A DNA stretch of 50,255 nt, taken from positions 4,472 to 54,726 of the forward strand of contig MGNQ01000019.1 of assembly GCA_001796865.1 (NCBI GenBank). The letters are read 5' to 3'. The DNA comes from Chloroflexi bacterium RBG_16_56_11. Lineage in GTDB: Bacteria > Chloroflexota > Dehalococcoidia > Dehalococcoidales > RBG-16-60-22. The translations under genes and the position numbers were made by a program. Shown here piece after piece: positions 1 through 50,255 of this stretch. Each line of letters begins with the position of its first letter. Within the stretch, counting starts at the first letter, position 1. The notes below the pieces were generated by a model. That model saw only the letters and a program-made list of their open reading frames with translations, was not told where the DNA came from and searched no databases.

Positions 1-2856
1 CGAAAATGGTCACACGTCGGCAAGGTCAAGGACGATATCGTCGGCATCGCCATACCTCCCGGGGACACCGGGCCGTTATACTATGCCACGGTGTCTTCGG
101 TCTTCCGCTCCAGCGATGGCGGAATAACTTTCGCGCGGTTGCCTCCCGTCCCGGGCATCGACGCAACAGCCAACGTTGAAATAACTGCGCTGGCCGCCGC
201 CCCCTCCGCCGGCTCCATCGTCGCAGTCGGCACCAGAGACACCGACTCCCGGGAACATGGCGGTGTTTACATCCGGGAAGCCACCGCGGGCCCAGGGGGG
301 ATTGACACCGAGGCAGGCAGGCACGACGTTGACGCGTTGGCGTTTTCTCCCGATTACGCCCGGGACCTGCAGCTTCTCGCGGTGATGAGGGACGAGACCG
401 ACACCCGCGTTTCAACAAGGGTCGGCGATACCGCCTGGGGAGCCATCAACGGGAGCGTAACGCTGGCCAGGAATGACACGGGGGGAGAGACCCCGGTGGA
501 GATATCCATCGCGGCATCGGTGACGTTCCCCGCTAATTACAACGCAGCCGGACTTACGGGCAGCGGAGTCGTCTTCGTCGGCATCGATACGGGCGCGGGA
601 AACGGAGACGTCTATAAAATCAGGACAGTCGCCCCGGGTATTTTGATGGCGACCGACCTCAACATCGGCCGCGAGCAAGGATACAGCGGCGTCGACATCT
701 CGGGACTGGCCGTTTCGGGAAACAGCCCGGCCACAGTCCTGGCCGGCGTCAACGGCAGCACCGCGACCTATACCAGCCACGACGGGGGCGACACCTGGAC
801 CAGGAGCCGGAAAGGTCTCATCGGAAGTTCCGTTACCAGCGTGCTCCTGGATCGTAATTATGCCGGCTCCCGGGAAATGTATGCCGCCAGCAGTGGCGAA
901 GGTAGCGCCTTTTCCGTCAGCCGGGACTCCGGTGCAACGTGGAACCAGCTCAGCCTGGTTGATATCGCCATAGATAGCATCATCGACCTGGCACCGTCGC
1001 CGGCTTACACTCGCGACAACACCCTCTTCATGCTAACTTACGGCTCCGGCCATAGCCTCTGGCGCAGTCAAAACAGCGGCGAATCGTGGGAAAGGAACTT
1101 CTACGCTGATCCGTCCGGAGGGGATAGACTGAACCTGGTGAGTCTCCCCGGGGCATACGGCGATACCTGCCGGACGGTCTTCCTGGCCGGGGAAAGCGGC
1201 GGATACCCGGCCTTATTCGAGTCTACGGATAACGGCCAGGAGTTCCAGCAGCGGTTTACCAGGGACCCCGTCTCCGGCACGCGTTTTCGCATCGATGCCT
1301 GGGCTATCGCCGGGCCATCTGAAATTTTCGTCGCCAGCTACGACGGCAGCCGGGGAAAGGTGTATCGGACACACAACAGCGGTTTTTTCTATTCCGAAGG
1401 GGCCGAGGCAGGCGGCCAGGCGCTCAGCTCCTTGTCCCTGTCTCCATTTTACGAGCGGGACCGGACACTGGTGGCCGGAAGCGGGAACGGTGGAGTGTAT
1501 TTTTCCGATGACGGCGGCGCCTCGTTCCGGCCTCTCCCCACGGATAATGCACCTCCCCTCAGCGGGTCTGTCACCGTCGCCTTCGACCCGCTTTTTGAAG
1601 ACAATCACATGGTTTACGCGGCCAGCGATACCGGCGGCATGTACCGCTGCCGCGTCGGCAGCAGCACCCGGTGGGAAAACATCGGCGCCACGCTACCTGC
1701 CGGACCTTTTATTAACCGCCCCGCCGCCAGCCAGGACAGGGTGCTCTACGCCGCCGACTCCGCCACCGGTGGTGGAGTGCAAAGGTGCCTCAATCCAGCC
1801 TCCTCCAGCCCGGCATTTGAAAAAATTTCCGCCGGTCTCGACGAAGGCGCCGTGCTGACCGGGGTATGGCTGTCCGGCCCGCGAGTATGGTCTATCGATA
1901 CCGCGAACAAAAGGGTAATGACCTTCCTGGATACACTGACGGCGCCGGTCTCCCCGGCCACTCCTGAGGAAGGAGCCTCCGGAATCGGTAGCCTGGCCAG
2001 CCACGCCGTAAGGAACGTGACTCTTGACTGGGCCGGGACAGAGGGCGCCACTGGCTACCAGTGGCAGTGCAGTCCTGACGCCAGTTTCCCGGCGACCCCG
2101 GCCGGGTTCGAGGGCAGCGCGACGGCCACCTCGGTACGACTGCCCGCCCTGGAGCCTGGCATCGCGTACTACTGGCGTGTCCGGGCCAGCAGCCCGTGGC
2201 TCGGTCCCTGGTCGGAAAAAAGATCGTTCACCACCTGCCTGGATACCGAGCCCGTCAACCTGCATCCGCAGAGTCCGGCCCCGGGGGCCAGCGGCGTACC
2301 GGTGAGGCCGGTCTTCCAGTGGACAGCCATCATCGGAGCGCAGGCCTACGAGCTCGTGGTGTCTCCAGACAACGCCTTCGAGTCACCAGCCATCACCCGG
2401 ACAGGCGAGTACGCCCTCCCCTCCAATATCTGGCAGAGCGATGTCATACTCGAAAAAGGCAATACTTACTACTGGAAGGTCCGGGCAGTAAGCTCCGGCA
2501 CGAGGAGCACCTGGAGCGCTGCGGGGCTTTTCACCACCGAACCGGCCGTAGTACAGGTGAGCGGGCCTGCGCAAGAAACAGCGTCCCCCACACCATCGCT
2601 ACTGGCGGAGCCCTCTCCTCCCCCGCCAGCCCCTTCGCTGACCTTGACGCCGCTGCCGACGACGCCTGCGCCCCTGCAGGTGGTCATTATCCCTCCCTCG
2701 CCGCCCCAAACGACGGCGCTGCTGATGCCAGACCTCGGCGCGGCACCGGACATGCCGGGCTGGATTATTTACCTGGTCGGTGGATTGCTCCTGGTCGTTA
2801 TCCTGGCGTTGACCGTCCTCCTGGCGATTATCCTGAAAATCCGGCACGTGATGTGA
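1..2856 (+). CDS. Cell-surface BNR/Asp-box repeat beta-propeller protein with two Fn3-like modules, a Pro-rich stalk and a C-terminal TM anchor; 5' end cut by the window edge
   Basis: Frame 1 is open from nt 1, with no stop before the GTG at 91 used by the ORF track. Repeated S-x-D-x-G-x-T/S-W/F motifs are present (SSDGGITF, SHDGGDTWT, SRDSGATWN, SQNSGESWE, STDNGQEF, SDDGGASF). Two ~90-aa modules end in YYWRVRA and YYWKVRA. A PSPPPPAPSLTLTPLPTTPAP linker is followed by the terminal hydrophobic helix WIIYLVGGLLLVVILALTVLLAIIL. Confidence 0.8.
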   Translation, partial: RKWSHVGKVKDDIVGIAIPPGDTGPLYYATVSSVFRSSDGGITFARLPPVPGIDATANVEITALAAAPSAGSIVAVGTRDTDSREHGGVYIREATAGPGGIDTEAGRHDVDALAFSPDYARDLQLLAVMRDETDTRVSTRVGDTAWGAINGSVTLARNDTGGETPVEISIAASVTFPANYNAAGLTGSGVVFVGIDTGAGNGDVYKIRTVAPGILMATDLNIGREQGYSGVDISGLAVSGNSPATVLAGVNGSTATYTSHDGGDTWTRSRKGLIGSSVTSVLLDRNYAGSREMYAASSGEGSAFSVSRDSGATWNQLSLVDIAIDSIIDLAPSPAYTRDNTLFMLTYGSGHSLWRSQNSGESWERNFYADPSGGDRLNLVSLPGAYGDTCRTVFLAGESGGYPALFESTDNGQEFQQRFTRDPVSGTRFRIDAWAIAGPSEIFVASYDGSRGKVYRTHNSGFFYSEGAEAGGQALSSLSLSPFYERDRTLVAGSGNGGVYFSDDGGASFRPLPTDNAPPLSGSVTVAFDPLFEDNHMVYAASDTGGMYRCRVGSSTRWENIGATLPAGPFINRPAASQDRVLYAADSATGGGVQRCLNPASSSPAFEKISAGLDEGAVLTGVWLSGPRVWSIDTANKRVMTFLDTLTAPVSPATPEEGASGIGSLASHAVRNVTLDWAGTEGATGYQWQCSPDASFPATPAGFEGSATATSVRLPALEPGIAYYWRVRASSPWLGPWSEKRSFTTCLDTEPVNLHPQSPAPGASGVPVRPVFQWTAIIGAQAYELVVSPDNAFESPAITRTGEYALPSNIWQSDVILEKGNTYYWKVRAVSSGTRSTWSAAGLFTTEPAVVQVSGPAQETASPTPSLLAEPSPPPPAPSLTLTPLPTTPAPLQVVIIPPSPPQTTALLMPDLGAAPDMPGWIIYLVGGLLLVVILALTVLLAIILKIRHVM

Positions 2857-2963
2857 TACCCTATGAAAACAGCGACCTCCCCTCCGCTCGATATTCCGGC
2901 GCGGAAAAGGAGGTCAATTCACTTCTGAAATTTTTATCAACGGTCCAATCATCAACGCTAAGG

Positions 2964-3194
2964 CTATTTTGATACCAGCCTTTCGACGGTTGTCCTGATG
3001 ATGTAGGTAAAATAGGCCGACCAGGCAATCGAGATTACCGCTGCGCCGATGATGAAGATAACAATCGCCGCTTTGAGCAGGTCCACCCACGGCCCGTCCG
3101 GGACAAGCCCGGTCAACCACATCGCGGAGTAGACGGACAGGACGGTCAGCAGAGCGGTCACCGCCAGGGGGACGATTACGCGAAGTGACTTCAT
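2964..3194 (-). CDS. Small membrane protein (two hydrophobic helices), function unknown
   Basis: The internal ATG at 3194 is preceded by AAAGGAGGTG. The product starts MKSLRVIVPLAVTALLTVLSVY and has a second helix, AAIVIFIIGAAVISIAWSAYF. The longer ORF-track start at 3275 has no RBS. Confidence 0.5.
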   Translation of the reverse strand: MKSLRVIVPLAVTALLTVLSVYSAMWLTGLVPDGPWVDLLKAAIVIFIIGAAVISIAWSAYFTYIIRTTVERLVSK

Positions 3195-3291
3195 TTCCTT
3201 CTCACCTCCTTTCACCGGCTGGCCCCAGCCGTGATTTTCGCCGGGCGTTCTGAGCCAATCCGGGGTACTACCCAACCAGTCCGGGTTGGGG

Positions 3292-3459
3292 TTAATTCAT
3301 GGTCTTCGCGGCGAGGGCTTCTCGCTTTTCCCGGGCCCTGGCCCGGCGGACGGCTTGGACGATACCGCCGATATTGAGGTACCAGACGAAGGCCGTGGGG
3401 AAAAGAATCACTGGGATGGCGACCGCCAGGGCGACGATTAAGGTTGCGTTCATGGTCAT
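3292..3459 (-). CDS. Small single-pass membrane protein with a basic C-terminal tail, function unknown
   Basis: The ATG at 3459 is preceded by GGAGG (gaacaggaggccATG). The product is MTMNATLIVALAVAIPVILFPTAFVWYLNIGG followed by RRARAREKRE. Confidence 0.45.
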   Translation of the reverse strand: MTMNATLIVALAVAIPVILFPTAFVWYLNIGGIVQAVRRARAREKREALAAKTMN

Positions 3460-3659
3460 GGCCTCCTGTTCTTTTGTTCTCAATAACATTGTAGGCTCCA
3501 CGGCCCGGATACGGCTTCCGCCTTGAAGCCTATTCGGAGATTCCGATAACACCTAAAACCAGCTGGTCGTTTTATGAATTTATACTTACCGGGCGCGGTG
3601 ATGTCTAGGCAAATACACCTAGAAGCGGGAACGCCTTTTAGTCATTCCTGGTTGGAGAA

Positions 3660-3790
3660 AACCCTTATCCGCTCGCACCCTTCGACAAGCTCACTTCGTG
3701 GTGACTCAGTGGAACCAGGGCGAGCGGAGATTATACACCGCTCATGGTGAGACCTCGGCGTGAGCTCGGTCGAACGCCTGTCGAACCATC
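3660..3790. repeat. Composite intergenic palindromic repeat (the 'cccttcgacaagctca' module plus the 'catggtgagacctcggcgtgagctcggtcgaacgcctgtcgaaccat' module)
   Basis: A 9-bp inverted repeat, tccgctcgc (3668-3676) / gcgagcgga (3720-3728), is present. The 52-nt block 3738-3789 recurs at 23240-23291 with one mismatch. The ccttcgacaRgctca module recurs at 5051-5086. Confidence 0.8.
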
Positions 3791-3889
3791 GCGGCAACCA
3801 AGATTGAGTGGAACCCGGGTGCGGGATTTCTTGACAGAGCCCTACGGCTGGTATATTCTGGATGAAAACAAACCTGCGGAGGTAATGAA

Positions 3890-4219
3890 ATGGCCGATAC
3901 TTCAACCGGGCTCAAAGAAAACGTCGCCGGGGTGCTATGCTATGTTGGCTGGTGGATAAGCGGCATCGTCTTCCTGATACTGGAACCCAATAACAAATTC
4001 GTCAGGTTCCACGCCTTTCAGTCGATTGTGGTGTTCGTCACAATCACGGTCGCCCTGGGAATATTCGGCTGGGTGCCAACCTGGGCGGGAAATTTCCTCA
4101 GGGCCATTATCTGGGGCATCGGTTTTATCCTCTGGGTAGTCCTGATGGTCCTGGCATCGCAGGACAAGAAATACAAGCTGCCCGTGGCCGGCGACCTCGC
4201 CGAAAAGTGGGCGGGATAG
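3890..4219 (+). CDS. DUF4870-like small integral membrane protein
   Basis: ATG preceded by GGAGGT. Three hydrophobic segments and the motif VLCYVGWWISGIVFLILEPNNKFVRFHAFQS are typical of that family (recognised from memory). Confidence 0.6.
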   Translation: MADTSTGLKENVAGVLCYVGWWISGIVFLILEPNNKFVRFHAFQSIVVFVTITVALGIFGWVPTWAGNFLRAIIWGIGFILWVVLMVLASQDKKYKLPVAGDLAEKWAG

Positions 4220-4271
4220 ACCAACGGCCAACCACGGACTTTCATTTTTCAACAAGGGAAGGAGAATACCA

Positions 4272-4460
4272 ATGCCGTTCGTGACGATAAGGATGATCGA
4301 GGGGAGGACCCGGGAGCAGAAACGGGGCATGGTCAAGGACGTGACCGAAGCCATCGTCAAGAACCTCGGTTGCCCGACGCAGGCGGTGAGTATCGACATC
4401 ATCGAGTACACGCAGGAAAATCTCGCCCAGGCCGGGAAGCTTTTCTGCGACGGGCGTTGA
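4272..4460 (+). CDS. 4-oxalocrotonate tautomerase family enzyme
   Basis: A 62-aa product beginning MPFVTIRMIEGRT, with the catalytic Pro1 after Met removal. RBS GGAAGGAGA. Confidence 0.85.
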   Translation: MPFVTIRMIEGRTREQKRGMVKDVTEAIVKNLGCPTQAVSIDIIEYTQENLAQAGKLFCDGR

Positions 4461-4471
4461 GGGAGGCTTTT

Positions 4472-5035
4472 TTGAAAGTCCTGGGCATCATGGGCAGCCC
4501 GCGGCTCAAGGGCAACACCGACCTTCTCCTCGACGAGGCCCTAAAGGGGGCGGCGAGCCGGGGGGCGGAAGTCGAGAAGGTCATCGTGGACAGGCTGGGC
4601 ATCGCCCCGTGCAAGGAATATTACGCCTGCCTGAAGGACGGCAACTGCATCATCCGGGACGACATGGATGACCTTTACAGGAAGATTCTCGAAGCCGACG
4701 CCATCATCGTCGCCACGCCGATATTTTTCTACACGGTCAGCGCCCAGCTCCTGCTGGTCATCAGCCGCTGCCAGGCGCTCTGGGCGCGTCGCTATGTCCT
4801 GAAGAACCTGAAGACACCATTGAAAAGAGGGGCTTTCATCGCCGTGGGGGCGACCCGGGGAGCGAAGCTTTTCGATGGCCCCAGGCTCACAGCGAAATAT
4901 TTTTTCCAGGCCATCAACACTGAGTATACCGCGGAGCTATTGATAAGAGGCGTCGATAAGAAGGGTGAAATCAAGCAAAACCCTACTGCCCTGGCCGACG
5001 CTTATGAGCTGGGGAAAAAGCTGGCCGGCCCCTAG
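4472..5035 (+). CDS. Flavodoxin-fold NAD(P)H-dependent FMN reductase / iron-sulfur flavoprotein-like protein
   Basis: TTG start at 4472 with GAGGGAGG upstream. The product LKVLGIMGSPRLKGNT...ADAIIVATPIFFYTVSAQ is typical of the FMN_red/flavodoxin_2 family. The upstream part of ORF 4370.. overlaps the tautomerase and is rejected. Confidence 0.7.
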   Translation: MKVLGIMGSPRLKGNTDLLLDEALKGAASRGAEVEKVIVDRLGIAPCKEYYACLKDGNCIIRDDMDDLYRKILEADAIIVATPIFFYTVSAQLLLVISRCQALWARRYVLKNLKTPLKRGAFIAVGATRGAKLFDGPRLTAKYFFQAINTEYTAELLIRGVDKKGEIKQNPTALADAYELGKKLAGP

Positions 5036-5050
5036 GCTACGGCAAAAACC

Positions 5051-5086
5051 ACGCTCACCCTTCGACAGGCTCAGGGGAGCGGAGAC
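5051..5086. repeat. Solo copy of the 'gctcacccttcgacaggctca' repeat module
   Basis: acgctcacccttcgacaggctcaggggagcggagac resembles 3671-3728. Confidence 0.6.
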
Positions 5087-5806
5087 TTAGCCTTCCCGTT
5101 TCTCTCCCCGGATGCTGATGGTGACATCCCGGAAAGGGACGGCATTCGCGCTGGCAAGAATCGCTTGCCTGGCCAGGTGTACCAGGCCCGAGCAACAGGG
5201 CACCTCCATGTGCAAAACCGTCAGGCTCCGGAGGCCGGACTCTTTCAATACCTCATTTAGCCTTTGTTGGTGGACCGGGAAATCGTCAAGTTTGGGACAG
5301 GCCACCAGGAGGGCGCGGTTTTCCCCGAGGAACTCCCGGTGGAAATCACCATAAGCGTAAGCTACGCAGTCCGCCGCCAGCACCAGGTCCGCGCCTTTCA
5401 GGAACGGGGCGTCCGGAGGGACAAGGGCTAACTGCACCGGCCAATGTCCCAGTACCGACTTCAGGACAGGACGGGCTGTCTCCGCCGCCGGAGCCTCAGT
5501 CTCCATTTGTATAATCCCGGCGGAAGGACATCCCGGCGCCGGAAAGCTCTCTTCTTCCCGCGACTGCAAATGGAGCTCCACAGCCGCTTCGTCGAACTCC
5601 TCCGCCTCGCGCTCCCGGATGGTTATCGCACCTTCCGGGCAGTCCAGGCAATTGCCCAGGCCGTCGCAATACCTCTCACTGACGAGCTTCGCCTTGCCAT
5701 CGATAATTTTAAGGGCACCTTCGGCGCAGGAGATGATACAGGCGCCGCAGCCGGTACACTTTTCTTCATCGATGTATACGATATTTCTTCTCGTACGGGT
5801 TACCAT
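5087..5806 (-). CDS. 4Fe-4S dicluster domain protein with a conserved C-terminal Cys-containing domain
   Basis: Start taken at MVTRTRRNIVYIDEEKC (ATG 5806), 20 nt after the upstream gene's stop. Motifs CTGCGACIISC and CDGLGNCLDCP are present. C-terminal segment ...HMEVPCCSGL.... Confidence 0.7.
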   Translation of the reverse strand: MVTRTRRNIVYIDEEKCTGCGACIISCAEGALKIIDGKAKLVSERYCDGLGNCLDCPEGAITIREREAEEFDEAAVELHLQSREEESFPAPGCPSAGIIQMETEAPAAETARPVLKSVLGHWPVQLALVPPDAPFLKGADLVLAADCVAYAYGDFHREFLGENRALLVACPKLDDFPVHQQRLNEVLKESGLRSLTVLHMEVPCCSGLVHLARQAILASANAVPFRDVTISIRGEKREG

Positions 5807-5825
5807 TCTTCCCCAATCGAATGAA

Positions 5826-6056
5826 CTAGTTTTCACCCTTGATGGCCTTCCACCGCTCCTCACCCAGGCATTGCCTCGCCGAGGCGCACCACTCGATGCA
5901 GGAAGGGGTCTGCTCTTTATACACGTATTCGCCACACTTACGGCACTTAATCCTCAGCTCGTCGGAAAACATCTCTACCTCCGCCCCGCAGTTCTGGCAC
6001 TTGAACATGGCCGCCCTCAGGTTCCGGATGTCCTGGCCGGGACACTTCGTGCTCAT
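5826..6056 (-). CDS. Small Cys-rich zinc-ribbon protein
   Basis: CQNCG...CRKCG ribbon plus the CIEWC..C tail. It sits immediately upstream of, and co-oriented with, the 4Fe-4S protein. Confidence 0.6.
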   Translation of the reverse strand: MSTKCPGQDIRNLRAAMFKCQNCGAEVEMFSDELRIKCRKCGEYVYKEQTPSCIEWCASARQCLGEERWKAIKGEN

Positions 6057-6224
6057 AATGACACCTCCCCGGACTATATTACTTTCAAGCTAGATATTAC
6101 ACAACAATCAGCTTGTCTCACTACGACTTTAGTCTCAAACAGGCTGGTTTGTTTTGTAACAAATCGATATGCGTTTTTTGACTATCTGGAAAATAATGAT
6201 TGTCCTTTGCCACAGAGAAAACCG

Positions 6225-7340
6225 CTATTCGTAGAGCTTACGTAAAACCGGGCGCAATGAAGCGTCCTCAAGCATATCGTTATTATCCGTGAATATGTCG
6301 ATACTACCAATCGGGCTGCATTTCGATAGCGGCGTGATTTGCGGTTCCTGTATCTGCTTCACGATGGCCGCGGTGAATCTTTCTCCCCGGATTACCCTGA
6401 AAGGACGCTCCCAGAACAGCGATACTTCCGGAGAAATCGGCCCGGTAATTTTAAGATTGTTGTGCATTTCGGCCAGGATTTCATAGGCCGCGCAGAGATG
6501 TGATTCGCGTTCTTGCCAGGAAGCGGCATGCAGCGCATCCGATAAAACCGGCCCCAGTTTGGTGGCGGATTTCAGCCGGGAAAAAGCCGTTCCCAGCCAC
6601 TTGGGATAAGGGGGATATTCCCTCTCCATCAACATTGCTAGCCGCATGATGTCCCGAACAAGGCGCGCGGCTATCAAAGCCGAGCCGTTTTCGTCGCCGG
6701 CCAATCCGGCCCGCCCCATCAGGTGCTCGTCCTGCCCTATCCTGGCCCACAACGAGGCGAGAATATAGAGCCAGACGTCATGCGGGTACCACAAAAATCG
6801 TTTTCTTATCTCTTCCAGACCGAGCCCGTCACGGAACACTTTACCCGCGGTGACGGCACGGAGCTTTTGCTGAGGCAGCGTCAGCCAGTCGATAGGCTCC
6901 AGGTTCACGTTTATATCAATATTCAAGTAGTCGGTGAAAAAACCGCCGAGCGTGTAAGTCTCCACCCGGTGGTTCACCGGGCCGGAAGAGATGGAATGCA
7001 GGGTTTGTGAGCCGTTGTCCTCCGGATTCGGCTCCGAGAAATTCGTCGGGTAGCCCCGGTAGGTAAGAGGAAGCTCCCGACTCAAGAAAGTGCGAATCGC
7101 GTCTCTTTTTAACTCATACTCCTCGGGGGTCAGGAACAGAATAACTCTCGGTCCCCAGTTATGGTCGGTAGACATTTCCGTATCGAACTGAAGCACTTCC
7201 GAACCGTGACCGATGAGGGCGGCGGAATACCGTAAAGCCGGAAAACGGGCCGCCAGGATTGGACCGACTATCTCCCGGTAAAACCCCTCGGCCAGCGCCA
7301 GTCCCGGAATAAACGATGGTCGCGCTTTCTTGTCTGGCAT
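6225..7340 (-). CDS. DUF4037-like (nucleotidyltransferase-associated) domain protein
   Basis: A 371-aa ORF without competing frames. The N-terminal GHGSEVLQFDTEMSTDHNWGPRV motif is recalled from the DUF4037 family. The product name is tentative. Confidence 0.55.
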   Translation of the reverse strand: MPDKKARPSFIPGLALAEGFYREIVGPILAARFPALRYSAALIGHGSEVLQFDTEMSTDHNWGPRVILFLTPEEYELKRDAIRTFLSRELPLTYRGYPTNFSEPNPEDNGSQTLHSISSGPVNHRVETYTLGGFFTDYLNIDINVNLEPIDWLTLPQQKLRAVTAGKVFRDGLGLEEIRKRFLWYPHDVWLYILASLWARIGQDEHLMGRAGLAGDENGSALIAARLVRDIMRLAMLMEREYPPYPKWLGTAFSRLKSATKLGPVLSDALHAASWQERESHLCAAYEILAEMHNNLKITGPISPEVSLFWERPFRVIRGERFTAAIVKQIQEPQITPLSKCSPIGSIDIFTDNNDMLEDASLRPVLRKLYE

Positions 7341-7490
7341 TTCCGCTCTTTTTTGTTATTATAAATAATGGTGAACAACGTCATAATTATAACACATGAG
7401 GTCGTTTGACTTATTCCAAAGCAACGTGCTATACATTTATTGCGCCCGGTGCATTGGCTCGGCCGGGCAAACAGGGCAAGGAGAAGACTT

Positions 7491-8882
7491 ATGAATAGCA
7501 GCGCCGGGACAACCGCCATCGAAAAAATGTCTGAAAATATCGTGTCGACGCACTTCGAAACCTTCGACAGGTCGACCGTGGAGAGCACCAAGCTGCGCAT
7601 CATCGATACGCTCGGGTGCCTGATAGGCGGTTCCGGAGATACCGGCAACCCGGAGCTCGTCGGCCTCATCAAGGAGACCGCCGGCCGCCGGGATGCTACC
7701 ATCCTCGTCCACGGGGGCAAGGTGCCGGTAGCGAACGCCGCCCTGGTCAACAGCGTCATGGCACGCTCCTTCGACTTCGAGCCGGTGAGTCCTCTGGTGG
7801 ACGGCGTGAGCTGTCCGGGGCATATCAGCGGTACGACGGTGCCAACGGCGCTCAGCCTGGCCGAGGCTACTAATGCCAGTGGCCGCGACATGATTGCGGC
7901 CCTGCTGGCCGGTGATGACATCGCCTCACGCCTGCTGGCGGCTTCCGGCTTCGGTTTCACCCTGGGCTGGGACGGCACCGGCACGGTTAACGCCTTCGGG
8001 GCGGCGGCCATCGCCGGCAGGCTGCTCGGCCTGGACAAGGCCCAGATGAGGAACGCCATGGGCATCGTCCTCAACCAGGTTGGCAGCACCTTCCAGATAA
8101 TCTGGGACGGTACGACCGCCTTCAAGCTGCCCCAGGGACTTTCCGCCCGGGCGGGGGTCTTTGCCGGGCAGCTGGCGAAGGCGGGCTGGACAGGCCCGGA
8201 AGACGCCCTGATGAGCAAGTTCGGGTACTATAAAATGTTCACCGAGGGATGCCAGAAACCGGAAGCCCTTACCAGGGACCTGGGAAAAATCTATTGCGCC
8301 GACGGCACGATCAAGCCTTATCCCTGCTGCCGTATCCCCCACGCCGCCATCGACTGCGCACTGGCACTGGTAAGCAGGCATAGCGTCAGGGCTGACAATA
8401 TCCGGTCCGTCAACCTGGACCTGGCGCAGGGTGGCATCGACCACATCTGCGGACACCCCTTCAAAATCGGGGCTTTCCCGCACGGCAACGCCGCCTTCAG
8501 CTATCAATACGTAGTGGCGACGGCACTATTGAACGGGAGTGTCAAACCGGAGCACTTCACCGAGAAGGCTATACGCGATCCCCGTATCGCCAGATTCGTC
8601 GGTAAAATCAAGCTCACGCCCGCCGCGGACGTTAAGTTCGAGGCCGCGCGGATGACGGTAACCCTGAGAGACGGACGACAGCTTACGGAGTCGTGCGAGG
8701 TGGCTAAAGGCGACCCCCGTTATAATCCGATGTCCCGCGATGACATCCTGGCCAAGTTCTGGACCAACGTCGAATTCTCCGGTAAGATTTCCCGCCCCAA
8801 GGCAACGAGACTTCTGGAACGGCTGGAAAAGCTGGAGGAGCTGGACAGCGTCAGGAAGCTGGTTCCGCTGCTGGTTGCCTGA
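7491..8882 (+). CDS. MmgE/PrpD family (2-methylcitrate dehydratase-like) protein
   Basis: ATG at 7491 after AAGGAGAA. N-terminus: IVSTHFETFDRSTVESTKLRIIDTLGCLIGG. The ~460-aa length is typical of PrpD-fold proteins. Confidence 0.85.
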   Translation: MNSSAGTTAIEKMSENIVSTHFETFDRSTVESTKLRIIDTLGCLIGGSGDTGNPELVGLIKETAGRRDATILVHGGKVPVANAALVNSVMARSFDFEPVSPLVDGVSCPGHISGTTVPTALSLAEATNASGRDMIAALLAGDDIASRLLAASGFGFTLGWDGTGTVNAFGAAAIAGRLLGLDKAQMRNAMGIVLNQVGSTFQIIWDGTTAFKLPQGLSARAGVFAGQLAKAGWTGPEDALMSKFGYYKMFTEGCQKPEALTRDLGKIYCADGTIKPYPCCRIPHAAIDCALALVSRHSVRADNIRSVNLDLAQGGIDHICGHPFKIGAFPHGNAAFSYQYVVATALLNGSVKPEHFTEKAIRDPRIARFVGKIKLTPAADVKFEAARMTVTLRDGRQLTESCEVAKGDPRYNPMSRDDILAKFWTNVEFSGKISRPKATRLLERLEKLEELDSVRKLVPLLVA

Positions 8883-8970
8883 GCGGTTTTTTCAACCGTC
8901 CTAATACCGAATCGACCTAATATACCTCAAACTTTCCGGGCTGGTTTCCTGAAGGACTCAGGAATGCGCG

Positions 8971-9046
8971 GTCATTGCGAGGGCAAGCCCGAAGCAATCC
9001 GTTTTTTTCCGGGTTGGCAGATTGCTTCGCTTTGCTCGCAATGACA
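8971..9046. repeat. Palindromic intergenic repeat, family 'gtcattgcgag..cgaagcaatc..ctcgcaatgac' (copy 1)
   Basis: gtcattgcgagggcaagcccgaagcaatcc ... gattgcttcgctttgctcgcaatgac; the two arms are reverse complements. Confidence 0.85.
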
Positions 9047-9133
9047 AGTCATACCCTTATTTGACAGTCCCCGCTTCACGGAATTAAGATAGTTGTGGCA
9101 AAAGAAGTAGACTATCAAGCAGGAGGTATACCG

Positions 9134-9898
9134 ATGGCGGGATTGTTCCAGGGTAAGGTCGCCGTGGTGACCGGCGCCGGGCTGGGGCTGGGAAGGGCGG
9201 CGGCGATGGCTTTCGCGCGTGAAGGCGCCAGGGTCGTCGTCGCCGATATCGACAGCAAGAATGGTCAGCTGACCGTCGACGCGATTAAAAAGGCCGGCGG
9301 CGAGGCTATGTTCATCAAGACCGACGTTTCCAGGGAAGCCGATGTTGCGGCGATGGTGGACAAGACCGTGGCAGACTACGGGCGGCTGGACTGCGCTCAC
9401 AACAACGTCGGCATAGAAGAGCTGCCCCACCCCATCACCGAGGGCACCGAGGAGCAGTGGTACCGCCTCGTGGACGTGGACCTGAAGGGCATCTGGCTCT
9501 GCCTGAAACACGAGATAAAATACATGGAAAATCACGGCGGCGGGTCCATCGTGAATACTTCATCGATTGCCGGGCTCATCGGGGCGCCGGGCCAGGCAAT
9601 CTATTCCGCCTGCAAGTGGGGGGTCAATGGCCTGACGAAGTCGGCGGCGGCGGACTACGCCAAGAAGGGCATCCGCGTGAACTCCGTCTGTCCCGCCGGT
9701 ATGAAGGGTACTGGATTTTACAAGCGGATGCTCGCGAACCAGCCTGGCATGGCGGAAGCGGTGGTGAGAATGGTGCCCCTGGGCAGGGACTCGGAGCCGG
9801 AAGAAATCGCCGAGGCGGTGATATGGCTCTGCTCAGACCGGGCCTCCTATGTCACCGGGGCAGTCATGCCCATCGACGGCGGCTTCACCGTCTCGTAG
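9134..9898 (+). CDS. SDR family oxidoreductase
   Basis: ATG at 9134 after AGGAGG. Contains TGAGLGLGRA (the TGxxxGxG motif), NNVG and the catalytic Y-x3-K (YSACKWG). Confidence 0.9.
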   Translation: MAGLFQGKVAVVTGAGLGLGRAAAMAFAREGARVVVADIDSKNGQLTVDAIKKAGGEAMFIKTDVSREADVAAMVDKTVADYGRLDCAHNNVGIEELPHPITEGTEEQWYRLVDVDLKGIWLCLKHEIKYMENHGGGSIVNTSSIAGLIGAPGQAIYSACKWGVNGLTKSAAADYAKKGIRVNSVCPAGMKGTGFYKRMLANQPGMAEAVVRMVPLGRDSEPEEIAEAVIWLCSDRASYVTGAVMPIDGGFTVS

Positions 9899-10041
9899 CG
9901 GCCACCGGCGAGTGAGCTAGCAACTCAGGCCGGACATTACGTATCCGTCCGCGGCGTTGCTTCAGAGTATCCGGCGATAGCAGCGCTGGTAATGACACGG
10001 GAGACCGTTATAAAATCAGCGAGGAGAAAGGAACCGGGGAG

Positions 10042-11466
10042 ATGGCTGGCATTCGATCCATCGGTGTTTACCTGCCGATATACAGGTTACCCCGCGAAGA
10101 GATAGCCAGGGCATGGGCGGGAAGGAGCATGGCCGGCACTAAAGCCGTGGCCGGCTATGACGAGGACGCCGTGACCATGGCAGCGGCGACCACGCTGGAA
10201 TGCCTGGCCAGGCGCGGAGACAAAGCTGACGGCCTTTTCCTGGCGACGACCACCGCTCCGTACAAGGAGAAGCAGTCCGCGGCAATTATCGCCAGCGTTA
10301 CCGACCTTCCCGAGGCGTGCCATACCGCCGACTTCACCGACTCGCTCAGGTCGACGACGATAGCCATAAAAGCCGCCATCGAGGCGGTCAAGGCCGGCTC
10401 GGCGAAAAACGTGATTGTGGCGGCATCCGACTGCCGTCCCGCCGCCGCCAAAGGTGCGCTGGAACTGGCCCTGGGCGATGGCGCGGCCGCGGTGATGATA
10501 GGCTCGGAAGACGTCATCGCCGAGGTTGAGGGCAGCTATTCGATATTCAACGACTTTACCGACTACTGGCGGACGGCTGACGATACGTTTGTCCGCACCA
10601 CCGAAGGGCGTTTCATCGACGAGGTCGGCTACCTCCCCGCAATGCAGTCGGCCGTTTCCGGCCTGCTGAAAAAATACAAGCTCGCGCTGGCAGACTTTAC
10701 CAGAGTGGTCTATTATGCCAGCGACACCCGCCAGCACGCCGCCCTGGCCCGACGTCTCAAGCTCGACAAGGCGCAGGTGCAGGACCCCCTCTATAACGAA
10801 ATCGGCAACACCGGGACGGCAGCGGCACTCCTCATGCTCACCGCGGCTCTGGAAAAGGCCAGACCCGGCGACCGTATTCTCTTCGCCGGCTACGGCGACG
10901 GTTGCGATTGTTTTATCCTCCGCATCACCGATGAAATCAAGAAAGTCCAGAATAAACCGCCTATCTCACCAAAGCTGTCCGGAAAAATTAACATTAGCTA
11001 CGGGCAGTACCTTACCTGGCGCAATCTCATCCCCGCCGAAGCCTCGACACTGCCGGAGCGCCCGCCCATCTCCCTGCCGGGGCGCTGGCGGGAGCGGCGG
11101 GCGATTGCCGCCCTCTACGGGGCCAGGTGCAAAAAGTGCGGCACCCCCCAGATTTCGCAGATAGGGCAGGCCCCGCGGGTGTGCGTCCAGTGCCAGGCCA
11201 AAGACGAGTTCGAGCCATATAAGTTTTCCGATAAAAAAGGGAAGCTGTTCAGCTACGCCATCGACCAGCTCCAGCCGACCCTCAATCCGCCCGGCGTTAA
11301 CGGGGTCGTCGACTTCGAGGGGGGAGGGCGGCTGATATGCGAGTTGACCGACTGCGAGATTGACAAAGTGGCAGTGGGCATGCCATTGGAGATGACCTTC
11401 CGGAAGATGTTTTCCAGCCGGGGCATCAACAACTATTTCTGGAAGGCTAAGCCAGTCTCTGAATAA
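10042..11466 (+). CDS. HMG-CoA synthase/KAS-III-like thiolase-fold domain fused to a C-terminal DUF35-type zinc-ribbon/OB-fold domain
   Basis: The N-terminus IGVYLPIYRLPREEIARAWAG...GYDEDAVTMAAAT resembles the HMGCS family. The C-terminus carries CKKCGTPQ...CVQCQ (a four-Cys ribbon) followed by an OB-like segment, KGKLFSYAIDQ...GMPLEMTFRK. Confidence 0.75.
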   Translation: MAGIRSIGVYLPIYRLPREEIARAWAGRSMAGTKAVAGYDEDAVTMAAATTLECLARRGDKADGLFLATTTAPYKEKQSAAIIASVTDLPEACHTADFTDSLRSTTIAIKAAIEAVKAGSAKNVIVAASDCRPAAAKGALELALGDGAAAVMIGSEDVIAEVEGSYSIFNDFTDYWRTADDTFVRTTEGRFIDEVGYLPAMQSAVSGLLKKYKLALADFTRVVYYASDTRQHAALARRLKLDKAQVQDPLYNEIGNTGTAAALLMLTAALEKARPGDRILFAGYGDGCDCFILRITDEIKKVQNKPPISPKLSGKINISYGQYLTWRNLIPAEASTLPERPPISLPGRWRERRAIAALYGARCKKCGTPQISQIGQAPRVCVQCQAKDEFEPYKFSDKKGKLFSYAIDQLQPTLNPPGVNGVVDFEGGGRLICELTDCEIDKVAVGMPLEMTFRKMFSSRGINNYFWKAKPVSE

Positions 11467-11473
11467 TACATTA

Positions 11474-11500
11474 TGTCATTCCAGCCTTCGCTGGAATCCA
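11474..11500. repeat. Short hairpin repeat 'gtcattccagccttcgctggaatcc' immediately after the stop codon (possible terminator)
   Basis: 8-bp stem attccagc / gctggaat with the loop cttc. No downstream T-run. Confidence 0.5.
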
Positions 11501-11518
11501 GCGGGTAAGAGGAGGGGG

Positions 11519-11596
11519 GTCATTGCGAGCGTAGCGAAGCAATCCGCTACCCGTGAAAACGGATTGTTTCGGCATTCCATGCCTCGCCATGACAAC
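11519..11596. repeat. Palindromic intergenic repeat, 'gtcattgcgag' family (copy 2, degenerate right arm)
   Basis: gtcattgcgagcgtagcgaagcaatccgct...ggattgtttcggcattccatgcctcgccatgac. Confidence 0.8.
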
Positions 11597-11615
11597 TTGC
11601 TTTAGGAGGCCAATC

Positions 11616-12806
11616 ATGGACGGCATTAAGGATAAAGTCGCTATCGTGGGCATGGGCTGCACGAAGTTCGGGGAGCGCTGGGACAAAGGCGTGGAAGACC
11701 TCATCGTCGAGGCCGCCTACGAGGCCTTCGAAGACGCGGGAATCGGGCCAAAAGACGTCCAGGCCGCCTGGATAGGAACGGTCTTTTCCGGCCTCAGCGC
11801 TATCACGCTATCGCCGCTACAGCTGCAGTACATACCCATGACCCGCGTCGAGAACATGTGCGCCACCGGGTCGGAGGCGCTGAGGGCGGCGAGCTACGCC
11901 GTGGCCGCCGGCGTCTGCGATATCGCCCTGGCCGTGGGCGTGGAGAAGCTCAAAGACTCCGGTGCCACCGGCGTCAAGGGACCGAGCGTCGTCGGAGATA
12001 ACCAGGACGGCAGCTCGGGCATCGGGCCGGGCTACAGCGCCCCGGCCTCCTTCGCTTATATGGCGACCCGCTATTTCCACGAATACAATCTCAAGCCCGA
12101 AGAGGGGAAAAGACTGCTGGCGCAGATCGCTGTCAAGAACCACCACAACGGCAGCCTCAACCCCAAGGCCCATTTCCAGAACGAGCTGACCATCGAGCAG
12201 GTGGTCAACGCCCCGATTATCGCCTGGCCCCTGGGCCTTTTCGACTGTTGCGGCGTCAGCGACGGCGCCGCCGTGGCCGTCGTCACCCGTGCCGACATAG
12301 CGAAAAGTTTTCGCAAGGACCCTATCTATATCAAGGCTATGCAGATAAACGTCGGGGCTAGACAAGGCGCGATGAGGCAGGACTACGACTTCGTCCACAT
12401 CGAGGAGAACGTACTCGGCTCCCGCAAGGCCTACGCCGAGGCCGGCGTGAAAAACCCGCGCCAGGAGATAAGCCTGGCCGAGGTGCACGACTGTTTCAGC
12501 ATCCACGAGATGATTGTCTACGAAGACCTTGGGTTCAGTCCGCGGGGCCGGGCGCGTGATGACATCGAGGCCGGGACGTTCACCCTCAAGGGCGACCTGC
12601 CGGTGAATACCGACGGCGGCCTGAAGTGCTTCGGGCACCCGCTGGGGGCGAGCGGGCTGAGGATGATGTACGAGGTCTATAAGCAGCTCCAGGGCAAGGC
12701 CGGGCCGCGGCAGGTGAAAAACCCGCGCCTGGGACTGACCCATAACCTGGGCGGCAACGCCGGGACGGGCATTTGCAGCTGCTTCATCGTGGGCAACGAG
12801 AAGTAA
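11616..12806 (+). CDS. SCP-x/nonspecific lipid-transfer-type thiolase (acetyl-CoA acetyltransferase-like)
   Basis: ATG at 11616 after TAGGAGG. Contains KVAIVGMGCTKFGE, the catalytic-Cys context NMCATGS and the C-terminal GHPLGASG motif. Confidence 0.85.
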   Translation: MDGIKDKVAIVGMGCTKFGERWDKGVEDLIVEAAYEAFEDAGIGPKDVQAAWIGTVFSGLSAITLSPLQLQYIPMTRVENMCATGSEALRAASYAVAAGVCDIALAVGVEKLKDSGATGVKGPSVVGDNQDGSSGIGPGYSAPASFAYMATRYFHEYNLKPEEGKRLLAQIAVKNHHNGSLNPKAHFQNELTIEQVVNAPIIAWPLGLFDCCGVSDGAAVAVVTRADIAKSFRKDPIYIKAMQINVGARQGAMRQDYDFVHIEENVLGSRKAYAEAGVKNPRQEISLAEVHDCFSIHEMIVYEDLGFSPRGRARDDIEAGTFTLKGDLPVNTDGGLKCFGHPLGASGLRMMYEVYKQLQGKAGPRQVKNPRLGLTHNLGGNAGTGICSCFIVGNEK

Positions 12807-12825
12807 AGTTTTCAAATGTTTTTAT

Positions 12826-12915
12826 TACCTCTCCCTTGAGGGGAGAGGCTAGGTGAGGGTGAAATGATGAATCTGCCCCTCGCCTTATTCCTTTCCCACG
12901 AGGGGAGAGGAGAAC
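12826..12915. repeat. Intergenic 'cctctcccttgaggggagagg' hairpin repeat pair
   Basis: cctctccc-ttga-ggggagagg is followed by a second, degenerate copy, cctttccc-acga-ggggagagg. Confidence 0.7.
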
Positions 12916-12951
12916 ATATGTTGGCACTCTAAGTGAGGAGGTACTCCTGAA

Positions 12952-14166
12952 ATGAAAATGGCTCTGGAAGGTATCAGGGTGCTGGACGTCAGCGAGGCGG
13001 GGCTGGCGCCGGTGTGCTGCCGTATCCTGGCGGACATGGGGGCGGAGGTCATCAAGGTGGAGCGGACGGAGAGCGGTGACCAGACCCGGGGTATTTTAAA
13101 AATAAGCGGCAACGTGCCGGTTTATGATATCAACTACGTCTTCGAGTTCTATAATTTCAATAAAAAGGGTATCACACTTGACCTCAAGCAGAAGGAAGGC
13201 CGCCAGATTCTCCATAAACTCGTGGAAAAGTCGGACGTCTTCGTGTGTAACTTCCGGCCGCATGCCCTCAAAAGCCTGGAGCTGGAATACCAGACCATCT
13301 CGAAAATAAACCCACGCATCATTTACACCCATCTCAGCGGCTACGGGCTCCACGGGCCGGAGAAAGACGTCGGCGCTTACGACTTCGTCGGCTACTGGGC
13401 GCGCAGCGGGGTGATGGCCTCGCTGGGAGAGCCGGGCACGCCCCTGCCCTTCCAGGTCCCCGGCTTCGGCGACAACACCACCGGCATGTACGCCGCCTGC
13501 GCTATCATGATGGCCCTTTTCCACCGGGAGCGCACCGGTGAAGGCCAGGAGGTCTGCGTCTCCCTCATCGGCGGGGGGATATGGTCGATGGGCATCGTGC
13601 TGTCTTCCGTGCTGGCCACCGGACTAGAATATCCCCGCGTCTCGCGGACGTGCCAGAGCAATCCCATTTTCAACAGCTACGAGTGCGCCGACGGGAAATG
13701 GCTGCAAATGGCCTGCATCCAGGGCGACCGCTACTGGAGTGGCGTCTGCAAGGCGCTGGAGCTGGGCAAGCTGGAAAACGATCCGCGTTTTGAGACGCAT
13801 GAAAAGCGGATGAAAAACAACCTGGCTTTAATCCCCATTCTCGATAAGGTATTCAAGTCGAAACCGATCGATGAATGGGCCAAACGGCTGGCTAAAGAGA
13901 ATGTCATCTGGACAGTGGTCAAGACGCCCGCCGAAGTGGCCGCCGACCCCACCCCCTGGGCAGACGGCTATTTCCGGGAAATCGACCACCCCTCCGGTAA
14001 AAAGCTCAAGATGATTACGCCGCCCTGGCAGTTCAGCCGGACCCCGCCGACCATCAGGAGTACCGCACCGGAGTTCGGCCAGCACACCGAGGAAGTGCTC
14101 ACCGGCGTCCTCGGTTATAGCTGGGATGAGATTACAGCATTAAAAGACAAAGGGGTGATAGCCTGA
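12952..14166 (+). CDS. Family III CoA-transferase (CaiB/BaiF family)
   Basis: RBS GAGGAGGT. The N-terminus GIRVLDVSEAGLAPVCCRILADMGAEVIKVER is canonical for family III CoA-transferases. Confidence 0.9.
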   Translation: MKMALEGIRVLDVSEAGLAPVCCRILADMGAEVIKVERTESGDQTRGILKISGNVPVYDINYVFEFYNFNKKGITLDLKQKEGRQILHKLVEKSDVFVCNFRPHALKSLELEYQTISKINPRIIYTHLSGYGLHGPEKDVGAYDFVGYWARSGVMASLGEPGTPLPFQVPGFGDNTTGMYAACAIMMALFHRERTGEGQEVCVSLIGGGIWSMGIVLSSVLATGLEYPRVSRTCQSNPIFNSYECADGKWLQMACIQGDRYWSGVCKALELGKLENDPRFETHEKRMKNNLALIPILDKVFKSKPIDEWAKRLAKENVIWTVVKTPAEVAADPTPWADGYFREIDHPSGKKLKMITPPWQFSRTPPTIRSTAPEFGQHTEEVLTGVLGYSWDEITALKDKGVIA

Positions 14167-14186
14167 TTTCATTAACGATATAAACA

Positions 14187-14640
14187 CTGTCATTCTGGAG
14201 CGAAGCGAAGAATCCGGTGGGTGGGTGGTCGGATAGTGCCATGACAATCTAAAAACACAGAGGACTAATGAAAGAGTATTATGTATATATCCTGTCTAAT
14301 AAACGCGGAACTTTATATACCGGTGTCACCAGCGACTAGAGCAACGTATTTATCAGCACAAGAACAAGTCAATCGAAGGTTTTACCAAAAGATATAATAT
14401 TACCGGGCTGGTGTATTTTGAGTCCAGCAGTGATGTGACCGTAGCCATTGCGAGAGAAAAGCAAATAAAAGGCCTGCTTAGAAGCAAAAAGATAGAGTTG
14501 ATAAAGACGATGAACCCAAAGTGGGAAGATTTAAGTGAAGCCTGGTTTGGAACCGATGTGAATAAACAGCCACTCACCACTTCCAGATTCTTCGTCCCCC
14601 AGTAGGTATACGGGGTAACTGAGGGACTCCAGAATGACAG
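14187..14640. mobile_element. Palindromic repeat whose two arms enclose a GIY-YIG nuclease gene
   Basis: Left arm: ctgtcattctggagcgaagcgaagaatcc (14187-14215). Right arm: agattcttcg...ctccagaatgacag (14585-14640). In the related short element at 43670-43775, homologous arms are only tens of nt apart. Confidence 0.6.
14268..14605 (+). pseudogene. GIY-YIG nuclease family gene (small UPF0213/COG2827-like), disrupted by a 1-nt frameshift
   Basis: ATG at 14268 gives MKEYYVYILSNKRGTLYTGVTSD and then TAG at 14337. The next frame continues LEQRIYQHKNKSIEGFTKRYNITGLVYFESSSDVTVAIAREKQIKGLLRSKKIELI.... Together the two pieces form a complete GIY-YIG domain if one base is restored. Confidence 0.8.
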
Positions 14641-14735
14641 TTTCCCGATAACTTTATAACAAGGAATCTTGAGCCAGTAAAAAGTATCAAATATACCTGC
14701 CAAGAAGTTGGTCTTGATCAACAAGGAGGCACCCG

Positions 14736-15674
14736 ATGGGAGAGCTACTGAAAGGTAAGGTGGCGGCGGTGACCGGGGCCGGGAAGGGTATCGGCCGGGC
14801 GGAAGCCATCGGCCTGGCGGCCCAGGGGGCGAAGGTCGTGGTCAACGACCTGGGCACGGCGGTCGACGGCAAGGGGACGTCGCACGGCCCGGCGGAAGAG
14901 GTCATCGCCGAGATAAAAAAGGCCGGCGGCGAGGCCGTACCCAGCTACGATAGTGTCGCTACACCCGAAGGGGCGGAAGCCATTGTAAAAAAAGCGGTCG
15001 ACGCCTTCGGGCGCCTCGACGTGCTGGTCAATAACGCCGGGTTCAATCGCGACCGCATGGTCTACAACACCACCGATGAAGAGTGGGAATCGGTGATAAA
15101 AACGAACCTCAACGGGACGTTCTACTGCACCCGGGCAGCCTGCCGGGTAATGCGGCAGCAGAACTACGGGCGTATCATCAATACCTCATCCCACGCCGGG
15201 CTCGGCAATATGGGCCAGGCCAACTACTCCGCCGCCAAGGAAGGGATAGTCGGCCTGACGCGGACGGTCGCCCGGGACATGGGACGCTATGGCGTCACCT
15301 GCAACGTCATCCGCCCGGTGGCCGGCACGCGGGGTTTTATCGAGATGGTCCAGGAGAAAGGCCTCAAGGACGCCTGGGCCAAGATGTGGGGCGCCGAGGT
15401 AGCAGAGAGAAGACTGAAACAGATGTTGGAGCTCAACATGCCGGAAGATATCGCCTCCCTGGCCGTTTACCTCGCCAGCGAGAAGGCGGATAATGTCAAC
15501 GGATGCGTCTTCGAGGTGTGGCACGGGCACGTCGGCATCTATGTCGATCCCCCGCCCGTGGAGCAGGTGCTGTGGAAGGACGGCCGCTGGACGCCGGAAG
15601 AGCTGGCGGAGACCATGCCGGCGACGCTGACCCGGGGCAAGGTCCGGGAGCTGCCGCCGATATTCCCATTTTAG
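14736..15674 (+). CDS. SDR family oxidoreductase with a C-terminal extension (MFE-2-type 3-hydroxyacyl-CoA dehydrogenase-like)
   Basis: RBS AAGGAGG. Contains TGAGKGIGRA, NNAG and YSAAKEG. The ~60-aa C-terminal tail extends beyond the classical SDR length. Confidence 0.85.
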   Translation: MGELLKGKVAAVTGAGKGIGRAEAIGLAAQGAKVVVNDLGTAVDGKGTSHGPAEEVIAEIKKAGGEAVPSYDSVATPEGAEAIVKKAVDAFGRLDVLVNNAGFNRDRMVYNTTDEEWESVIKTNLNGTFYCTRAACRVMRQQNYGRIINTSSHAGLGNMGQANYSAAKEGIVGLTRTVARDMGRYGVTCNVIRPVAGTRGFIEMVQEKGLKDAWAKMWGAEVAERRLKQMLELNMPEDIASLAVYLASEKADNVNGCVFEVWHGHVGIYVDPPPVEQVLWKDGRWTPEELAETMPATLTRGKVRELPPIFPF

Positions 15675-15690
15675 GTGCATGGTACCTCAT

Positions 15691-15767
15691 GTCATTGCGA
15701 GGAGCGTAGCGACGAAGCAATCCGCTATCAGAGAAAACCGGATTGTTTCGCTACCACTCGCAATGAC
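15691..15767. repeat. Palindromic intergenic repeat, 'gtcattgcgag' family (copy 3)
   Basis: gtcattgcgaggagcgtagcgacgaagcaatccgct...ggattgtttcgctaccactcgcaatgac. Confidence 0.85.
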
Positions 15768-15813
15768 AAGTTATGAAGTGATTTAGAATCATGATTTTTT
15801 CAGGAGGGCAACG

Positions 15814-16212
15814 GTGTTAAAGAAAATCGACCACATCGCTATCGTCGTCAAGGACGTGGATAAGGCGGTGAAGTCATACTCCGAGATGTTCGGCTTCAAA
15901 GCGGGGGAAAAGAGGCCGGGCCCTGGCGGCGAATTTATTTCCATGATGATGGCCATCGGCGATATGCGGGTTGAGCTGTTTCAGCCCTTGAAGCCGGGCA
16001 GCCATATGAGATTCCTCGAAGAAAAAGGCGGTGGCCTGCACCATATATCCTTCGCTACCGATGATATCATCAAGGACTTAAAAACGTTAAAAACCCAAGG
16101 TAGAAAACTCCAGAATGAAGAGCCGATGTCTCTGCCTAATGGCGATAAAGTAGCTTTCGTGCACCCGAGTGCAGCGGAGAACGTGCTCATTGAGCTGGTG
16201 CAGAGAGGGTAG
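15814..16212 (+). CDS. VOC-fold protein, methylmalonyl-CoA epimerase-like
   Basis: GTG start after CAGGAGGG. Contains IDHIAIVVKDVDKAVKSYSEMFGF and GGLHHISF, which are typical of the epimerase/glyoxalase fold. Confidence 0.8.
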   Translation: MLKKIDHIAIVVKDVDKAVKSYSEMFGFKAGEKRPGPGGEFISMMMAIGDMRVELFQPLKPGSHMRFLEEKGGGLHHISFATDDIIKDLKTLKTQGRKLQNEEPMSLPNGDKVAFVHPSAAENVLIELVQRG

Positions 16213-16220
16213 TACAGACT

Positions 16221-16306
16221 GTCATGGCGAGGAGCGCAGCGACGCGGCAATCTCAATCACCGGTTTAATTCTATCGTAGGGATTGCCACGCTTCGCTCGC
16301 AATGAC
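16221..16306. repeat. Palindromic intergenic repeat, 'gtcattgcgag' family (copy 4)
   Basis: gtcatggcgaggagcgcagcgacgcggcaatc...gattgccacgcttcgctcgcaatgac. This copy is flanked by 33-nt direct repeats at 16171-16203 and 16321-16353. Confidence 0.85.
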
Positions 16307-16370
16307 AACCCTTTTCCCGCGCTGCGGAGAACGTGCTCATTGAGCTGGTGCAGCGGGGCTGACGTCCGCC

Positions 16371-16883
16371 TCAGATGAACCTTTCGAAGCGCTCTTTCTT
16401 CGCCTTGCAGATGGGACAGACCTCCGGCGGACCATCCCGGGCGCACAGATAGCCGCAGACGCGGCAGCGCCACACCGGCAGGGGTAGCGATTTCAACGTG
16501 GACCCAGGTTTGGCAACCTCTTTCTTGACTCTCTTTCCACGGGGCAGCCGGCGCTCGGGTATCGAGCCGGCCCTTTTCTTCCCCTCGAACACGTCCCGGG
16601 AGACGTAGAGACTACAATAGCACGCATCGTAGTCGGTAAGGTCAGGGTCGCGATAGTCGCAGGGGCAGATGATGTCCAGGTCTTCGTCCTTGTCGCCAGA
16701 GGCCAGGCGGCAGGGGCAGGCCCAGTACCCGTACCTTTTTTCGTTGACGAGCAGGCCCTTGACCAGCTCCCGGGTCATGCCCGCATCAGGATTGAGGTGG
16801 TAGCCGCCGGACTCCGCCTCGGAGTCCAGCCGCCGATACAGCCGCTCGACCTCGTCCGCCGAAACGTCCACGCGGTCGTTCAT
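16371..16883 (-). CDS. Ferredoxin:thioredoxin reductase catalytic-subunit-like domain fused to a C-terminal rubredoxin-type zinc/iron ribbon
   Basis: The spacing CPCRLASG...ICPC...CYC matches the FTR catalytic chain. The C-terminus reads WRCRVCGY...[12 protein letters not shown] 4-nt ATGA overlap links it to the upstream glutaredoxin-like gene. Confidence 0.8.
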
Positions 16884-17164
16884 TTACCGAGGGCCTTCCT
16901 GATTTCTTCTTCCCGGAACCCGACGATGCACAGTTTGCCGTCGATTACCATCGTGGGGAAATTGCACTCCGGATTGAACTTCTTGACTACCTTCATGGCT
17001 TCTTCCTGCTCCGCGCCGCGCAGCAGGTCGACGTCCGTATAATCATATTCCACGCTCATAACATTGAGGAGCTCCTTGGTCTTTTTACACCAACCGCAGG
17101 TGCTCAGGGCGTAAAGTACTACTTTTCTCCCCTTTTTGTTGCCGGCGACATGTTTCATGGTCAT
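16880..17164 (-). CDS. Glutaredoxin/thioredoxin-fold protein (CGWC active site)
   Basis: Contains [19 protein letters not shown] and the NFPTMVIDG motif. Confidence 0.8.
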
Positions 17165-17337
17165 GCTTTATATTTCTCCTGCTCTTTAATATCATATTTA
17201 GCCTTAATCCCTATTCTAACATATTTATCACGGCGGGACTCGGCCAGGAACTGTGATGACATTTGTGAGTTTCCCCGGTCCTGTTGGCGCTGGTTGACTG
17301 CCAAGACTTCCCCCTGTTTTCAAACACTCCTTCAGCC

Positions 17338-17434
17338 TTGTTTACAGGTGAATAATAGTATATAATATTAAATGTTTAGATATTATACTATATTTTTTAT
17401 ATACTATTTACAATCAATACTATATATTATTGAT
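17338..17434 (+). promoter_or_regulatory. Putative marR-MATE promoter with AT-rich palindromic operator candidates
   Basis: TTGTTT (17338-17343), a 17-nt spacer, then TATAAT (17361-17366). Inverted repeat atagtatataatat / atattatactat around 17355-17392. Second palindrome atcaata-N8-tattgat at 17413-17434. Confidence 0.4.
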
Positions 17435-17478
17435 ACCAAATATTAGCCCGAAAGTTCTAACGGGAGGAACATAGCAAT

Positions 17479-17946
17479 ATGAGGAGTGACGTCCTGGGAA
17501 GAGTTGCCGTGGACCTGCTATCCGTGCCGCCTCTCATTTTCCGGCTGCTGCGAAGGAGCCTGATAAAGACTTCTCTGGCTGATATCGAGGCGGATATCAA
17601 ATTTCCGCATCTCGAAATCATGACGGTTTTAAAAGAAGGGACACTGCACGTCGCTGAAATCGGCGAGAGGCTGCAGATTGCCAAGGCCCAGATGACGCAT
17701 CTCATCGATAAGCTCGTCGAGCTGGAACTCGTGGAAAGGCAGATGTGCGTCACCGACCGGCGTACGCTCAACATCGCCCTCACCGGCAAGGGCAGGACGA
17801 TACTGGAAGAGCACGAGAACGCCCTGATTATCACCGTGAGCGACAACATGTCTTCCCTTTCCGATGCCGAGCTCGAAGCGCTATCGAACTCGCTGAGAAA
17901 TTTAAGAGACTACCTGTTCAAAGTACAAAAAATCAGCCCGAAGTAG
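17479..17946 (+). CDS. MarR family transcriptional regulator
   Basis: RBS GGGAGG. The winged-helix segment LHVAEIGERLQIAKAQMTHLIDKLVELELVERQMCVTDRRTLNIALTGKG is present. Confidence 0.85.
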   Translation: MRSDVLGRVAVDLLSVPPLIFRLLRRSLIKTSLADIEADIKFPHLEIMTVLKEGTLHVAEIGERLQIAKAQMTHLIDKLVELELVERQMCVTDRRTLNIALTGKGRTILEEHENALIITVSDNMSSLSDAELEALSNSLRNLRDYLFKVQKISPK

Positions 17947-17970
17947 GCTATCCTACCTGGAAAAGGACTC

Positions 17971-19410
17971 ATGAAAAACCCCGTTCAAAATCGCAATCAC
18001 AACGTCCTCGATACCGAAAAGGTCGGCGGGCTACTGGTGAAGCTGGCCACGCCCGCCTTTCTGGGGATGTTCGTCCAGACCCTTTATAACGCGGTGAACA
18101 CCATCTTCATCGGCCATTTCGTCGGCCCGCTGGCCATCGCCGGCCTGTCCATCGTTTTCCCGCTCCAGATGCTGGCCATGGGCATCGGGATGATGGTGGG
18201 GATGGGCGGGTCATCGGTGATTTCGCGATTCATCGGAGCCGGCGATACCGCCCGTGCGGAACGCGCCATCGGCAACGGCATCACCGTCGGCCTCATCATA
18301 TCCGCCGCCGCGACGGTCATCATCGTGCCACTGGTCAGTTTCTGGCTCAGGCTCATCGGCGCCTCGGCGGAAGTCCTTCCCTACGCCCGGGAGTACCTGG
18401 TCATCATCATGAGCAGCACGATTTTCAACGTCCTGGCCATGTCTCTCCTCAGCTTCGTACGCTCGGAGGGCAACGCCCGCGTCGGCATGATTGCCATGAT
18501 ACTCGGCGCGGTGCTCAGCATCATCCTCGATGCCATCTTCATCATCCCGCTGCACATGGGCGTGAAAGGGGCGGCCCTGGCAACGGTGATATCCCAGATT
18601 ACCTCCATGCTTTATCTCCTGAGCTACTATTTTACCGGCAACAGCTACCTGAAAATCCGGATGCGCAACCTCCGCCTGGATATTACGATACTGAAGCCGA
18701 TGTTCTCCATCGGCGTCTCCTCATTCGTGCAGACGGTAGCCGGCAGCCTCTCGGCCATGTTACTGATTAACATGGTCGTCAGGTATGGCGGCGATATGGC
18801 CCTGGGGGCTTTTGGCATCATCCAGCGTATCATGATGTTCGCCACGATGCCGGCCATGGTCTTCGGCCAGGCTTTACAACCGGTGCTCGGTTTCAACTAC
18901 GGCGCGAAACGCTTTGGCCGGGCCCTGAGGGCGACAACGATAGCCGCCATCGTTTCCACCTCGCTGAGCCTGGTGGGCTTTACCATCATCTATTTTGTCC
19001 CCGGGCCGCTCATCAGGATTTTTACCAGCGACCCCGACCTCGTCAGCACCGGGGTGTACGCCGCCAAGCTCATTTTCCTGTCACTGCCGCTGATGGGCGC
19101 CGTCATGGTCGGCCAGCTCATCTTTCAAGCTATCGGCAAAGCGACGCAGTCTTTTATCACGGCCATCGTGCGGCCGCTGGTATTTTTAATCCCGCTCGTG
19201 CTGGTGATGTCCAACGCCTGGCAGCTCGACGGCGTGTTCCTGGCCTTCCCGGCCGCCGACCTCCTCACCTTCATGCTGATAATCGCGCTGCTGGCACCAA
19301 TCATCGGTGAGTTCCGCCGGGCGGCGGTGGCGGAGAAACAGGCCAAGACCGGGCCGGTCACGGCGGCGCCGCTGCTGGACAACGCCGAAAGCAGCCAGGT
19401 GGTTGACTGA
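17971..19410 (+). CDS. MATE family efflux transporter (paralog 1)
   Basis: 12-TM architecture. The N-terminus LLVKLATPAFLGMFVQTLYNAVNTIFIGHFVG is typical of MATE transporters. Confidence 0.9.
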   Translation: MKNPVQNRNHNVLDTEKVGGLLVKLATPAFLGMFVQTLYNAVNTIFIGHFVGPLAIAGLSIVFPLQMLAMGIGMMVGMGGSSVISRFIGAGDTARAERAIGNGITVGLIISAAATVIIVPLVSFWLRLIGASAEVLPYAREYLVIIMSSTIFNVLAMSLLSFVRSEGNARVGMIAMILGAVLSIILDAIFIIPLHMGVKGAALATVISQITSMLYLLSYYFTGNSYLKIRMRNLRLDITILKPMFSIGVSSFVQTVAGSLSAMLLINMVVRYGGDMALGAFGIIQRIMMFATMPAMVFGQALQPVLGFNYGAKRFGRALRATTIAAIVSTSLSLVGFTIIYFVPGPLIRIFTSDPDLVSTGVYAAKLIFLSLPLMGAVMVGQLIFQAIGKATQSFITAIVRPLVFLIPLVLVMSNAWQLDGVFLAFPAADLLTFMLIIALLAPIIGEFRRAAVAEKQAKTGPVTAAPLLDNAESSQVVD

Positions 19411-19433
19411 CATCCTGGTGTCCTGGAAATATC

Positions 19434-20813
19434 ATGCAACATCAGAACCACAACGTACTGGATACGAGCCATATCGGTCGGCTGCTCTTTAAACTGACCC
19501 TGCCGATGTTTTTCGGCATGTTCTTCCAGACCACGTACAACATCGTAGACGCGGTCTTCCTGGGGCAGTTCGTCGGCCCGCTGGCCATCGCCGGTATCTC
19601 CGTGATATTCCCCCTCCAGATGCTCACTATTGGCATCGGCAACATGGTGGGTATCGGCGGGGCCTCATTGATTTCTAGGATGATCGGGGCGGGTGAAAAA
19701 GAACAGGCCGAGTGTGCCCTGGGTAACGGCATTACTTTCGCGGTATTGTTTTCCATCATACTGACAGCCGTGTTCCTGCCCACGATGGGTTTCTGGCTTA
19801 AGCTCATCGGGGCTTCGCCGGAGGTCCTCCCATTTGCCAGAGACTACCTCACGATAACCATCAGCGGCACGATTTTCAACGTCCTGGGCTCGGTCCTCCT
19901 CACCTACGCGCGGTCCGAGGGCAACTCCCGCGTGGTGATGGTAGCCTATATCATGGGCAGCCTCCTCAATATCGCTCTGGACGCGGTATTCATCATATCG
20001 CTGGACATGGGGGTAAGAGGGGCCGCCCTGGCCACGGTGATTTCGCAGGCGTTGGCCATGACCTATATTCTGTTTTACTACCTCAACGGCAACAGCTTCC
20101 TGAAAATACATTCCGGCAACCTGGCACCTGATTTGAAAATCCTGAAGTCTATATTCGCCATAGGCATTGCCTCGCTGGTGCAGGCCCTGGCGATGACCGT
20201 GTCGGCGGCGATACTGATAAGAATGGCAGCTACCTACGGCGGCGATATCGCTTTATCGGTGTTCGGCATCATCCAGCGCGTCATGATGTTCTCCTTCATG
20301 CCCGGCCAGGTCCTGGGACAGGGGCTCCAGCCCATACTGGGCTACAACTTCGGGGCCAGGCGCTACCACCTCGCCCTGAAAGCCATCAGCATCGCGGCAA
20401 TTGCGTCTACGGTTTTCAGCGTGGTCGCCTTTGTCGTGCTGTTCTTCTTCCCGGGGCCGGTGATGGGTATCTTCACCAACGAACCAGCTCTCATTGCTGC
20501 GGGCACCTACGCCGCCCACCGCATTTTCTTCGTCCTACCCCTGATGGGCTTCTTTACAGTCGGCTCACTCGTCTTCCCGTCCATCGGCAAGGCCTTCGAA
20601 TCGTTTATCATCGCTATCGCGCGGCCACTGGTCTTCCTTATGCCGGCGGTGTTGCTCCTGCCCCGTCTGTGGCAGCTTAACGGCGTCTGGCTGGCCTTCC
20701 CGGTCTCGGATACCCTGACGTTCCTCCTCACCGTGGTCATGTTGATTCCTTTATTCCGCGAGTTTGGCAAGGCGGCGGCGGCTGAAAAACGCGGCGCCGC
20801 CCCGGCAGGTTGA
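19434..20813 (+). CDS. MATE family efflux transporter (paralog 2, tandem duplicate)
   Basis: Collinear with, and clearly similar to, 17971..19410 (HNVLDT...GPLAIAG.S..FPLQML..GIG). Confidence 0.9.
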   Translation: MQHQNHNVLDTSHIGRLLFKLTLPMFFGMFFQTTYNIVDAVFLGQFVGPLAIAGISVIFPLQMLTIGIGNMVGIGGASLISRMIGAGEKEQAECALGNGITFAVLFSIILTAVFLPTMGFWLKLIGASPEVLPFARDYLTITISGTIFNVLGSVLLTYARSEGNSRVVMVAYIMGSLLNIALDAVFIISLDMGVRGAALATVISQALAMTYILFYYLNGNSFLKIHSGNLAPDLKILKSIFAIGIASLVQALAMTVSAAILIRMAATYGGDIALSVFGIIQRVMMFSFMPGQVLGQGLQPILGYNFGARRYHLALKAISIAAIASTVFSVVAFVVLFFFPGPVMGIFTNEPALIAAGTYAAHRIFFVLPLMGFFTVGSLVFPSIGKAFESFIIAIARPLVFLMPAVLLLPRLWQLNGVWLAFPVSDTLTFLLTVVMLIPLFREFGKAAAAEKRGAAPAG

Positions 20814-20873
20814 AAAAGCTCCCCGCATACCGCTAAACTTACATCAGCAACCGGCCGGGAGGTAAAAGCAGCG

Positions 20874-21875
20874 TTGACACAGGCTAAAACAAAGTCAGGT
20901 GCGCTGGAATGGCTGCTGGAGCGGGAAAATATCGGCGTGAGATACCTCGCCATGCGCGACTTGTTGAAAGCGGACGCCGGCGAACTCCTCCCGGTTAAAA
21001 AAGCCGCCCATGAAAAAGGCCCGATAGCCGCCATCCTGGCAAAAATGCACGAAGAAGGGTGGTGGGAACAGGCCGGGGCCGGCTATTATCCCAAGTACAC
21101 CGGGACAGTGTGGTCGGTTATTTCACTGGCAGAGCTTGGCGCCTCTCTGGAAATTGACGCGCGTATCGCTACCGCCTGTTCCTATGTCCTGGCACATAAC
21201 CTCACCGGAGACGGTCATTTCACGGTCAATGGCCTGCCGTCTGGAACAGCGGACTGCCTGCAAGGCAACCTCTGTGAATCGCTGCTCAATCTCGACTGTA
21301 TTGACCCGCGACTGGACAACGCCTTCGAATGGATGGCCAGGAGCGTCACCGGGGAAGGCGTGGCTCCGATGACAGAGAAGACGGCCCCGCGGCGTTATTA
21401 CGCCGGAAAGTGCGGGCCGAACTTCGCCTGCGGCTCAAACAATAAGCTGCCGTGCGGCTGGGGAGCGGTGAAAGTGATGCTGGCATTCAGCAGGCTGCCC
21501 GTGAACAAGCGGACACCCCTGATAGGTCGAGCTATCGAGGCAGGGGTTGATTTTCTCTTCAGCCGGGACCCGGCCAGGGCGGACTATCCCAGCGGTTACA
21601 GCGCCAAACCGAGCGGCAACTGGTGGAAATTCGGCTTCCCCAATTTTTATGTTTCTGATATCCTGCAAATCGCCGAAGCCCTCGTTGGATTAGGCTACGG
21701 GCACGACCCGCGCCTGGCCGGTTGCCTTGCCCTTATACGTGAAAAGCAGGACAGCGAGGGGCGCTGGTCTCTGGAGTATGATTATACAGGCAAGACCTGG
21801 GTAGATTTTGGCTTGAAAAAACAGCCTAACAAATGGGTAACGCTACGGGCGATGCGTGTGCTGACGGCGCCCTGA
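20874..21875 (+). CDS. Alpha/alpha-toroid (prenyltransferase/terpene-cyclase-repeat-like) protein, function unknown
   Basis: TTG start 10 nt after GGGAGGT. It is a paralog of 47058..48167, sharing WLLE, ...RY.A.RD.LG, FAC...LPC.WGA.KVM and KWVTLRA.RVL. The fold assignment is from memory and tentative. Confidence 0.5.
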   Translation: MTQAKTKSGALEWLLERENIGVRYLAMRDLLKADAGELLPVKKAAHEKGPIAAILAKMHEEGWWEQAGAGYYPKYTGTVWSVISLAELGASLEIDARIATACSYVLAHNLTGDGHFTVNGLPSGTADCLQGNLCESLLNLDCIDPRLDNAFEWMARSVTGEGVAPMTEKTAPRRYYAGKCGPNFACGSNNKLPCGWGAVKVMLAFSRLPVNKRTPLIGRAIEAGVDFLFSRDPARADYPSGYSAKPSGNWWKFGFPNFYVSDILQIAEALVGLGYGHDPRLAGCLALIREKQDSEGRWSLEYDYTGKTWVDFGLKKQPNKWVTLRAMRVLTAP

Positions 21876-21893
21876 TATCTGAAGAAAGGCCTA

Positions 21894-23222
21894 ATGGACT
21901 ATCACCCGCATTTCCCCCCTGATTTTTCCAAGAAATCCCTGGATACACTAGAGTACGCACTGGACCACCTCGGCGCCTACCACTCCTGGCAGGCCCGCGA
22001 CCCCGGGGCCGGCAGTGATGTGGACCAGCGCTACGCGTCATTGCCGGTGCTCACCAAACGCGACATCCGCGAGCATTTTCCCGCGGGCTTCGTGCCGCCC
22101 GGCCGCGATTTCGAGACCGCCGTGGCCAGCGGCGAAATCCAGACGGTCAACACCAGCGGCTCGAGCGACCTCCGCGTGACCAACATCTGGCACCAGCCTT
22201 GGTGGGACGCCTCGGAGAAAGCGTCCTGGAAATTGAACTCGCACGCCGCCAGGCTGGCCACCGGCAGCCACCCCGAGGCGATCCTTGCCAACCCCCGTAA
22301 CGTGGGCATCATTTCGGACGATGTCGACCTCCCTTACGAAAAACGGCGACTGAGACGGTTCCTTTACCTCAATGAAAAGACCAATCCCACGTTGTGGTCG
22401 ACGCGTCTTATGGACCGGATGATTGAAGAGTTGAGCTTCTACCGTCCCGCCGTCCTCGAAGCCAACCCCTCGCTGCTGGCCCGGCTGAGCCGCTACGCCG
22501 CGGCGGAGAAAAAGCCAGTATTCCAGCCGGGGCTGATTGTTTTTACCTACGAGTTCCCGTCGCAGGTTCACTACCGACAAATCCGCCGCGTCTTCACCGC
22601 GCCCACCGCCAGCTCTTATGGCACCACCGAGACTGGCTATGTCTTCATGCAGTGCGAAGCGGGCAAATTTCACCAGAACAGCGACTTCTGCCGGGTGGAC
22701 TTCCAGCCGCTCCAGTCCCGGCACGGCGGCCCGCGATTGGGCCGGATGCTGGTGACCACCTTTAACAATCCCTGGTACTACATGGTCCGCTTCGATGTCG
22801 GCGACCTGGCGCGAGTCGACGAGACGGATAAATGCCCCTGTGGCCGGGACTCCGGTTTCATCGTCTCGGCCATCGAGGGGAGGTTTGCCAACGTGACGCT
22901 GGCCTGCGACGGCCGGCTGGTCACGCTGCGCCGGCTCGATGATGCCCTGGCCGCCCTGGACGGCATCGACGAATACCGCCTGGACCAGCCTTCTCCGGGA
23001 TCTTATACCTTGACCGTGGCTACCTCTCGCACTGATAGAAAACAACTGGAAACCGAGGCCGCCGGGCTGCTGCGCGGTGTCTACGGAAAGGCCGCGGCCG
23101 TGACAATTTTTTACCGGGATACGCTGGCCCCGGAGGAATCGGGTAAATATTGCCTCGCGCGGGCCCTTTTCCCGCTGGACGTTGAAGATTTCCTGGACAG
23201 AAGAAAGGGGGAAATAACGTAG
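21894..23222 (+). CDS. PaaK/coenzyme-F390-synthetase-like adenylate-forming enzyme
   Basis: Contains TSGSSDLRVTN (the P-loop-like TSGSSG motif), SYGTTETGYVF and the N-terminal LPVLTKRDIREHF, typical of the PaaK/CapK family. Confidence 0.75.
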   Translation: MDYHPHFPPDFSKKSLDTLEYALDHLGAYHSWQARDPGAGSDVDQRYASLPVLTKRDIREHFPAGFVPPGRDFETAVASGEIQTVNTSGSSDLRVTNIWHQPWWDASEKASWKLNSHAARLATGSHPEAILANPRNVGIISDDVDLPYEKRRLRRFLYLNEKTNPTLWSTRLMDRMIEELSFYRPAVLEANPSLLARLSRYAAAEKKPVFQPGLIVFTYEFPSQVHYRQIRRVFTAPTASSYGTTETGYVFMQCEAGKFHQNSDFCRVDFQPLQSRHGGPRLGRMLVTTFNNPWYYMVRFDVGDLARVDETDKCPCGRDSGFIVSAIEGRFANVTLACDGRLVTLRRLDDALAALDGIDEYRLDQPSPGSYTLTVATSRTDRKQLETEAAGLLRGVYGKAAAVTIFYRDTLAPEESGKYCLARALFPLDVEDFLDRRKGEIT

Positions 23223-23239
23223 AGGAAGTCGTTTGGCAG

Positions 23240-23335
23240 CCGCTCATGGTGAGACCTCGGCGTGAGCTCGGTCGAACGCTTGTCGAACCATGAGAATAGC
23301 TGGTACCACCCCTCGACAAACTCGGGGTGAGTGGA
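23240..23335. repeat. Intergenic repeat: a 52-nt copy of the 3738-3789 block plus a 'cccctcgacaaactcggggtgagtgg' module
   Basis: 23240-23291 equals 3738-3789 except for one C/T difference. Confidence 0.85.
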
Positions 23336-23378
23336 ATTCAGAAGTATATTTTCATCACTAAACGACCTCCAGGAAACA

Positions 23379-24080
23379 ATGATGAAAAGCAGACCGGTAT
23401 ATCTATTGGCCGGGGGACGGCACGGGAGGCGGCGCCAGCCCGACCCCCTGTTACAGGGGTTCTTCCGGGAGTGCGGCCAATCTCCTTCGGTGGCTTACGT
23501 CGGCGCGGCCAGCGGCGATGACAGGAGCTTTTTTGACTTCATCGCGGCGGCCTTTAAAGCCGCCGGGGCCGGTAGGGTCGACCACGCCATAACCGCGCCG
23601 GACGGTGCTGATATCGTTAAAGCCAAGACAATACTGGAGCACGCCGATATTGTCTTCATCAGCGGCGGCGATGTCGAGGCCGGCATGGATGTCCTGCGCG
23701 CAAACAGCGTTATCGACTTCCTCTCCGGCCTTTTCCGGGCGGGCAAACCGTTCCTGGGGCTTTCCGCCGGGAGCATCATGCTGGGCAGGGAATGGGTCCG
23801 CTGGCCCAATCCTGAGAACGAGGACTACGCCGAGCTTTTTCCCTGCCTGGGTTTCGCCCCGGTCATCTGCGATACTCATGACGAAGACGGCGGCTGGGAA
23901 GAACTCCAGGCGGCCCTCGCCCTCGAAAAAGACGGCGCCCGCGGCTACGGCATCGCCACCGGGACCGGCCTCAAAGTCTTTCCCGGCGGCCGGGTGGAAG
24001 CCCTGGGCGGGCCGGTCTTCGAGTACGTCTCCCGCGGCGGTAAAGCGGAGCGCATCGGAGATATTTTACCGTTAAAGTAG
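23379..24080 (+). CDS. Peptidase S51 (dipeptidase E/cyanophycinase-like), class I glutamine-amidotransferase-fold protein
   Basis: Product MMKSRPVYLLAGG...ADIVFISGGD...FLGLSAGSIML, with a nucleophile elbow in the G-x-S-A-G context. Confidence 0.65.
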   Translation: MMKSRPVYLLAGGRHGRRRQPDPLLQGFFRECGQSPSVAYVGAASGDDRSFFDFIAAAFKAAGAGRVDHAITAPDGADIVKAKTILEHADIVFISGGDVEAGMDVLRANSVIDFLSGLFRAGKPFLGLSAGSIMLGREWVRWPNPENEDYAELFPCLGFAPVICDTHDEDGGWEELQAALALEKDGARGYGIATGTGLKVFPGGRVEALGGPVFEYVSRGGKAERIGDILPLK

Positions 24081-24144
24081 GGCTGGCCTGTTCCCGGACT
24101 TCCGATGAGAATATTCCCCTTTCTCCAATTTCAGATAGCTAATA

Positions 24145-24173
24145 TTGATTCACGCCTCAACAAGTTGTAGAAT
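24145..24173 (+). promoter_or_regulatory. Sigma70-like promoter upstream of the DGQHR-like gene
   Basis: TTGATT (24145-24150), a 17-nt spacer, then TAGAAT (24168-24173), inside an AT-rich 130-nt gap. Confidence 0.45.
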
Positions 24174-24216
24174 GAATCTGTTAAGCATGACATAATCACC
24201 GGATTGGAGAAAAAGC

Positions 24217-25485
24217 ATGGAAATAGTTTTTGACAAGAAGGCCGTTAAAGACCAGGAGGTCGAGGATACTGTCAAGGAGTTCCTGGCGAAAATAGCCACT
24301 CTGGAAAAGACCAGGGGTATCCCCGTTTACGTCTTCCAGGACGGTGTCAAGAAAAGCTACTATATACGCTGCACCATATCCGGCAAGACCATGGCCGATA
24401 TTATCAGCCTGGACGCCCGGCTCGACCCCCAGGGCGGTGAGACCTTCCGCGGCAACCGCGACATACTGGAAACTCATAACACGTTCCTGCGCATGAAAGA
24501 CGACGCCCAGAACGAGCGTGAGTTTAACGACCTCATCGCTGAGTACATCACGTCCTACCTGCCGGAGAAGCCGCTGAAAATCTGGGGCGGCCAGCACCGC
24601 TCGCGGGCGATTATCGACGCATATGCGTCGAAAAAAGTCTCCCGGTACCACGGTTTCCGCGTCTATTTCTGCCTGAGCAAGGAGCAGCGAACCGAGCTCG
24701 CCCTCATTTCCAATACCAGCATGGCGGTGTCCAATGACCTTTTCGACCGTCAGCTCGAAGAGACTTACATGGGCCCCTACCTGCGGCGCTGGTGCGTCAA
24801 GGTGGGCCTGCTCAAGCCGGACGAGGACTTCCCGGACGTCGGTTCCCGGGCCGAAAGGATAACCACGCAGGGCGCCCGCAGCTTCGTCGTGAGCTTTTTC
24901 AAAGGCAAAGAGGTCGGCCCGCAGATACCGGAAAACGAGCTCGACCGGAACGTCTACGAGCCCTATCTCTGCCAGACCGGCGCCTTCCTCGACGAGGAGT
25001 ACCGGATGCTCACCGAGAAGATGGGCGGCAAGCTCTGGTCGAACAAGGAGCTTCAGGAGGCCGGCAGGTCCTTCGCCGCCCTGCACAGGGCGCAGTACGA
25101 GGCTATCAAGGACAGCAAAATCAACTTCAGGATTTTCCGGATGAAGGCGATGGTGCCTTCGGTTCTTTCGGCGTGGAGCTTTGTCGCCGGGCTGCTGCAA
25201 CCCCACCCCGCCAGATTAAAAATCCACCTTTCCGTGCCAACAGCTCCCAAGGGCGTGCCGGACCCCCTGAACGCCGAGGAAATGTCCAGGTTCCGGTACT
25301 ACCAGGATATCGAGACCTACCACGGGCTGGGCACGCGCGCCATCATGAAAGACCGCCAGAGGATGGCCCAGGTCTTCCTCGCCAGGACGCTCGACCCCGA
25401 GGCCGTGCTGGACAAGAAGCTGCTGAACCAGGCCGTCAACCAGTTTACCGCCCTGAAGTTCTTCAGCAAGGGCTACACGACGTAA
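24217..25485 (+). CDS. ParB/sulfiredoxin-superfamily protein with a DndB-like 'DGQHR' motif variant (GGQHR), function unknown
   Basis: A 422-aa ORF with RBS GGAGAAAAAG. Contains the motif PLKIWGGQHRSRAIIDAY. No dndACDE genes lie nearby. Confidence 0.5.
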   Translation: MEIVFDKKAVKDQEVEDTVKEFLAKIATLEKTRGIPVYVFQDGVKKSYYIRCTISGKTMADIISLDARLDPQGGETFRGNRDILETHNTFLRMKDDAQNEREFNDLIAEYITSYLPEKPLKIWGGQHRSRAIIDAYASKKVSRYHGFRVYFCLSKEQRTELALISNTSMAVSNDLFDRQLEETYMGPYLRRWCVKVGLLKPDEDFPDVGSRAERITTQGARSFVVSFFKGKEVGPQIPENELDRNVYEPYLCQTGAFLDEEYRMLTEKMGGKLWSNKELQEAGRSFAALHRAQYEAIKDSKINFRIFRMKAMVPSVLSAWSFVAGLLQPHPARLKIHLSVPTAPKGVPDPLNAEEMSRFRYYQDIETYHGLGTRAIMKDRQRMAQVFLARTLDPEAVLDKKLLNQAVNQFTALKFFSKGYTT

Positions 25486-25487
25486 TC

Positions 25488-25958
25488 ATGAGTCCGGCTG
25501 CCGTCCGCAGCTTCCGCGCTAAAATCGGCATCGCGGGTATCAATCCCTACGTGGATGTCCCCGCCCGGGTCAGCCGCGCTTTCGCCAGGCGGGGGCCTGT
25601 CCCCGTCAAGGGCGCCCTTAACGGCCATCCGATTCAGGCCACCCTCGTCCCCACCGGCGGGGGACGGCACCGTCTCTATATCAACATCTACATGAGGAAA
25701 GCTACCGGCGTGAAGGTCGGCGACGAAATCCGGCTCGAGCTGGAGTATGACGACAGGCCGCGCGAGCTGCCCGTGCCCAAGACTCTAAAGGAAGCCCTGG
25801 AGCGTAACCGGAAGGCCGGTGAAGTTTTCGCCCGGCTACCGCCGTCCCACCGCAACGAGTACCTGGCCTATCTGAACTCGCTCAAGACACCGGAAGCGCT
25901 GGCCAGGAACATCGAAAAGGTCATCGCCAGCCTGTTGAAACAGAAGCCCCGGCGATAG
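25488..25958 (+). CDS. DUF1905 + YdeI/OmpD-associated family protein
   Basis: The ATG lies 2 nt after the preceding stop. Contains GINPYVDVP...VPVKGALNGHPIQATLVP..GGRHRLYIN and the C-terminal NEYLAYLNSLKTPEALARNIEK. Confidence 0.7.
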   Translation: MSPAAVRSFRAKIGIAGINPYVDVPARVSRAFARRGPVPVKGALNGHPIQATLVPTGGGRHRLYINIYMRKATGVKVGDEIRLELEYDDRPRELPVPKTLKEALERNRKAGEVFARLPPSHRNEYLAYLNSLKTPEALARNIEKVIASLLKQKPRR

Positions 25959-25961
25959 CGG

Positions 25962-28900
25962 CTATTTCCCCCCGGCGGACACGGTAGCGTAGGTCATTTC
26001 GTAGAGCCGGGCGTAGAGACCGCCCCGGGCCAGAAGGTCTTCGTGTTTCCCCTCTTCAACGATGCGCCCTCCGTCCAGCACCAGGATACGGTCGGCGTTG
26101 CGGACGGTCGAAAGCCGGTGGGCAATGACGATGGCCGTCCTCCCCACCAGCAGGTGCTTCAGAGCCTCCTGCAATACCTGTTCGCTGTATGAGTCCATGT
26201 TAGCGGTGGCCTCGTCCAGCAGCAAGATGGCCGGCTCGGCCAGGAGCGCCCGGGCCAGGCTGACAAGCTGCCGCTGTCCCATGCTCAGGTTCTGTCCCCG
26301 CTCCTGGAGCACGGTATCGTATCCCTTCTCCATGTTAATGATGAAGCGGTGCGCGCCTACCGTCGTGGCCGCGGCGACAATCTCAGCCTCGGAGGCCGCT
26401 AATCTCCCGTAGCGGATGTTGTCCCGGATGGTCCCGGAGAACAGGAAGGGGTCCTGGAGGACCAGTCCCAGCTGGCCCCGGTAAGCTGCCGGGTTCATCT
26501 CGCATATGTCCCGGCCGTCTACCAGTATGCTCCCGCCGCTGACATCGTAAAAGCGGGCAATCAGGCTCATCACAGTGCTCTTGCCGGCGCCCGTCGGCCC
26601 GACCAGCGCCGCCGTCTCTCCCGGGGCGACCCGGAAACTGATATTATGCAGGACGTCCGGCCCTTTCTCGTAGTGGAAAGTCACGTCTTCGAACCTGATT
26701 TCGCCCTGCAAGCGCTGAGGTTTAACACCGGGGGAGGCGCCATCGGCCTCCGTCCTCACGTCCAGCAGTTCGAAGATGCGTGCCCCGGAGGCCATGGCCC
26801 GCTGGAGCTGGGTATACTCCATCGTCAGTGTCCGGATGGGGTCGAAGAACTGCTGGATATACAACATGAAGGCTACCAGGGTGCCGACCAGTATGGCCCC
26901 CTGGAGCACGCTTAGCCCGCCGAAGACGATTGTGAGTGCCGTGGCGATGGCTACCAGCGTCTCCACCAGCGGCATCATGGCGGCGGACTCCCGCGCCGCG
27001 ACCAGGTTCGCCTTGAGATTGTCGCGGTTGACGCGGTCGAAGTGCTCCGAGTTTAATTTTTCGCGGGACAAGCTCTGGATAATCCTGACACCGGTGATGT
27101 TTTCCTGGAGCGAGGCGTTGACCGCTGATAGGGACTGCCGGGCGCGTATGAAAGAAAGACGTGCCCGCTTTTGCCAGACGACGATAAACCAGAAGAGGAG
27201 CGGTATAACAGAGAGGCTGACCACGGCGAGTTTCAGGTCCATGCCCAGCATCACCACCACGATGGCCACCAGGCTGACAATCTCCCCGATGACCCAGAAG
27301 GCCCCGGAGTCGAGAAAGTCGCCCAGCTCACCCACGTCGTCCTGGGCGCGGGACATGACCCGGCCCGCCTCGTTGTGGTCGAAAAAGCTGATGTGGAAGC
27401 GCTGCAGCCGACTGAAGACCTGCCGGCGGAGTCGCAGCAGTATTCCCTGCCCGATGACCGCTTCCGCCCGTATCTGCCCCCAGTAGGAAATCCCGTGCAG
27501 CGCGGCGTTGCCCAGGAAAAGCAGGATGGCCAGGTTCAGCCCGGCGAGATTACCCGCCACGATGTAGTTGTTGATGGCCGTACCCACCAGGTAAGGGCTG
27601 GCCACGATGGTGGCGGTGTAGAACAGCGTCGCGATAATGGTCAGGGTCACGGCCACCTTGTGTGGCTTGAAATACCCGGCCATGCGCCCGACGACCCGCG
27701 TATCGTAAGGGCTCCCGAAAACGATGTCGTCCGAGTCGCTGAGGCTATCGCTGAAGCGGCCCCGCCGCGCCGGGGAGACGGCGCCTTCCGGGACGGGCGC
27801 CGCCGGCTCCGCGGCTTCCGCCGGTCCTTCGGCGGCGGGCTGCCAGCCTTCCTGGTACTGGAACTGCAAGTTATAAAGCCGGTAGTAAATGCCCTCGCGG
27901 TCGATGAGCTCCCGGTGGGTGCCCCGTTCCACGATGCGGCCGCCCTCCAGCACCAGGATAAGGTCGGCCATCTGGACGGAGCGTAGCCGCTGGGCGATGA
28001 TGAACGTCGTGCGTCCGGCCAGCAGGGCGTTCAGGGCCTGCCGGATAAGGAGCTCGGTCTCCATGTCCACGCTGGAGGTGGCGTCGTCCATGATGATGAT
28101 GCGGGGATCGAGCAGCAGGGTCCGGGCGATGGCCAGCCGCTGCTTCTGGCCACCGGAGAGGGTGATTCCCCGCTCCCCCACCCAGGTCTCGTACCCCTCG
28201 GGCAGGCCGGCGATAAAATCGTGCAGGTGGGCGATTTTCGAGGCGCGGATAATCTCCTCCATCGTGGCATCCGGCTTGCCGTAGGCGATGTTCTCCCGGA
28301 TGGTCGCCGAAAACAGGAAGGTGTCCTGGTGCACCATGCCGACATTGCGCCGCAAGGACTCCAGAGTCAGGTCGCGTATGTCCGTCCCGTCGATGGTGAT
28401 GCGACCGCCGCTGACATCGTAAAAACGCGGGATGAGGTTGGCGACGGTTGATTTCCCGCTGCCGCTGGCGCCAACGAGAGCGACTATCTGGCCCGGCTTG
28501 ACCTCGAAATCGACGTCACGGATGGCCGGCTGCTGCGAGTCATAGCTGAAAGTAACATTTTCGAAGCTGACCGCGCCCTTGATGCCCCTGAACTCGAGCG
28601 CCCCGGGCCTCTCCTCGACGGCCGATACCTCGTCCAGTACTTCGAACACCCTCTGCCCCGAGGACATGGCGCGGGAGTAGAGCTGCACCAGCCAGCCGAG
28701 CATCCTCACCGGCATGTTGAGCATTACCACGTAGAGCAGGAACTGGGCCATCTGTCCCTCGGTGATAACACCTCCAACCACCAGCCGGCCGCCGTACCAG
28801 AGTATGCCGCCCATCGCCAGCAGCAGCGCGAAGCTCATTACCGGGCTATTGGTGGCCAGCAGCTTGCTCACGTTTATCTCCAGCCCATAGTTCTCCCGGG

Positions 28901-29573
28901 CCTGGCGCAGGAACTTATCCGTCTCGTAGTCCTCGCGGGCGAAGGCCCGCACCACTTTGGCGCCAACGATGCTCTCCTGGAACATCGTGCCGAGCGACCC
29001 CAGCCCCTGCTGTATCTTCATGAACATGACGCGGAGCTTCTGCCCGATGACGATGGTGCGGAAGGAGATAAAGGGAACGACGCAGAGACTGATGAGCGCC
29101 AGCTTCCAGTTGAGGGCGAAAAGCACCGCCGCGATGGCTATCAGCAGTACCAGGAAATAGGCGCCGCGGAGGAGCGCGTAGCCGACGAACATGCGCACCC
29201 CTTCCACATCCGAGGTCGCCCGGGACATGAGCTGGCCCGTCTGGGAGCGGTCGTGGAAGGCGTAGCTGAGCTTCTGCAGGCTGTTGTACATCATGTTGCG
29301 GAGGTCGTAGGCCACCCGTTGTGAGAGCGCCTCCGCCAGGTACGACTGCCCGTAATTCAACACGCCCCGGAGTATGCCGGACGCGCCGATGGCGACGGCC
29401 AGGTAGACCAGCACGCCCGTCTGTCCCGAGCCCAGTGCCAGGTCGATGGCACGGCCGGTGAGCAGCGGAATCGCCATGGACAGGGCCGCCCCCACGATTA
29501 GGAAGACGTAGGCGAGGGCAGCCAGCCGCCGGTACTTCCAGAAAAGGGCCGCAATCCGCAGAAAAATACGCAT
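25962..29573 (-). CDS. Single-polypeptide ABC exporter (TMD-NBD-TMD-NBD, a fused heterodimer type)
   Basis: There are two six-helix TMDs. NBD1: GASGSGKST, LSGGQKQR, IIIMDDATSSVD. NBD2: GPTGAGKST, LSMGQRQL, ILLLDEATANMD. A Pro/Ala/Glu-rich linker joins the halves. Confidence 0.9.
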   Translation of the reverse strand: MRIFLRIAALFWKYRRLAALAYVFLIVGAALSMAIPLLTGRAIDLALGSGQTGVLVYLAVAIGASGILRGVLNYGQSYLAEALSQRVAYDLRNMMYNSLQKLSYAFHDRSQTGQLMSRATSDVEGVRMFVGYALLRGAYFLVLLIAIAAVLFALNWKLALISLCVVPFISFRTIVIGQKLRVMFMKIQQGLGSLGTMFQESIVGAKVVRAFAREDYETDKFLRQARENYGLEINVSKLLATNSPVMSFALLLAMGGILWYGGRLVVGGVITEGQMAQFLLYVVMLNMPVRMLGWLVQLYSRAMSSGQRVFEVLDEVSAVEERPGALEFRGIKGAVSFENVTFSYDSQQPAIRDVDFEVKPGQIVALVGASGSGKSTVANLIPRFYDVSGGRITIDGTDIRDLTLESLRRNVGMVHQDTFLFSATIRENIAYGKPDATMEEIIRASKIAHLHDFIAGLPEGYETWVGERGITLSGGQKQRLAIARTLLLDPRIIIMDDATSSVDMETELLIRQALNALLAGRTTFIIAQRLRSVQMADLILVLEGGRIVERGTHRELIDREGIYYRLYNLQFQYQEGWQPAAEGPAEAAEPAAPVPEGAVSPARRGRFSDSLSDSDDIVFGSPYDTRVVGRMAGYFKPHKVAVTLTIIATLFYTATIVASPYLVGTAINNYIVAGNLAGLNLAILLFLGNAALHGISYWGQIRAEAVIGQGILLRLRRQVFSRLQRFHISFFDHNEAGRVMSRAQDDVGELGDFLDSGAFWVIGEIVSLVAIVVVMLGMDLKLAVVSLSVIPLLFWFIVVWQKRARLSFIRARQSLSAVNASLQENITGVRIIQSLSREKLNSEHFDRVNRDNLKANLVAARESAAMMPLVETLVAIATALTIVFGGLSVLQGAILVGTLVAFMLYIQQFFDPIRTLTMEYTQLQRAMASGARIFELLDVRTEADGASPGVKPQRLQGEIRFEDVTFHYEKGPDVLHNISFRVAPGETAALVGPTGAGKSTVMSLIARFYDVSGGSILVDGRDICEMNPAAYRGQLGLVLQDPFLFSGTIRDNIRYGRLAASEAEIVAAATTVGAHRFIINMEKGYDTVLQERGQNLSMGQRQLVSLARALLAEPAILLLDEATANMDSYSEQVLQEALKHLLVGRTAIVIAHRLSTVRNADRILVLDGGRIVEEGKHEDLLARGGLYARLYEMTYATVSAGGK

Positions 29574-29624
29574 TTAATACTATGTTAGCATAACGGGGCT
29601 TTGAGGTTGTATAATATCCGCCGT

Positions 29625-30350
29625 ATGCACCGCTTTCACACCGATAAGGTTGACGGGGATACCGCTTCTATTTCGGATGCCGCTCAGCTCCACCATCTCC
29701 GGGATGTGTTGCGCCTGAAAGCCAGGGACGGGGTCGCCCTCTTCGACGGCCGGGGTAACGAGTACGAAGGCGTCATCAGCCGGATAGACAGGCAAAAAGC
29801 CCTCGTCAAAATCACCGCCGCGGTAACCCCCCGCCTGAAAAAGACAAAAATTACCGTGGCTTGCGCGGTACCCAAAGGGTCGACCCTGGACGACATTATC
29901 GACTACCTGACTCAACTGGGAGTCGACGCTATTGTCCCCATGATGACGGCGAGGGTTGTCGTCAGGCTGGACGGGGGCAGGAGAGAGTCGCGCCTCGAGC
30001 GCTGGCGGAAAATCGCTGCCAGCGCCGCCCGTCAGAGCCAGCGGAGCGAGTTCCCCGTCATCGAGGCGATAACGGATATAGAAGCGGTCATCTCCCGCGC
30101 CGCTGAATTCGACCTCAGGCTGATACCTACCCTGTCCGGCGAAAGAAGACCTCTGAAAGACATCCTCGCCGAATCCAGCCCTGAAAATATCCTGGTCATG
30201 ATTGGCCCGGAAGGCGATTTTACTCCGGAGGAAGTGGAACAGGCGCGGCGTGCGGGCTTTGTCCCGGCAACACTGGGGGACACCGTCCTGCGCGTGGCCA
30301 CGGCGGCGGTGGCCGTTGCCGGCTACATCAGGCTGGCGCTGGGGGAATAA
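29625..30350 (+). CDS. rsmE: 16S rRNA (uracil1498-N3)-methyltransferase
   Basis: MHRFH start. Contains the PUA-like N-terminus, IGPEGDFTPEE and LGDTVLRVATAA, typical of RsmE. Confidence 0.85.
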   Translation: MHRFHTDKVDGDTASISDAAQLHHLRDVLRLKARDGVALFDGRGNEYEGVISRIDRQKALVKITAAVTPRLKKTKITVACAVPKGSTLDDIIDYLTQLGVDAIVPMMTARVVVRLDGGRRESRLERWRKIAASAARQSQRSEFPVIEAITDIEAVISRAAEFDLRLIPTLSGERRPLKDILAESSPENILVMIGPEGDFTPEEVEQARRAGFVPATLGDTVLRVATAAVAVAGYIRLALGE

Positions 30351-30661
30351 GCGGTTATCAGTCCCCATAATAACTGGGGGTCAGACGATACAGACATGGG
30401 AGTGACCGGGAAGGAGAATCGGAAGACCGCTCTTCCAGAGACGGCGGAGAGGACGAGCCCGATAATAACTACTCCCGCAGCGATGATGGGAACGGGGAGG
30501 AGCACATCGATTAATAACGTTCCGCTATCTTTGGCCCTGCGTTGAGCGGTGGTGGGGTTCTACCCGGTTCGTGGGATACGCCCCAACATACATGGGGGGA
30601 CAAGCTAGTAATGGCATCATTGAGTGTCCCGCTTCTCTATCTGCATACGCCTTTTTACGCT

Positions 30662-31831
30662 TTACCGTCGAGTTTGCGGCAGATAACGCGGAGGTTTGTC
30701 CGCGGCGGGTTGGGTATAATCAAAGCCTTCAAGAGTCAGACGCTCCAGCGGTCCTTCGAGAATTTGCTCGAGGTCGAGTATCTTATCCTCGTCAGCGCTG
30801 GTTACGAAAGTCAAAGCGTCACCGCTTTTATTTACTCTTCCGGTACGCCCGATGCGGTGGATGTAATTGTCCGTGTTTTCGGGCATATCGTAGTTAATAA
30901 CGTGAGAAATCCTTAAAACGTCAATGCCGCGGGCAGCGATATCGGTAGCGACCAGGATTTTAAACGAACCGGTTCGGAATCCTTCAATTGCGGCCTGGCG
31001 CCGGTGCTGCGGCAGGTTACCCTGCAGTGATGTTACCCGGTAGCCTGCCTTTACCAGTTGTTGTGCCACGCGCTCGGCGCGGTGTTTGGTCCGTGTAAAA
31101 ACAAGCACCGATTCCGTCTTGGTTTTCTTTAAAATTTCTTTCAATAGCGCCGTCTTGAGGTGCTGCTTTACCGGGTAAAGGGCATGTGATACCGTTTTGG
31201 CCGGCAAAGTCCGGCCGATTTGTACGGTAATGGGGTCGTGCAGGATTTCCCGTACCAGTTGGCGGATGGCGGTGGGCATCGTAGCTGAAAAAAGTAATGT
31301 CTGGTGTTTCTGCAGGATGCACCCCAAAATGTTCCGGACGTCGGGTAGAAAACCCATGTCGAACATGCGGTCGGCCTCGTCGATGACGAGGATTTCCAGT
31401 TCCGACAAACTGAGAGTCCCTTTCCAGAGGTGGTCGAGTAAACGACCTGGACAGGCTACGGCGATTTCTACGCCCCTGCGTAGCTCCCGTATTTGTTGTT
31501 CCATGCCAACCCCGCCGTAGATAGCGACACTCCGCAGTCCGGTGTTGCTCCCCAGCTCGTTGAAAACCTCATTTGTCTGATCCGCCAGTTCCCGCGTTGG
31601 CGATATTATCAGGGCGCGCACACTTCCCCGCTGGTCTGATCTCAACAGCTGTAAAATTGGAAGCACGAACGCAGCTGTCTTACCGGTGCCGGTCTGGGCC
31701 AGGCCGATGACATCGCGTCCTTGTAAAATCAGCGGGATGGCCTGTAACTGGATTGGCGTTGGTGTGGCGTATCCGAGGGCCCGTATACCGGCCATGATGC
31801 TCGGATGAAAATTAAAGGTATCGAAATTCAT
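30662..31831 (-). CDS. DEAD-box ATP-dependent RNA helicase (RhlE/CshA-like)
   Basis: RBS AAGGAG. Contains the Q-motif TPTPIQ, AQTGTGKT, DEAD, SAT and HRIGRTGR. Confidence 0.92.
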   Translation of the reverse strand: MNFDTFNFHPSIMAGIRALGYATPTPIQLQAIPLILQGRDVIGLAQTGTGKTAAFVLPILQLLRSDQRGSVRALIISPTRELADQTNEVFNELGSNTGLRSVAIYGGVGMEQQIRELRRGVEIAVACPGRLLDHLWKGTLSLSELEILVIDEADRMFDMGFLPDVRNILGCILQKHQTLLFSATMPTAIRQLVREILHDPITVQIGRTLPAKTVSHALYPVKQHLKTALLKEILKKTKTESVLVFTRTKHRAERVAQQLVKAGYRVTSLQGNLPQHRRQAAIEGFRTGSFKILVATDIAARGIDVLRISHVINYDMPENTDNYIHRIGRTGRVNKSGDALTFVTSADEDKILDLEQILEGPLERLTLEGFDYTQPAADKPPRYLPQTRR

Positions 31832-31973
31832 ATAACTCCTTTGGGTGAATACCGGTCAAGTACCCGGGTTACTGGTATAAAGCCGCCGGGTTGAGATTGC
31901 TCATGTTCCTCAGCGAAGAGTGTAAACGCGGTACTGTGAAGGAAATCCTGGAGGGACTTGTCTTGAAAATATA

Positions 31974-32019
31974 TTGGATGACCTCTCTCTTTTTACCAGT
32001 TAGAGTTCGGGTCATCCAA
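31974..32019 (-). promoter_or_regulatory. Leader hairpin in the helicase 5' UTR (copy of the element at 32315-32361)
   Basis: 10-bp stem ttggatgacc / ggtcatccaa. The loop is homologous, as its reverse complement, to the loop at 32324-32352. Confidence 0.5.
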
Positions 32020-32088
32020 CACTCAGGAAAACTCTGTGAGAATAACTTTCGAGAAGCTTGTTATAACCTAAACTAGAACTTAATTGTT

Positions 32089-32117
32089 ATTATACCATAA
32101 ATAACATAATCCCGCAA
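32089..32117 (-). promoter_or_regulatory. Sigma70-like promoter for the DEAD-box helicase
   Basis: On the minus strand: TTGCGG, a 17-nt spacer, then TATAAT. Confidence 0.45.
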
Positions 32118-32220
32118 TTGGCATCGCATTCCGGTTACACGAGAGCTTCAGCGAAGGCAGTGGGCAGGCATTCCGGAACGGATTACATCCAGACGTTGAT
32201 AAGACCTCGTATTTGAAAAC

Positions 32221-32249
32221 TTGCAAAAAGAGTTATTTTGATATATAAT
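32221..32249 (+). promoter_or_regulatory. Sigma70-like promoter for the zinc-ribbon gene
   Basis: TTGCAA (32221-32226), a 17-nt spacer, then TATAAT (32244-32249). Confidence 0.5.
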
Positions 32250-32314
32250 ATGTTTATAGTTCCAGTTTAGGTTAATACCGACTTCTTGAAATCCCCATAA
32301 TTCCTATCAAGTAT

Positions 32315-32361
32315 TGGATGACCCGAGCTCTAACTAAATTGCGAAGAGAGGAGGTCATCCG
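32315..32361 (+). promoter_or_regulatory. Leader hairpin occluding part of the Shine-Dalgarno sequence of the zinc-ribbon gene
   Basis: Stem tggatgacc / ggtcatccg. The 3' arm overlaps GAGGAGG (32348-32354) and ends 1 nt before the ATG at 32362. Confidence 0.5.
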
Positions 32362-32688
32362 ATGAGTTTCGAGGACAAGACCTTGGAGTGTTCCGATTGC
32401 AGTACTGCGTTCACCTTTAGCGCTGGCGAGCAGGAGGAGTTTCGGTCCAGGGGTTATTCCAACCAGCCCAAACGCTGCCCCGAATGCCGTCAGGCAAGGA
32501 AATCAGAACGCTACGGAAATACTGCTGGTAGCTATGGAAATAGCGGCTCTACCTATTCACCCGGGCGTCAGATGTTCCCGGCCGTATGCTCCGATTGCGG
32601 CAAGTCAACTTCTGTGCCTTTTGAACCCCGCCAGGGCCGGCCGGTCTATTGCAGCGATTGCTATCGAAAAGTAAAAACGAGCAGGTAA
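32362..32688 (+). CDS. Zinc-ribbon protein with two CxxC...CxxC modules (zf-trcl-like)
   Basis: Contains LECSDCSTAFTFSAGEQEEF...RCPECRQARK and CSDCGKSTSVPFEP..GRPVYCSDCY. Confidence 0.75.
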   Translation: MSFEDKTLECSDCSTAFTFSAGEQEEFRSRGYSNQPKRCPECRQARKSERYGNTAGSYGNSGSTYSPGRQMFPAVCSDCGKSTSVPFEPRQGRPVYCSDCYRKVKTSR

Positions 32689-32705
32689 TTTGCTTCGTTA
32701 GGGAA

Positions 32706-32740
32706 ATACACGGGGCCGGAAACCTCCGGCCCCCGTGTAT
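32706..32740 (+). terminator. GC-rich hairpin after the zinc-ribbon gene
   Basis: atacacggggccgga-aacc-tccggcccccgtgtat gives a ~14-bp stem with a 1-nt bulge. No clear U-tract follows. Confidence 0.45.
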
Positions 32741-32779
32741 ACCCAGCACGGCCGGGATTAACTGTAAGGGGGGCTATTC

Positions 32780-33160
32780 ATGATTGACAAGAAGCCGAGG
32801 AGAACTATCATTTTCGGTGGGCAGGATGAAGACTTCATTAAGAAACTCGCCGGGGACATCGGCTGCCATTATTCGAAGGCGAATGAGCGTACTTACAATT
32901 TGAACAGATTTAACTCCGATGTGCACGGTGAAATGGGCATTTTCGCCTGGGTTCATAAAGAAGATAGCGATTATTTCTGGGTAGCAACGCGAAAGAGCTG
33001 GGTGGAACAGGCAAGGTCAAAAGAACTGGCTGGAAGAAAGTACGGACTGAGCTGTTTCCCCAGAGACACCCAGCGTGCCGAAGATAGCGTCTGTTTTGAC
33101 ACAAAAAACGATTACCAGAATGCCGTGAGAGCATTAAGCTTGATTAATAAAGCGGCTTAG
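32780..33160 (+). CDS. Hypothetical protein
   Basis: A 126-aa ORF with RBS AAGGGGGG. No family was recognised. Confidence 0.5.
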   Translation: MIDKKPRRTIIFGGQDEDFIKKLAGDIGCHYSKANERTYNLNRFNSDVHGEMGIFAWVHKEDSDYFWVATRKSWVEQARSKELAGRKYGLSCFPRDTQRAEDSVCFDTKNDYQNAVRALSLINKAA

Positions 33161-33295
33161 ACCATGGCTTATCAGAGAGTACCCGCCAAGGTTACGATGG
33201 TTTTATGGCTGGCATTTTCAGGGTTGTGCAATCGGGTACACGACCATGCGACATCGCCGGGATAAAACCGCCTTTTTCTTAAACGGAGAATCAAT

Positions 33296-34831
33296 ATGAA
33301 GATACTTCTTGTTTATCCTCGGTATCCCGACACCTTCTGGAGCTTCAGACACGCACTGAAGTTCTTATCCAAGAAGGCTTCCTTTCCACCTCTGGGACTC
33401 CTGACGGTCGCCGCCATGCTTCCCGCCGGGTGGGAGAAAAAGCTGGTAGATTTAAATGTATGCGCCTTGAACGATGAAGATATAGAATGGGCTGATTACG
33501 TCTTCCTCAGCTCCATGGTAGTGCAGAAGACTTCGGCGGGCGAAGTAATAGAAAGGTGTCGCAACCTAAATACCAGCGTGGTGGCCGGTGGCCCGCTTTT
33601 CACGACCGGATACGAAGAGTTTGAGGGAGTGGACCACTTTGTGCTGGGTGAAGCCGAAGTCACGCTTCCGCCCTTTTTAGCTGACCTAGCCAAAGGTCAG
33701 CCCCGGCACATCTACTCATCAGACGAACGGCCGGACATAAGCCAAACGCCCGCCCCGCTGTGGTCGCTTATCAACATGAAGCACTACTCGGCGATGAGTC
33801 TCCAGTACTCACGCGGTTGCCCTTTCGACTGCGAATTTTGCGATATTACTCTGTTAAATGGCCATGAACCCCGGACCAAAAGCCGGCAACAGATGGTCGA
33901 TGAGCTGGAGGCACTCTACCGCCGGGGCTGGCGGGGCAGTCTATTTATCGTCGACGACAATTTCATAGGTAATAGGAGAAAATTAAAAACCGAGACCTTA
34001 CCGGCCATGATTCAATGGTCGAGGCAGAAAAAATACCCTTTCGTGTTCTTCACCGAAGCATCTATTAATCTCGCTGATGATGAGGAGTTGATGGACCTCA
34101 TGGCGGAGGCCGGTTTTAACCGGGTCTTTGTCGGCATTGAGACTCCGAATGAAGAAAGTCTGGTGGAATGTAACAAGCAACAAAATAGAAACCGGGACCT
34201 GGCGGCCGCGGTGAAGCTAATTCAGAACCATGGTTTTGAAGTTCAGGGAGGCTTCATCCTCGGATTTGATAGCGACCCGGCCTCCATCTTTAATAAACAA
34301 ATACACTTTATTCAAAAGACTGGAATCGTTACGGCCATGGTCGGTTTGCTCAATGCCCCCAACGGAACAAAACTCTATAAGCGGCTCAAAAAGGAAAACC
34401 GCTTGATCAGAGACATGTCCGGGGATAACACGGATTTTTCCATTAATTTCGTTCCCAAAATGCAATATGAAACTCTCGTGGCCGGATATAAGCACGTCCT
34501 CGACACAATCTATTCGCCCCGCCATTATTATGAGCGGGTCGTTACCTTCCTGAAGGAATACCGGCCGCGCAAGACGGCCGGGATATCGCAGCTACGGTTC
34601 AATCATATCACCGGTTTTATTAAATCAATGTGGTTCTTAGGTATCTGGAATAAAGGGAGGCGGTATTACTGGAGACTCCTTATTTCGACTCTCCTGAAAC
34701 GTCCACGTCATTTCCCGTTATCAATTAGTCTCTCAGTCTCAGGGTTCCACTTCCGACGGGTGGCCGAGGGTTATAACAGGGCTGTTCTCGCCCTCCGCCA
34801 TCAAGGCGCCAATAAAGCCCTGCCCCTTTAG
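33296..34831 (+). CDS. B12-binding domain radical SAM protein (class B, with a DUF4070-like C-terminal region)
   Basis: N-terminus KILLVYPRYPDTFWSF...PPLGLLTVAAML (B12-binding-like). Radical SAM motif CPFDCEFC. Confidence 0.85.
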   Translation: MKILLVYPRYPDTFWSFRHALKFLSKKASFPPLGLLTVAAMLPAGWEKKLVDLNVCALNDEDIEWADYVFLSSMVVQKTSAGEVIERCRNLNTSVVAGGPLFTTGYEEFEGVDHFVLGEAEVTLPPFLADLAKGQPRHIYSSDERPDISQTPAPLWSLINMKHYSAMSLQYSRGCPFDCEFCDITLLNGHEPRTKSRQQMVDELEALYRRGWRGSLFIVDDNFIGNRRKLKTETLPAMIQWSRQKKYPFVFFTEASINLADDEELMDLMAEAGFNRVFVGIETPNEESLVECNKQQNRNRDLAAAVKLIQNHGFEVQGGFILGFDSDPASIFNKQIHFIQKTGIVTAMVGLLNAPNGTKLYKRLKKENRLIRDMSGDNTDFSINFVPKMQYETLVAGYKHVLDTIYSPRHYYERVVTFLKEYRPRKTAGISQLRFNHITGFIKSMWFLGIWNKGRRYYWRLLISTLLKRPRHFPLSISLSVSGFHFRRVAEGYNRAVLALRHQGANKALPL

Positions 34832-35011
34832 GCGTCCTAGAAGTTCGCATTCTGGAATATTAGGACTCCTTTTTCCAGGGAGAGACCGGCGCTCCTCCGT
34901 CTCCACCATCAATCGATTGCCCAAGAAAATAATCGCCGAAAACGACAGAGTGAGGCTGTATTATAATCTCCCGATGCCTCCCGATGGAAAGAATGAAGAC
35001 ACCACGGACAG

Positions 35012-35896
35012 TTAAAGTCCCGCCGCCGCCAGGATGTCCGGCACGACTTCCTCTTTGCCGATGGCCATGATATGCACGCCTTGACAGATTGCCGCTTTCT
35101 TCAAGGTGGCGATAGTGCGCCCGGCGATTTCGATCCCTTTAGCCAGCACCTTGTCCTTTGGTGTTGCGGCTAGCTCGTCAATCAGGTTTTGCGGAACAAA
35201 AATGCCCGGGACGTTTTCCGTCATATATTTAGCCATGCGCGCCGACGATAGCAGGACGATGCCGGCCAGTATTTTGGTTTTTAGTTTCCGGGCATATTCC
35301 ATGAACCGGGCAAAATTCTCCAGGTCGTAGATTGCCTGGGTCTGGAAAAACTCGGCGCCCGCCTCGACTTTTTTTTCAAACTTAATAAGCTGTGGTTCGA
35401 TAGGACGCGCCTCAGGGGTGACGATAGCCCCGGCGCAAAACTCTATCACGCCCTCCAGCTTGTTACCGCCGAGGTCCTGGCCGGCAGCCATCTGGCGTAT
35501 CGTTTTCAGCAGCTGCAGGGAATCCAGGTCGAAGACGCCTTTGGCTTCTTTGTGGTCGCCTACCGGCACGGCATCACCGGTAAGGCAAAGAACGTTTCCA
35601 ATACCTCGACTATGGGCAAAAAGCAAGTCGGCTTCCAGCGCCATCCGGTTACGGTCGCGGCAGGTCATCTGCAATATCGCCTCGCCGCCTTTTTCTTTAA
35701 TCGCCAGACACCCGCCGAGTGAAGGGAATCGCATCACCGAGCTCTGGTGGTCGGTAACGTTTATCGCATCCACTTTATCCTTAAGAATATCGATATGGTG
35801 CCGCATCTTGTCCAGGTTCGTACCTTTGGGCGGGGCAACCTCGCTGGTAATCACGAATTTACCGGAGTTGAGAGCTTCTTTAAAACGAGAGACCAT
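35012..35896 (-). CDS. metF: Methylenetetrahydrofolate reductase, catalytic subunit
   Basis: Contains FVITSEVAPPKG, AINVTDHQSS, ILQMTCRDRN and NVLCLTGD. RBS GAGGGGG. It lies 13 nt downstream of metV. Confidence 0.9.
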   Translation of the reverse strand: MVSRFKEALNSGKFVITSEVAPPKGTNLDKMRHHIDILKDKVDAINVTDHQSSVMRFPSLGGCLAIKEKGGEAILQMTCRDRNRMALEADLLFAHSRGIGNVLCLTGDAVPVGDHKEAKGVFDLDSLQLLKTIRQMAAGQDLGGNKLEGVIEFCAGAIVTPEARPIEPQLIKFEKKVEAGAEFFQTQAIYDLENFARFMEYARKLKTKILAGIVLLSSARMAKYMTENVPGIFVPQNLIDELAATPKDKVLAKGIEIAGRTIATLKKAAICQGVHIMAIGKEEVVPDILAAAGL

Positions 35897-35909
35897 CTTG
35901 GTTACCCCC

Positions 35910-36554
35910 TCACACTATTTTCACAGCTCTGGGCTTCAGGGCGACATGATGGTTACGCGGCGGCTGGTAACGGTGCATCAACTCGAGCCGACCCTGCGCG
36001 TTCAGGCGGTTGTAGATGAGCGTCCAGGCGCAGTCCTTTTCCTTATCCACCTCGCACCTGCCGTTATTGGTGCCGCCACAGGGGCCGTTGACCAGCCCTT
36101 TATGGCAGGCGGTGATAGGGCAGATGCCGGCGGTCTCCCCGAGGATACACTGGCCGCACTGAGCGCAGGCCTCGCGGAAGAAACCGGGCGTTTCCTCGAC
36201 GCCGATAAACAGCGTGTCTACGCCCGGGATCACCGGCTTGCCCAGGGAAAGACTCATGCGGTGTACGCCGAGGGCGCAGGCCAGCGACAGGATACAGTCG
36301 GCGCTGCGGATGAATTGCTCGTTCTCTTTGAGCGATAGCTCGGTCATATCGTCGCAGGCGGTGGGGATGACGGTGCTGCCGGTGACGCGTTTGCCCATCT
36401 GCTGGAGCCGCCCTTTAATCTCTTCGACCTGGTCTATGCCGCCGGTCTTCGTCATCGTGGTGCAGGTGCCGCAGCCGACGACGAAGACCCGGTCAAGCCC
36501 TTTGAGCCCCTGCTGTATCTCTTCGGTAGTTTTTTGTTTAGTAATCGATTTCAT
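35910..36554 (-). CDS. metV: MTHFR C-terminal-domain zinc/FeS protein (acetogen-type MetV)
   Basis: Contains VVGCGTCTT..., CAQCGQCILGETAGICPITACHKGLVNGPCGG and GRCEVD. Its position directly upstream of metF matches known metVF operons. Confidence 0.8.
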   Translation of the reverse strand: MKSITKQKTTEEIQQGLKGLDRVFVVGCGTCTTMTKTGGIDQVEEIKGRLQQMGKRVTGSTVIPTACDDMTELSLKENEQFIRSADCILSLACALGVHRMSLSLGKPVIPGVDTLFIGVEETPGFFREACAQCGQCILGETAGICPITACHKGLVNGPCGGTNNGRCEVDKEKDCAWTLIYNRLNAQGRLELMHRYQPPRNHHVALKPRAVKIV

Positions 36555-36577
36555 GGCGAATACCTCTTTTTAAATGC

Positions 36578-39500
36578 TTACCCCTCCAGGTCACAGCGCA
36601 GGCACCTTTTTGCCTCACGCCTGGCTATCTCCTCGCCAAAGCCGAGCTCTATTTCCGCAAAGCTGGCGCTCCGCTCCGGCAGCGGGAGCGTCGTCATTTT
36701 TGTCCTGGGTCTCGTCTCCCACGTCTCATCAAGCTCCTTCGGCCGCACCGCCACGACCGCTGATTTCCGGTCGTAGACTTCAACACGGGAGGCGTCTTTG
36801 CGGAGGTACTTATCAATAGCGATAGCCCCCCTCCTCCCGGCGGCGATGGCCTCGACGACCATGCCCGGTCCGGTGACGAAATCGCCGCCGGCAAAGACGC
36901 CCGGGACATTAGTCGCCAGGGTATTGCTGTCGGTAACCAGGGTTTCCCACCTGGTGCGTTCCAGCTGGCTGTCCGGGGGCAAGAACGAAAGGTCGGGCGC
37001 CTGGCCGACGGCAGCAATCACGGTGTCCGCCCCGACGAGAAATTCGGAGCCTTCGATAGGGATGGGACGGCGCCGTCCGCTTTCGTCAGGCTCACCCAGC
37101 TTCATGCGGGTGCACTGGAGCCCGGTCACTTTCCAGTTATTGCTGGTTATGCGGGTCGGCGTGGAGAGGAAATTCATTTCGACACCCTCTGCGGCGGCGT
37201 CTTCGTACTCCACCTCGGATACCGGCATCTCCTCCCGCGAGCGGCGGTAGTAAATAGCGGCCTGTTCAGCTCCGAGCCGCAACGCCGTCCGCGCGGCGTC
37301 CAGGGCTACGTTGCCCCCGCCGATGATGGCGGTACGCCCGCCTACCCTTACCGACCTACCCAGTCTTACGTCGCGGAGAAACCGCAGCCCGTAGTAAAGC
37401 CCTTCGATATCCTCCACCTCTCCCGGTATCCCCAGCCGCTGGCTGCGCTGGGCGCCCGCGGCGATGAATACCGCGGCAAAGCCCTCTTTGCCCAGTCGCT
37501 CGATGGTGAAATTGGTATTGACCGGGGTATTGTATTTAATCTCGACTCCCTTTTTCACGATGTAATCAATATCCTGCTGAATGGCGGTCCGGGGCAGGCG
37601 GAACTCCGGTATCGCCACGGAGAGCATGCCCCCGCCCACCGGCAGGGCTTCGAATGCCGTCACTCCGTACCCGGCTTGGGCCAGGAAATAAGCGCAGGAC
37701 AGGCCGGTCGGCCCCGCGCCAACTATGGCCACTTTCTGGTTTCTCGTCCGGGGGAAAGGCTGGATATCGCCCATTTCAGTGCCGTGCTCCGCGTACCAAT
37801 CGGCGGCAAAGCGTTTTAACGTTCGTATTGATACAGGGTCGTCGAGCTCGCCGCGCCGGCACCGTCCCTCACAGGGATGATGGCAGATGCGCCCGCACAC
37901 CGCGGCGAAGGGATTACGTTCCCTCACCGTCTCGATAGCCGCCCGGTAATCGCCATCGGCGATGTACGCCACGTACTTCGGGATATTGATGCCGGCCGGG
38001 CAGGTATGCTGGCACGGCGATATCATCATGGCCTCGCAGACGGCCGCCGGGCATCTCTTCTCTCTGATGTGCGCCTCATACTCATCGCGGAAGTAGTTGA
38101 TTGTCGAGAGGACGGGATTGGGGGCGGTCTGCCCCAGGCCGCAGAGCGAACATTCCTTCACCGTCCGGGCGATGGAGAGGAGCGTATCGATGTCTTCGTC
38201 ACGCCCGTGGCCCTCGGTAATGCGTGTCAGGATAGCGAGCATCTGGCGTGTGCCGAGGCGGCAGGGGGTGCATTTGCCGCAGGACTCGCTCTGGGTGAAG
38301 CTCACAAAGAACCGCGCCACCTCTACCATGCAGGTGGCCTCGTCCATGACCACCATGCCGCCGGAGCCCATGATAGAGCCGAGCCTGGCGAGCGTTTCAT
38401 ATTCTATCGGCGTCTCCATGAAGCGGGTGGGGATGCAGCCGCCGGAGGGGCCGCCGGTTTGCACGGCCTTGAGCCGCCTGCCCCTGGGGATGCCGCCGCC
38501 CACGTTAAAGACGATATGAGACAGCGGCGTGCCCATCGGCACTTCAACCAGCCCGCTGTTGGCGATTTTCCCCGTAAGAGCGAACACGGCGGTGCCCCGA
38601 CTCTTCTCCGTCCCGAGGCTGGCGAACCAGTCCGCTCCCTTTTCGATAATCACGGGGACAGTGGCCAGCGTTTTCACGTTATTGATAATAGTCGGCTTGC
38701 CGTCCAGGCCGGCGCTGGCGGGGAAAGGGGGGCGGGGGCGCGGCATGCCGCGTTTGCTTTCAAGAGAAGCTATGAGCGCTGTCTCCTCCCCGCAAACAAA
38801 AGCCCCGGCCCCTTCTTTAATATGGACATTGAAATTGAAATTTGTTCCCAGAACCCTGTTCCCCAGGAAACCCCTTTCCTGCGCCTGGGCCAGGGCGGTA
38901 CGCAATCGTTTCACCGCCAGCGGATACTCGGCGCGAACGTAGATATAGCCCTCGCTGGCGCCGATGGCATAAGCGGCGATCGCCAGCCCCTCCAGAATGG
39001 CGTGAGGGTCAGCTTCAAGAATAGAGCGGTCCATAAAAGCCCCGGGGTCGCCTTCATCGGCGTTGCATATCATGTACTTCTGGACGGAAACGGCGTTGTG
39101 GCAAAACTCCCACTTGTTGCCGGTGGGAAAGCCGGCGCCGCCCCTCCCGCGTAGCCCGGAACGCTTTACCAGGTCGATTACTTCCCTGGGCTGCATCGCA
39201 GTAAGCGATTTCTTCAGCGACTGGTAGCCCCCCCGCGCCAGATAGTCGTCTATCTTTTCAGGATTGATGTGACCGCAGTTGCGCATGACGACGCGCTGTT
39301 GCTCACTATAGAACCTGATATCCGCGTAATGCGACACCGCCTGTCCTGTCATCGGTTCGCGGTAGAAAAGGCGCTCGACCGGTTGTGAATTCCCGAGGTG
39401 CGAACGGACGATTTCGGCCGCGTCCTCGACTTCGACGTGCGTATAAAAGATACCATCAGGCTCGACGACAACGTTCGGTCCCTGCTGGCAAAAACCGTGG

Positions 39501-39637
39501 CAGCCGGAAAAATCAACCTCGGCTCCCGGTACGCCCTGTTTGGCCAGCTCCGCCCTCAAGGCTTCATAGACGGCATCACCGCCCCCTGAAACGCATCCCG
39601 TACCCCGGCAAACGAATATCGTACGCTTCGGCGGCAT
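36578..39637 (-). CDS. Three-module flavoprotein: thioredoxin-like [2Fe-2S] domain + NuoF/HydB-like FMN/NADH module + GltD/NfnB-like FAD/NAD(P)H module
   Basis: N-terminus: IFVCRGTGCVSGG...CHGFCQQGP. NuoF module: GRGGAGFPTGNKWEF, NADEGDPGAF, ESCGKCTPCRLGT. GltD module: CQHTCPAGINIP, GRICHHPCEGRC, VAIVGAGPTGLSCAYFL, TAIIGGGNVALDAART. Confidence 0.85.
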   Translation of the reverse strand: MPPKRTIFVCRGTGCVSGGGDAVYEALRAELAKQGVPGAEVDFSGCHGFCQQGPNVVVEPDGIFYTHVEVEDAAEIVRSHLGNSQPVERLFYREPMTGQAVSHYADIRFYSEQQRVVMRNCGHINPEKIDDYLARGGYQSLKKSLTAMQPREVIDLVKRSGLRGRGGAGFPTGNKWEFCHNAVSVQKYMICNADEGDPGAFMDRSILEADPHAILEGLAIAAYAIGASEGYIYVRAEYPLAVKRLRTALAQAQERGFLGNRVLGTNFNFNVHIKEGAGAFVCGEETALIASLESKRGMPRPRPPFPASAGLDGKPTIINNVKTLATVPVIIEKGADWFASLGTEKSRGTAVFALTGKIANSGLVEVPMGTPLSHIVFNVGGGIPRGRRLKAVQTGGPSGGCIPTRFMETPIEYETLARLGSIMGSGGMVVMDEATCMVEVARFFVSFTQSESCGKCTPCRLGTRQMLAILTRITEGHGRDEDIDTLLSIARTVKECSLCGLGQTAPNPVLSTINYFRDEYEAHIREKRCPAAVCEAMMISPCQHTCPAGINIPKYVAYIADGDYRAAIETVRERNPFAAVCGRICHHPCEGRCRRGELDDPVSIRTLKRFAADWYAEHGTEMGDIQPFPRTRNQKVAIVGAGPTGLSCAYFLAQAGYGVTAFEALPVGGGMLSVAIPEFRLPRTAIQQDIDYIVKKGVEIKYNTPVNTNFTIERLGKEGFAAVFIAAGAQRSQRLGIPGEVEDIEGLYYGLRFLRDVRLGRSVRVGGRTAIIGGGNVALDAARTALRLGAEQAAIYYRRSREEMPVSEVEYEDAAAEGVEMNFLSTPTRITSNNWKVTGLQCTRMKLGEPDESGRRRPIPIEGSEFLVGADTVIAAVGQAPDLSFLPPDSQLERTRWETLVTDSNTLATNVPGVFAGGDFVTGPGMVVEAIAAGRRGAIAIDKYLRKDASRVEVYDRKSAVVAVRPKELDETWETRPRTKMTTLPLPERSASFAEIELGFGEEIARREAKRCLRCDLEG

Positions 39638-39638
39638 G

Positions 39639-40124
39639 TTACTCCTTTTTATTCCTGCCGAATATTCGCGATATTTTCTTGGGATTCAGATTACCGTGTG
39701 TATCTTTATTTATCATCATGTTCGGCGCCAGCGCGCAAACGCCGAGGCAGGCGACCGTTTCCAGGGTGTATTCCATGTCTTCAGTCGTCTGGCCTTCGTC
39801 GACGCCGAGGTGCTGCTTGACCAGCTTCAGGATAGATTTGCCGCCCCGCACGTGGCAGGCCGTCCCGCGGCAGACACTGACGATATTCCTGCCGCGGGGA
39901 TGGGTATATAGCTGGGAATAAAAACTAACCACTCCCTGCACCTGGCTGGGGAACAGTCCAAGCGAGCCGGCGATACGCGGTATCGCTTCCGGAGGGATAT
40001 AGCCGATCTTCTCCTGTATCTCCTGAGCGAGCGGAATCAGCGCCCATTTCTGTCCCTTGTAGCCCGTGATGATTTTTTCCACCTGCTTCATGTTGACGGC
40101 GGGCGCTTTATTTTGCTTCTCCAT
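39639..40124 (-). CDS. NuoE/HydC-like thioredoxin-fold [2Fe-2S] subunit
   Basis: Contains ALIPLAQEIQEKIGYIP, FYSQLY and VCRGTACHVRG. The stop lies 1 nt before the NuoF-like start. Confidence 0.85.
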   Translation of the reverse strand: MEKQNKAPAVNMKQVEKIITGYKGQKWALIPLAQEIQEKIGYIPPEAIPRIAGSLGLFPSQVQGVVSFYSQLYTHPRGRNIVSVCRGTACHVRGGKSILKLVKQHLGVDEGQTTEDMEYTLETVACLGVCALAPNMMINKDTHGNLNPKKISRIFGRNKKE

Positions 40125-42804
40125 CTTCGGTAATCCTTTCCAGCCTGACGGCGCATGTTTTCAACGCGGGCGCTTTAGTTCCGGCGCTGAGGACCGCAGG
40201 GAAAAGTTCGTAGACACCGCCAGAATAAGATAGCGGCATGTAGAGCAAGCCGCGCGGAAGAGAATCGTTAATTTTGAGATATGTCAGTAGTTCCCCGTGC
40301 GCCGAAACAACTTTGACCCGGCTAACGCCGTTAACGCCCAGCCCCCCGGCATCAACGGCGCTGATTTCGAGGTAATCACCCGGCGAAAATTGTTTTAAAC
40401 GCGCTGAACGTGAGCTGCGGCCGTCGGCGCCAAAGCGATACCGGCTGGAGCCGACCATCAGAGTAAACCGGTGACCGTTGGTTTTCTCGTCGATAATGGG
40501 GGTGTACTCTACCGGGACGAAACGCCCGAAACCCCTCGGGAATAAGCCGTGATACAGGCGCCGGTTACCGGGCATGGTATCATCGACATCACTTAAGTCC
40601 GGGTCGCCGGTACGGGCGTGGGCGGCGGCCGCCGGGTGGTAAAAGGGAACTATTCTTTCGATCTCTTCCCTGACCTGCTGCAGAGAAGAGAACGGCATTG
40701 GAGAGCCGGATGCCCTGGCCAGCCGCATGATTATCTCGCTATCCGGCAGACTAATGCCGACGGGCTCCAGGGCTTTCTGCACCCGCTGGATTATCCCCGC
40801 GAAATTGGTGAACGTGCCTTCCTTTTCGGCAAAGGAGGCCGCCGGCAATACGACCGACGCCAGCCCGGCCATTTCCGTGAGAAACATATCCGCCACCACG
40901 ATAAATTCGAGTTTCGATAGTGCCTCCTTAACTCTCGACGGCTGCGGAAAGGCCACCATTGGATTTTCTCCTATGATGAACATGCCCTTGACTACACCAG
41001 CTTCGGCAGCCTGGATCATCTCCATGGCGGTCAGCCCCGGGCGCGAGGATAATGAGCAGTGCCAGCGCTCTTCAAGTCGTTTCCTGGCTTGGACATCACT
41101 GAGGTCCTGGTAGCCGGGGAGGAAATCCGGCAGGGCGCCCATGTCACAGGCGCCGTGGGCGTTGTTTTCCCTCTCCAGGGCAAAGATGCCTCCCCGCCGC
41201 CCGGCATTGCCGGTAAGCATGGCCAGGTTAGCGATGGCGATGACGGCGCCGGCGCTTTCCGGTTGCTGGGTAATCCCGTTTCCGTAGACGATAGAGCCTT
41301 CTTCTGCCCCGGCGAGCAGACGGGCCGCGGCCTGTAAATCTTTCACGCGGATGCCGGTCAAATCCTCAACACGGGCTAGCGTATAGTTGGAGAGGCTCTT
41401 AGCCCAGGCGGCGAAATTGTCTGTCATGCGGGTAACGTACTCTTCGTCCATTCTCTTTTCGTCGATAATTAATTTTGCCAGGCCGTTAAGCAAGGCGATG
41501 TCGGTGCCCGGCCGGGGCCGGAGCCAGAGGGCGGCGAACTGCGTCAGCGGGGTACGCCGCGGGTCGATAACGATGAGCTGAGCGCCTTTGAACTTCACAG
41601 CCCGCTTGATGGCAAAGGATATCGCCGGAGCGGAAATTTCAGGATCGGCTCCGATGACGAAAATAACGCTGGAGCGTTCCAGCGTCTCGAGAGAGCCGGT
41701 GGTCCCGGTATAGCCCAGTGTCGTCCCCAACCCCACCCGACTTGCCGCGTTGTAAAGACGACTGCCGTTATCGATGTTGTTCGTCCCCAGTACACTCCGG
41801 GTGAACCTCTGTAACAGGTAGTTCTCTTCATTGGTGCATTTGGAAGCGCCGAACACCCCCAGCGCATCGGCTCCGTCGGCTTTTTTTATCTGCATAAACC
41901 TGTCAGCTACCACCGACAAAGCCTCTTCCCAGGTTGTTTCCTTGAACCTGCCATCCACTTTGATAAGAGGGCTTTTCAGCCTGTCCGGGCTGTGAACGAA
42001 GTCAAGACCGTAGCTGCCGCGGGCGCATAGAGTGCCCCGGTTCACCGGACTCGTCGGCGCCGGTCTTGTATAAATTATTTTGCCGTCTTTGATTCCCAAC
42101 AAGACGGTGCAGCCGCAACCGCAATACGGACATACGGTCGTGACCGTTGTCATCGCCGTGCCGGTGTATGTCCTGTTTTTCTCCATGATAGCTCCGGTTG
42201 GGCAGACGGCGACACAGGTACCGCAGAAAGTGCACTCACTTTTTTCCAGCGGGACATCGTTCAACGTGGCGGGTCTGACGGCGGTGCCCCGGTTCATATA
42301 GTCGATAGCCCCTTCCACCACCAGCTCCTGGTCGGCCCGGATGCACTTGCCGCACATGACGCATTTAGAAAGGTCTCGCTCGATGAAGGGGTTCAGCTCT
42401 TCGATGACATCTGGCTGAGGGATTTTCTGGTATTCCACCAGACCGATGCCCATCTCCGCCGCCAGCTTACGGAGGTGGCAACGATTCCCTTTATCGCAGA
42501 CAAGGCAGGTATCGGGGTGGCTGGCCAGCAGGAGCTTGAGAATTTTCTTGCGGTGTTCGACCACTCGAGGTGAGTTTGTTTTTATGACCATCCCCGGCGA
42601 AATAGGGGCCACACAGGAAGCCAGCAAAGCGCCGTTACGCTCGTCTTCGACGAGGCAGAGGCGACAGGCGCCCACCGAAACCAGGTTCTCGTCGTAACAG
42701 AGAGTCGGAATATATACGCCCGACTCTCGCGCCAGGTCGAGAATTGATGTCCCGGGAAAACCGCTAACGGGCACGCCGTTGAGGACTATCGTTATTGCCT
42801 CCAC
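40108..42804 (-). CDS. Formate dehydrogenase alpha / NuoG-like molybdopterin-fold subunit with N-terminal 2Fe-2S and 4Fe-4S domains; active-site positions substituted
   Basis: Start placed at GTG 42804, with GGGAG 8 nt upstream and 5 nt after the REC-REC stop. N-terminus: GACRLCLVE, HPDTCLVCDKGNRCHL, CVMCGKCIRA, CTFCGTCVAVCP, CPYCGCGCTV. MopB motifs SKCTNEENYLLQRF and GENPMVAFPQP are present. The motif expected to read NN.D..AR.(U/C)H reads NNIDNGSRLYN. Confidence 0.85.
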   Translation of the reverse strand: MEAITIVLNGVPVSGFPGTSILDLARESGVYIPTLCYDENLVSVGACRLCLVEDERNGALLASCVAPISPGMVIKTNSPRVVEHRKKILKLLLASHPDTCLVCDKGNRCHLRKLAAEMGIGLVEYQKIPQPDVIEELNPFIERDLSKCVMCGKCIRADQELVVEGAIDYMNRGTAVRPATLNDVPLEKSECTFCGTCVAVCPTGAIMEKNRTYTGTAMTTVTTVCPYCGCGCTVLLGIKDGKIIYTRPAPTSPVNRGTLCARGSYGLDFVHSPDRLKSPLIKVDGRFKETTWEEALSVVADRFMQIKKADGADALGVFGASKCTNEENYLLQRFTRSVLGTNNIDNGSRLYNAASRVGLGTTLGYTGTTGSLETLERSSVIFVIGADPEISAPAISFAIKRAVKFKGAQLIVIDPRRTPLTQFAALWLRPRPGTDIALLNGLAKLIIDEKRMDEEYVTRMTDNFAAWAKSLSNYTLARVEDLTGIRVKDLQAAARLLAGAEEGSIVYGNGITQQPESAGAVIAIANLAMLTGNAGRRGGIFALERENNAHGACDMGALPDFLPGYQDLSDVQARKRLEERWHCSLSSRPGLTAMEMIQAAEAGVVKGMFIIGENPMVAFPQPSRVKEALSKLEFIVVADMFLTEMAGLASVVLPAASFAEKEGTFTNFAGIIQRVQKALEPVGISLPDSEIIMRLARASGSPMPFSSLQQVREEIERIVPFYHPAAAAHARTGDPDLSDVDDTMPGNRRLYHGLFPRGFGRFVPVEYTPIIDEKTNGHRFTLMVGSSRYRFGADGRSSRSARLKQFSPGDYLEISAVDAGGLGVNGVSRVKVVSAHGELLTYLKINDSLPRGLLYMPLSYSGGVYELFPAVLSAGTKAPALKTCAVRLERITEDGEAK

Positions 42805-42809
42805 GGCGT

Positions 42810-43619
42810 TTACTCCCGACCCTCGACGTGCGGCTGGAGAGACTCTATCCATGACTGATCACCCCGCGCAACAGAGCGTATCCCCGTCAGGAGCCGGGAA
42901 CTGGCCGCCGCTTTGGGAATGAATCCCACCGCCCCCACCTTTTTACTGGCCAGGACATTTTCTTCTTCGTCATACTGGGTCAGCATTAACACCTTGGCCG
43001 TTTTACACTTCAGGCAAATTTCGCGGGCGGAATCGAGGCCGTTCATCACCGGCATGACGATATCCATCACCACGACATCCGGGATGAGCTCGATGGCTTT
43101 TTCCAACCCCTCTTTGCCGTTAACCGCCTCGCCAATCACCTGGATATCGCGCTGCAATGTCAGCACCGACCTGATCCCGTCCCTGACCACGGCATGGTCA
43201 TCCACGATCAATACCCTGATTTTCTTGGTCGCCCGGTCGAGCAGGGCGCGGATACGCGGCACCAGGGCTACCGGTTCGACCGGCTTGGCCAGGAAATCCT
43301 CGGCGTCCATCTGCATACCCTCGTCCATCCTCCAGCCTTTGAGAAGCTGCTTTTCGGGTGGGGCGTTGATGACCATGATCGGCAAGTTACCGAACCCGAG
43401 GGTCTGCTTCATCCATTTATGGAAGATAAAGGCGTCTCCCCGGGGCATAATCGTTCCCAGAATAACGGCATCGGGCTCATGGGAACGCACCATGTTTTCC
43501 GCCTGGTCGCGATCATAGGCGGTAGCCACGGCGAAGGCTTCATTTTCCAATACCCGTTTCATAATTTCGACAAAAGCCACCTCGTCATCAACAATTAAAA
43601 TAGTCTGTTTCTCCGCCAT
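42810..43619 (-). CDS. Tandem receiver (REC-REC) protein without an output domain; the first REC lacks the phospho-acceptor Asp
   Basis: ATG at 43619; the ORF-track extension to 43820 runs through a repeat element. REC1: ILIVDDE...PDAVILGTIMP, with Gly at the acceptor position. REC2: VLIVDDH...PDVVVMDIVMP...LTQYDEE (NarL-type). There is no HTH domain. Confidence 0.8.
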   Translation of the reverse strand: MAEKQTILIVDDEVAFVEIMKRVLENEAFAVATAYDRDQAENMVRSHEPDAVILGTIMPRGDAFIFHKWMKQTLGFGNLPIMVINAPPEKQLLKGWRMDEGMQMDAEDFLAKPVEPVALVPRIRALLDRATKKIRVLIVDDHAVVRDGIRSVLTLQRDIQVIGEAVNGKEGLEKAIELIPDVVVMDIVMPVMNGLDSAREICLKCKTAKVLMLTQYDEEENVLASKKVGAVGFIPKAAASSRLLTGIRSVARGDQSWIESLQPHVEGRE

Positions 43620-43669
43620 ATCCGGCCCCCTTTCCCCTGAAACTAGGGTTGTATTATAAGTGCTTTTTG

Positions 43670-43775
43670 ATGTCACCCTGAGCGAAGCGAAGGGTCTCGG
43701 AGTGGCGGGGTCTATGGGTACAATGCCCAGCCTCACCCCGAGATTCTTCGTCGCTCCACTCCTCAGAATGACATT
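43670..43775. repeat. Palindromic intergenic repeat of the 'tgtcaYYctgRg..gcgaagcgaag' family
   Basis: tgtcaccctgagcgaagcgaagggtctcgg...ccgagattcttcgtcgctccactcctcagaatgaca. Its arms are related to those at 14187-14215 and 14585-14640. Confidence 0.8.
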
Positions 43776-43969
43776 TGATACAAAGCTCCTGAAACTGCTG
43801 GTTAATATAATGTAAGTCATCGAGTTGCCGGGGGGAATAGGGGATTTACCCCGATAACAGGCGGGGAAAGCCCCTGATTTTCAGGTATTCTCCCTTGGTT
43901 CCCCGGGGCTCACACCGGAGCGGAAGCGGTGGTGGCGCATAAGAGGAAAAATTGGCCTGGTGGGGGTTA

Positions 43970-44629
43970 CTAGATGCTGATAATACCCTTGCGTAAAGCG
44001 TACTTGACTAAATCAACGCGGTTATGGACTCCAAGCTTGGCCATAAGGTTTGTTTTATGACCTTCCACGGTCTTGGGTGTAATTACGAGTATTCTGGCTA
44101 TTTCTTGAGTGCTGTGGCCGTCCGCCAGCAGCTTGAGGACCTCACGTTCCCGTCCCGTCAGCCCGTTAAAAGGGTCCTGGACGGGGCGGTGACCGGCGGT
44201 GTTTTTATAGTTTTCTACCATCAGTTTGGCCACCGAGGGTGAAAGGTAGGAATCACCCCGGTGCACCGAGCGTATCCCGGCGGTGAGCTCTGATGACGCG
44301 GCCGCCTTGCTTATAAATCCGGAGGCGCCGGACTCGATAACCGGAAAGAAATATTCCTTGTCATCATACTGGGTCAGGACAAGTACCTTCGTTCCAGGGA
44401 ATTCTTTGCTCATCCGCCTGGTGGCCTCCAGTCCCCCCATGATCGGCATGGCAATATCCATGATCACGACGTCAGGGTGAATTTGGCTGACTTTTTGAAG
44501 GGCTTCGAAGCCGTTGGTTGCCTCACCGACGACTTCGATGTCCCCGGCCAGTGCCAGTAATGCGCAGATGCCGTCCCGCACGATTGTATGGTCGTCAACT
44601 ACCAGGACTTTTATTTTCTCCATATTCAA
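43970..44629 (-). CDS. NarL/FixJ family response regulator (REC + LuxR-type HTH)
   Basis: Contains VLVVDDH, VVIMDIAMP, LTQYDDK and LTGREREVLKLLADGHSTQEIARIL. Confidence 0.9.
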   Translation of the reverse strand: MNMEKIKVLVVDDHTIVRDGICALLALAGDIEVVGEATNGFEALQKVSQIHPDVVIMDIAMPIMGGLEATRRMSKEFPGTKVLVLTQYDDKEYFFPVIESGASGFISKAAASSELTAGIRSVHRGDSYLSPSVAKLMVENYKNTAGHRPVQDPFNGLTGREREVLKLLADGHSTQEIARILVITPKTVEGHKTNLMAKLGVHNRVDLVKYALRKGIISI

Positions 44630-45857
44630 TATCCTGACCTACGGGTATCCTGGCCCAGACTGTTGTCCCTTTTCCTATTTCAGACTCAATGCCGCTCGAG
44701 CCGCCCAGAAAACCAATCCGCTCTCTCATGCTGAAAAGACCCCGGCCCCTTCCGCTCTCCTCGACATCCGTGATTTCCTTCACATTGAACCCGTGCCCGT
44801 TATCTTTTATTGTCAGGAGAAATTCATCAGGCCTGTATTCCAGGATAATGCCAGCATTAGTAGCGCTCGAGTGCTGGGCGATATTACCCACCGCCCCTTG
44901 AATAAAGCGGAAAAGAGCGGCTTCAACCTCAACGGGAAACCTCACTGCGATACCCCTGGTTTCCAACGTTACGGTAATCCCCAGCGACTGAAGTCGGGTC
45001 TCAGCGTATTTGCGGGCTGCGGGCACCAATCCCAGTGTATCCAGGAGAGCTGGATGAAGGTTTGATATCAACCTGCTGACCTCTTTGTGCACCTGTACGG
45101 TCAGCGCCTGCACTTTTTTTAAACCCGCGACAAAGTCTTTATCATTTTTATCCGGTATCGCCGCCATTTCTATCAGCGCCTGCAACTGGAGGGCAATCCC
45201 GGAAAGCGATTGGCTGGTCTCGTCATGGAGCTCCCGGGCGATTCTCCTTCTTTCATCCTCCTCGGCCACCAGGTTCTGCCGGGCGAGTTTACGCATTCTT
45301 TCACGGGCTTTCCTTAAACGCTCGTACAATCTGGCGTGTTCAACGGCGATACCAAGCTGGTCGCCGATGGCATAAAGCAGGTGCATGTCGTTTGTGGTGA
45401 ATTTGCGCGGCAGGCGACTGGCTACGTTCAGCACGCCCAGCACTTTGTCCTGGGCGCGGAGCGGCACACAGATAAACGCCTTCAAACCTTCAGCGATGAC
45501 CATTTCGCGGTGGGCTACCCGTGCATCTGAACAGATGTCTTCAAGCAGAACAGCCTTGCCGCTTTTTGCCACGCCGCCGGTAATACCTTCGCCAAGGCTG
45601 AGACGCACCTTTTCCAGGAATTCATTGCTCAAACCGCGGTGGGCGGTACGCAAGAGTTCGCGGGTATTTTCATCGACGAGCAGGATTTCACCGACAGTAC
45701 CATTCATGATATCCAGGGTGCTGTCGAGACCCACGCCAAGAATCGCATCGAGGTTCCATAGCCCGCTCAATGCTGCGGAAATTCGGCTCAATACCAGGAG
45801 CTCGGACTGCTGCCTGTTTATTTTTTCCCGTGTTCGGCGGGGCCTGAGAGTGTTCAT
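44595..45857 (-). CDS. Cytoplasmic GAF-domain sensor histidine kinase (HisKA_3 / HATPase_c)
   Basis: GAF segment: GEGITGGVAKSGKAVLLEDI...VPLRAQDKVLGVLNV. H-box: EEDERRRIARELHDETSQSL. C-terminal G-boxes: DNGHGF and GRGLFSMRERI. No TM helices. Confidence 0.85.
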   Translation of the reverse strand: MNTLRPRRTREKINRQQSELLVLSRISAALSGLWNLDAILGVGLDSTLDIMNGTVGEILLVDENTRELLRTAHRGLSNEFLEKVRLSLGEGITGGVAKSGKAVLLEDICSDARVAHREMVIAEGLKAFICVPLRAQDKVLGVLNVASRLPRKFTTNDMHLLYAIGDQLGIAVEHARLYERLRKARERMRKLARQNLVAEEDERRRIARELHDETSQSLSGIALQLQALIEMAAIPDKNDKDFVAGLKKVQALTVQVHKEVSRLISNLHPALLDTLGLVPAARKYAETRLQSLGITVTLETRGIAVRFPVEVEAALFRFIQGAVGNIAQHSSATNAGIILEYRPDEFLLTIKDNGHGFNVKEITDVEESGRGRGLFSMRERIGFLGGSSGIESEIGKGTTVWARIPVGQDIEYGENKSPGS

Positions 45858-46074
45858 TTCACCAGCTCGCAGTTGACAGGATAAGGAGTGCTAATACGCG
45901 CTGTATAGATTAGATTATAGAAAAATCCGGGACTTGTCAAACTATTGATTAGTACTAGAGCTTTTTACTCCTCAATATATAGGTACTTCAGTGATGTTAT
46001 TTCAATTTGTTCGAAAAACTAACGACTAATTCGAAGAAGGCTTCTATGTCAGGGTGTGGAAAAATCACCTTTGG

Positions 46075-46102
46075 TGGAGCTGAGGTATCAATAGGTAGTA
46101 CT
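46075..46102. repeat. 28-nt island repeat, copy A (tggagctgaggtatcaataggtagtact)
   Basis: Identical to copy B and 26/28 identical to copy C. It is followed by the second shared motif, tacctacgttaagtaacaa, at 46147-46165. Confidence 0.85.
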
Positions 46103-46201
46103 GGTAAGGACTTCGATTTGACTTTTAACCTCAGTATATGAGGACGTACCTACGTTAAGTAACAAGATGCCCGATTGTGTGATGAGTCAGATGTGTTGAA
46201 T

Positions 46202-46654
46202 CTACGTCAAAGCATCCTCATCGTATATGAAAAGCACATCATCTTCATTCGCGACTCTCCCTTTGGTCTTACTATATAAACCCATCGCGGCTCCGTTACC
46301 CTTTTGAGTAGGCACGAACATCTCACGACATCTGTGTTCTCGAGCTATCCGCTTGAGTTCTTCTATGAGTTTGCTGGCTATGCCTTGCCGCCTAAATTCA
46401 TCAAAAACATCAATTGAATAAAGAAACATTTTTGGGAAAGAACTGTTTGGGCTTTGCAGAACATATCCCCAAAGGAAACCGCTCAAATTCCCATCGGTTC
46501 TGGAAACTAGGAATACATTTTCTTCGCCTTCGAAGAAGTGTGTATTAGTTTCTGCAATTCCTCCATTTGCCCGGTCAAATAGATGAGCAAGTGTTTTGTT
46601 GTCAATCTTCCTGACTCTTTCGATTTGTGTTGGCATTTTTCGTCCTTCCAGCAT
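46202..46654 (-). CDS. GNAT family N-acetyltransferase
   Basis: Acetyl-CoA-binding motif FRRQGIASKLIEELKRIARE. The ~150-aa length fits the family. Confidence 0.8.
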   Translation of the reverse strand: MLEGRKMPTQIERVRKIDNKTLAHLFDRANGGIAETNTHFFEGEENVFLVSRTDGNLSGFLWGYVLQSPNSSFPKMFLYSIDVFDEFRRQGIASKLIEELKRIAREHRCREMFVPTQKGNGAAMGLYSKTKGRVANEDDVLFIYDEDALT

Positions 46655-46920
46655 TCTTTTTATGTCGAAATGATACTGTACACTAGCATAAGGTCAAAAC
46701 GATCAAGCCGATAGGGTATGTAGCAGTTCTGCATTGCTTCCCATCGAATAAACCAGCTATGCCAATTAAAATTAGAATCGAATCCACTCATAATTCTTCC
46801 GTCAAGCAAAGGTCTTTGGCAACACAGATTTTATCACAACCAGACAATGTCACATAAATCTTAATTGTTGAGTTTAGAAGCAATTGGAATAAAAATCAAT
46901 TGAAATAGGTGGAAGAATTG

Positions 46921-46992
46921 GGTACTACCTGTTGATACCTTAGGTCGTAGATTTTGAAGCTAAATGGAGCTGAGGTATCAATAGGTAGTACT
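46921..46992. repeat. 28-nt island repeat, copy B, with an inverted partner arm (hairpin element)
   Basis: Left arm: ggtactacctgttgataccttag (46921-46943). It is the reverse complement (about 20/23) of ctgaggtatcaataggtagtact, which lies within 46965-46992. Confidence 0.85.
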
Positions 46993-47057
46993 TTCGAAAT
47001 GGCATTCTCCCTCCATATTTAGTAGAATAGAAACGATCTGGAGAACGCTGAATAGCT

Positions 47058-48167
47058 ATGGTTAATTGGAAAGAAAAACTTAAAGGAAACCCGATACCCT
47101 GGCTGTTAGAAGCGGATGAGACCCAGCCAGCCATCCGCTATTATGCTTTACGTGATATCCTTGGCCGGGATGAGAACGATAAAGAAGTCAAAGCTGCCAA
47201 AGCGGCTATCATGACAAGCGGACCGGTGCCGGTAATCCTGGCGGCGCAGCATCCGGAGGGATATTGGGGAGAACGACCCAGGTACACCGGGACGATGCCG
47301 GCTCTCGTTTACATGGCGCAGTTTGGGGCGGACGGAGCTGACCCGCGCATTCGCGCCGGCTGCGAGATTCTGCTCTCCCGATTCATCGACAGCGGTGGTA
47401 GTCTGCGTGGTCTGTCATTGATAGGCACGCCTTCCGATTTCAACTATTGCGCGGCGGGTATAAATGGGGCGGCTTTGATAGACTTCGGCTGGCTTAACGA
47501 CCAACGCTTGCAGACAGCAATGGAATGGCTGGCACAGACTATTACGGGAGAAGGAGTGGCTGACGCTTCGAACCGTGACACAAACAAACGTCATGAAAAG
47601 TCCAGGAACTCGTCTCCTCCATTCGCCTGTCCACAGCGTAATGCTGATCTGCCATGCGCCTGGGGCGCAATAAAGGTGATGATTGCCCTGAACAAAGTAC
47701 CAACGGCGCAGCGAACCAAGAATATGCAGGAGGCTATCAAACGGGGTGTGGACTTTCTCTTGAGCCACGACCCGGCGGTCGCCGATTACCCCTTTGGCAC
47801 GGGGAACAGGCCCAGCTCGAACTGGTTCAAGTTCTATTATCCTCTCCGCAGCGAAGCCGATGTGCTTCAGAACCTGGAGGTCATGGCAGCACTAGGCCAA
47901 GCCAAGAATCCCAAGTTAGCCAACGCGTTAGATCTGGTCATTAGTAAGCAAAACCAACAAGGACGCTGGCTGCTGGAACGTACCTACAAGGAGTTGGCGG
48001 ACACACAAGAAAAGAAAGTCTTTTATTGGTACCAGAACTCCCTGAGACTTTATATAACCGGCAAGGAGTTGGCGGAGATACAAGAAAAGAAAGGGCAACC
48101 CAGCAAGTGGGTCACCTTAAGAGCGTTGCGGGTATTGAAAGCGGCTTATCCAGAAGAACAGAGTTAA
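47058..48167 (+). CDS. Alpha/alpha-toroid-like protein, paralog of 20874..21875, carrying an internal 25-codon duplication
   Basis: Collinear similarity to 20874..21875. A 32-nt direct repeat at 47987-48018 and 48062-48093 is spaced 75 nt apart, in frame. Confidence 0.55.
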   Translation: MVNWKEKLKGNPIPWLLEADETQPAIRYYALRDILGRDENDKEVKAAKAAIMTSGPVPVILAAQHPEGYWGERPRYTGTMPALVYMAQFGADGADPRIRAGCEILLSRFIDSGGSLRGLSLIGTPSDFNYCAAGINGAALIDFGWLNDQRLQTAMEWLAQTITGEGVADASNRDTNKRHEKSRNSSPPFACPQRNADLPCAWGAIKVMIALNKVPTAQRTKNMQEAIKRGVDFLLSHDPAVADYPFGTGNRPSSNWFKFYYPLRSEADVLQNLEVMAALGQAKNPKLANALDLVISKQNQQGRWLLERTYKELADTQEKKVFYWYQNSLRLYITGKELAEIQEKKGQPSKWVTLRALRVLKAAYPEEQS

Positions 48168-48183
48168 ATATCCGGAAGCTAAG

Positions 48184-48211
48184 TGGAGCTGGGATATCAA
48201 TAGGTAGTACT
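48184..48211. repeat. 28-nt island repeat, copy C (tggagctgggatatcaataggtagtact)
   Basis: Two mismatches to copies A and B. The downstream motif tacctaaccttattcgttaatgagtaacaa (48341-48370) parallels the motif following copy A. Confidence 0.85.
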
Positions 48212-48466
48212 CGCAGGGACTTCAACTTCACCTTTGCTTTCAGGATATAGTGTTGGGAGGACCGTATCTATTAAGGTGGTCGGTACCTGCCCATAGATAG
48301 AACCAGAAATTTCAAATTAGCTGTTGGAATGATATTATGCTACCTAACCTTATTCGTTAATGAGTAACAATCACTCTTTTTGTTGGATTCTGGTTGACGC
48401 CCGATAGAACTTGGCTTAAGATAGTCTTGGGAAATAGCAGCAACAATTCGCGGAAGGAAGGTTCGT

Positions 48467-49123
48467 GTGGCTTCAAAACAGGTATTGCTGTTGGAACAGC
48501 TGCTAATTGAGGATGGCGACTACATACATCCTCGCAACCCGCCGGAAGAGTTCGTCATACAAGCTACTGCCCTGCCGGATGAAGACGCTAAGGCCCTAGC
48601 TGCCAGGCTTTTCATAAAGAGTGAATGGCGCTATGTATGGATGGCTGTGATTATCTTTCAGAAGCACCCAACAGCAAGGACGATGATAGACTGGAAATAC
48701 CTTGAGCCGTTCGGAAACCGGATGGATAGCTGGGGTCTGGTCGATGCCTTCGCGTCTTTGGCAGGACCTGCCTGGAGGGAAGGGCAAATAAGTGATGAGG
48801 CAGTAATGAGCTGGACACACTCTGAAAACCGCTGGTGGCGAAGGGCTGCACTGGTCTGCACGGTGTTTCTCAACCGCAAAATCTTGGGTGGTAGAGGAGA
48901 TACTCCCCGGACATTGGCGGTTTGCGAAGTTCTAGCACGTGATAGGGACGATATGGTCATCAAGGGTTTGTCCTGGGCATTACGGGATTTGAGTAAGCGT
49001 GATCGTGCGGCAGCAGAGAGATTCCTCAAGGAACACGAGGGAGAACTACATGCGAGAGTAAAGCGGGAAGTGCGTAACAAGCTAGAAACCGGAGTTAAAA
49101 ATCCGCGACGTATGAGACGATGA
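48467..49123 (+). CDS. DNA alkylation repair (AlkD-like HEAT-repeat) family protein
   Basis: GTG start after GGAAGGAAGG. Contains WWRRAALVCTVFLN and DDMVIKGLSWALRDLSKRD, typical of the DNA_alkylation family. Confidence 0.7.
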   Translation: MASKQVLLLEQLLIEDGDYIHPRNPPEEFVIQATALPDEDAKALAARLFIKSEWRYVWMAVIIFQKHPTARTMIDWKYLEPFGNRMDSWGLVDAFASLAGPAWREGQISDEAVMSWTHSENRWWRRAALVCTVFLNRKILGGRGDTPRTLAVCEVLARDRDDMVIKGLSWALRDLSKRDRAAAERFLKEHEGELHARVKREVRNKLETGVKNPRRMRR

Positions 49124-49275
49124 TTACGCTCTCACAGAATACTGAACAATCTAGCAGCGCGTCCGAGTAACGCACGGGTTACCGGTAATTCAGGTGGAAA
49201 GTAATGTTGATGGGAAAGGAAAGGTGCGTTTGCAAGGCTACTGGGGGTTTGACGAAAAAATTAGTAATAGAGGCA

Positions 49276-49467
49276 CTATTGTTCCAGCACGATACCCAGG
49301 ACTTCCCGGGTGAGTAGGCCACTCCGGTGGGCACCAAACAGCTTGAGCAGGTTATGACCGGCACAGATGATTTTCCATTCACCGTCGGCCTTGTACTCTC
49401 CCCGTAACAGGAACTGCCTGAAACCTCTTGCCTGCTTTATCTGGCCGAAAACCGGCTCCGGCAGAAT
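49276..49467 (-). pseudogene. C-terminal remnant of an IS1182/IS5-like DDE transposase
   Basis: The minus-strand frame reads ILPEPVFGQIKQARGFRQFLLRGEYKADGEWKIICAGHNLLKLFGAHRSG...*, which is the conserved extreme C-terminus of that transposase family. No upstream catalytic domain is present. Confidence 0.65.
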
Positions 49468-49623
49468 ACATCCTTGTTGTTAATCCTGAAGCAAACAAAG
49501 ATATTACCGAGACGCATCCTATCCTTGTAGAATTTCCTGTCTACTGATGAGACTGCGTCACGATAGGTGTCAAATCTAAACGCATTCTGGATAATTTCTT
49601 TGCTTGTATTTACCAGTTCTATT

Positions 49624-49953
49624 TTATGGCCTTCGGGACGACACAACTTCCTTAGATCCCGCAAACCGAGGCTTGGGTCGCAAAGTAATCTCCAACTCAG
49701 CATCGAGGGCGTCGGCCACTTTCTTCACAGTGGAAAGAGATGGCAGCGAGCCGCCGCTCTCCAGCCTGGCGATACTTTCCTGTTTGGTATTCAGCAGCTT
49801 CGCTAACTGCTCCTGGGTTAGTCCCTTAGCCAGTCGTAGTCGGATCAAGGCAGATGCCAGCTTATATTCAGGCTCAAGCGACTCATACTCCTGCCTGAAC
49901 TCAGGGTCTTTCAATAGTTTCTTTTTGTGTTCCTTCCAATTCATATCACTCAC
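49624..49953 (-). CDS. XRE-family HTH antitoxin (HigA-like)
   Basis: HTH segment LRLAKGLTQEQLAKLLNTKQESIARLESGG. A 4-nt overlap links it to the upstream toxin gene. Confidence 0.8.
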   Translation of the reverse strand: MSDMNWKEHKKKLLKDPEFRQEYESLEPEYKLASALIRLRLAKGLTQEQLAKLLNTKQESIARLESGGSLPSLSTVKKVADALDAELEITLRPKPRFAGSKEVVSSRRP

Positions 49954-50255
49954 CTCCTCCTGGATAAGTAATCATCGAGTCTACTTTCCGCCGTCTTTAT
50001 GTCTGCTCTTGGCACTGGCCCTGTCTTCTTGTTAAGTCCGTGTAGAAGAACGAAGGTATGCTCAGTGTATAAGAAGTAGATAATGCGATACCGATTTTTG
50101 CCATGTCGAACTCTCAACTCCCAGAATTGTTTTTCAAGATGCCTGGCATAAGGCATACCGAGGCTGACCCCGAATTCCTCGAGCAAGTCGAGAGTTCTGG
50201 CAATCCTGGCTCTTGATTTAGCGTCCAGCGAGTCAATGAACTCTTCTACCGGAGA
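49950..50255 (-). CDS. RelE/ParE-superfamily toxin (HigB / phage Gp49-like); 5' end beyond the window
   Basis: The frame is open to the window end (SPVEEFIDSLDAKSRARIARTLDLLEEFG...). Contains WELRVRHGKNRYRIIYFLYTEHTFVLLHGLNKK. Confidence 0.8.
   Translation of the reverse strand, partial: SPVEEFIDSLDAKSRARIARTLDLLEEFGVSLGMPYARHLEKQFWELRVRHGKNRYRIIYFLYTEHTFVLLHGLNKKTGPVPRADIKTAESRLDDYLSRRR

Follow-up and report, generated by a model that had tools for sequence, protein, structure and literature searches.

Two head-to-head copies of a promoter and a putative two-state RNA leader, likely a cold-on switch, between a DEAD-box helicase gene and a zinc-ribbon gene of a Dehalococcoidia bacterium

We report that the spacer between two divergent genes of Chloroflexi bacterium RBG_16_56_11, one for a DEAD-box RNA helicase and the other for a zinc-ribbon protein, carries on each side a copy of a leader that is a conserved, uncatalogued element heading RNA-handling genes in part of the class Dehalococcoidia. 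With moderate confidence we read the spacer as two diverged, head-to-head copies of an inherited sigma-70-type promoter and two-state leader, which would likely act as a cold-on switch, with the helicase-side copy also bearing the relic of a zinc-ribbon gene. The window, i.e. the whole stretch of DNA that was analysed, is 50,255 nucleotides long, and all positions are given in it. The layout of the spacer and the genes flanking it is as follows.

31832-32361: spacer, 530 nt, AT-rich, between the DEAD-box helicase gene (minus strand) and the zinc-ribbon gene (plus strand)
30662..31831, minus strand: DEAD-box RNA helicase, 389 aa (Pfam DEAD PF00270, 1.9e-53; Helicase_C PF00271, 2.8e-35)
31972..32085, minus strand: helicase-side leader copy (match to the family covariance model R2, 93.4 bits, E 2e-14)
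32089..32117, minus strand: helicase-side promoter TTGCGG-17-TATAAT, with TGn before the -10 box, read from the sequence
32221..32249, plus strand: zinc-ribbon-side promoter TTGCAA-17-TATAAT, from the promoter scan, 10/12 matches
32253..32364, plus strand: zinc-ribbon-side leader copy (R2 match, 101.4 bits, E 6e-16)
32362..32688, plus strand: zinc-ribbon protein Zn1, 108 aa, two treble-clef CxxC domains
32780..33160, plus strand: 126-aa protein (p126), second gene of the Zn1 operon

Both promoters lie where the sequence-only reading had placed them, with the -35/-10 boxes at 32117..32112/32094..32089 on the minus strand and at 32221-32226/32244-32249 on the plus strand. A simple promoter scanner lists only the plus-strand one, because TTGCGG fails its TTGACA rule; the -35 form TTGCAGG/TTGCGGG and the extended -10 box recur among orthologous leaders, and TTGCAA-N17-TATAAT is present in nearly all 84 members of the family. 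The two promoters are separated by a non-repeated, GC-richer stretch of ~100 nt. The large-scale dyad symmetry that had been described is borne out by the inverted repeats I1 (48 nt, 73%) and I2 (26 nt, 92%), and the proposal that paralogous promoter-plus-leader copies stand on both sides agrees with the family model, which scores each copy at 93-101 bits (E about 1e-14 to 1e-16); the two leaders share 75% identity across ~165 nt. As to the extent of the symmetry, the hairpins are as had been claimed, but the symmetry runs past the hairpin into the zinc-ribbon CDS. The conserved block agttcYagtttaggtta was also recovered, at 32258-32274 on the plus strand and 32080..32064 on the minus strand, with ends one base off those given earlier. 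The cttctYgaaa block exists as well, but it is a small subfamily-specific hairpin in which only 62% of cells pair across the family, and as a family-wide motif it is ruled out.

For the helicase, the best NCBIfam models are CshA, RhlE and DbpA; it falls below their equivalog cut-offs, and below that of CsdA too, and thus no named ortholog group is assigned. Zn1 exceeds the cut-offs of three models, namely Pfam zf_Tbcl PF13451 (1.1e-16, 61 bits), Pfam zf_Tbcl_2 PF23477 (2e-19, 69 bits) and NCBIfam TIGR04272 CxxC-x17-CxxC (70 bits), while a PDB sequence search and an Atlas feature search gave nothing usable on structural relatives of the zinc-ribbon protein. Zinc binding has been described for small Methanosarcina proteins that are homologs of the zinc-ribbon C-terminal domain (PMC12704099). 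A search with p126 gave nothing in Pfam, NCBIfam or PDB, and in the Atlas nothing with a name.

The leader is not peculiar to this spacer. The source genome has four copies of the promoter and ~110-nt leader, of which three precede zf_Tbcl paralogs and one the helicase gene. The sequence-only reading had held that absence of the element upstream of orthologs would speak against it; a search with R2 found the element kept there, with 85 matches in 38 of 41 relatives, and among 151 Dehalococcoidia genomes sampled across the class, 48 have matches. These include the complete genomes G033, G117, G136, G154 and G171 of the same order, which match with E 1e-6 to 1e-8. Among the relatives, some 75 of the 84 copies run up to the start codon of a zinc-ribbon gene, and most family members are single copies with no divergent partner. 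The genes under the leader are arranged as zinc-ribbon, RRM, (RRM), DEAD-box helicase; as zinc-ribbon and the 126-aa protein; or as zinc-ribbon alone. In genome G005 both divergent units are still whole, in the order hel<-rrm<-rrm<-Zn<-leader / leader->Zn->p126. The p126 gene follows the leader-Zn unit in G013, G007 and G005, and it follows the leader and a zinc-ribbon relic in G003 and G012. In other Dehalococcoidia the leader directly adjoins the start of a DEAD-box helicase gene (7 of 62 further copies, plus 4 close helicase orthologs), and therefore the helicase and zinc-ribbon genes share an RNA element, as had been supposed. The single CSD gene of the source genome (C8:26623-26808) gave no R2 match and is thus without the leader.

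Searches of catalogues and literature were negative within their scope. A cmscan of positions 31000-33500 against Rfam 15 with E up to 10 gave one chance lncRNA match, inside the helicase gene, and the leader positions of five related loci gave no Rfam match with E up to 1; in cmscan, neither the cspA thermoregulator nor Chlorobi-RRM RF01697 nor Chloroflexi-1 RF01698 matches the leader. In literature on PF13451, zf-trcl, CxxC-x17-CxxC and RRM/DEAD-box/zinc-ribbon cold shock, no description of the leader or of the operon was found.

Based on the pairing predictions and the alignment, the leader is a two-state RNA, with two mutually exclusive predicted folds, one of which would sequester the ribosome-binding site. 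The parts of this locked fold are as follows.

32314-32323 with 32353-32362, plus strand: locked hairpin of the zinc-ribbon side, including the A of the ATG at 32362
32019..32010 (5' arm) and 31983..31974 (3' arm), minus strand: locked hairpin of the helicase side
32345-32354, plus strand: Shine-Dalgarno (SD) sequence AGAGAGGAGG of the zinc-ribbon-side leader

The hairpin has 10 bp, UUGGAUGACC/GGUCAUCCRA, and the stem takes in the spacer from SD to start codon together with the two final G of the SD; the start codon's first base also lies inside the stem, in nearly all copies. The hairpins proposed earlier were found by the inverted-repeat search on both sides, 31974-31983 pairing with 32010-32019 (10 bp, 100%) on the helicase side and 32313-32323 with 32353-32363 on the zinc-ribbon side, and they are backed by covariation, with 95-97% of cells pairing. 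Compensatory changes are seen at the two outer pairs, of which one has UA 51, AU 10 and CG 3 and the other has UA 57 and CG 14. It was also right that in the zinc-ribbon leader the 3' arm GGTCATCC (32353-32360) overlaps the GAGGAGG Shine-Dalgarno sequence. The 16S rRNA 3' end in genomes of the same order, as located by the RF00177 search, is GGAUCACCUCCUUUCU; the leader segment AGAGAGGAGGUCAUCC is complementary to it in 14 of 16 bases, the SD lies mostly within the loop, and the 5' arm of the hairpin is a mimic of the 16S rRNA 3' end. The loop (CUCUAACY, AAGAGAG) and the stem are conserved in sequence far beyond what pairing needs. Note also that the single-sequence fold z-scores of the two copies in the spacer are unremarkable (-1.6 and -0.8).

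The competing fold is built by the first ~25 nt of the leader, which are complementary, with covariation, to the 5' arm of the hairpin and the 5' half of its loop. In the duplex prediction the strands are as follows.

32080..32077, 32074..32070 and 32068..32063 with 32001..31998, 32008..32004 and 32015..32010, minus strand: open-state strands of the helicase side
32257-32261, 32264-32268 and 32270-32274 with 32332-32336, 32325-32329 and 32319-32323, plus strand: open-state strands of the zinc-ribbon side

The predicted open state thus consists of three short helices, ~16 bp in total, with the SD and start codon free. Since helices b and c use the hairpin's own 5' arm, the open and locked folds exclude each other, and the complementarity of the 5' end to both arm and loop gives the RNA its putative open and locked states. 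In an unbiased scan of column pairs, the top rank went to 5' column 6 against loop column 141 (GC 38, AU 32, GU 11, other 4). In the zinc-ribbon-side copy, 32258 and 32335 form a covarying pair, here A-U. Over all 17 long-range pairs 86.8% of cells are pairable, compared with 28-48% when the partner is slid, and for helix c the figures are 94% and 29-53%. The duplex of the 5' 26 nt with arm plus loop has a median energy of -16.4 kcal/mol, compared with -8.2 for shuffled sequence; its z lies below -2 in 73 of 84 copies, while a middle-segment control gives z 0.08. When only the starred branches of the zinc-ribbon protein tree are counted, the GC state must have changed at least 2 times and the AU state at least 5 times. 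Covariation for the open state comes chiefly from a single R-Y position; helices b and c hardly vary and are thus uninformative in this respect. The many G-U pairs make the open pairing specific to the sense strand. Of the parts described earlier, the hairpin is thus one of two exclusive folds, and the conserved block is the competitor strand of the hairpin rather than a separate motif.

It is noted that the helix between the 5' end and the loop, taken by itself, could coexist with the hairpin as a pseudoknot. A pure pseudoknot, with the 5' end on the loop and the hairpin left standing, is only a sub-possibility, because the complementarity continues in register into the 5' arm. Nor does the leader look like a metabolite riboswitch, as the intervening ~55 nt, from the 5' block to the hairpin, are variable in length as well as in sequence; the sole structure within this middle part is the subfamily-specific hairpin (62% paired), and no Rfam aptamer matches.

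On the helicase side the leader is followed by the remains of a gene.

31828..31974, minus strand: relic of a zinc-ribbon N-terminal domain, a 48-codon stop-free frame from the former start to a TGA

The sequence-only reading had taken the extra ~140 nt of the helicase leader as belonging to a cold-shock leader of helicase type. This is not the case, since they align with the first ~135 nt of the zinc-ribbon CDS. The relic aligns with this start in three zinc-ribbon CDSs, it matches zinc-ribbon residues 3-32 in blastx with E 1.5e-5, and it is 56-61% identical to orthologous CDS starts, compared with 70-83% among the intact ones. The former start is now ATA (31974..31972), which an independent contig confirms with 0 differences, and the TGA (31830..31828) overlaps the helicase ATG (31831..31829) as ATGA. 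The leader upstream is 76-82% identical to leaders of intact Zn-RRM-RRM-helicase operons of other genera and, from this resemblance, is evidently the ortholog of that operon's leader; the decay then comprises the change of ATG to ATA, lost cysteines, a shifted frame and the disappearance of the RRM genes. The 11-codon uORF at 31904..31869 (MSNLNPAALYQ) does exist as had been noted, but it is a by-product of this decay, and as a regulatory feature it is rejected, its ATG having arisen from CAG->CAT in the decayed CDS and lying out of frame with the relic.

That the leader is conserved and the relic stop-free up to the ATGA suggests a continuing link between the helicase and the leader, which could be via translation of the relic, via transcript stability or via both. 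In G034 (TGATG), G003 (ATGA) and G095 the relic frames likewise run without a stop codon as far as the following gene's start or just into it, while two relic cases, G012 and G028, have no stop-start overlap; at this base composition a 47-codon frame has a chance of 0.10 of being open. Because the relic has a weakened SD (GAGAGG) and begins with AUA, which initiates poorly, the coupling may be weak or lost in the source genome.

We now consider how the two folds could be used. For both copies of the spacer, equilibrium partition functions predict the locked hairpin with P about 0.99 throughout the range of 5 to 50 C, with no flip, which speaks against an equilibrium thermometer in these copies; thus any cold response there must be kinetic or protein-assisted. 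Across the family, the open fold is the predicted equilibrium state of 9 copies at 50 C and of 22 at 5 C, and the Zn2 copy of the source genome is predicted to flip its preference between 37 C and 10 C. The transcription start predicted from the -10 box coincides with the beginning of the conserved 5' block. According to model calculations, transcripts cut before the 3' arm fold open in 78-79 of 84 copies, and the barriers from open to locked are estimated at 15-21 kcal/mol at 37 C and 23-30 at 10 C. In the proposed mechanism, the nascent transcript would fold open first while the locked fold would be equally or more stable at equilibrium, so that the output would be set by the speed of relaxation from open to locked. 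Cold would hold this relaxation back, RNA chaperones might hasten it, and slow relaxation at low temperature would make the leader a cold-on switch of the csp-thermoswitch kind. On the zinc-ribbon side it would gate the translation of Zn1 and, with it, the Zn1-p126 operon. We infer that temperature may control the leader.

Other readings of the same RNA have to be weighed. It is possible, though we hold it for the less probable course, that the encoded zinc-ribbon, RRM or helicase proteins bind the conserved loop or the 5' block, or remodel the leader, and so drive it into the locked state, so that it gauges RNA-chaperone capacity rather than temperature, a protein-mediated autoregulation that is compatible with the preferred cold-on reading. 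The leader stands almost always on a zinc-ribbon gene, in operons solely of RNA-binding or RNA-remodelling proteins, and the copies of the spacer are already locked at equilibrium, so that a factor speeding relaxation would repress. In the S. aureus cspB/cspC thermoswitches, CspA favours the locked fold (PMC8034633). The conservation of loop (CUCUAACY, AAGAGAG) and stem well past pairing needs also speaks for this reading, but three constraints that overlap on the same bases would account for it too, as these bases pair with both the 5' block and the 3' arm and are complementary to the 16S tail. The sole experimental data found for the zinc-ribbon family concern zinc binding in Methanosarcina (PMC12704099), RNA binding being putative. 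The very long SD, 14-15/16 complementary to the 16S tail and mostly in the loop, could alternatively belong to a constitutive structural leader without switching, in which the pairing of the 5' end blocks 5'-end-dependent decay and the loop offers the SD for strong capture of ribosomes, with high, stable expression of a set of abundant small proteins as the outcome. The 5'-terminal bases do pair with the loop, in a helix that could coexist with the hairpin, and the leader is kept before the helicase, where no start codon is gated any longer. Yet helices b and c occupy the 5' arm of the hairpin, with helix c pairable in 94% of cells, and the first base of the start codon is buried in nearly all copies, which would be costly for a high-expression design; we thus judge this reading distinctly unlikely.

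Two further readings seem much less probable still. The dyad symmetry, the ~100 nt of GC-richer, non-repeated sequence between the promoters and the start of the conserved 5' block at the predicted transcription start could all reflect DNA-level operators, with a transcription factor acting on both divergent promoters and no RNA structure involved. We give this very little credence, as most family members are single and without a divergent partner, the many G-U pairs would be A-C mismatches on the opposite strand, compensatory covariation links sites 50-130 nt apart, and the end of the element falls exactly on the start codon. Least credible of all is a classical heat-melting thermometer, in which the SD hairpin would open at high temperature and the genes would be turned on with heat. 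Part of the SD does lie within the hairpin, as does the first base of the start codon, but known melting RNA thermometers rely on weak, mismatched stems, whereas here 10 perfect bp and an inner helix are predicted to pair with P >=0.9 from 5 to 50 C. The perfect 10-bp stem and conserved competitor strand do not fit the ROSE and fourU types, the competitor strand would be left unexplained by melting, and the RRM and DEAD-box gene content points to cold or RNA-folding stress.

A broader and more speculative reading, which we regard as rather unlikely, is that the leader is a sensor of RNA-folding capacity, whose transcripts start open and are shut by the cell's own chaperones, and that stop-free remnants pass the switch to the following gene. 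Relaxation into the locked hairpin would then be aided by the zinc-ribbon, RRM and helicase proteins encoded under the leader, closing a homeostatic loop that senses cold and other RNA-folding stress. The hand-over would be exemplified by p126 in G003 and by the helicase of G034, of G095 and of the present genome, possibly even with an AUA start.

Dehalococcoidia play a central part in organohalide bioremediation and occur in abundance in sediments and aquifers, and to our knowledge almost nothing is known of their post-transcriptional regulation. The leader would give them a widespread, uncatalogued cis-acting RNA of two-state design on their main RNA-chaperone gene set, and through it the uncharacterised family of CxxC-x17-CxxC zinc-ribbon proteins is connected with RNA metabolism and possibly with adaptation to cold. 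If the two-state model is true, a mutation in the 5' block would lock the leader off and a mutation in the 3' arm would lock it on. The helicase side further suggests that a regulatory leader may outlive its own gene and be passed to the next one via a stop-free remnant.

Among known systems, the Chlorobi-RRM motif RF01697 is listed for one phylum by Weinberg et al. 2010 (PMC2864571), as a structured leader and candidate cis-regulatory element. It differs from the leader here in phylum and structure, with no cmscan match, and the present leader sits on the zinc-ribbon gene that heads an RRM operon. We take the Chlorobi-RRM motif to be associated with RRM-protein genes, as it is named. In cyanobacteria, the rbp (RRM) and crhR (DEAD-box) genes make up a set of RNA chaperones that respond to cold, with conserved 5'UTR elements and an autoregulated helicase. 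The gene set here likewise joins RRM proteins with a DEAD-box helicase, but the cyanobacterial genes are scattered and without a leading zinc-ribbon gene, and the present element is unrelated in sequence. The cold sensor of E. coli cspA, said to have been described by Giuliodori et al. in 2010, reportedly keeps in the cold an early co-transcriptional, translatable fold, which relaxes to a less translatable one when warmer, with transcript stabilisation also said to contribute. The leader here is not homologous to it, with no Rfam match with E up to 10 around the spacer or with E up to 1 at the leader positions of five related loci, being much shorter and having a defined SD/anti-SD hairpin.

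The closest known systems are the 5'UTR RNA thermoswitches of S. aureus cspB/cspC (Catalan-Moreno et al. 2021, PMC8034633). No similarity to them in sequence or by model was found, and the host phylum is different. The leader here stands on zinc-ribbon, RRM, DEAD-box and p126 genes rather than on csp (CSD) genes; its competitor is the extreme 5' end, forming three short helices, and its anti-SD arm copies the 16S 3' end. The designs are otherwise alike: both concern paralogous 5'UTRs with mutually exclusive folds, predicted in the present case, of which the open one admits ribosomes and the locked one has the RBS in a duplex, and in both an upstream segment of the open fold captures the anti-RBS strand. 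In S. aureus, too, an RNA chaperone can favour the locked fold, and the genes controlled are themselves those of RNA chaperones, as would be the case here.

The 530-nt spacer separating a DEAD-box helicase gene from the gene of a 108-aa zinc-ribbon protein holds two head-to-head copies of one mRNA leader of about 110 nt, in the following surroundings.

25962-29573: fused ABC transporter gene
29580-30368, minus strand: 262-aa ORF between transporter and helicase genes, without match in the Pfam search
30662-31831, minus strand: DEAD-box helicase gene (Pfam DEAD and Helicase_C)
32117..32089, minus strand: helicase-side promoter TTGCGG-17-TATAAT, read from the sequence
32221-32249, plus strand: zinc-ribbon-side promoter TTGCAA-17-TATAAT, read from the sequence
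32362-32688, plus strand: zinc-ribbon gene Zn1, 108 aa (Pfam zf_Tbcl and zf_Tbcl_2; TIGR04272)
32780-33160, plus strand: p126, gene of a 126-aa protein
33296-34831, plus strand: B12-binding radical SAM gene with DUF4070, downstream of p126

The sequence-only reading had described these promoters, an agttcYagtttaggtta block on both sides and two hairpins, all of which are present at positions exact or at most one base off, the hairpins being of 10 bp, one per side (inverted repeats I9 and I10). The duplication of the leader that it claimed is borne out by the alignment of the two sides, which are 75% identical across about 165 nt, and the motif search in related genomes that it proposed, carried out with a covariance model, recovered the leader in 38 of the 41 nearest genomes. 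Its observation is confirmed, and its interpretation as a shared RNA-level switch is supported in part.

The source genome (G000) has two further leader copies beyond the window, each ahead of another zf_Tbcl paralog, one of which is then followed by two RRM-protein genes. It is noted that the single cold-shock-domain gene of this genome (26623-26808 of contig C8, locus L086) has no leader copy. The covariance model, built from the four copies of the source genome and rebuilt on 28 relatives (R1, R2), gave 85 matches in the 41 nearest genomes and matches in 48 of 151 genomes across the class (41 of 111 genera). The nearest relatives of the helicase carry the labels Dehalococcoidia, Dehalococcoidales or Chloroflexota, and the 600 nt upstream of the gene contain no leader in helicase homologs from Nitrospirota, Syntrophales and comparable groups. 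The TTGCAA-N17-TATAAT promoter accompanies almost every leader copy, often with TGn.

Based on the alignment, the leader is predicted to have two folds, an open one, where the SD sequence and the start codon are free, and a locked one, where the hairpin covers part of the SD sequence and the first base of the start codon. The locked hairpin is 95-97% paired over 85 aligned rows, with compensatory changes at its two outer pairs. When all column pairs are scanned without bias, the top-ranked pair joins the 5' R of RGUU to the Y of loop AACY (GC 38, AU 32, GU 11, other 4), and on the zinc-ribbon protein tree the starred branches alone force at least two GC-state and at least five AU-state changes. 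The complementarity stays in register via AGUUU:GAGCU and GGUUAU:AUGACC, reaching the 5' arm of the hairpin itself, which makes the conserved 5' block the strand that competes with the hairpin. The 17 long-range pairs are 86.8% pairable, versus 28-48% with the partner slid, and the duplex beats shuffled sequences by about 8 kcal/mol (z < -2 in 73 of 84 copies; z 0.08 for a control segment). With the 16S 3' end of same-order genomes being GGAUCACCUCCUUUCU, the leader segment AGAGAGGAGGUCAUCC is complementary to it at 14 of 16 positions, and the 5' arm of the hairpin, GGAUGACC, mimics it.

In model calculations, the open fold is taken by 78-79 of 84 transcripts that end before the 3' arm; most full-length copies prefer the locked fold, with P 0.99 for both window copies. 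The calculated energy gap between the folds is 1-8 kcal/mol, and estimates of the barriers range over 15-21 kcal/mol at 37 °C and over 23-30 kcal/mol at 10 °C. These values fit a kinetic, cold-on switch, which is the mechanism that we infer for the leader. Switching of this kind has been demonstrated for cspB and cspC of S. aureus (PMC8034633), and a gene set of RRM proteins and DEAD-box helicase is also consistent with a cold-on switch. Among public RNA runs, none contains this sequence.

In about 75 of 84 copies of the first genome set the leader ends exactly on the zinc-ribbon start codon. The operons are of three types: leader, zinc-ribbon gene, one or two RRM genes and DEAD-box helicase; leader, zinc-ribbon gene and p126, which is the plus-strand operon of the window; and leader with the zinc-ribbon gene alone. 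Of 62 further copies, 7 run directly into the helicase start, as do the leaders of four close helicase orthologs. The related genome G005 has an intact mirror arrangement, with leader, zinc-ribbon, two RRM and helicase genes on one side and leader, zinc-ribbon gene and p126 on the other, and hence the head-to-head pair was inherited, as an inverted duplication that comprises promoter, leader and zinc-ribbon gene. The two divergent G005 zinc-ribbon genes (L045, 1500-5500 of contig C2) are nearly identical (tree branches 0.02, sister at 99/96), suggesting that the inverted copies recently underwent gene conversion with each other. The operon of the paralog Zn2 (334-1125, minus strand, of L002 on contig C48 of the source genome) has two RRM genes, one matching the NCBIfam 'RNA-binding regulator' NF058537 at 101.8 bits (cut-off 100), and no helicase downstream, so that helicase and RRM genes are split over two leader-driven loci in this genome.

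The p126 gene, an unstudied member of the leader's gene set, recurs second after leader and zinc-ribbon gene in G013, G007 and G005, and stands behind leader and zinc-ribbon relic in G003 and G012; searches of Pfam, NCBIfam and PDB returned nothing for it, and the Atlas no named match. Homologs of the radical SAM/DUF4070 gene (L037, L041; MKILLVYPRYPDTFW..., VKILLVYPQYPDTFW...) follow p126 or a truncated zinc-ribbon unit in G012 and G040, and this neighbourhood is conserved. A weak leader match (E 3.5e-5) at 871-978, plus strand, of L044 (G002, contig C23) terminates at the ATG of a 236-aa ORF (MNYDDFLELVKNRRSFRRF...) that is unrelated, and may be a leader captured by another gene.

Past the hairpin, the helicase-side leader aligns with the zinc-ribbon coding sequence over the initial ~135 nt of the latter (blastx E 1.5e-5). 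This relic has ATA as its old start (31974..31972), confirmed by an independent contig, lacks the first CxxC and has an insertion of 2 nt. The 11-codon uORF reported by the sequence-only reading does exist, but it sits within the relic in another frame, its ATG resulting from a CAG-to-CAT change. Between the window's helicase side and orthologs the leader is 76-82% identical, compared with 73-87% among intact orthologs, whereas the relic is 56-61% identical, compared with 70-83%, a clear contrast: the helicase-side leader is still constrained and the zinc-ribbon gene behind it is not. Like relics stand behind kept leaders ahead of the helicase in G034 and G095 and ahead of p126 in G003 and G012. 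Note also that short zinc-ribbon ORFs of 46-61 aa, which retain or match the N-terminal zf_Tbcl domain alone, lie behind leaders at L102, L041, L019, L084, L093, L111 and L143, and G168 has one of 46 aa placed 127 nt ahead of the helicase; such a form may be the ancestor of the window's 48-codon relic.

The relic frames end close to the next gene's start, as follows.

Relic frames
Window: start ATA, 48 codons, no stop; TGA 31830..31828 overlapping the helicase ATG as ATGA
G034: start ATG, 50 open codons; TGATG on the helicase start
G003: start ATG, 39 open codons; ATGA on the p126 start
G095: start ATA, 48 open codons; stop 18 nt inside the helicase

That the remnant has been retained as a coupling frame is suggestive only. 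Against it, ATA is a poor start, the SD sequence of the relic is weakened, and the relics of G012 and G028 have no stop-start overlap with the next gene. The relic-frame peptides show no conservation, and 47 codons stay open in 10% of shuffles at the relic's composition.

The Rfam search gave no family match for the spacer leaders or those at related loci, the leader belonging to no Rfam family, and we found no paper describing it. What is new here is the origin of the helicase leader's extra stretch as a zinc-ribbon relic, the differing conservation of leader and relic, the relic frames that stay free of stops and end on the next gene's start, and the leader fused directly to the helicase elsewhere in the class. 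The leader mechanism is directly testable. By mechanism, the closest known system is the csp thermoswitch class, while the leader is non-homologous to the known RNA switches of this kind.

Follow-up and report, generated by a model that had tools for sequence, protein, structure and literature searches.

Near its right end, the stretch of DNA analysed here (50,255 nucleotides, hereafter the window) carries single accessory genes separated by copies of a 28-nt repeat. What is this repeat, and how did the genes between its copies come to be lined up? The first-pass annotation suggested a cassette or recombination-site array, possibly of an undescribed kind. We compared the window with 136 copies of the repeat on other contigs, from about 113 fetched loci, mostly of Dehalococcoidia.

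A short repeat between single genes

The 28-mer TGGAGCTGAGGTATCAATAGGTAGTACT had been reported to occur three times, twice identically and once with two mismatches. The positions of these copies (A, B and C; Table 1) are confirmed, and none of 100 dinucleotide-preserving shuffles contains a match. There is a fourth, inverted copy (copy D), 20 nt from copy B and 88% complementary to it. The inverted copy, like the coding signal and the tRNA link described below, is absent from the first-pass annotation. All four unit copies in the 50 kb lie inside 2.2 kb. A further, degenerate copy suspected at 45971-45991 gives no match to the unit profile even at E<=10. Copies A and C align across 66 nt; hence the conserved unit is longer than 28 nt. 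The second shared motif is present as annotated (46147-46165 and 48341-48370). It is absent from all other fetched loci and therefore lies outside the conserved element.

GC content falls to 0.40 in 46-47 kb compared to about 0.52-0.63 across most of the window, a drop already noticed. The gene content is also as first described, now with Pfam matches (Table 1). The toroid gene of the array has a paralogue at 20874-21875. It contains a 75-nt in-frame tandem duplication (repeat D3; aligned 37-nt cores 47982-48018 and 48057-48093), which is missing in locus L004. The insertion sequence (IS) stub probably interrupts or terminates the array. The HigB(Gp49)/HTH pair might be one more cassette; in L011, a similar HigB-like/HTH pair sits between two units.

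Table 1. Repeat units, junction motifs and cargo genes at the right end of the window.
Feature	Position	Strand	Description
Lead-in to unit A	46007..46074	+	Open-frame start of a 44-codon ORF (46007-46141; ATG, GA-rich stretch upstream)
Unit A	46075..46141	+	28-mer 46075-46102; coding tail ..GAEVSIGSTGKDFDLTFNLSI; stop TGA 46139-46141
Cassette 1 cargo: GNAT acetyltransferase	46202..46654	-	Opposite strand to units; Pfam Acetyltransf_1, E=3.4e-14
Copy D	46886..46946	-	Inverted degenerate unit; arm 46922-46946 P-type; nhmmer E=5.5e-8
Junction motif GAAGCTAAA	46956..46964	+	Reverse complement of TTTAGCTTC, which trails genuine tRNA-Ala genes in L011 and L017
Unit B	46965..47022	+	28-mer 46965-46992; short-type tail ..GAEVSIGSTFEMAFSLHI; stop TAG 47020-47022
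Cassette 2 cargo: prenyltransferase/squalene-cyclase-like 'toroid' protein	47058..48167	+	Pfam SQHop_cyclase_C, weak, below cut-off
Junction motif GAAGCTAAG	48175..48183	+	Matches the short motif upstream of unit B
Unit C	48184..48250	+	28-mer 48184-48211, two mismatches; tail ..GAGISIGSTRRDFNFTFAFRI; stop TAG 48248-48250
Cassette 3 cargo: AlkD-like DNA alkylation repair protein	48467..49123	+	Pfam DNA_alkylation, E=8e-26; right cassette end undefined
IS transposase C-terminal stub	about 49284..49478	-	Pfam DDE_Tnp_1_6, profile positions 81-124 of 125, E=4.4e-9
HTH + Gp49/HigB toxin-antitoxin pair	49624..50186	-	Window ends at 50255, flanking unit beyond view

The repeat carries the end of a reading frame

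Copies A, B and C each end in a stop codon, all in one frame. We analysed this coding signal in 123 unique units. The stop codon follows GGA after exactly 21 codons in 71 units and after 18 codons in 19, and all three stop codons occur. The frame and its stop codon are intact in 90 of the 123 tails, and stop codons interrupt the other two frames after 1-6 codons. Conserved tail codons differ almost only at the third position (per-position entropy in bits: 0.11/0/0.89 for F13 and 0/0.11/0.99 for F17). The tail of ~40 nt is under protein-level selection. The core GGTATCAATAGGTAG shows almost no synonymous change, whereas the flanking codons vary. It is nearly invariant, apart from single substitutions in a few, in secondary copies that are outside the selection imposed by the search pattern.

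Could the units be independent small-peptide genes (leader peptides or uORFs, or RiPP-like precursors) that were duplicated before accessory genes? The selection signature and the fixed stop codon would fit, as would the ORF around unit A. The last ~50 nt of its lead-in are conserved in L057 (80% identity over 115 nt), L057 also keeps the upstream peptide ..NSxKASxxxCGKIxFxGA.., and the lead-in (46007..46074) has no recognisable recombinase derivation. In L001a, ATG-AAA-AAT immediately precedes the unit. However, 17 of the 28 first-examined copies lack an in-frame ATG, GTG or TTG in the interval from the preceding stop codon to the conserved part, some copies have a stop codon directly before the conserved part, and unit C has no start codon in the 27 codons upstream. 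Conservation sets in abruptly at GGTGGAG, and the sequence upstream is unrelated. The distance and orientation of the unit relative to the neighbouring gene vary. Finally, recombinase genes have this peptide as their in-frame C-terminus. Independent peptide genes are thus a very improbable explanation.

The frame belongs to a recombinase and the repeat to tRNA-Ala loci

Large serine recombinase (LSR) genes with Resolvase, Recombinase and Zn_ribbon_recom domains are found in the related loci L045, L058, L075 and L115 (P0124). In L046 (..EVLSIEQSGGAEVSIGSTFEIDFSLVE, then stop), L071 and L020, LSR genes run in frame through the unit. The read-through peptide in related loci is …VLPIDTFGGAE-VSIGST…F.L.F.L.. 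followed by a stop. In full-length LSRs that are integrated at tRNA-Ala, the frame passes through …GGAE and continues into the tRNA in antisense; P0124, for example, overlaps tRNA-Ala(GGC) in L115 (gene 10001-11638, tRNA-Ala c[11554-11629]). Dozens of database ORFs are C-terminal recombinase fragments that end either in the unit peptide (P0032, ..SGAEVMIGSTFEMVFSLHI) or in antisense tRNA-Ala (..FGGAEGIRTPDLLRAREALSQLSYSP). The tail type of unit B also closes P0032. Read on the plus strand, the arm of copy D encodes VLPVDT, as in the recombinase C-terminus.

Reverse-complemented, the 3' end of tRNA-Ala and the flank that follows it in L011 and L017 match the first 11 nt of the 28-mer plus the 9 nt that precede it in copies B and C. 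In unit A these 11 nt occupy 46075-46085 and are followed by a 17-nt invariant arm. Every unit contains an 11-nt copy of CCTCAGCTCCA. The junction motif GAAGCTAAA lies upstream of 17 of 158 unit cores. No P-type arm precedes unit C, since the toroid gene ends 7 nt short of its junction motif and 16 nt short of the unit itself. A tRNA-Ala gene (UGC, GGC or CGC) is present in 21 of the 25 fetched tRNA-containing loci and is convergent with the unit each time. In related loci, direct repeats of the target-RNA 3' end bound elements downstream of tRNA-Ala. The window itself has no tRNA-Ala (ARAGORN finds neither tRNA nor tmRNA) and, in line with the integrase-free region first described, no recombinase gene or remnant. 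The link to both therefore rests on homologous loci. Given these loci, we are highly confident that the repeat originated as a tRNA-Ala 3' end fused to the 3' end of an LSR gene.

A short, highly conserved, intergenic repeat that sometimes forms inverted pairs and contains a tRNA-derived segment might also be a dispersed MITE or REP-type element without cassette behaviour, or a tRNA-like RNA processing signal. But the window holds just four copies, all within 46075-48211, the orientation relative to tRNA-Ala is fixed, and the flank is under codon-level, not structure-level, selection. Rfam has no match in the window, there is no tRNA match, and RNA predictions in the fetched loci return only genuine tRNA-Ala genes and one cobalamin riboswitch. 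Single units do not fold significantly. We give a dispersed repeat or RNA signal next to no probability.

A proposed insertion mechanism

We consider it likely that the repeats are junctions of LSR insertions at tRNA-Ala 3' ends, stacked into an array of single-gene elements that may be mobilised in trans. Each repeat would be one junction of a site-specific insertion by an LSR that targets the tRNA-Ala 3' end. The attP site would lie inside the 3' end of the recombinase's own gene, and the unit would be the P' half of this site. The P arm would be GTNCTACCTATTGATACC, encoding VLPIDT. The centre would be ..GGTGGAGCTGAGG, encoding FGGAE, the reverse complement of the tRNA-Ala 3' end CCTCAGCTCCA(CCA). 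The P' arm would be GTATCAATAGGTAGTAC, encoding VSIGST, followed by about 9-12 codons of the form F-x-hydrophobic-x-F-x-L-x-x and a stop codon.

Crossover in the shared centre, at an exact position that we infer, would split the gene and join the recombinase body to antisense tRNA. The P' arm and the orphaned last ~20 codons would stay at the far end of the element as the unit, seen three times in the window. Repeated insertion at like sites would stack the elements into an array. Each element of the window would have a single cargo gene, for GNAT, the toroid protein or the AlkD-like protein, but lack a recombinase. These elements would most likely have moved in trans, with the recombinase encoded elsewhere in the genome or community.

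The circular form presumably holds an intact recombinase gene, and a recombinase made from it would need the conserved tail. An exhaustive search of 1.84 billion cluster representatives found no full-length LSR with the tail; every tail-bearing recombinase ORF is a fragment of at most about 250 aa. The LSR family described here is the candidate enzyme acting on the recombinase-less cassettes. The full-length LSRs beside units in L058 and L075 are encoded on the other strand and run out into a different tRNA-like fragment; the pairing of enzyme and site is therefore tentative.

Copy D and unit B form a hairpin-capable palindrome (inverted repeat I2, 25 nt arms). Palindromes of this class, with a spacer of 33-36 nt, are present in about 11 other loci. 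They do not fit the standard LSR site of 40-50 bp and have no consistent reading frame. In many cassettes the P-side arm is degenerate or truncated, which is awkward for the canonical LSR reaction with its need for two half-sites.

Cassettes recur in different contexts

Neighbouring units are separated by a median of 926 bp (24 pairs), and the interval almost always holds a single ORF or a toxin-antitoxin pair. Cargo types in the arrays are GNAT, DUF1697, an immunity protein, toxin-antitoxin pairs and methyltransferases. The toroid gene follows a unit in six contexts (window, L004, L021, L039, L043 and L049). Unit B is the left boundary of the toroid cassette, and in five unrelated contexts this boundary lies at TGGAG. 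The homology of L004, L021, L043 and L049 to the window starts exactly at 46965-46967, and the sequences upstream are all unrelated.

A 1352-bp methyltransferase cassette without recombinase occurs in six contexts with 80-89% identity: after tRNA-Ala(UGC) in L062 and L006, after tRNA-Ala(GGC) in L022 and L067, in an array in L045, and in L016. Its tRNA-proximal end directly abuts ..CTCCA, belonging either to the tRNA or to the unit before it, in L062, L022, L067 and L045. The L006 cassette has a variant left end. Recombinase-less cassettes shared between different tRNA-Ala genes may have been mobilised in trans; judged from these sequences, we give this an even chance.

The sites do delimit single-gene units that recur on many contigs, as a cassette array would. 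The mechanism, however, is not integron-like. If an IntI-like tyrosine recombinase acted on the repeats as attC sites of an unusual kind, folded from single strands, then single-gene cassettes with typical integron-type cargo would be expected, and so would a strong hairpin such as the one from the D/B pair (-18.5 kcal/mol as ssDNA, z=-7.9). Yet the structure first ascribed to the repeat is limited to this pair, since the folds of units A and C are no more stable than those of shuffled sequences (z=-1.6 and -0.3). Cross-genome comparison puts the cassette boundary at TGGAG and not at a GTTRRRY core, consistent with the earlier remark that the repeats differ from canonical attC sites, which are imperfect palindromes with RYYYAAC / GTTRRRY cores. 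Among the ORFs scanned beside arrays there is no IntI or other tyrosine recombinase; the lone match, in L115, is a Phage_integrase fragment of 99 aa. The sites have tRNA-Ala as their anchor and share continuous sequence with a serine recombinase gene. An integron-type array is hardly credible.

A closer rival accepts the same LSR-island origin and holds that the window is dead debris: the recombinase and most of the cargo were deleted, and the single-gene units are now immobile. Every tail-bearing recombinase gene found is truncated. In P0131, a deletion has fused a methyltransferase to the final 65 codons of a recombinase. Degeneracy is common among P-side arms and also affects copy D, and an IS stub lies inside the window array. 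But random deletion should not yield the tight, one-ORF spacing of 24 intervals in many genomes. Nor should it yield a recombinase-less methyltransferase cassette whose boundaries are identical next to genes for different tRNA-Ala isoacceptors and within an array. The intact frames of most unit tails also speak against decay. We regard dead debris as unlikely and prefer stacked insertion with mobilisation in trans.

Relation to known systems

The closest precedent is the ssrA islands of Dehalococcoides (DsiB). There, the 3' end of the dsiB recombinase gene overlaps the gene's own att site, and the stop codon lies outside the island (PMC3146451). The islands lie in tandem, separated by direct repeats of the ssrA 3' end, and the tmRNA acceptor arm mimics tRNA-Ala (PMC3146451). 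The system is not, as first suspected, wholly undescribed; it is an apparent tRNA-Ala-directed relative of the ssrA-island system (PMC3146451). The two share the host class, an LSR of about 520-550 aa, a tRNA-like 3'-end target, tandem elements with direct repeats of the target 3' end, and a recombinase gene that overlaps the att site. They differ in the target, which is tRNA-Ala here and ssrA there. Units here are about 0.7-1.6 kb with a single gene, and most lack any recombinase, whereas the ssrA islands are multi-gene, 16 of them with a six-gene integration module. Here the protein sequence of the displaced 3' gene fragment is conserved. In contrast, displaced DsiB ends are divergent and their function was doubted (McMurdie et al. 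2011; PMC3146451).

The array is integron-like and its machinery is different. Like integron arrays (IntI/attC), it has mostly single accessory genes, conserved site bounds, similar cargo and recombinase-less cassettes in different contexts. Unlike them, it involves a serine and not a tyrosine recombinase, most boundaries are without attC cores or hairpin, gene orientation is mixed, the anchor is a tRNA gene instead of attI/intI, and part of the recombinase's coding sequence lies within the site itself.

The 'suicidal' integrases of SSV type, from archaeal viruses and plasmids, also have their att site in the integrase gene. The site matches a tRNA gene and integration splits the integrase gene, which is complete only in the circular element; these are tyrosine recombinases, described as exclusive to archaea (PMC8371274). 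An att site inside a recombinase gene that is partitioned by integration is common to both. With SSV-type integrases a large part of the protein is lost, whereas here the last ~20 residues of a bacterial serine recombinase are exchanged.

Tycheposons of Prochlorococcus insert at a few tRNA genes, newer integrations pushing older ones outward, and bring along modules for integration and replication. The islands are strewn with partial tRNAs and degenerate elements, and 910 of 937 recombinases are tyrosine recombinases (bioRxiv 10.1101/2020.12.28.424599). The accretion of elements at tRNA genes is alike; single-gene, recombinase-less cassettes with a recombinase-gene fragment are not described there (bioRxiv 10.1101/2020.12.28.424599).

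With SCCmec the array shares LSRs, tandem accretion, and recombinase-less elements bounded by repeats with terminal codons. SCCmec and pseudo-SCC elements accrete in tandem at one chromosomal site through the LSRs CcrAB, and some have no recombinase and are bounded only by repeats that include the terminal codons of a gene. These elements are kilobases to tens of kilobases long, and their target is not a tRNA. The terminal codons come from the host target gene rlmH/orfX there, whereas here they come from the recombinase. DsiB has itself been compared with CcrB (PMC3146451).

Repeat units in the accessory island

The three 28-nt repeats reported in the first-pass annotation are where it had placed them, two of them identical and the third with two mismatches, and none of 100 shuffles matched. 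The lower GC content of the island (0.40 across 46-47 kb) and its list of cargo genes are borne out as well. Repeat finding shows that copies A and C are similar over 66 nt rather than 28 nt and adds a fourth, inverted copy, D, separated from copy B by 20 nt. Together, D and B fold into a hairpin (-18.5 kcal/mol, z=-7.9). Folding gave no hairpin for units A and C, and single units have no significant fold. A further degenerate copy had been proposed at 45971-45991, where a profile of the unit gives no match. The second motif, said to follow copies A and C, is present at both sites but absent from all other fetched loci and does not generalise.

Features of the window and of unit-bearing loci from other contigs
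Feature	Source	Position	Strand	Remark
Copy A	Window	46075	+	
Copy B	Window	46965	+	Identical to copy A
Copy C	Window	48184	+	Two mismatches
Copy D	Window	46922-46946	Inverted	
GNAT acetyltransferase	Window			Island cargo
'Toroid' protein	Window	47058-48167	+	Squalene-cyclase-like, weak match
'Toroid' paralogue	Window	20874-21875		
Toroid 3'-end duplication	Window	47982-48131		75 nt, in-frame tandem, 25 codons; 37-nt cores 89% identical
DNA_alkylation/AlkD-like protein	Window			Island cargo
DDE transposase stub	Window			Island
Gp49(HigB)/HTH pair	Window			Island cargo
Lower-GC patches	Window	16375-17164, 20929-21864, 32221-32519, 33278-34517		Counterparts: L005 gene, L039 toroid cassette, L039 zinc-finger cassette, L050
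Lead-in with unit A	Window	46007-46141		Shared with L057, ~120-270
tRNA-Ala 3'-end match	Window	33505-33516	+	12 nt, exact, inside ORF; BLAST E ~0.16
Opposite-strand serine recombinases	L058, L075, L002	1031-2703, 82-1733, 4628-4728		Full-length, within ~20 nt past unit
tRNA-Ala(GGC) genes	L115 (1-15330)	3706-3781, 11554-11629	+, -	Inverted, each abutting a recombinase 3' end
tRNA 3'-end-like strings	L043, L016, L053	1144-1215, 2450-2520, ~4500-4541	- (L043)	Sense-oriented, preceding unit head-to-head

The unit as a coding sequence

Read in one and the same frame, copy A gives ..GGAEVSIGSTGKDFDLTFNLSI, copy B, with an in-frame 9-nt deletion, ..NGAEVSIGSTFEMAFSLHI, and copy C ..SGAGISIGSTRRDFNFTFAFRI*; a stop codon closes all three at the corresponding position. 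We refer to the 28-mer plus this coding tail as the unit. A degenerate 22-nt pattern found further units at 22 loci from species-representative genomes, nearly all of them Dehalococcoidia MAGs, and at 91 further loci from metagenomes. The stop lies 21 codons past GGA in 71 of the 123 unique copies and 18 codons past it in 19, and all three stop codons are used among them. The tail residues K, D, F, F and L are conserved, change is found almost solely at third codon positions, and the remaining two frames shut within 1-6 codons.

Conservation sets in abruptly, at GGTGGAG. In secondary copies, which lie outside the pattern selection, the core GGTATCAATAGGTAG of the 28-mer is near-invariant and synonymous changes are all but absent, a sign that the DNA itself is constrained.

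Several other identities were rejected. A tmRNA or tRNA gene was suggested by the conserved start-less ORF and by T-loop-like strings near some units, but ARAGORN and Rfam were blank at the units. For a structured RNA, the CTGAGGT/ACCTCAG pairing of unit A is not kept elsewhere, and changes in other copies track codons. A RiPP precursor or leader peptide was dismissed because start codons are lacking (absent from 17 of the first 28 copies).

A serine recombinase gene runs through the unit in some loci

Next to 20 units, the large ORFs encode either housekeeping proteins (GlmS, ClpB, P-type ATPase, Lnt and others) or IS91/IS3 transposases, not the recombinase. The serine recombinase surfaced only through clustering of all 665 ORFs from 114 sources, which yields a single recurrent family, Resolvase + Recombinase + Zn_ribbon_recom. 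In three loci (L046, L071 and L020) its gene crosses the unit without leaving the frame, as in ..KREVLSIEQSGGAEVSIGSTFEIDFSLVE*. Protein searches return dozens of C-terminal fragments of this recombinase, ..AFLRSFIKRI..YTIPxP..VLPIDTFGG, which go on either as AEVSIG(S/R)T with an F.x.F.L tail or as antisense tRNA-Ala (AEGIRTPDLLRAREALSQLSYSP). The tail of one database protein, P0032 (FEMVFSLHI), is of the same type as that of window copy B (FEMAFSLHI). Another, P0124, is a full-length recombinase of 545 aa whose DNA overlaps tRNA-Ala(GGC) in locus L115.

The 28-mer itself carries the mark of the tRNA. Its first 11 nt, TGGAGCTGAGG, are the reverse complement of the tRNA-Ala 3' end, and GAAGCTAAR directly upstream of copies B and C is the reverse complement of the tRNA-Ala 3' flank in loci L011 and L017. 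Among the 25 loci with any tRNA, 21 carry a tRNA-Ala gene (UGC, GGC or CGC), convergent with the unit every time. The window has neither a recombinase gene nor a tRNA-Ala gene; searches of it for a tRNA-Ala body or a recombinase remnant gave only matches of 11-12 nt within the units.

Because the inverted arms encode VLPIDT and VSIGST and the tRNA-Ala end forms the centre, we take the unit to be the P' half of an attP site within the recombinase gene, along with the last ~20 codons of that gene. All the tail-bearing recombinase ORFs recovered are truncated, so we infer the complete attP-form gene; an exhaustive profile search and an alignment-based search for a full-length recombinase with the tail gave fragments only. 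AlphaFold on the C-terminal region plus tail reached a mean pLDDT of 50, and the tail strands are too uncertain to rely on. The codon-level conservation of the orphan tail implies that the attP-form C-terminus is the selected form.

The P-side arms are frequently degenerate. Palindrome spacers fall into classes of 14 nt, 20-22 nt and 33-36 nt, and the D/B pair of the window belongs to the last, which the att model leaves unexplained. The 33-36-nt spacer is found directly 3' of real tRNA-Ala genes, which suggests that it may be element-derived rather than a native tRNA flank of the host. The crossover dinucleotide would be expected inside GGAGCTGAGG.

What was first likened to an integron array, or considered a possible undescribed class of sites, is instead a tRNA-Ala-directed serine-recombinase att system. 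In design it is related to the ssrA islands of Dehalococcoides, whose dsiB is the closest published case (PMC3146451).

Single-gene cassettes

The initial cassette idea was wrong in kind but largely right in anatomy. Neighbouring units on the same strand (24 pairs) have a median spacing of 926 bp, and nearly always one ORF or toxin-antitoxin pair lies between them. Cargo in other loci includes Imm5-like, DUF5701, DUF1697, HAD, cupin, beta-lactamase-family, MFS, RRM and methyltransferase genes. Cassettes also recur in several contexts. The toroid cassette of the window is found in L004, L021, L043 and L049, where homology starts exactly from TGGAG and the DNA upstream is unrelated in each. A methyltransferase cassette of 1352 bp, devoid of a recombinase, is 80-89% identical over six contexts: at tRNA-Ala(UGC) in L062 and L006, at tRNA-Ala(GGC) in L022 and L067, within an array in L045, and in L016. 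It directly abuts ..CTCCA in L062, L022, L067 and L045, and its left end is variant in L006. With six contexts, independent decay is hard to invoke, and movement of recombinase-less cassettes is favoured.

We tentatively propose, at somewhat less than even chances, an integron-like cassette system in Dehalococcoidia that is run by a large serine recombinase. Recombinase-less single-gene cassettes would be taken up and rearranged in trans at tRNA-Ala genes. Each half-site would at the same time provide the recombinase gene with a spare fragment akin to a 3' exon, and the junction of a circular single cassette would read (cassette end)-TGGAGCTGAGG-GTATCAATAGG. The recombinase would then bear its selected C-terminus solely while on a circular element or adjacent to a resident cassette, a built-in switch coupling the form of the recombinase to the state of integration.

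As far as we searched the literature, two features are new: elements shrunk to integron-sized single-gene cassettes, and a repeat bearing a selected piece of the recombinase's own coding sequence. If cassettes move in trans, IntI and attC would be replaced by a serine recombinase with a tRNA anchor, providing a second route to exchangeable single-gene arrays. If this and the switch hold, the system would be the counterpart, among bacterial serine recombinases, of the archaeal 'suicidal' integrases. For the islands of vinyl-chloride respiration, it was asked in 2011 whether the recombinase is complete only on the circle or beside a neighbouring island (PMC3146451); the conserved orphan tail gives this question a testable answer. 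The hosts are an abundant subsurface lineage, hard to culture, and little is known about the routes by which it exchanges genes. In Dehalococcoidia metagenomes, the core GGTATCAATAGGTAG plus the tRNA-Ala end in reverse complement offers an easy marker of flexible-genome cargo, and recombinase, attP and tRNA-Ala attB make a defined candidate system for site-specific integration.

Further observations

Exact unit copies occur in bins labelled Pirellulales, Altiarchaeales, Aminicenantes (a 4.3-Mb chromosome) and Christensenella (loci L002, L012/L079, L016 and L019), reflecting either mis-binned Dehalococcoidia contigs or cross-phylum transfer. The L016 unit has an IS91-family transposase 0.5 kb away.

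The 3'-end duplication of the toroid gene is missing from the homologous cassette of L004. Four lower-GC patches of the window, with 64-72% DNA identity to genes of unit-bearing loci and no unit detected adjoining them, may be older, eroded insertions. The tRNA-Ala match at 33505-33516 is probably due to chance. Unit A and L057 have a common lead-in of ~20 codons (..NSxKASxxxCGKIxFxGA..) with start codons upstream, possibly a free-standing ORF of 44-50 aa that closes with the recombinase tail.

The database protein P0131 (247 aa) joins a methyltransferase in frame to the final ~65 recombinase codons and the tail (..LLRSFIKRIVINGD..VLPIVTPGGAGISIGRNFALTFSISI), clearly a deletion product uniting cargo and recombinase 3' end. 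The 3' ends of the opposite-strand recombinases (..VLPIVPDGPLY*, ..VLPFVHDGPPYGTRTF..) pass in antisense through another tRNA-like 3' fragment (GGTTCGAGTCCCGTAAGGTGGA); this enzyme may be a sister recombinase that has its own target and lies nested against units of the tRNA-Ala type.

The head-to-head junctions (for example AGTTTGAATCCCCTTAGCTA|GAGCTGAGG) would be accounted for by a centre, GC or AGCT, that is palindromic, since with the palindrome AGCT in the centre recombination is conceivable in both orientations. Of the two recombinases of L115, one is intact and one fragmented, and pieces of fpg and polA occur in duplicate, on either side. Such a layout stems from inversion between two att junctions or else from misassembly.
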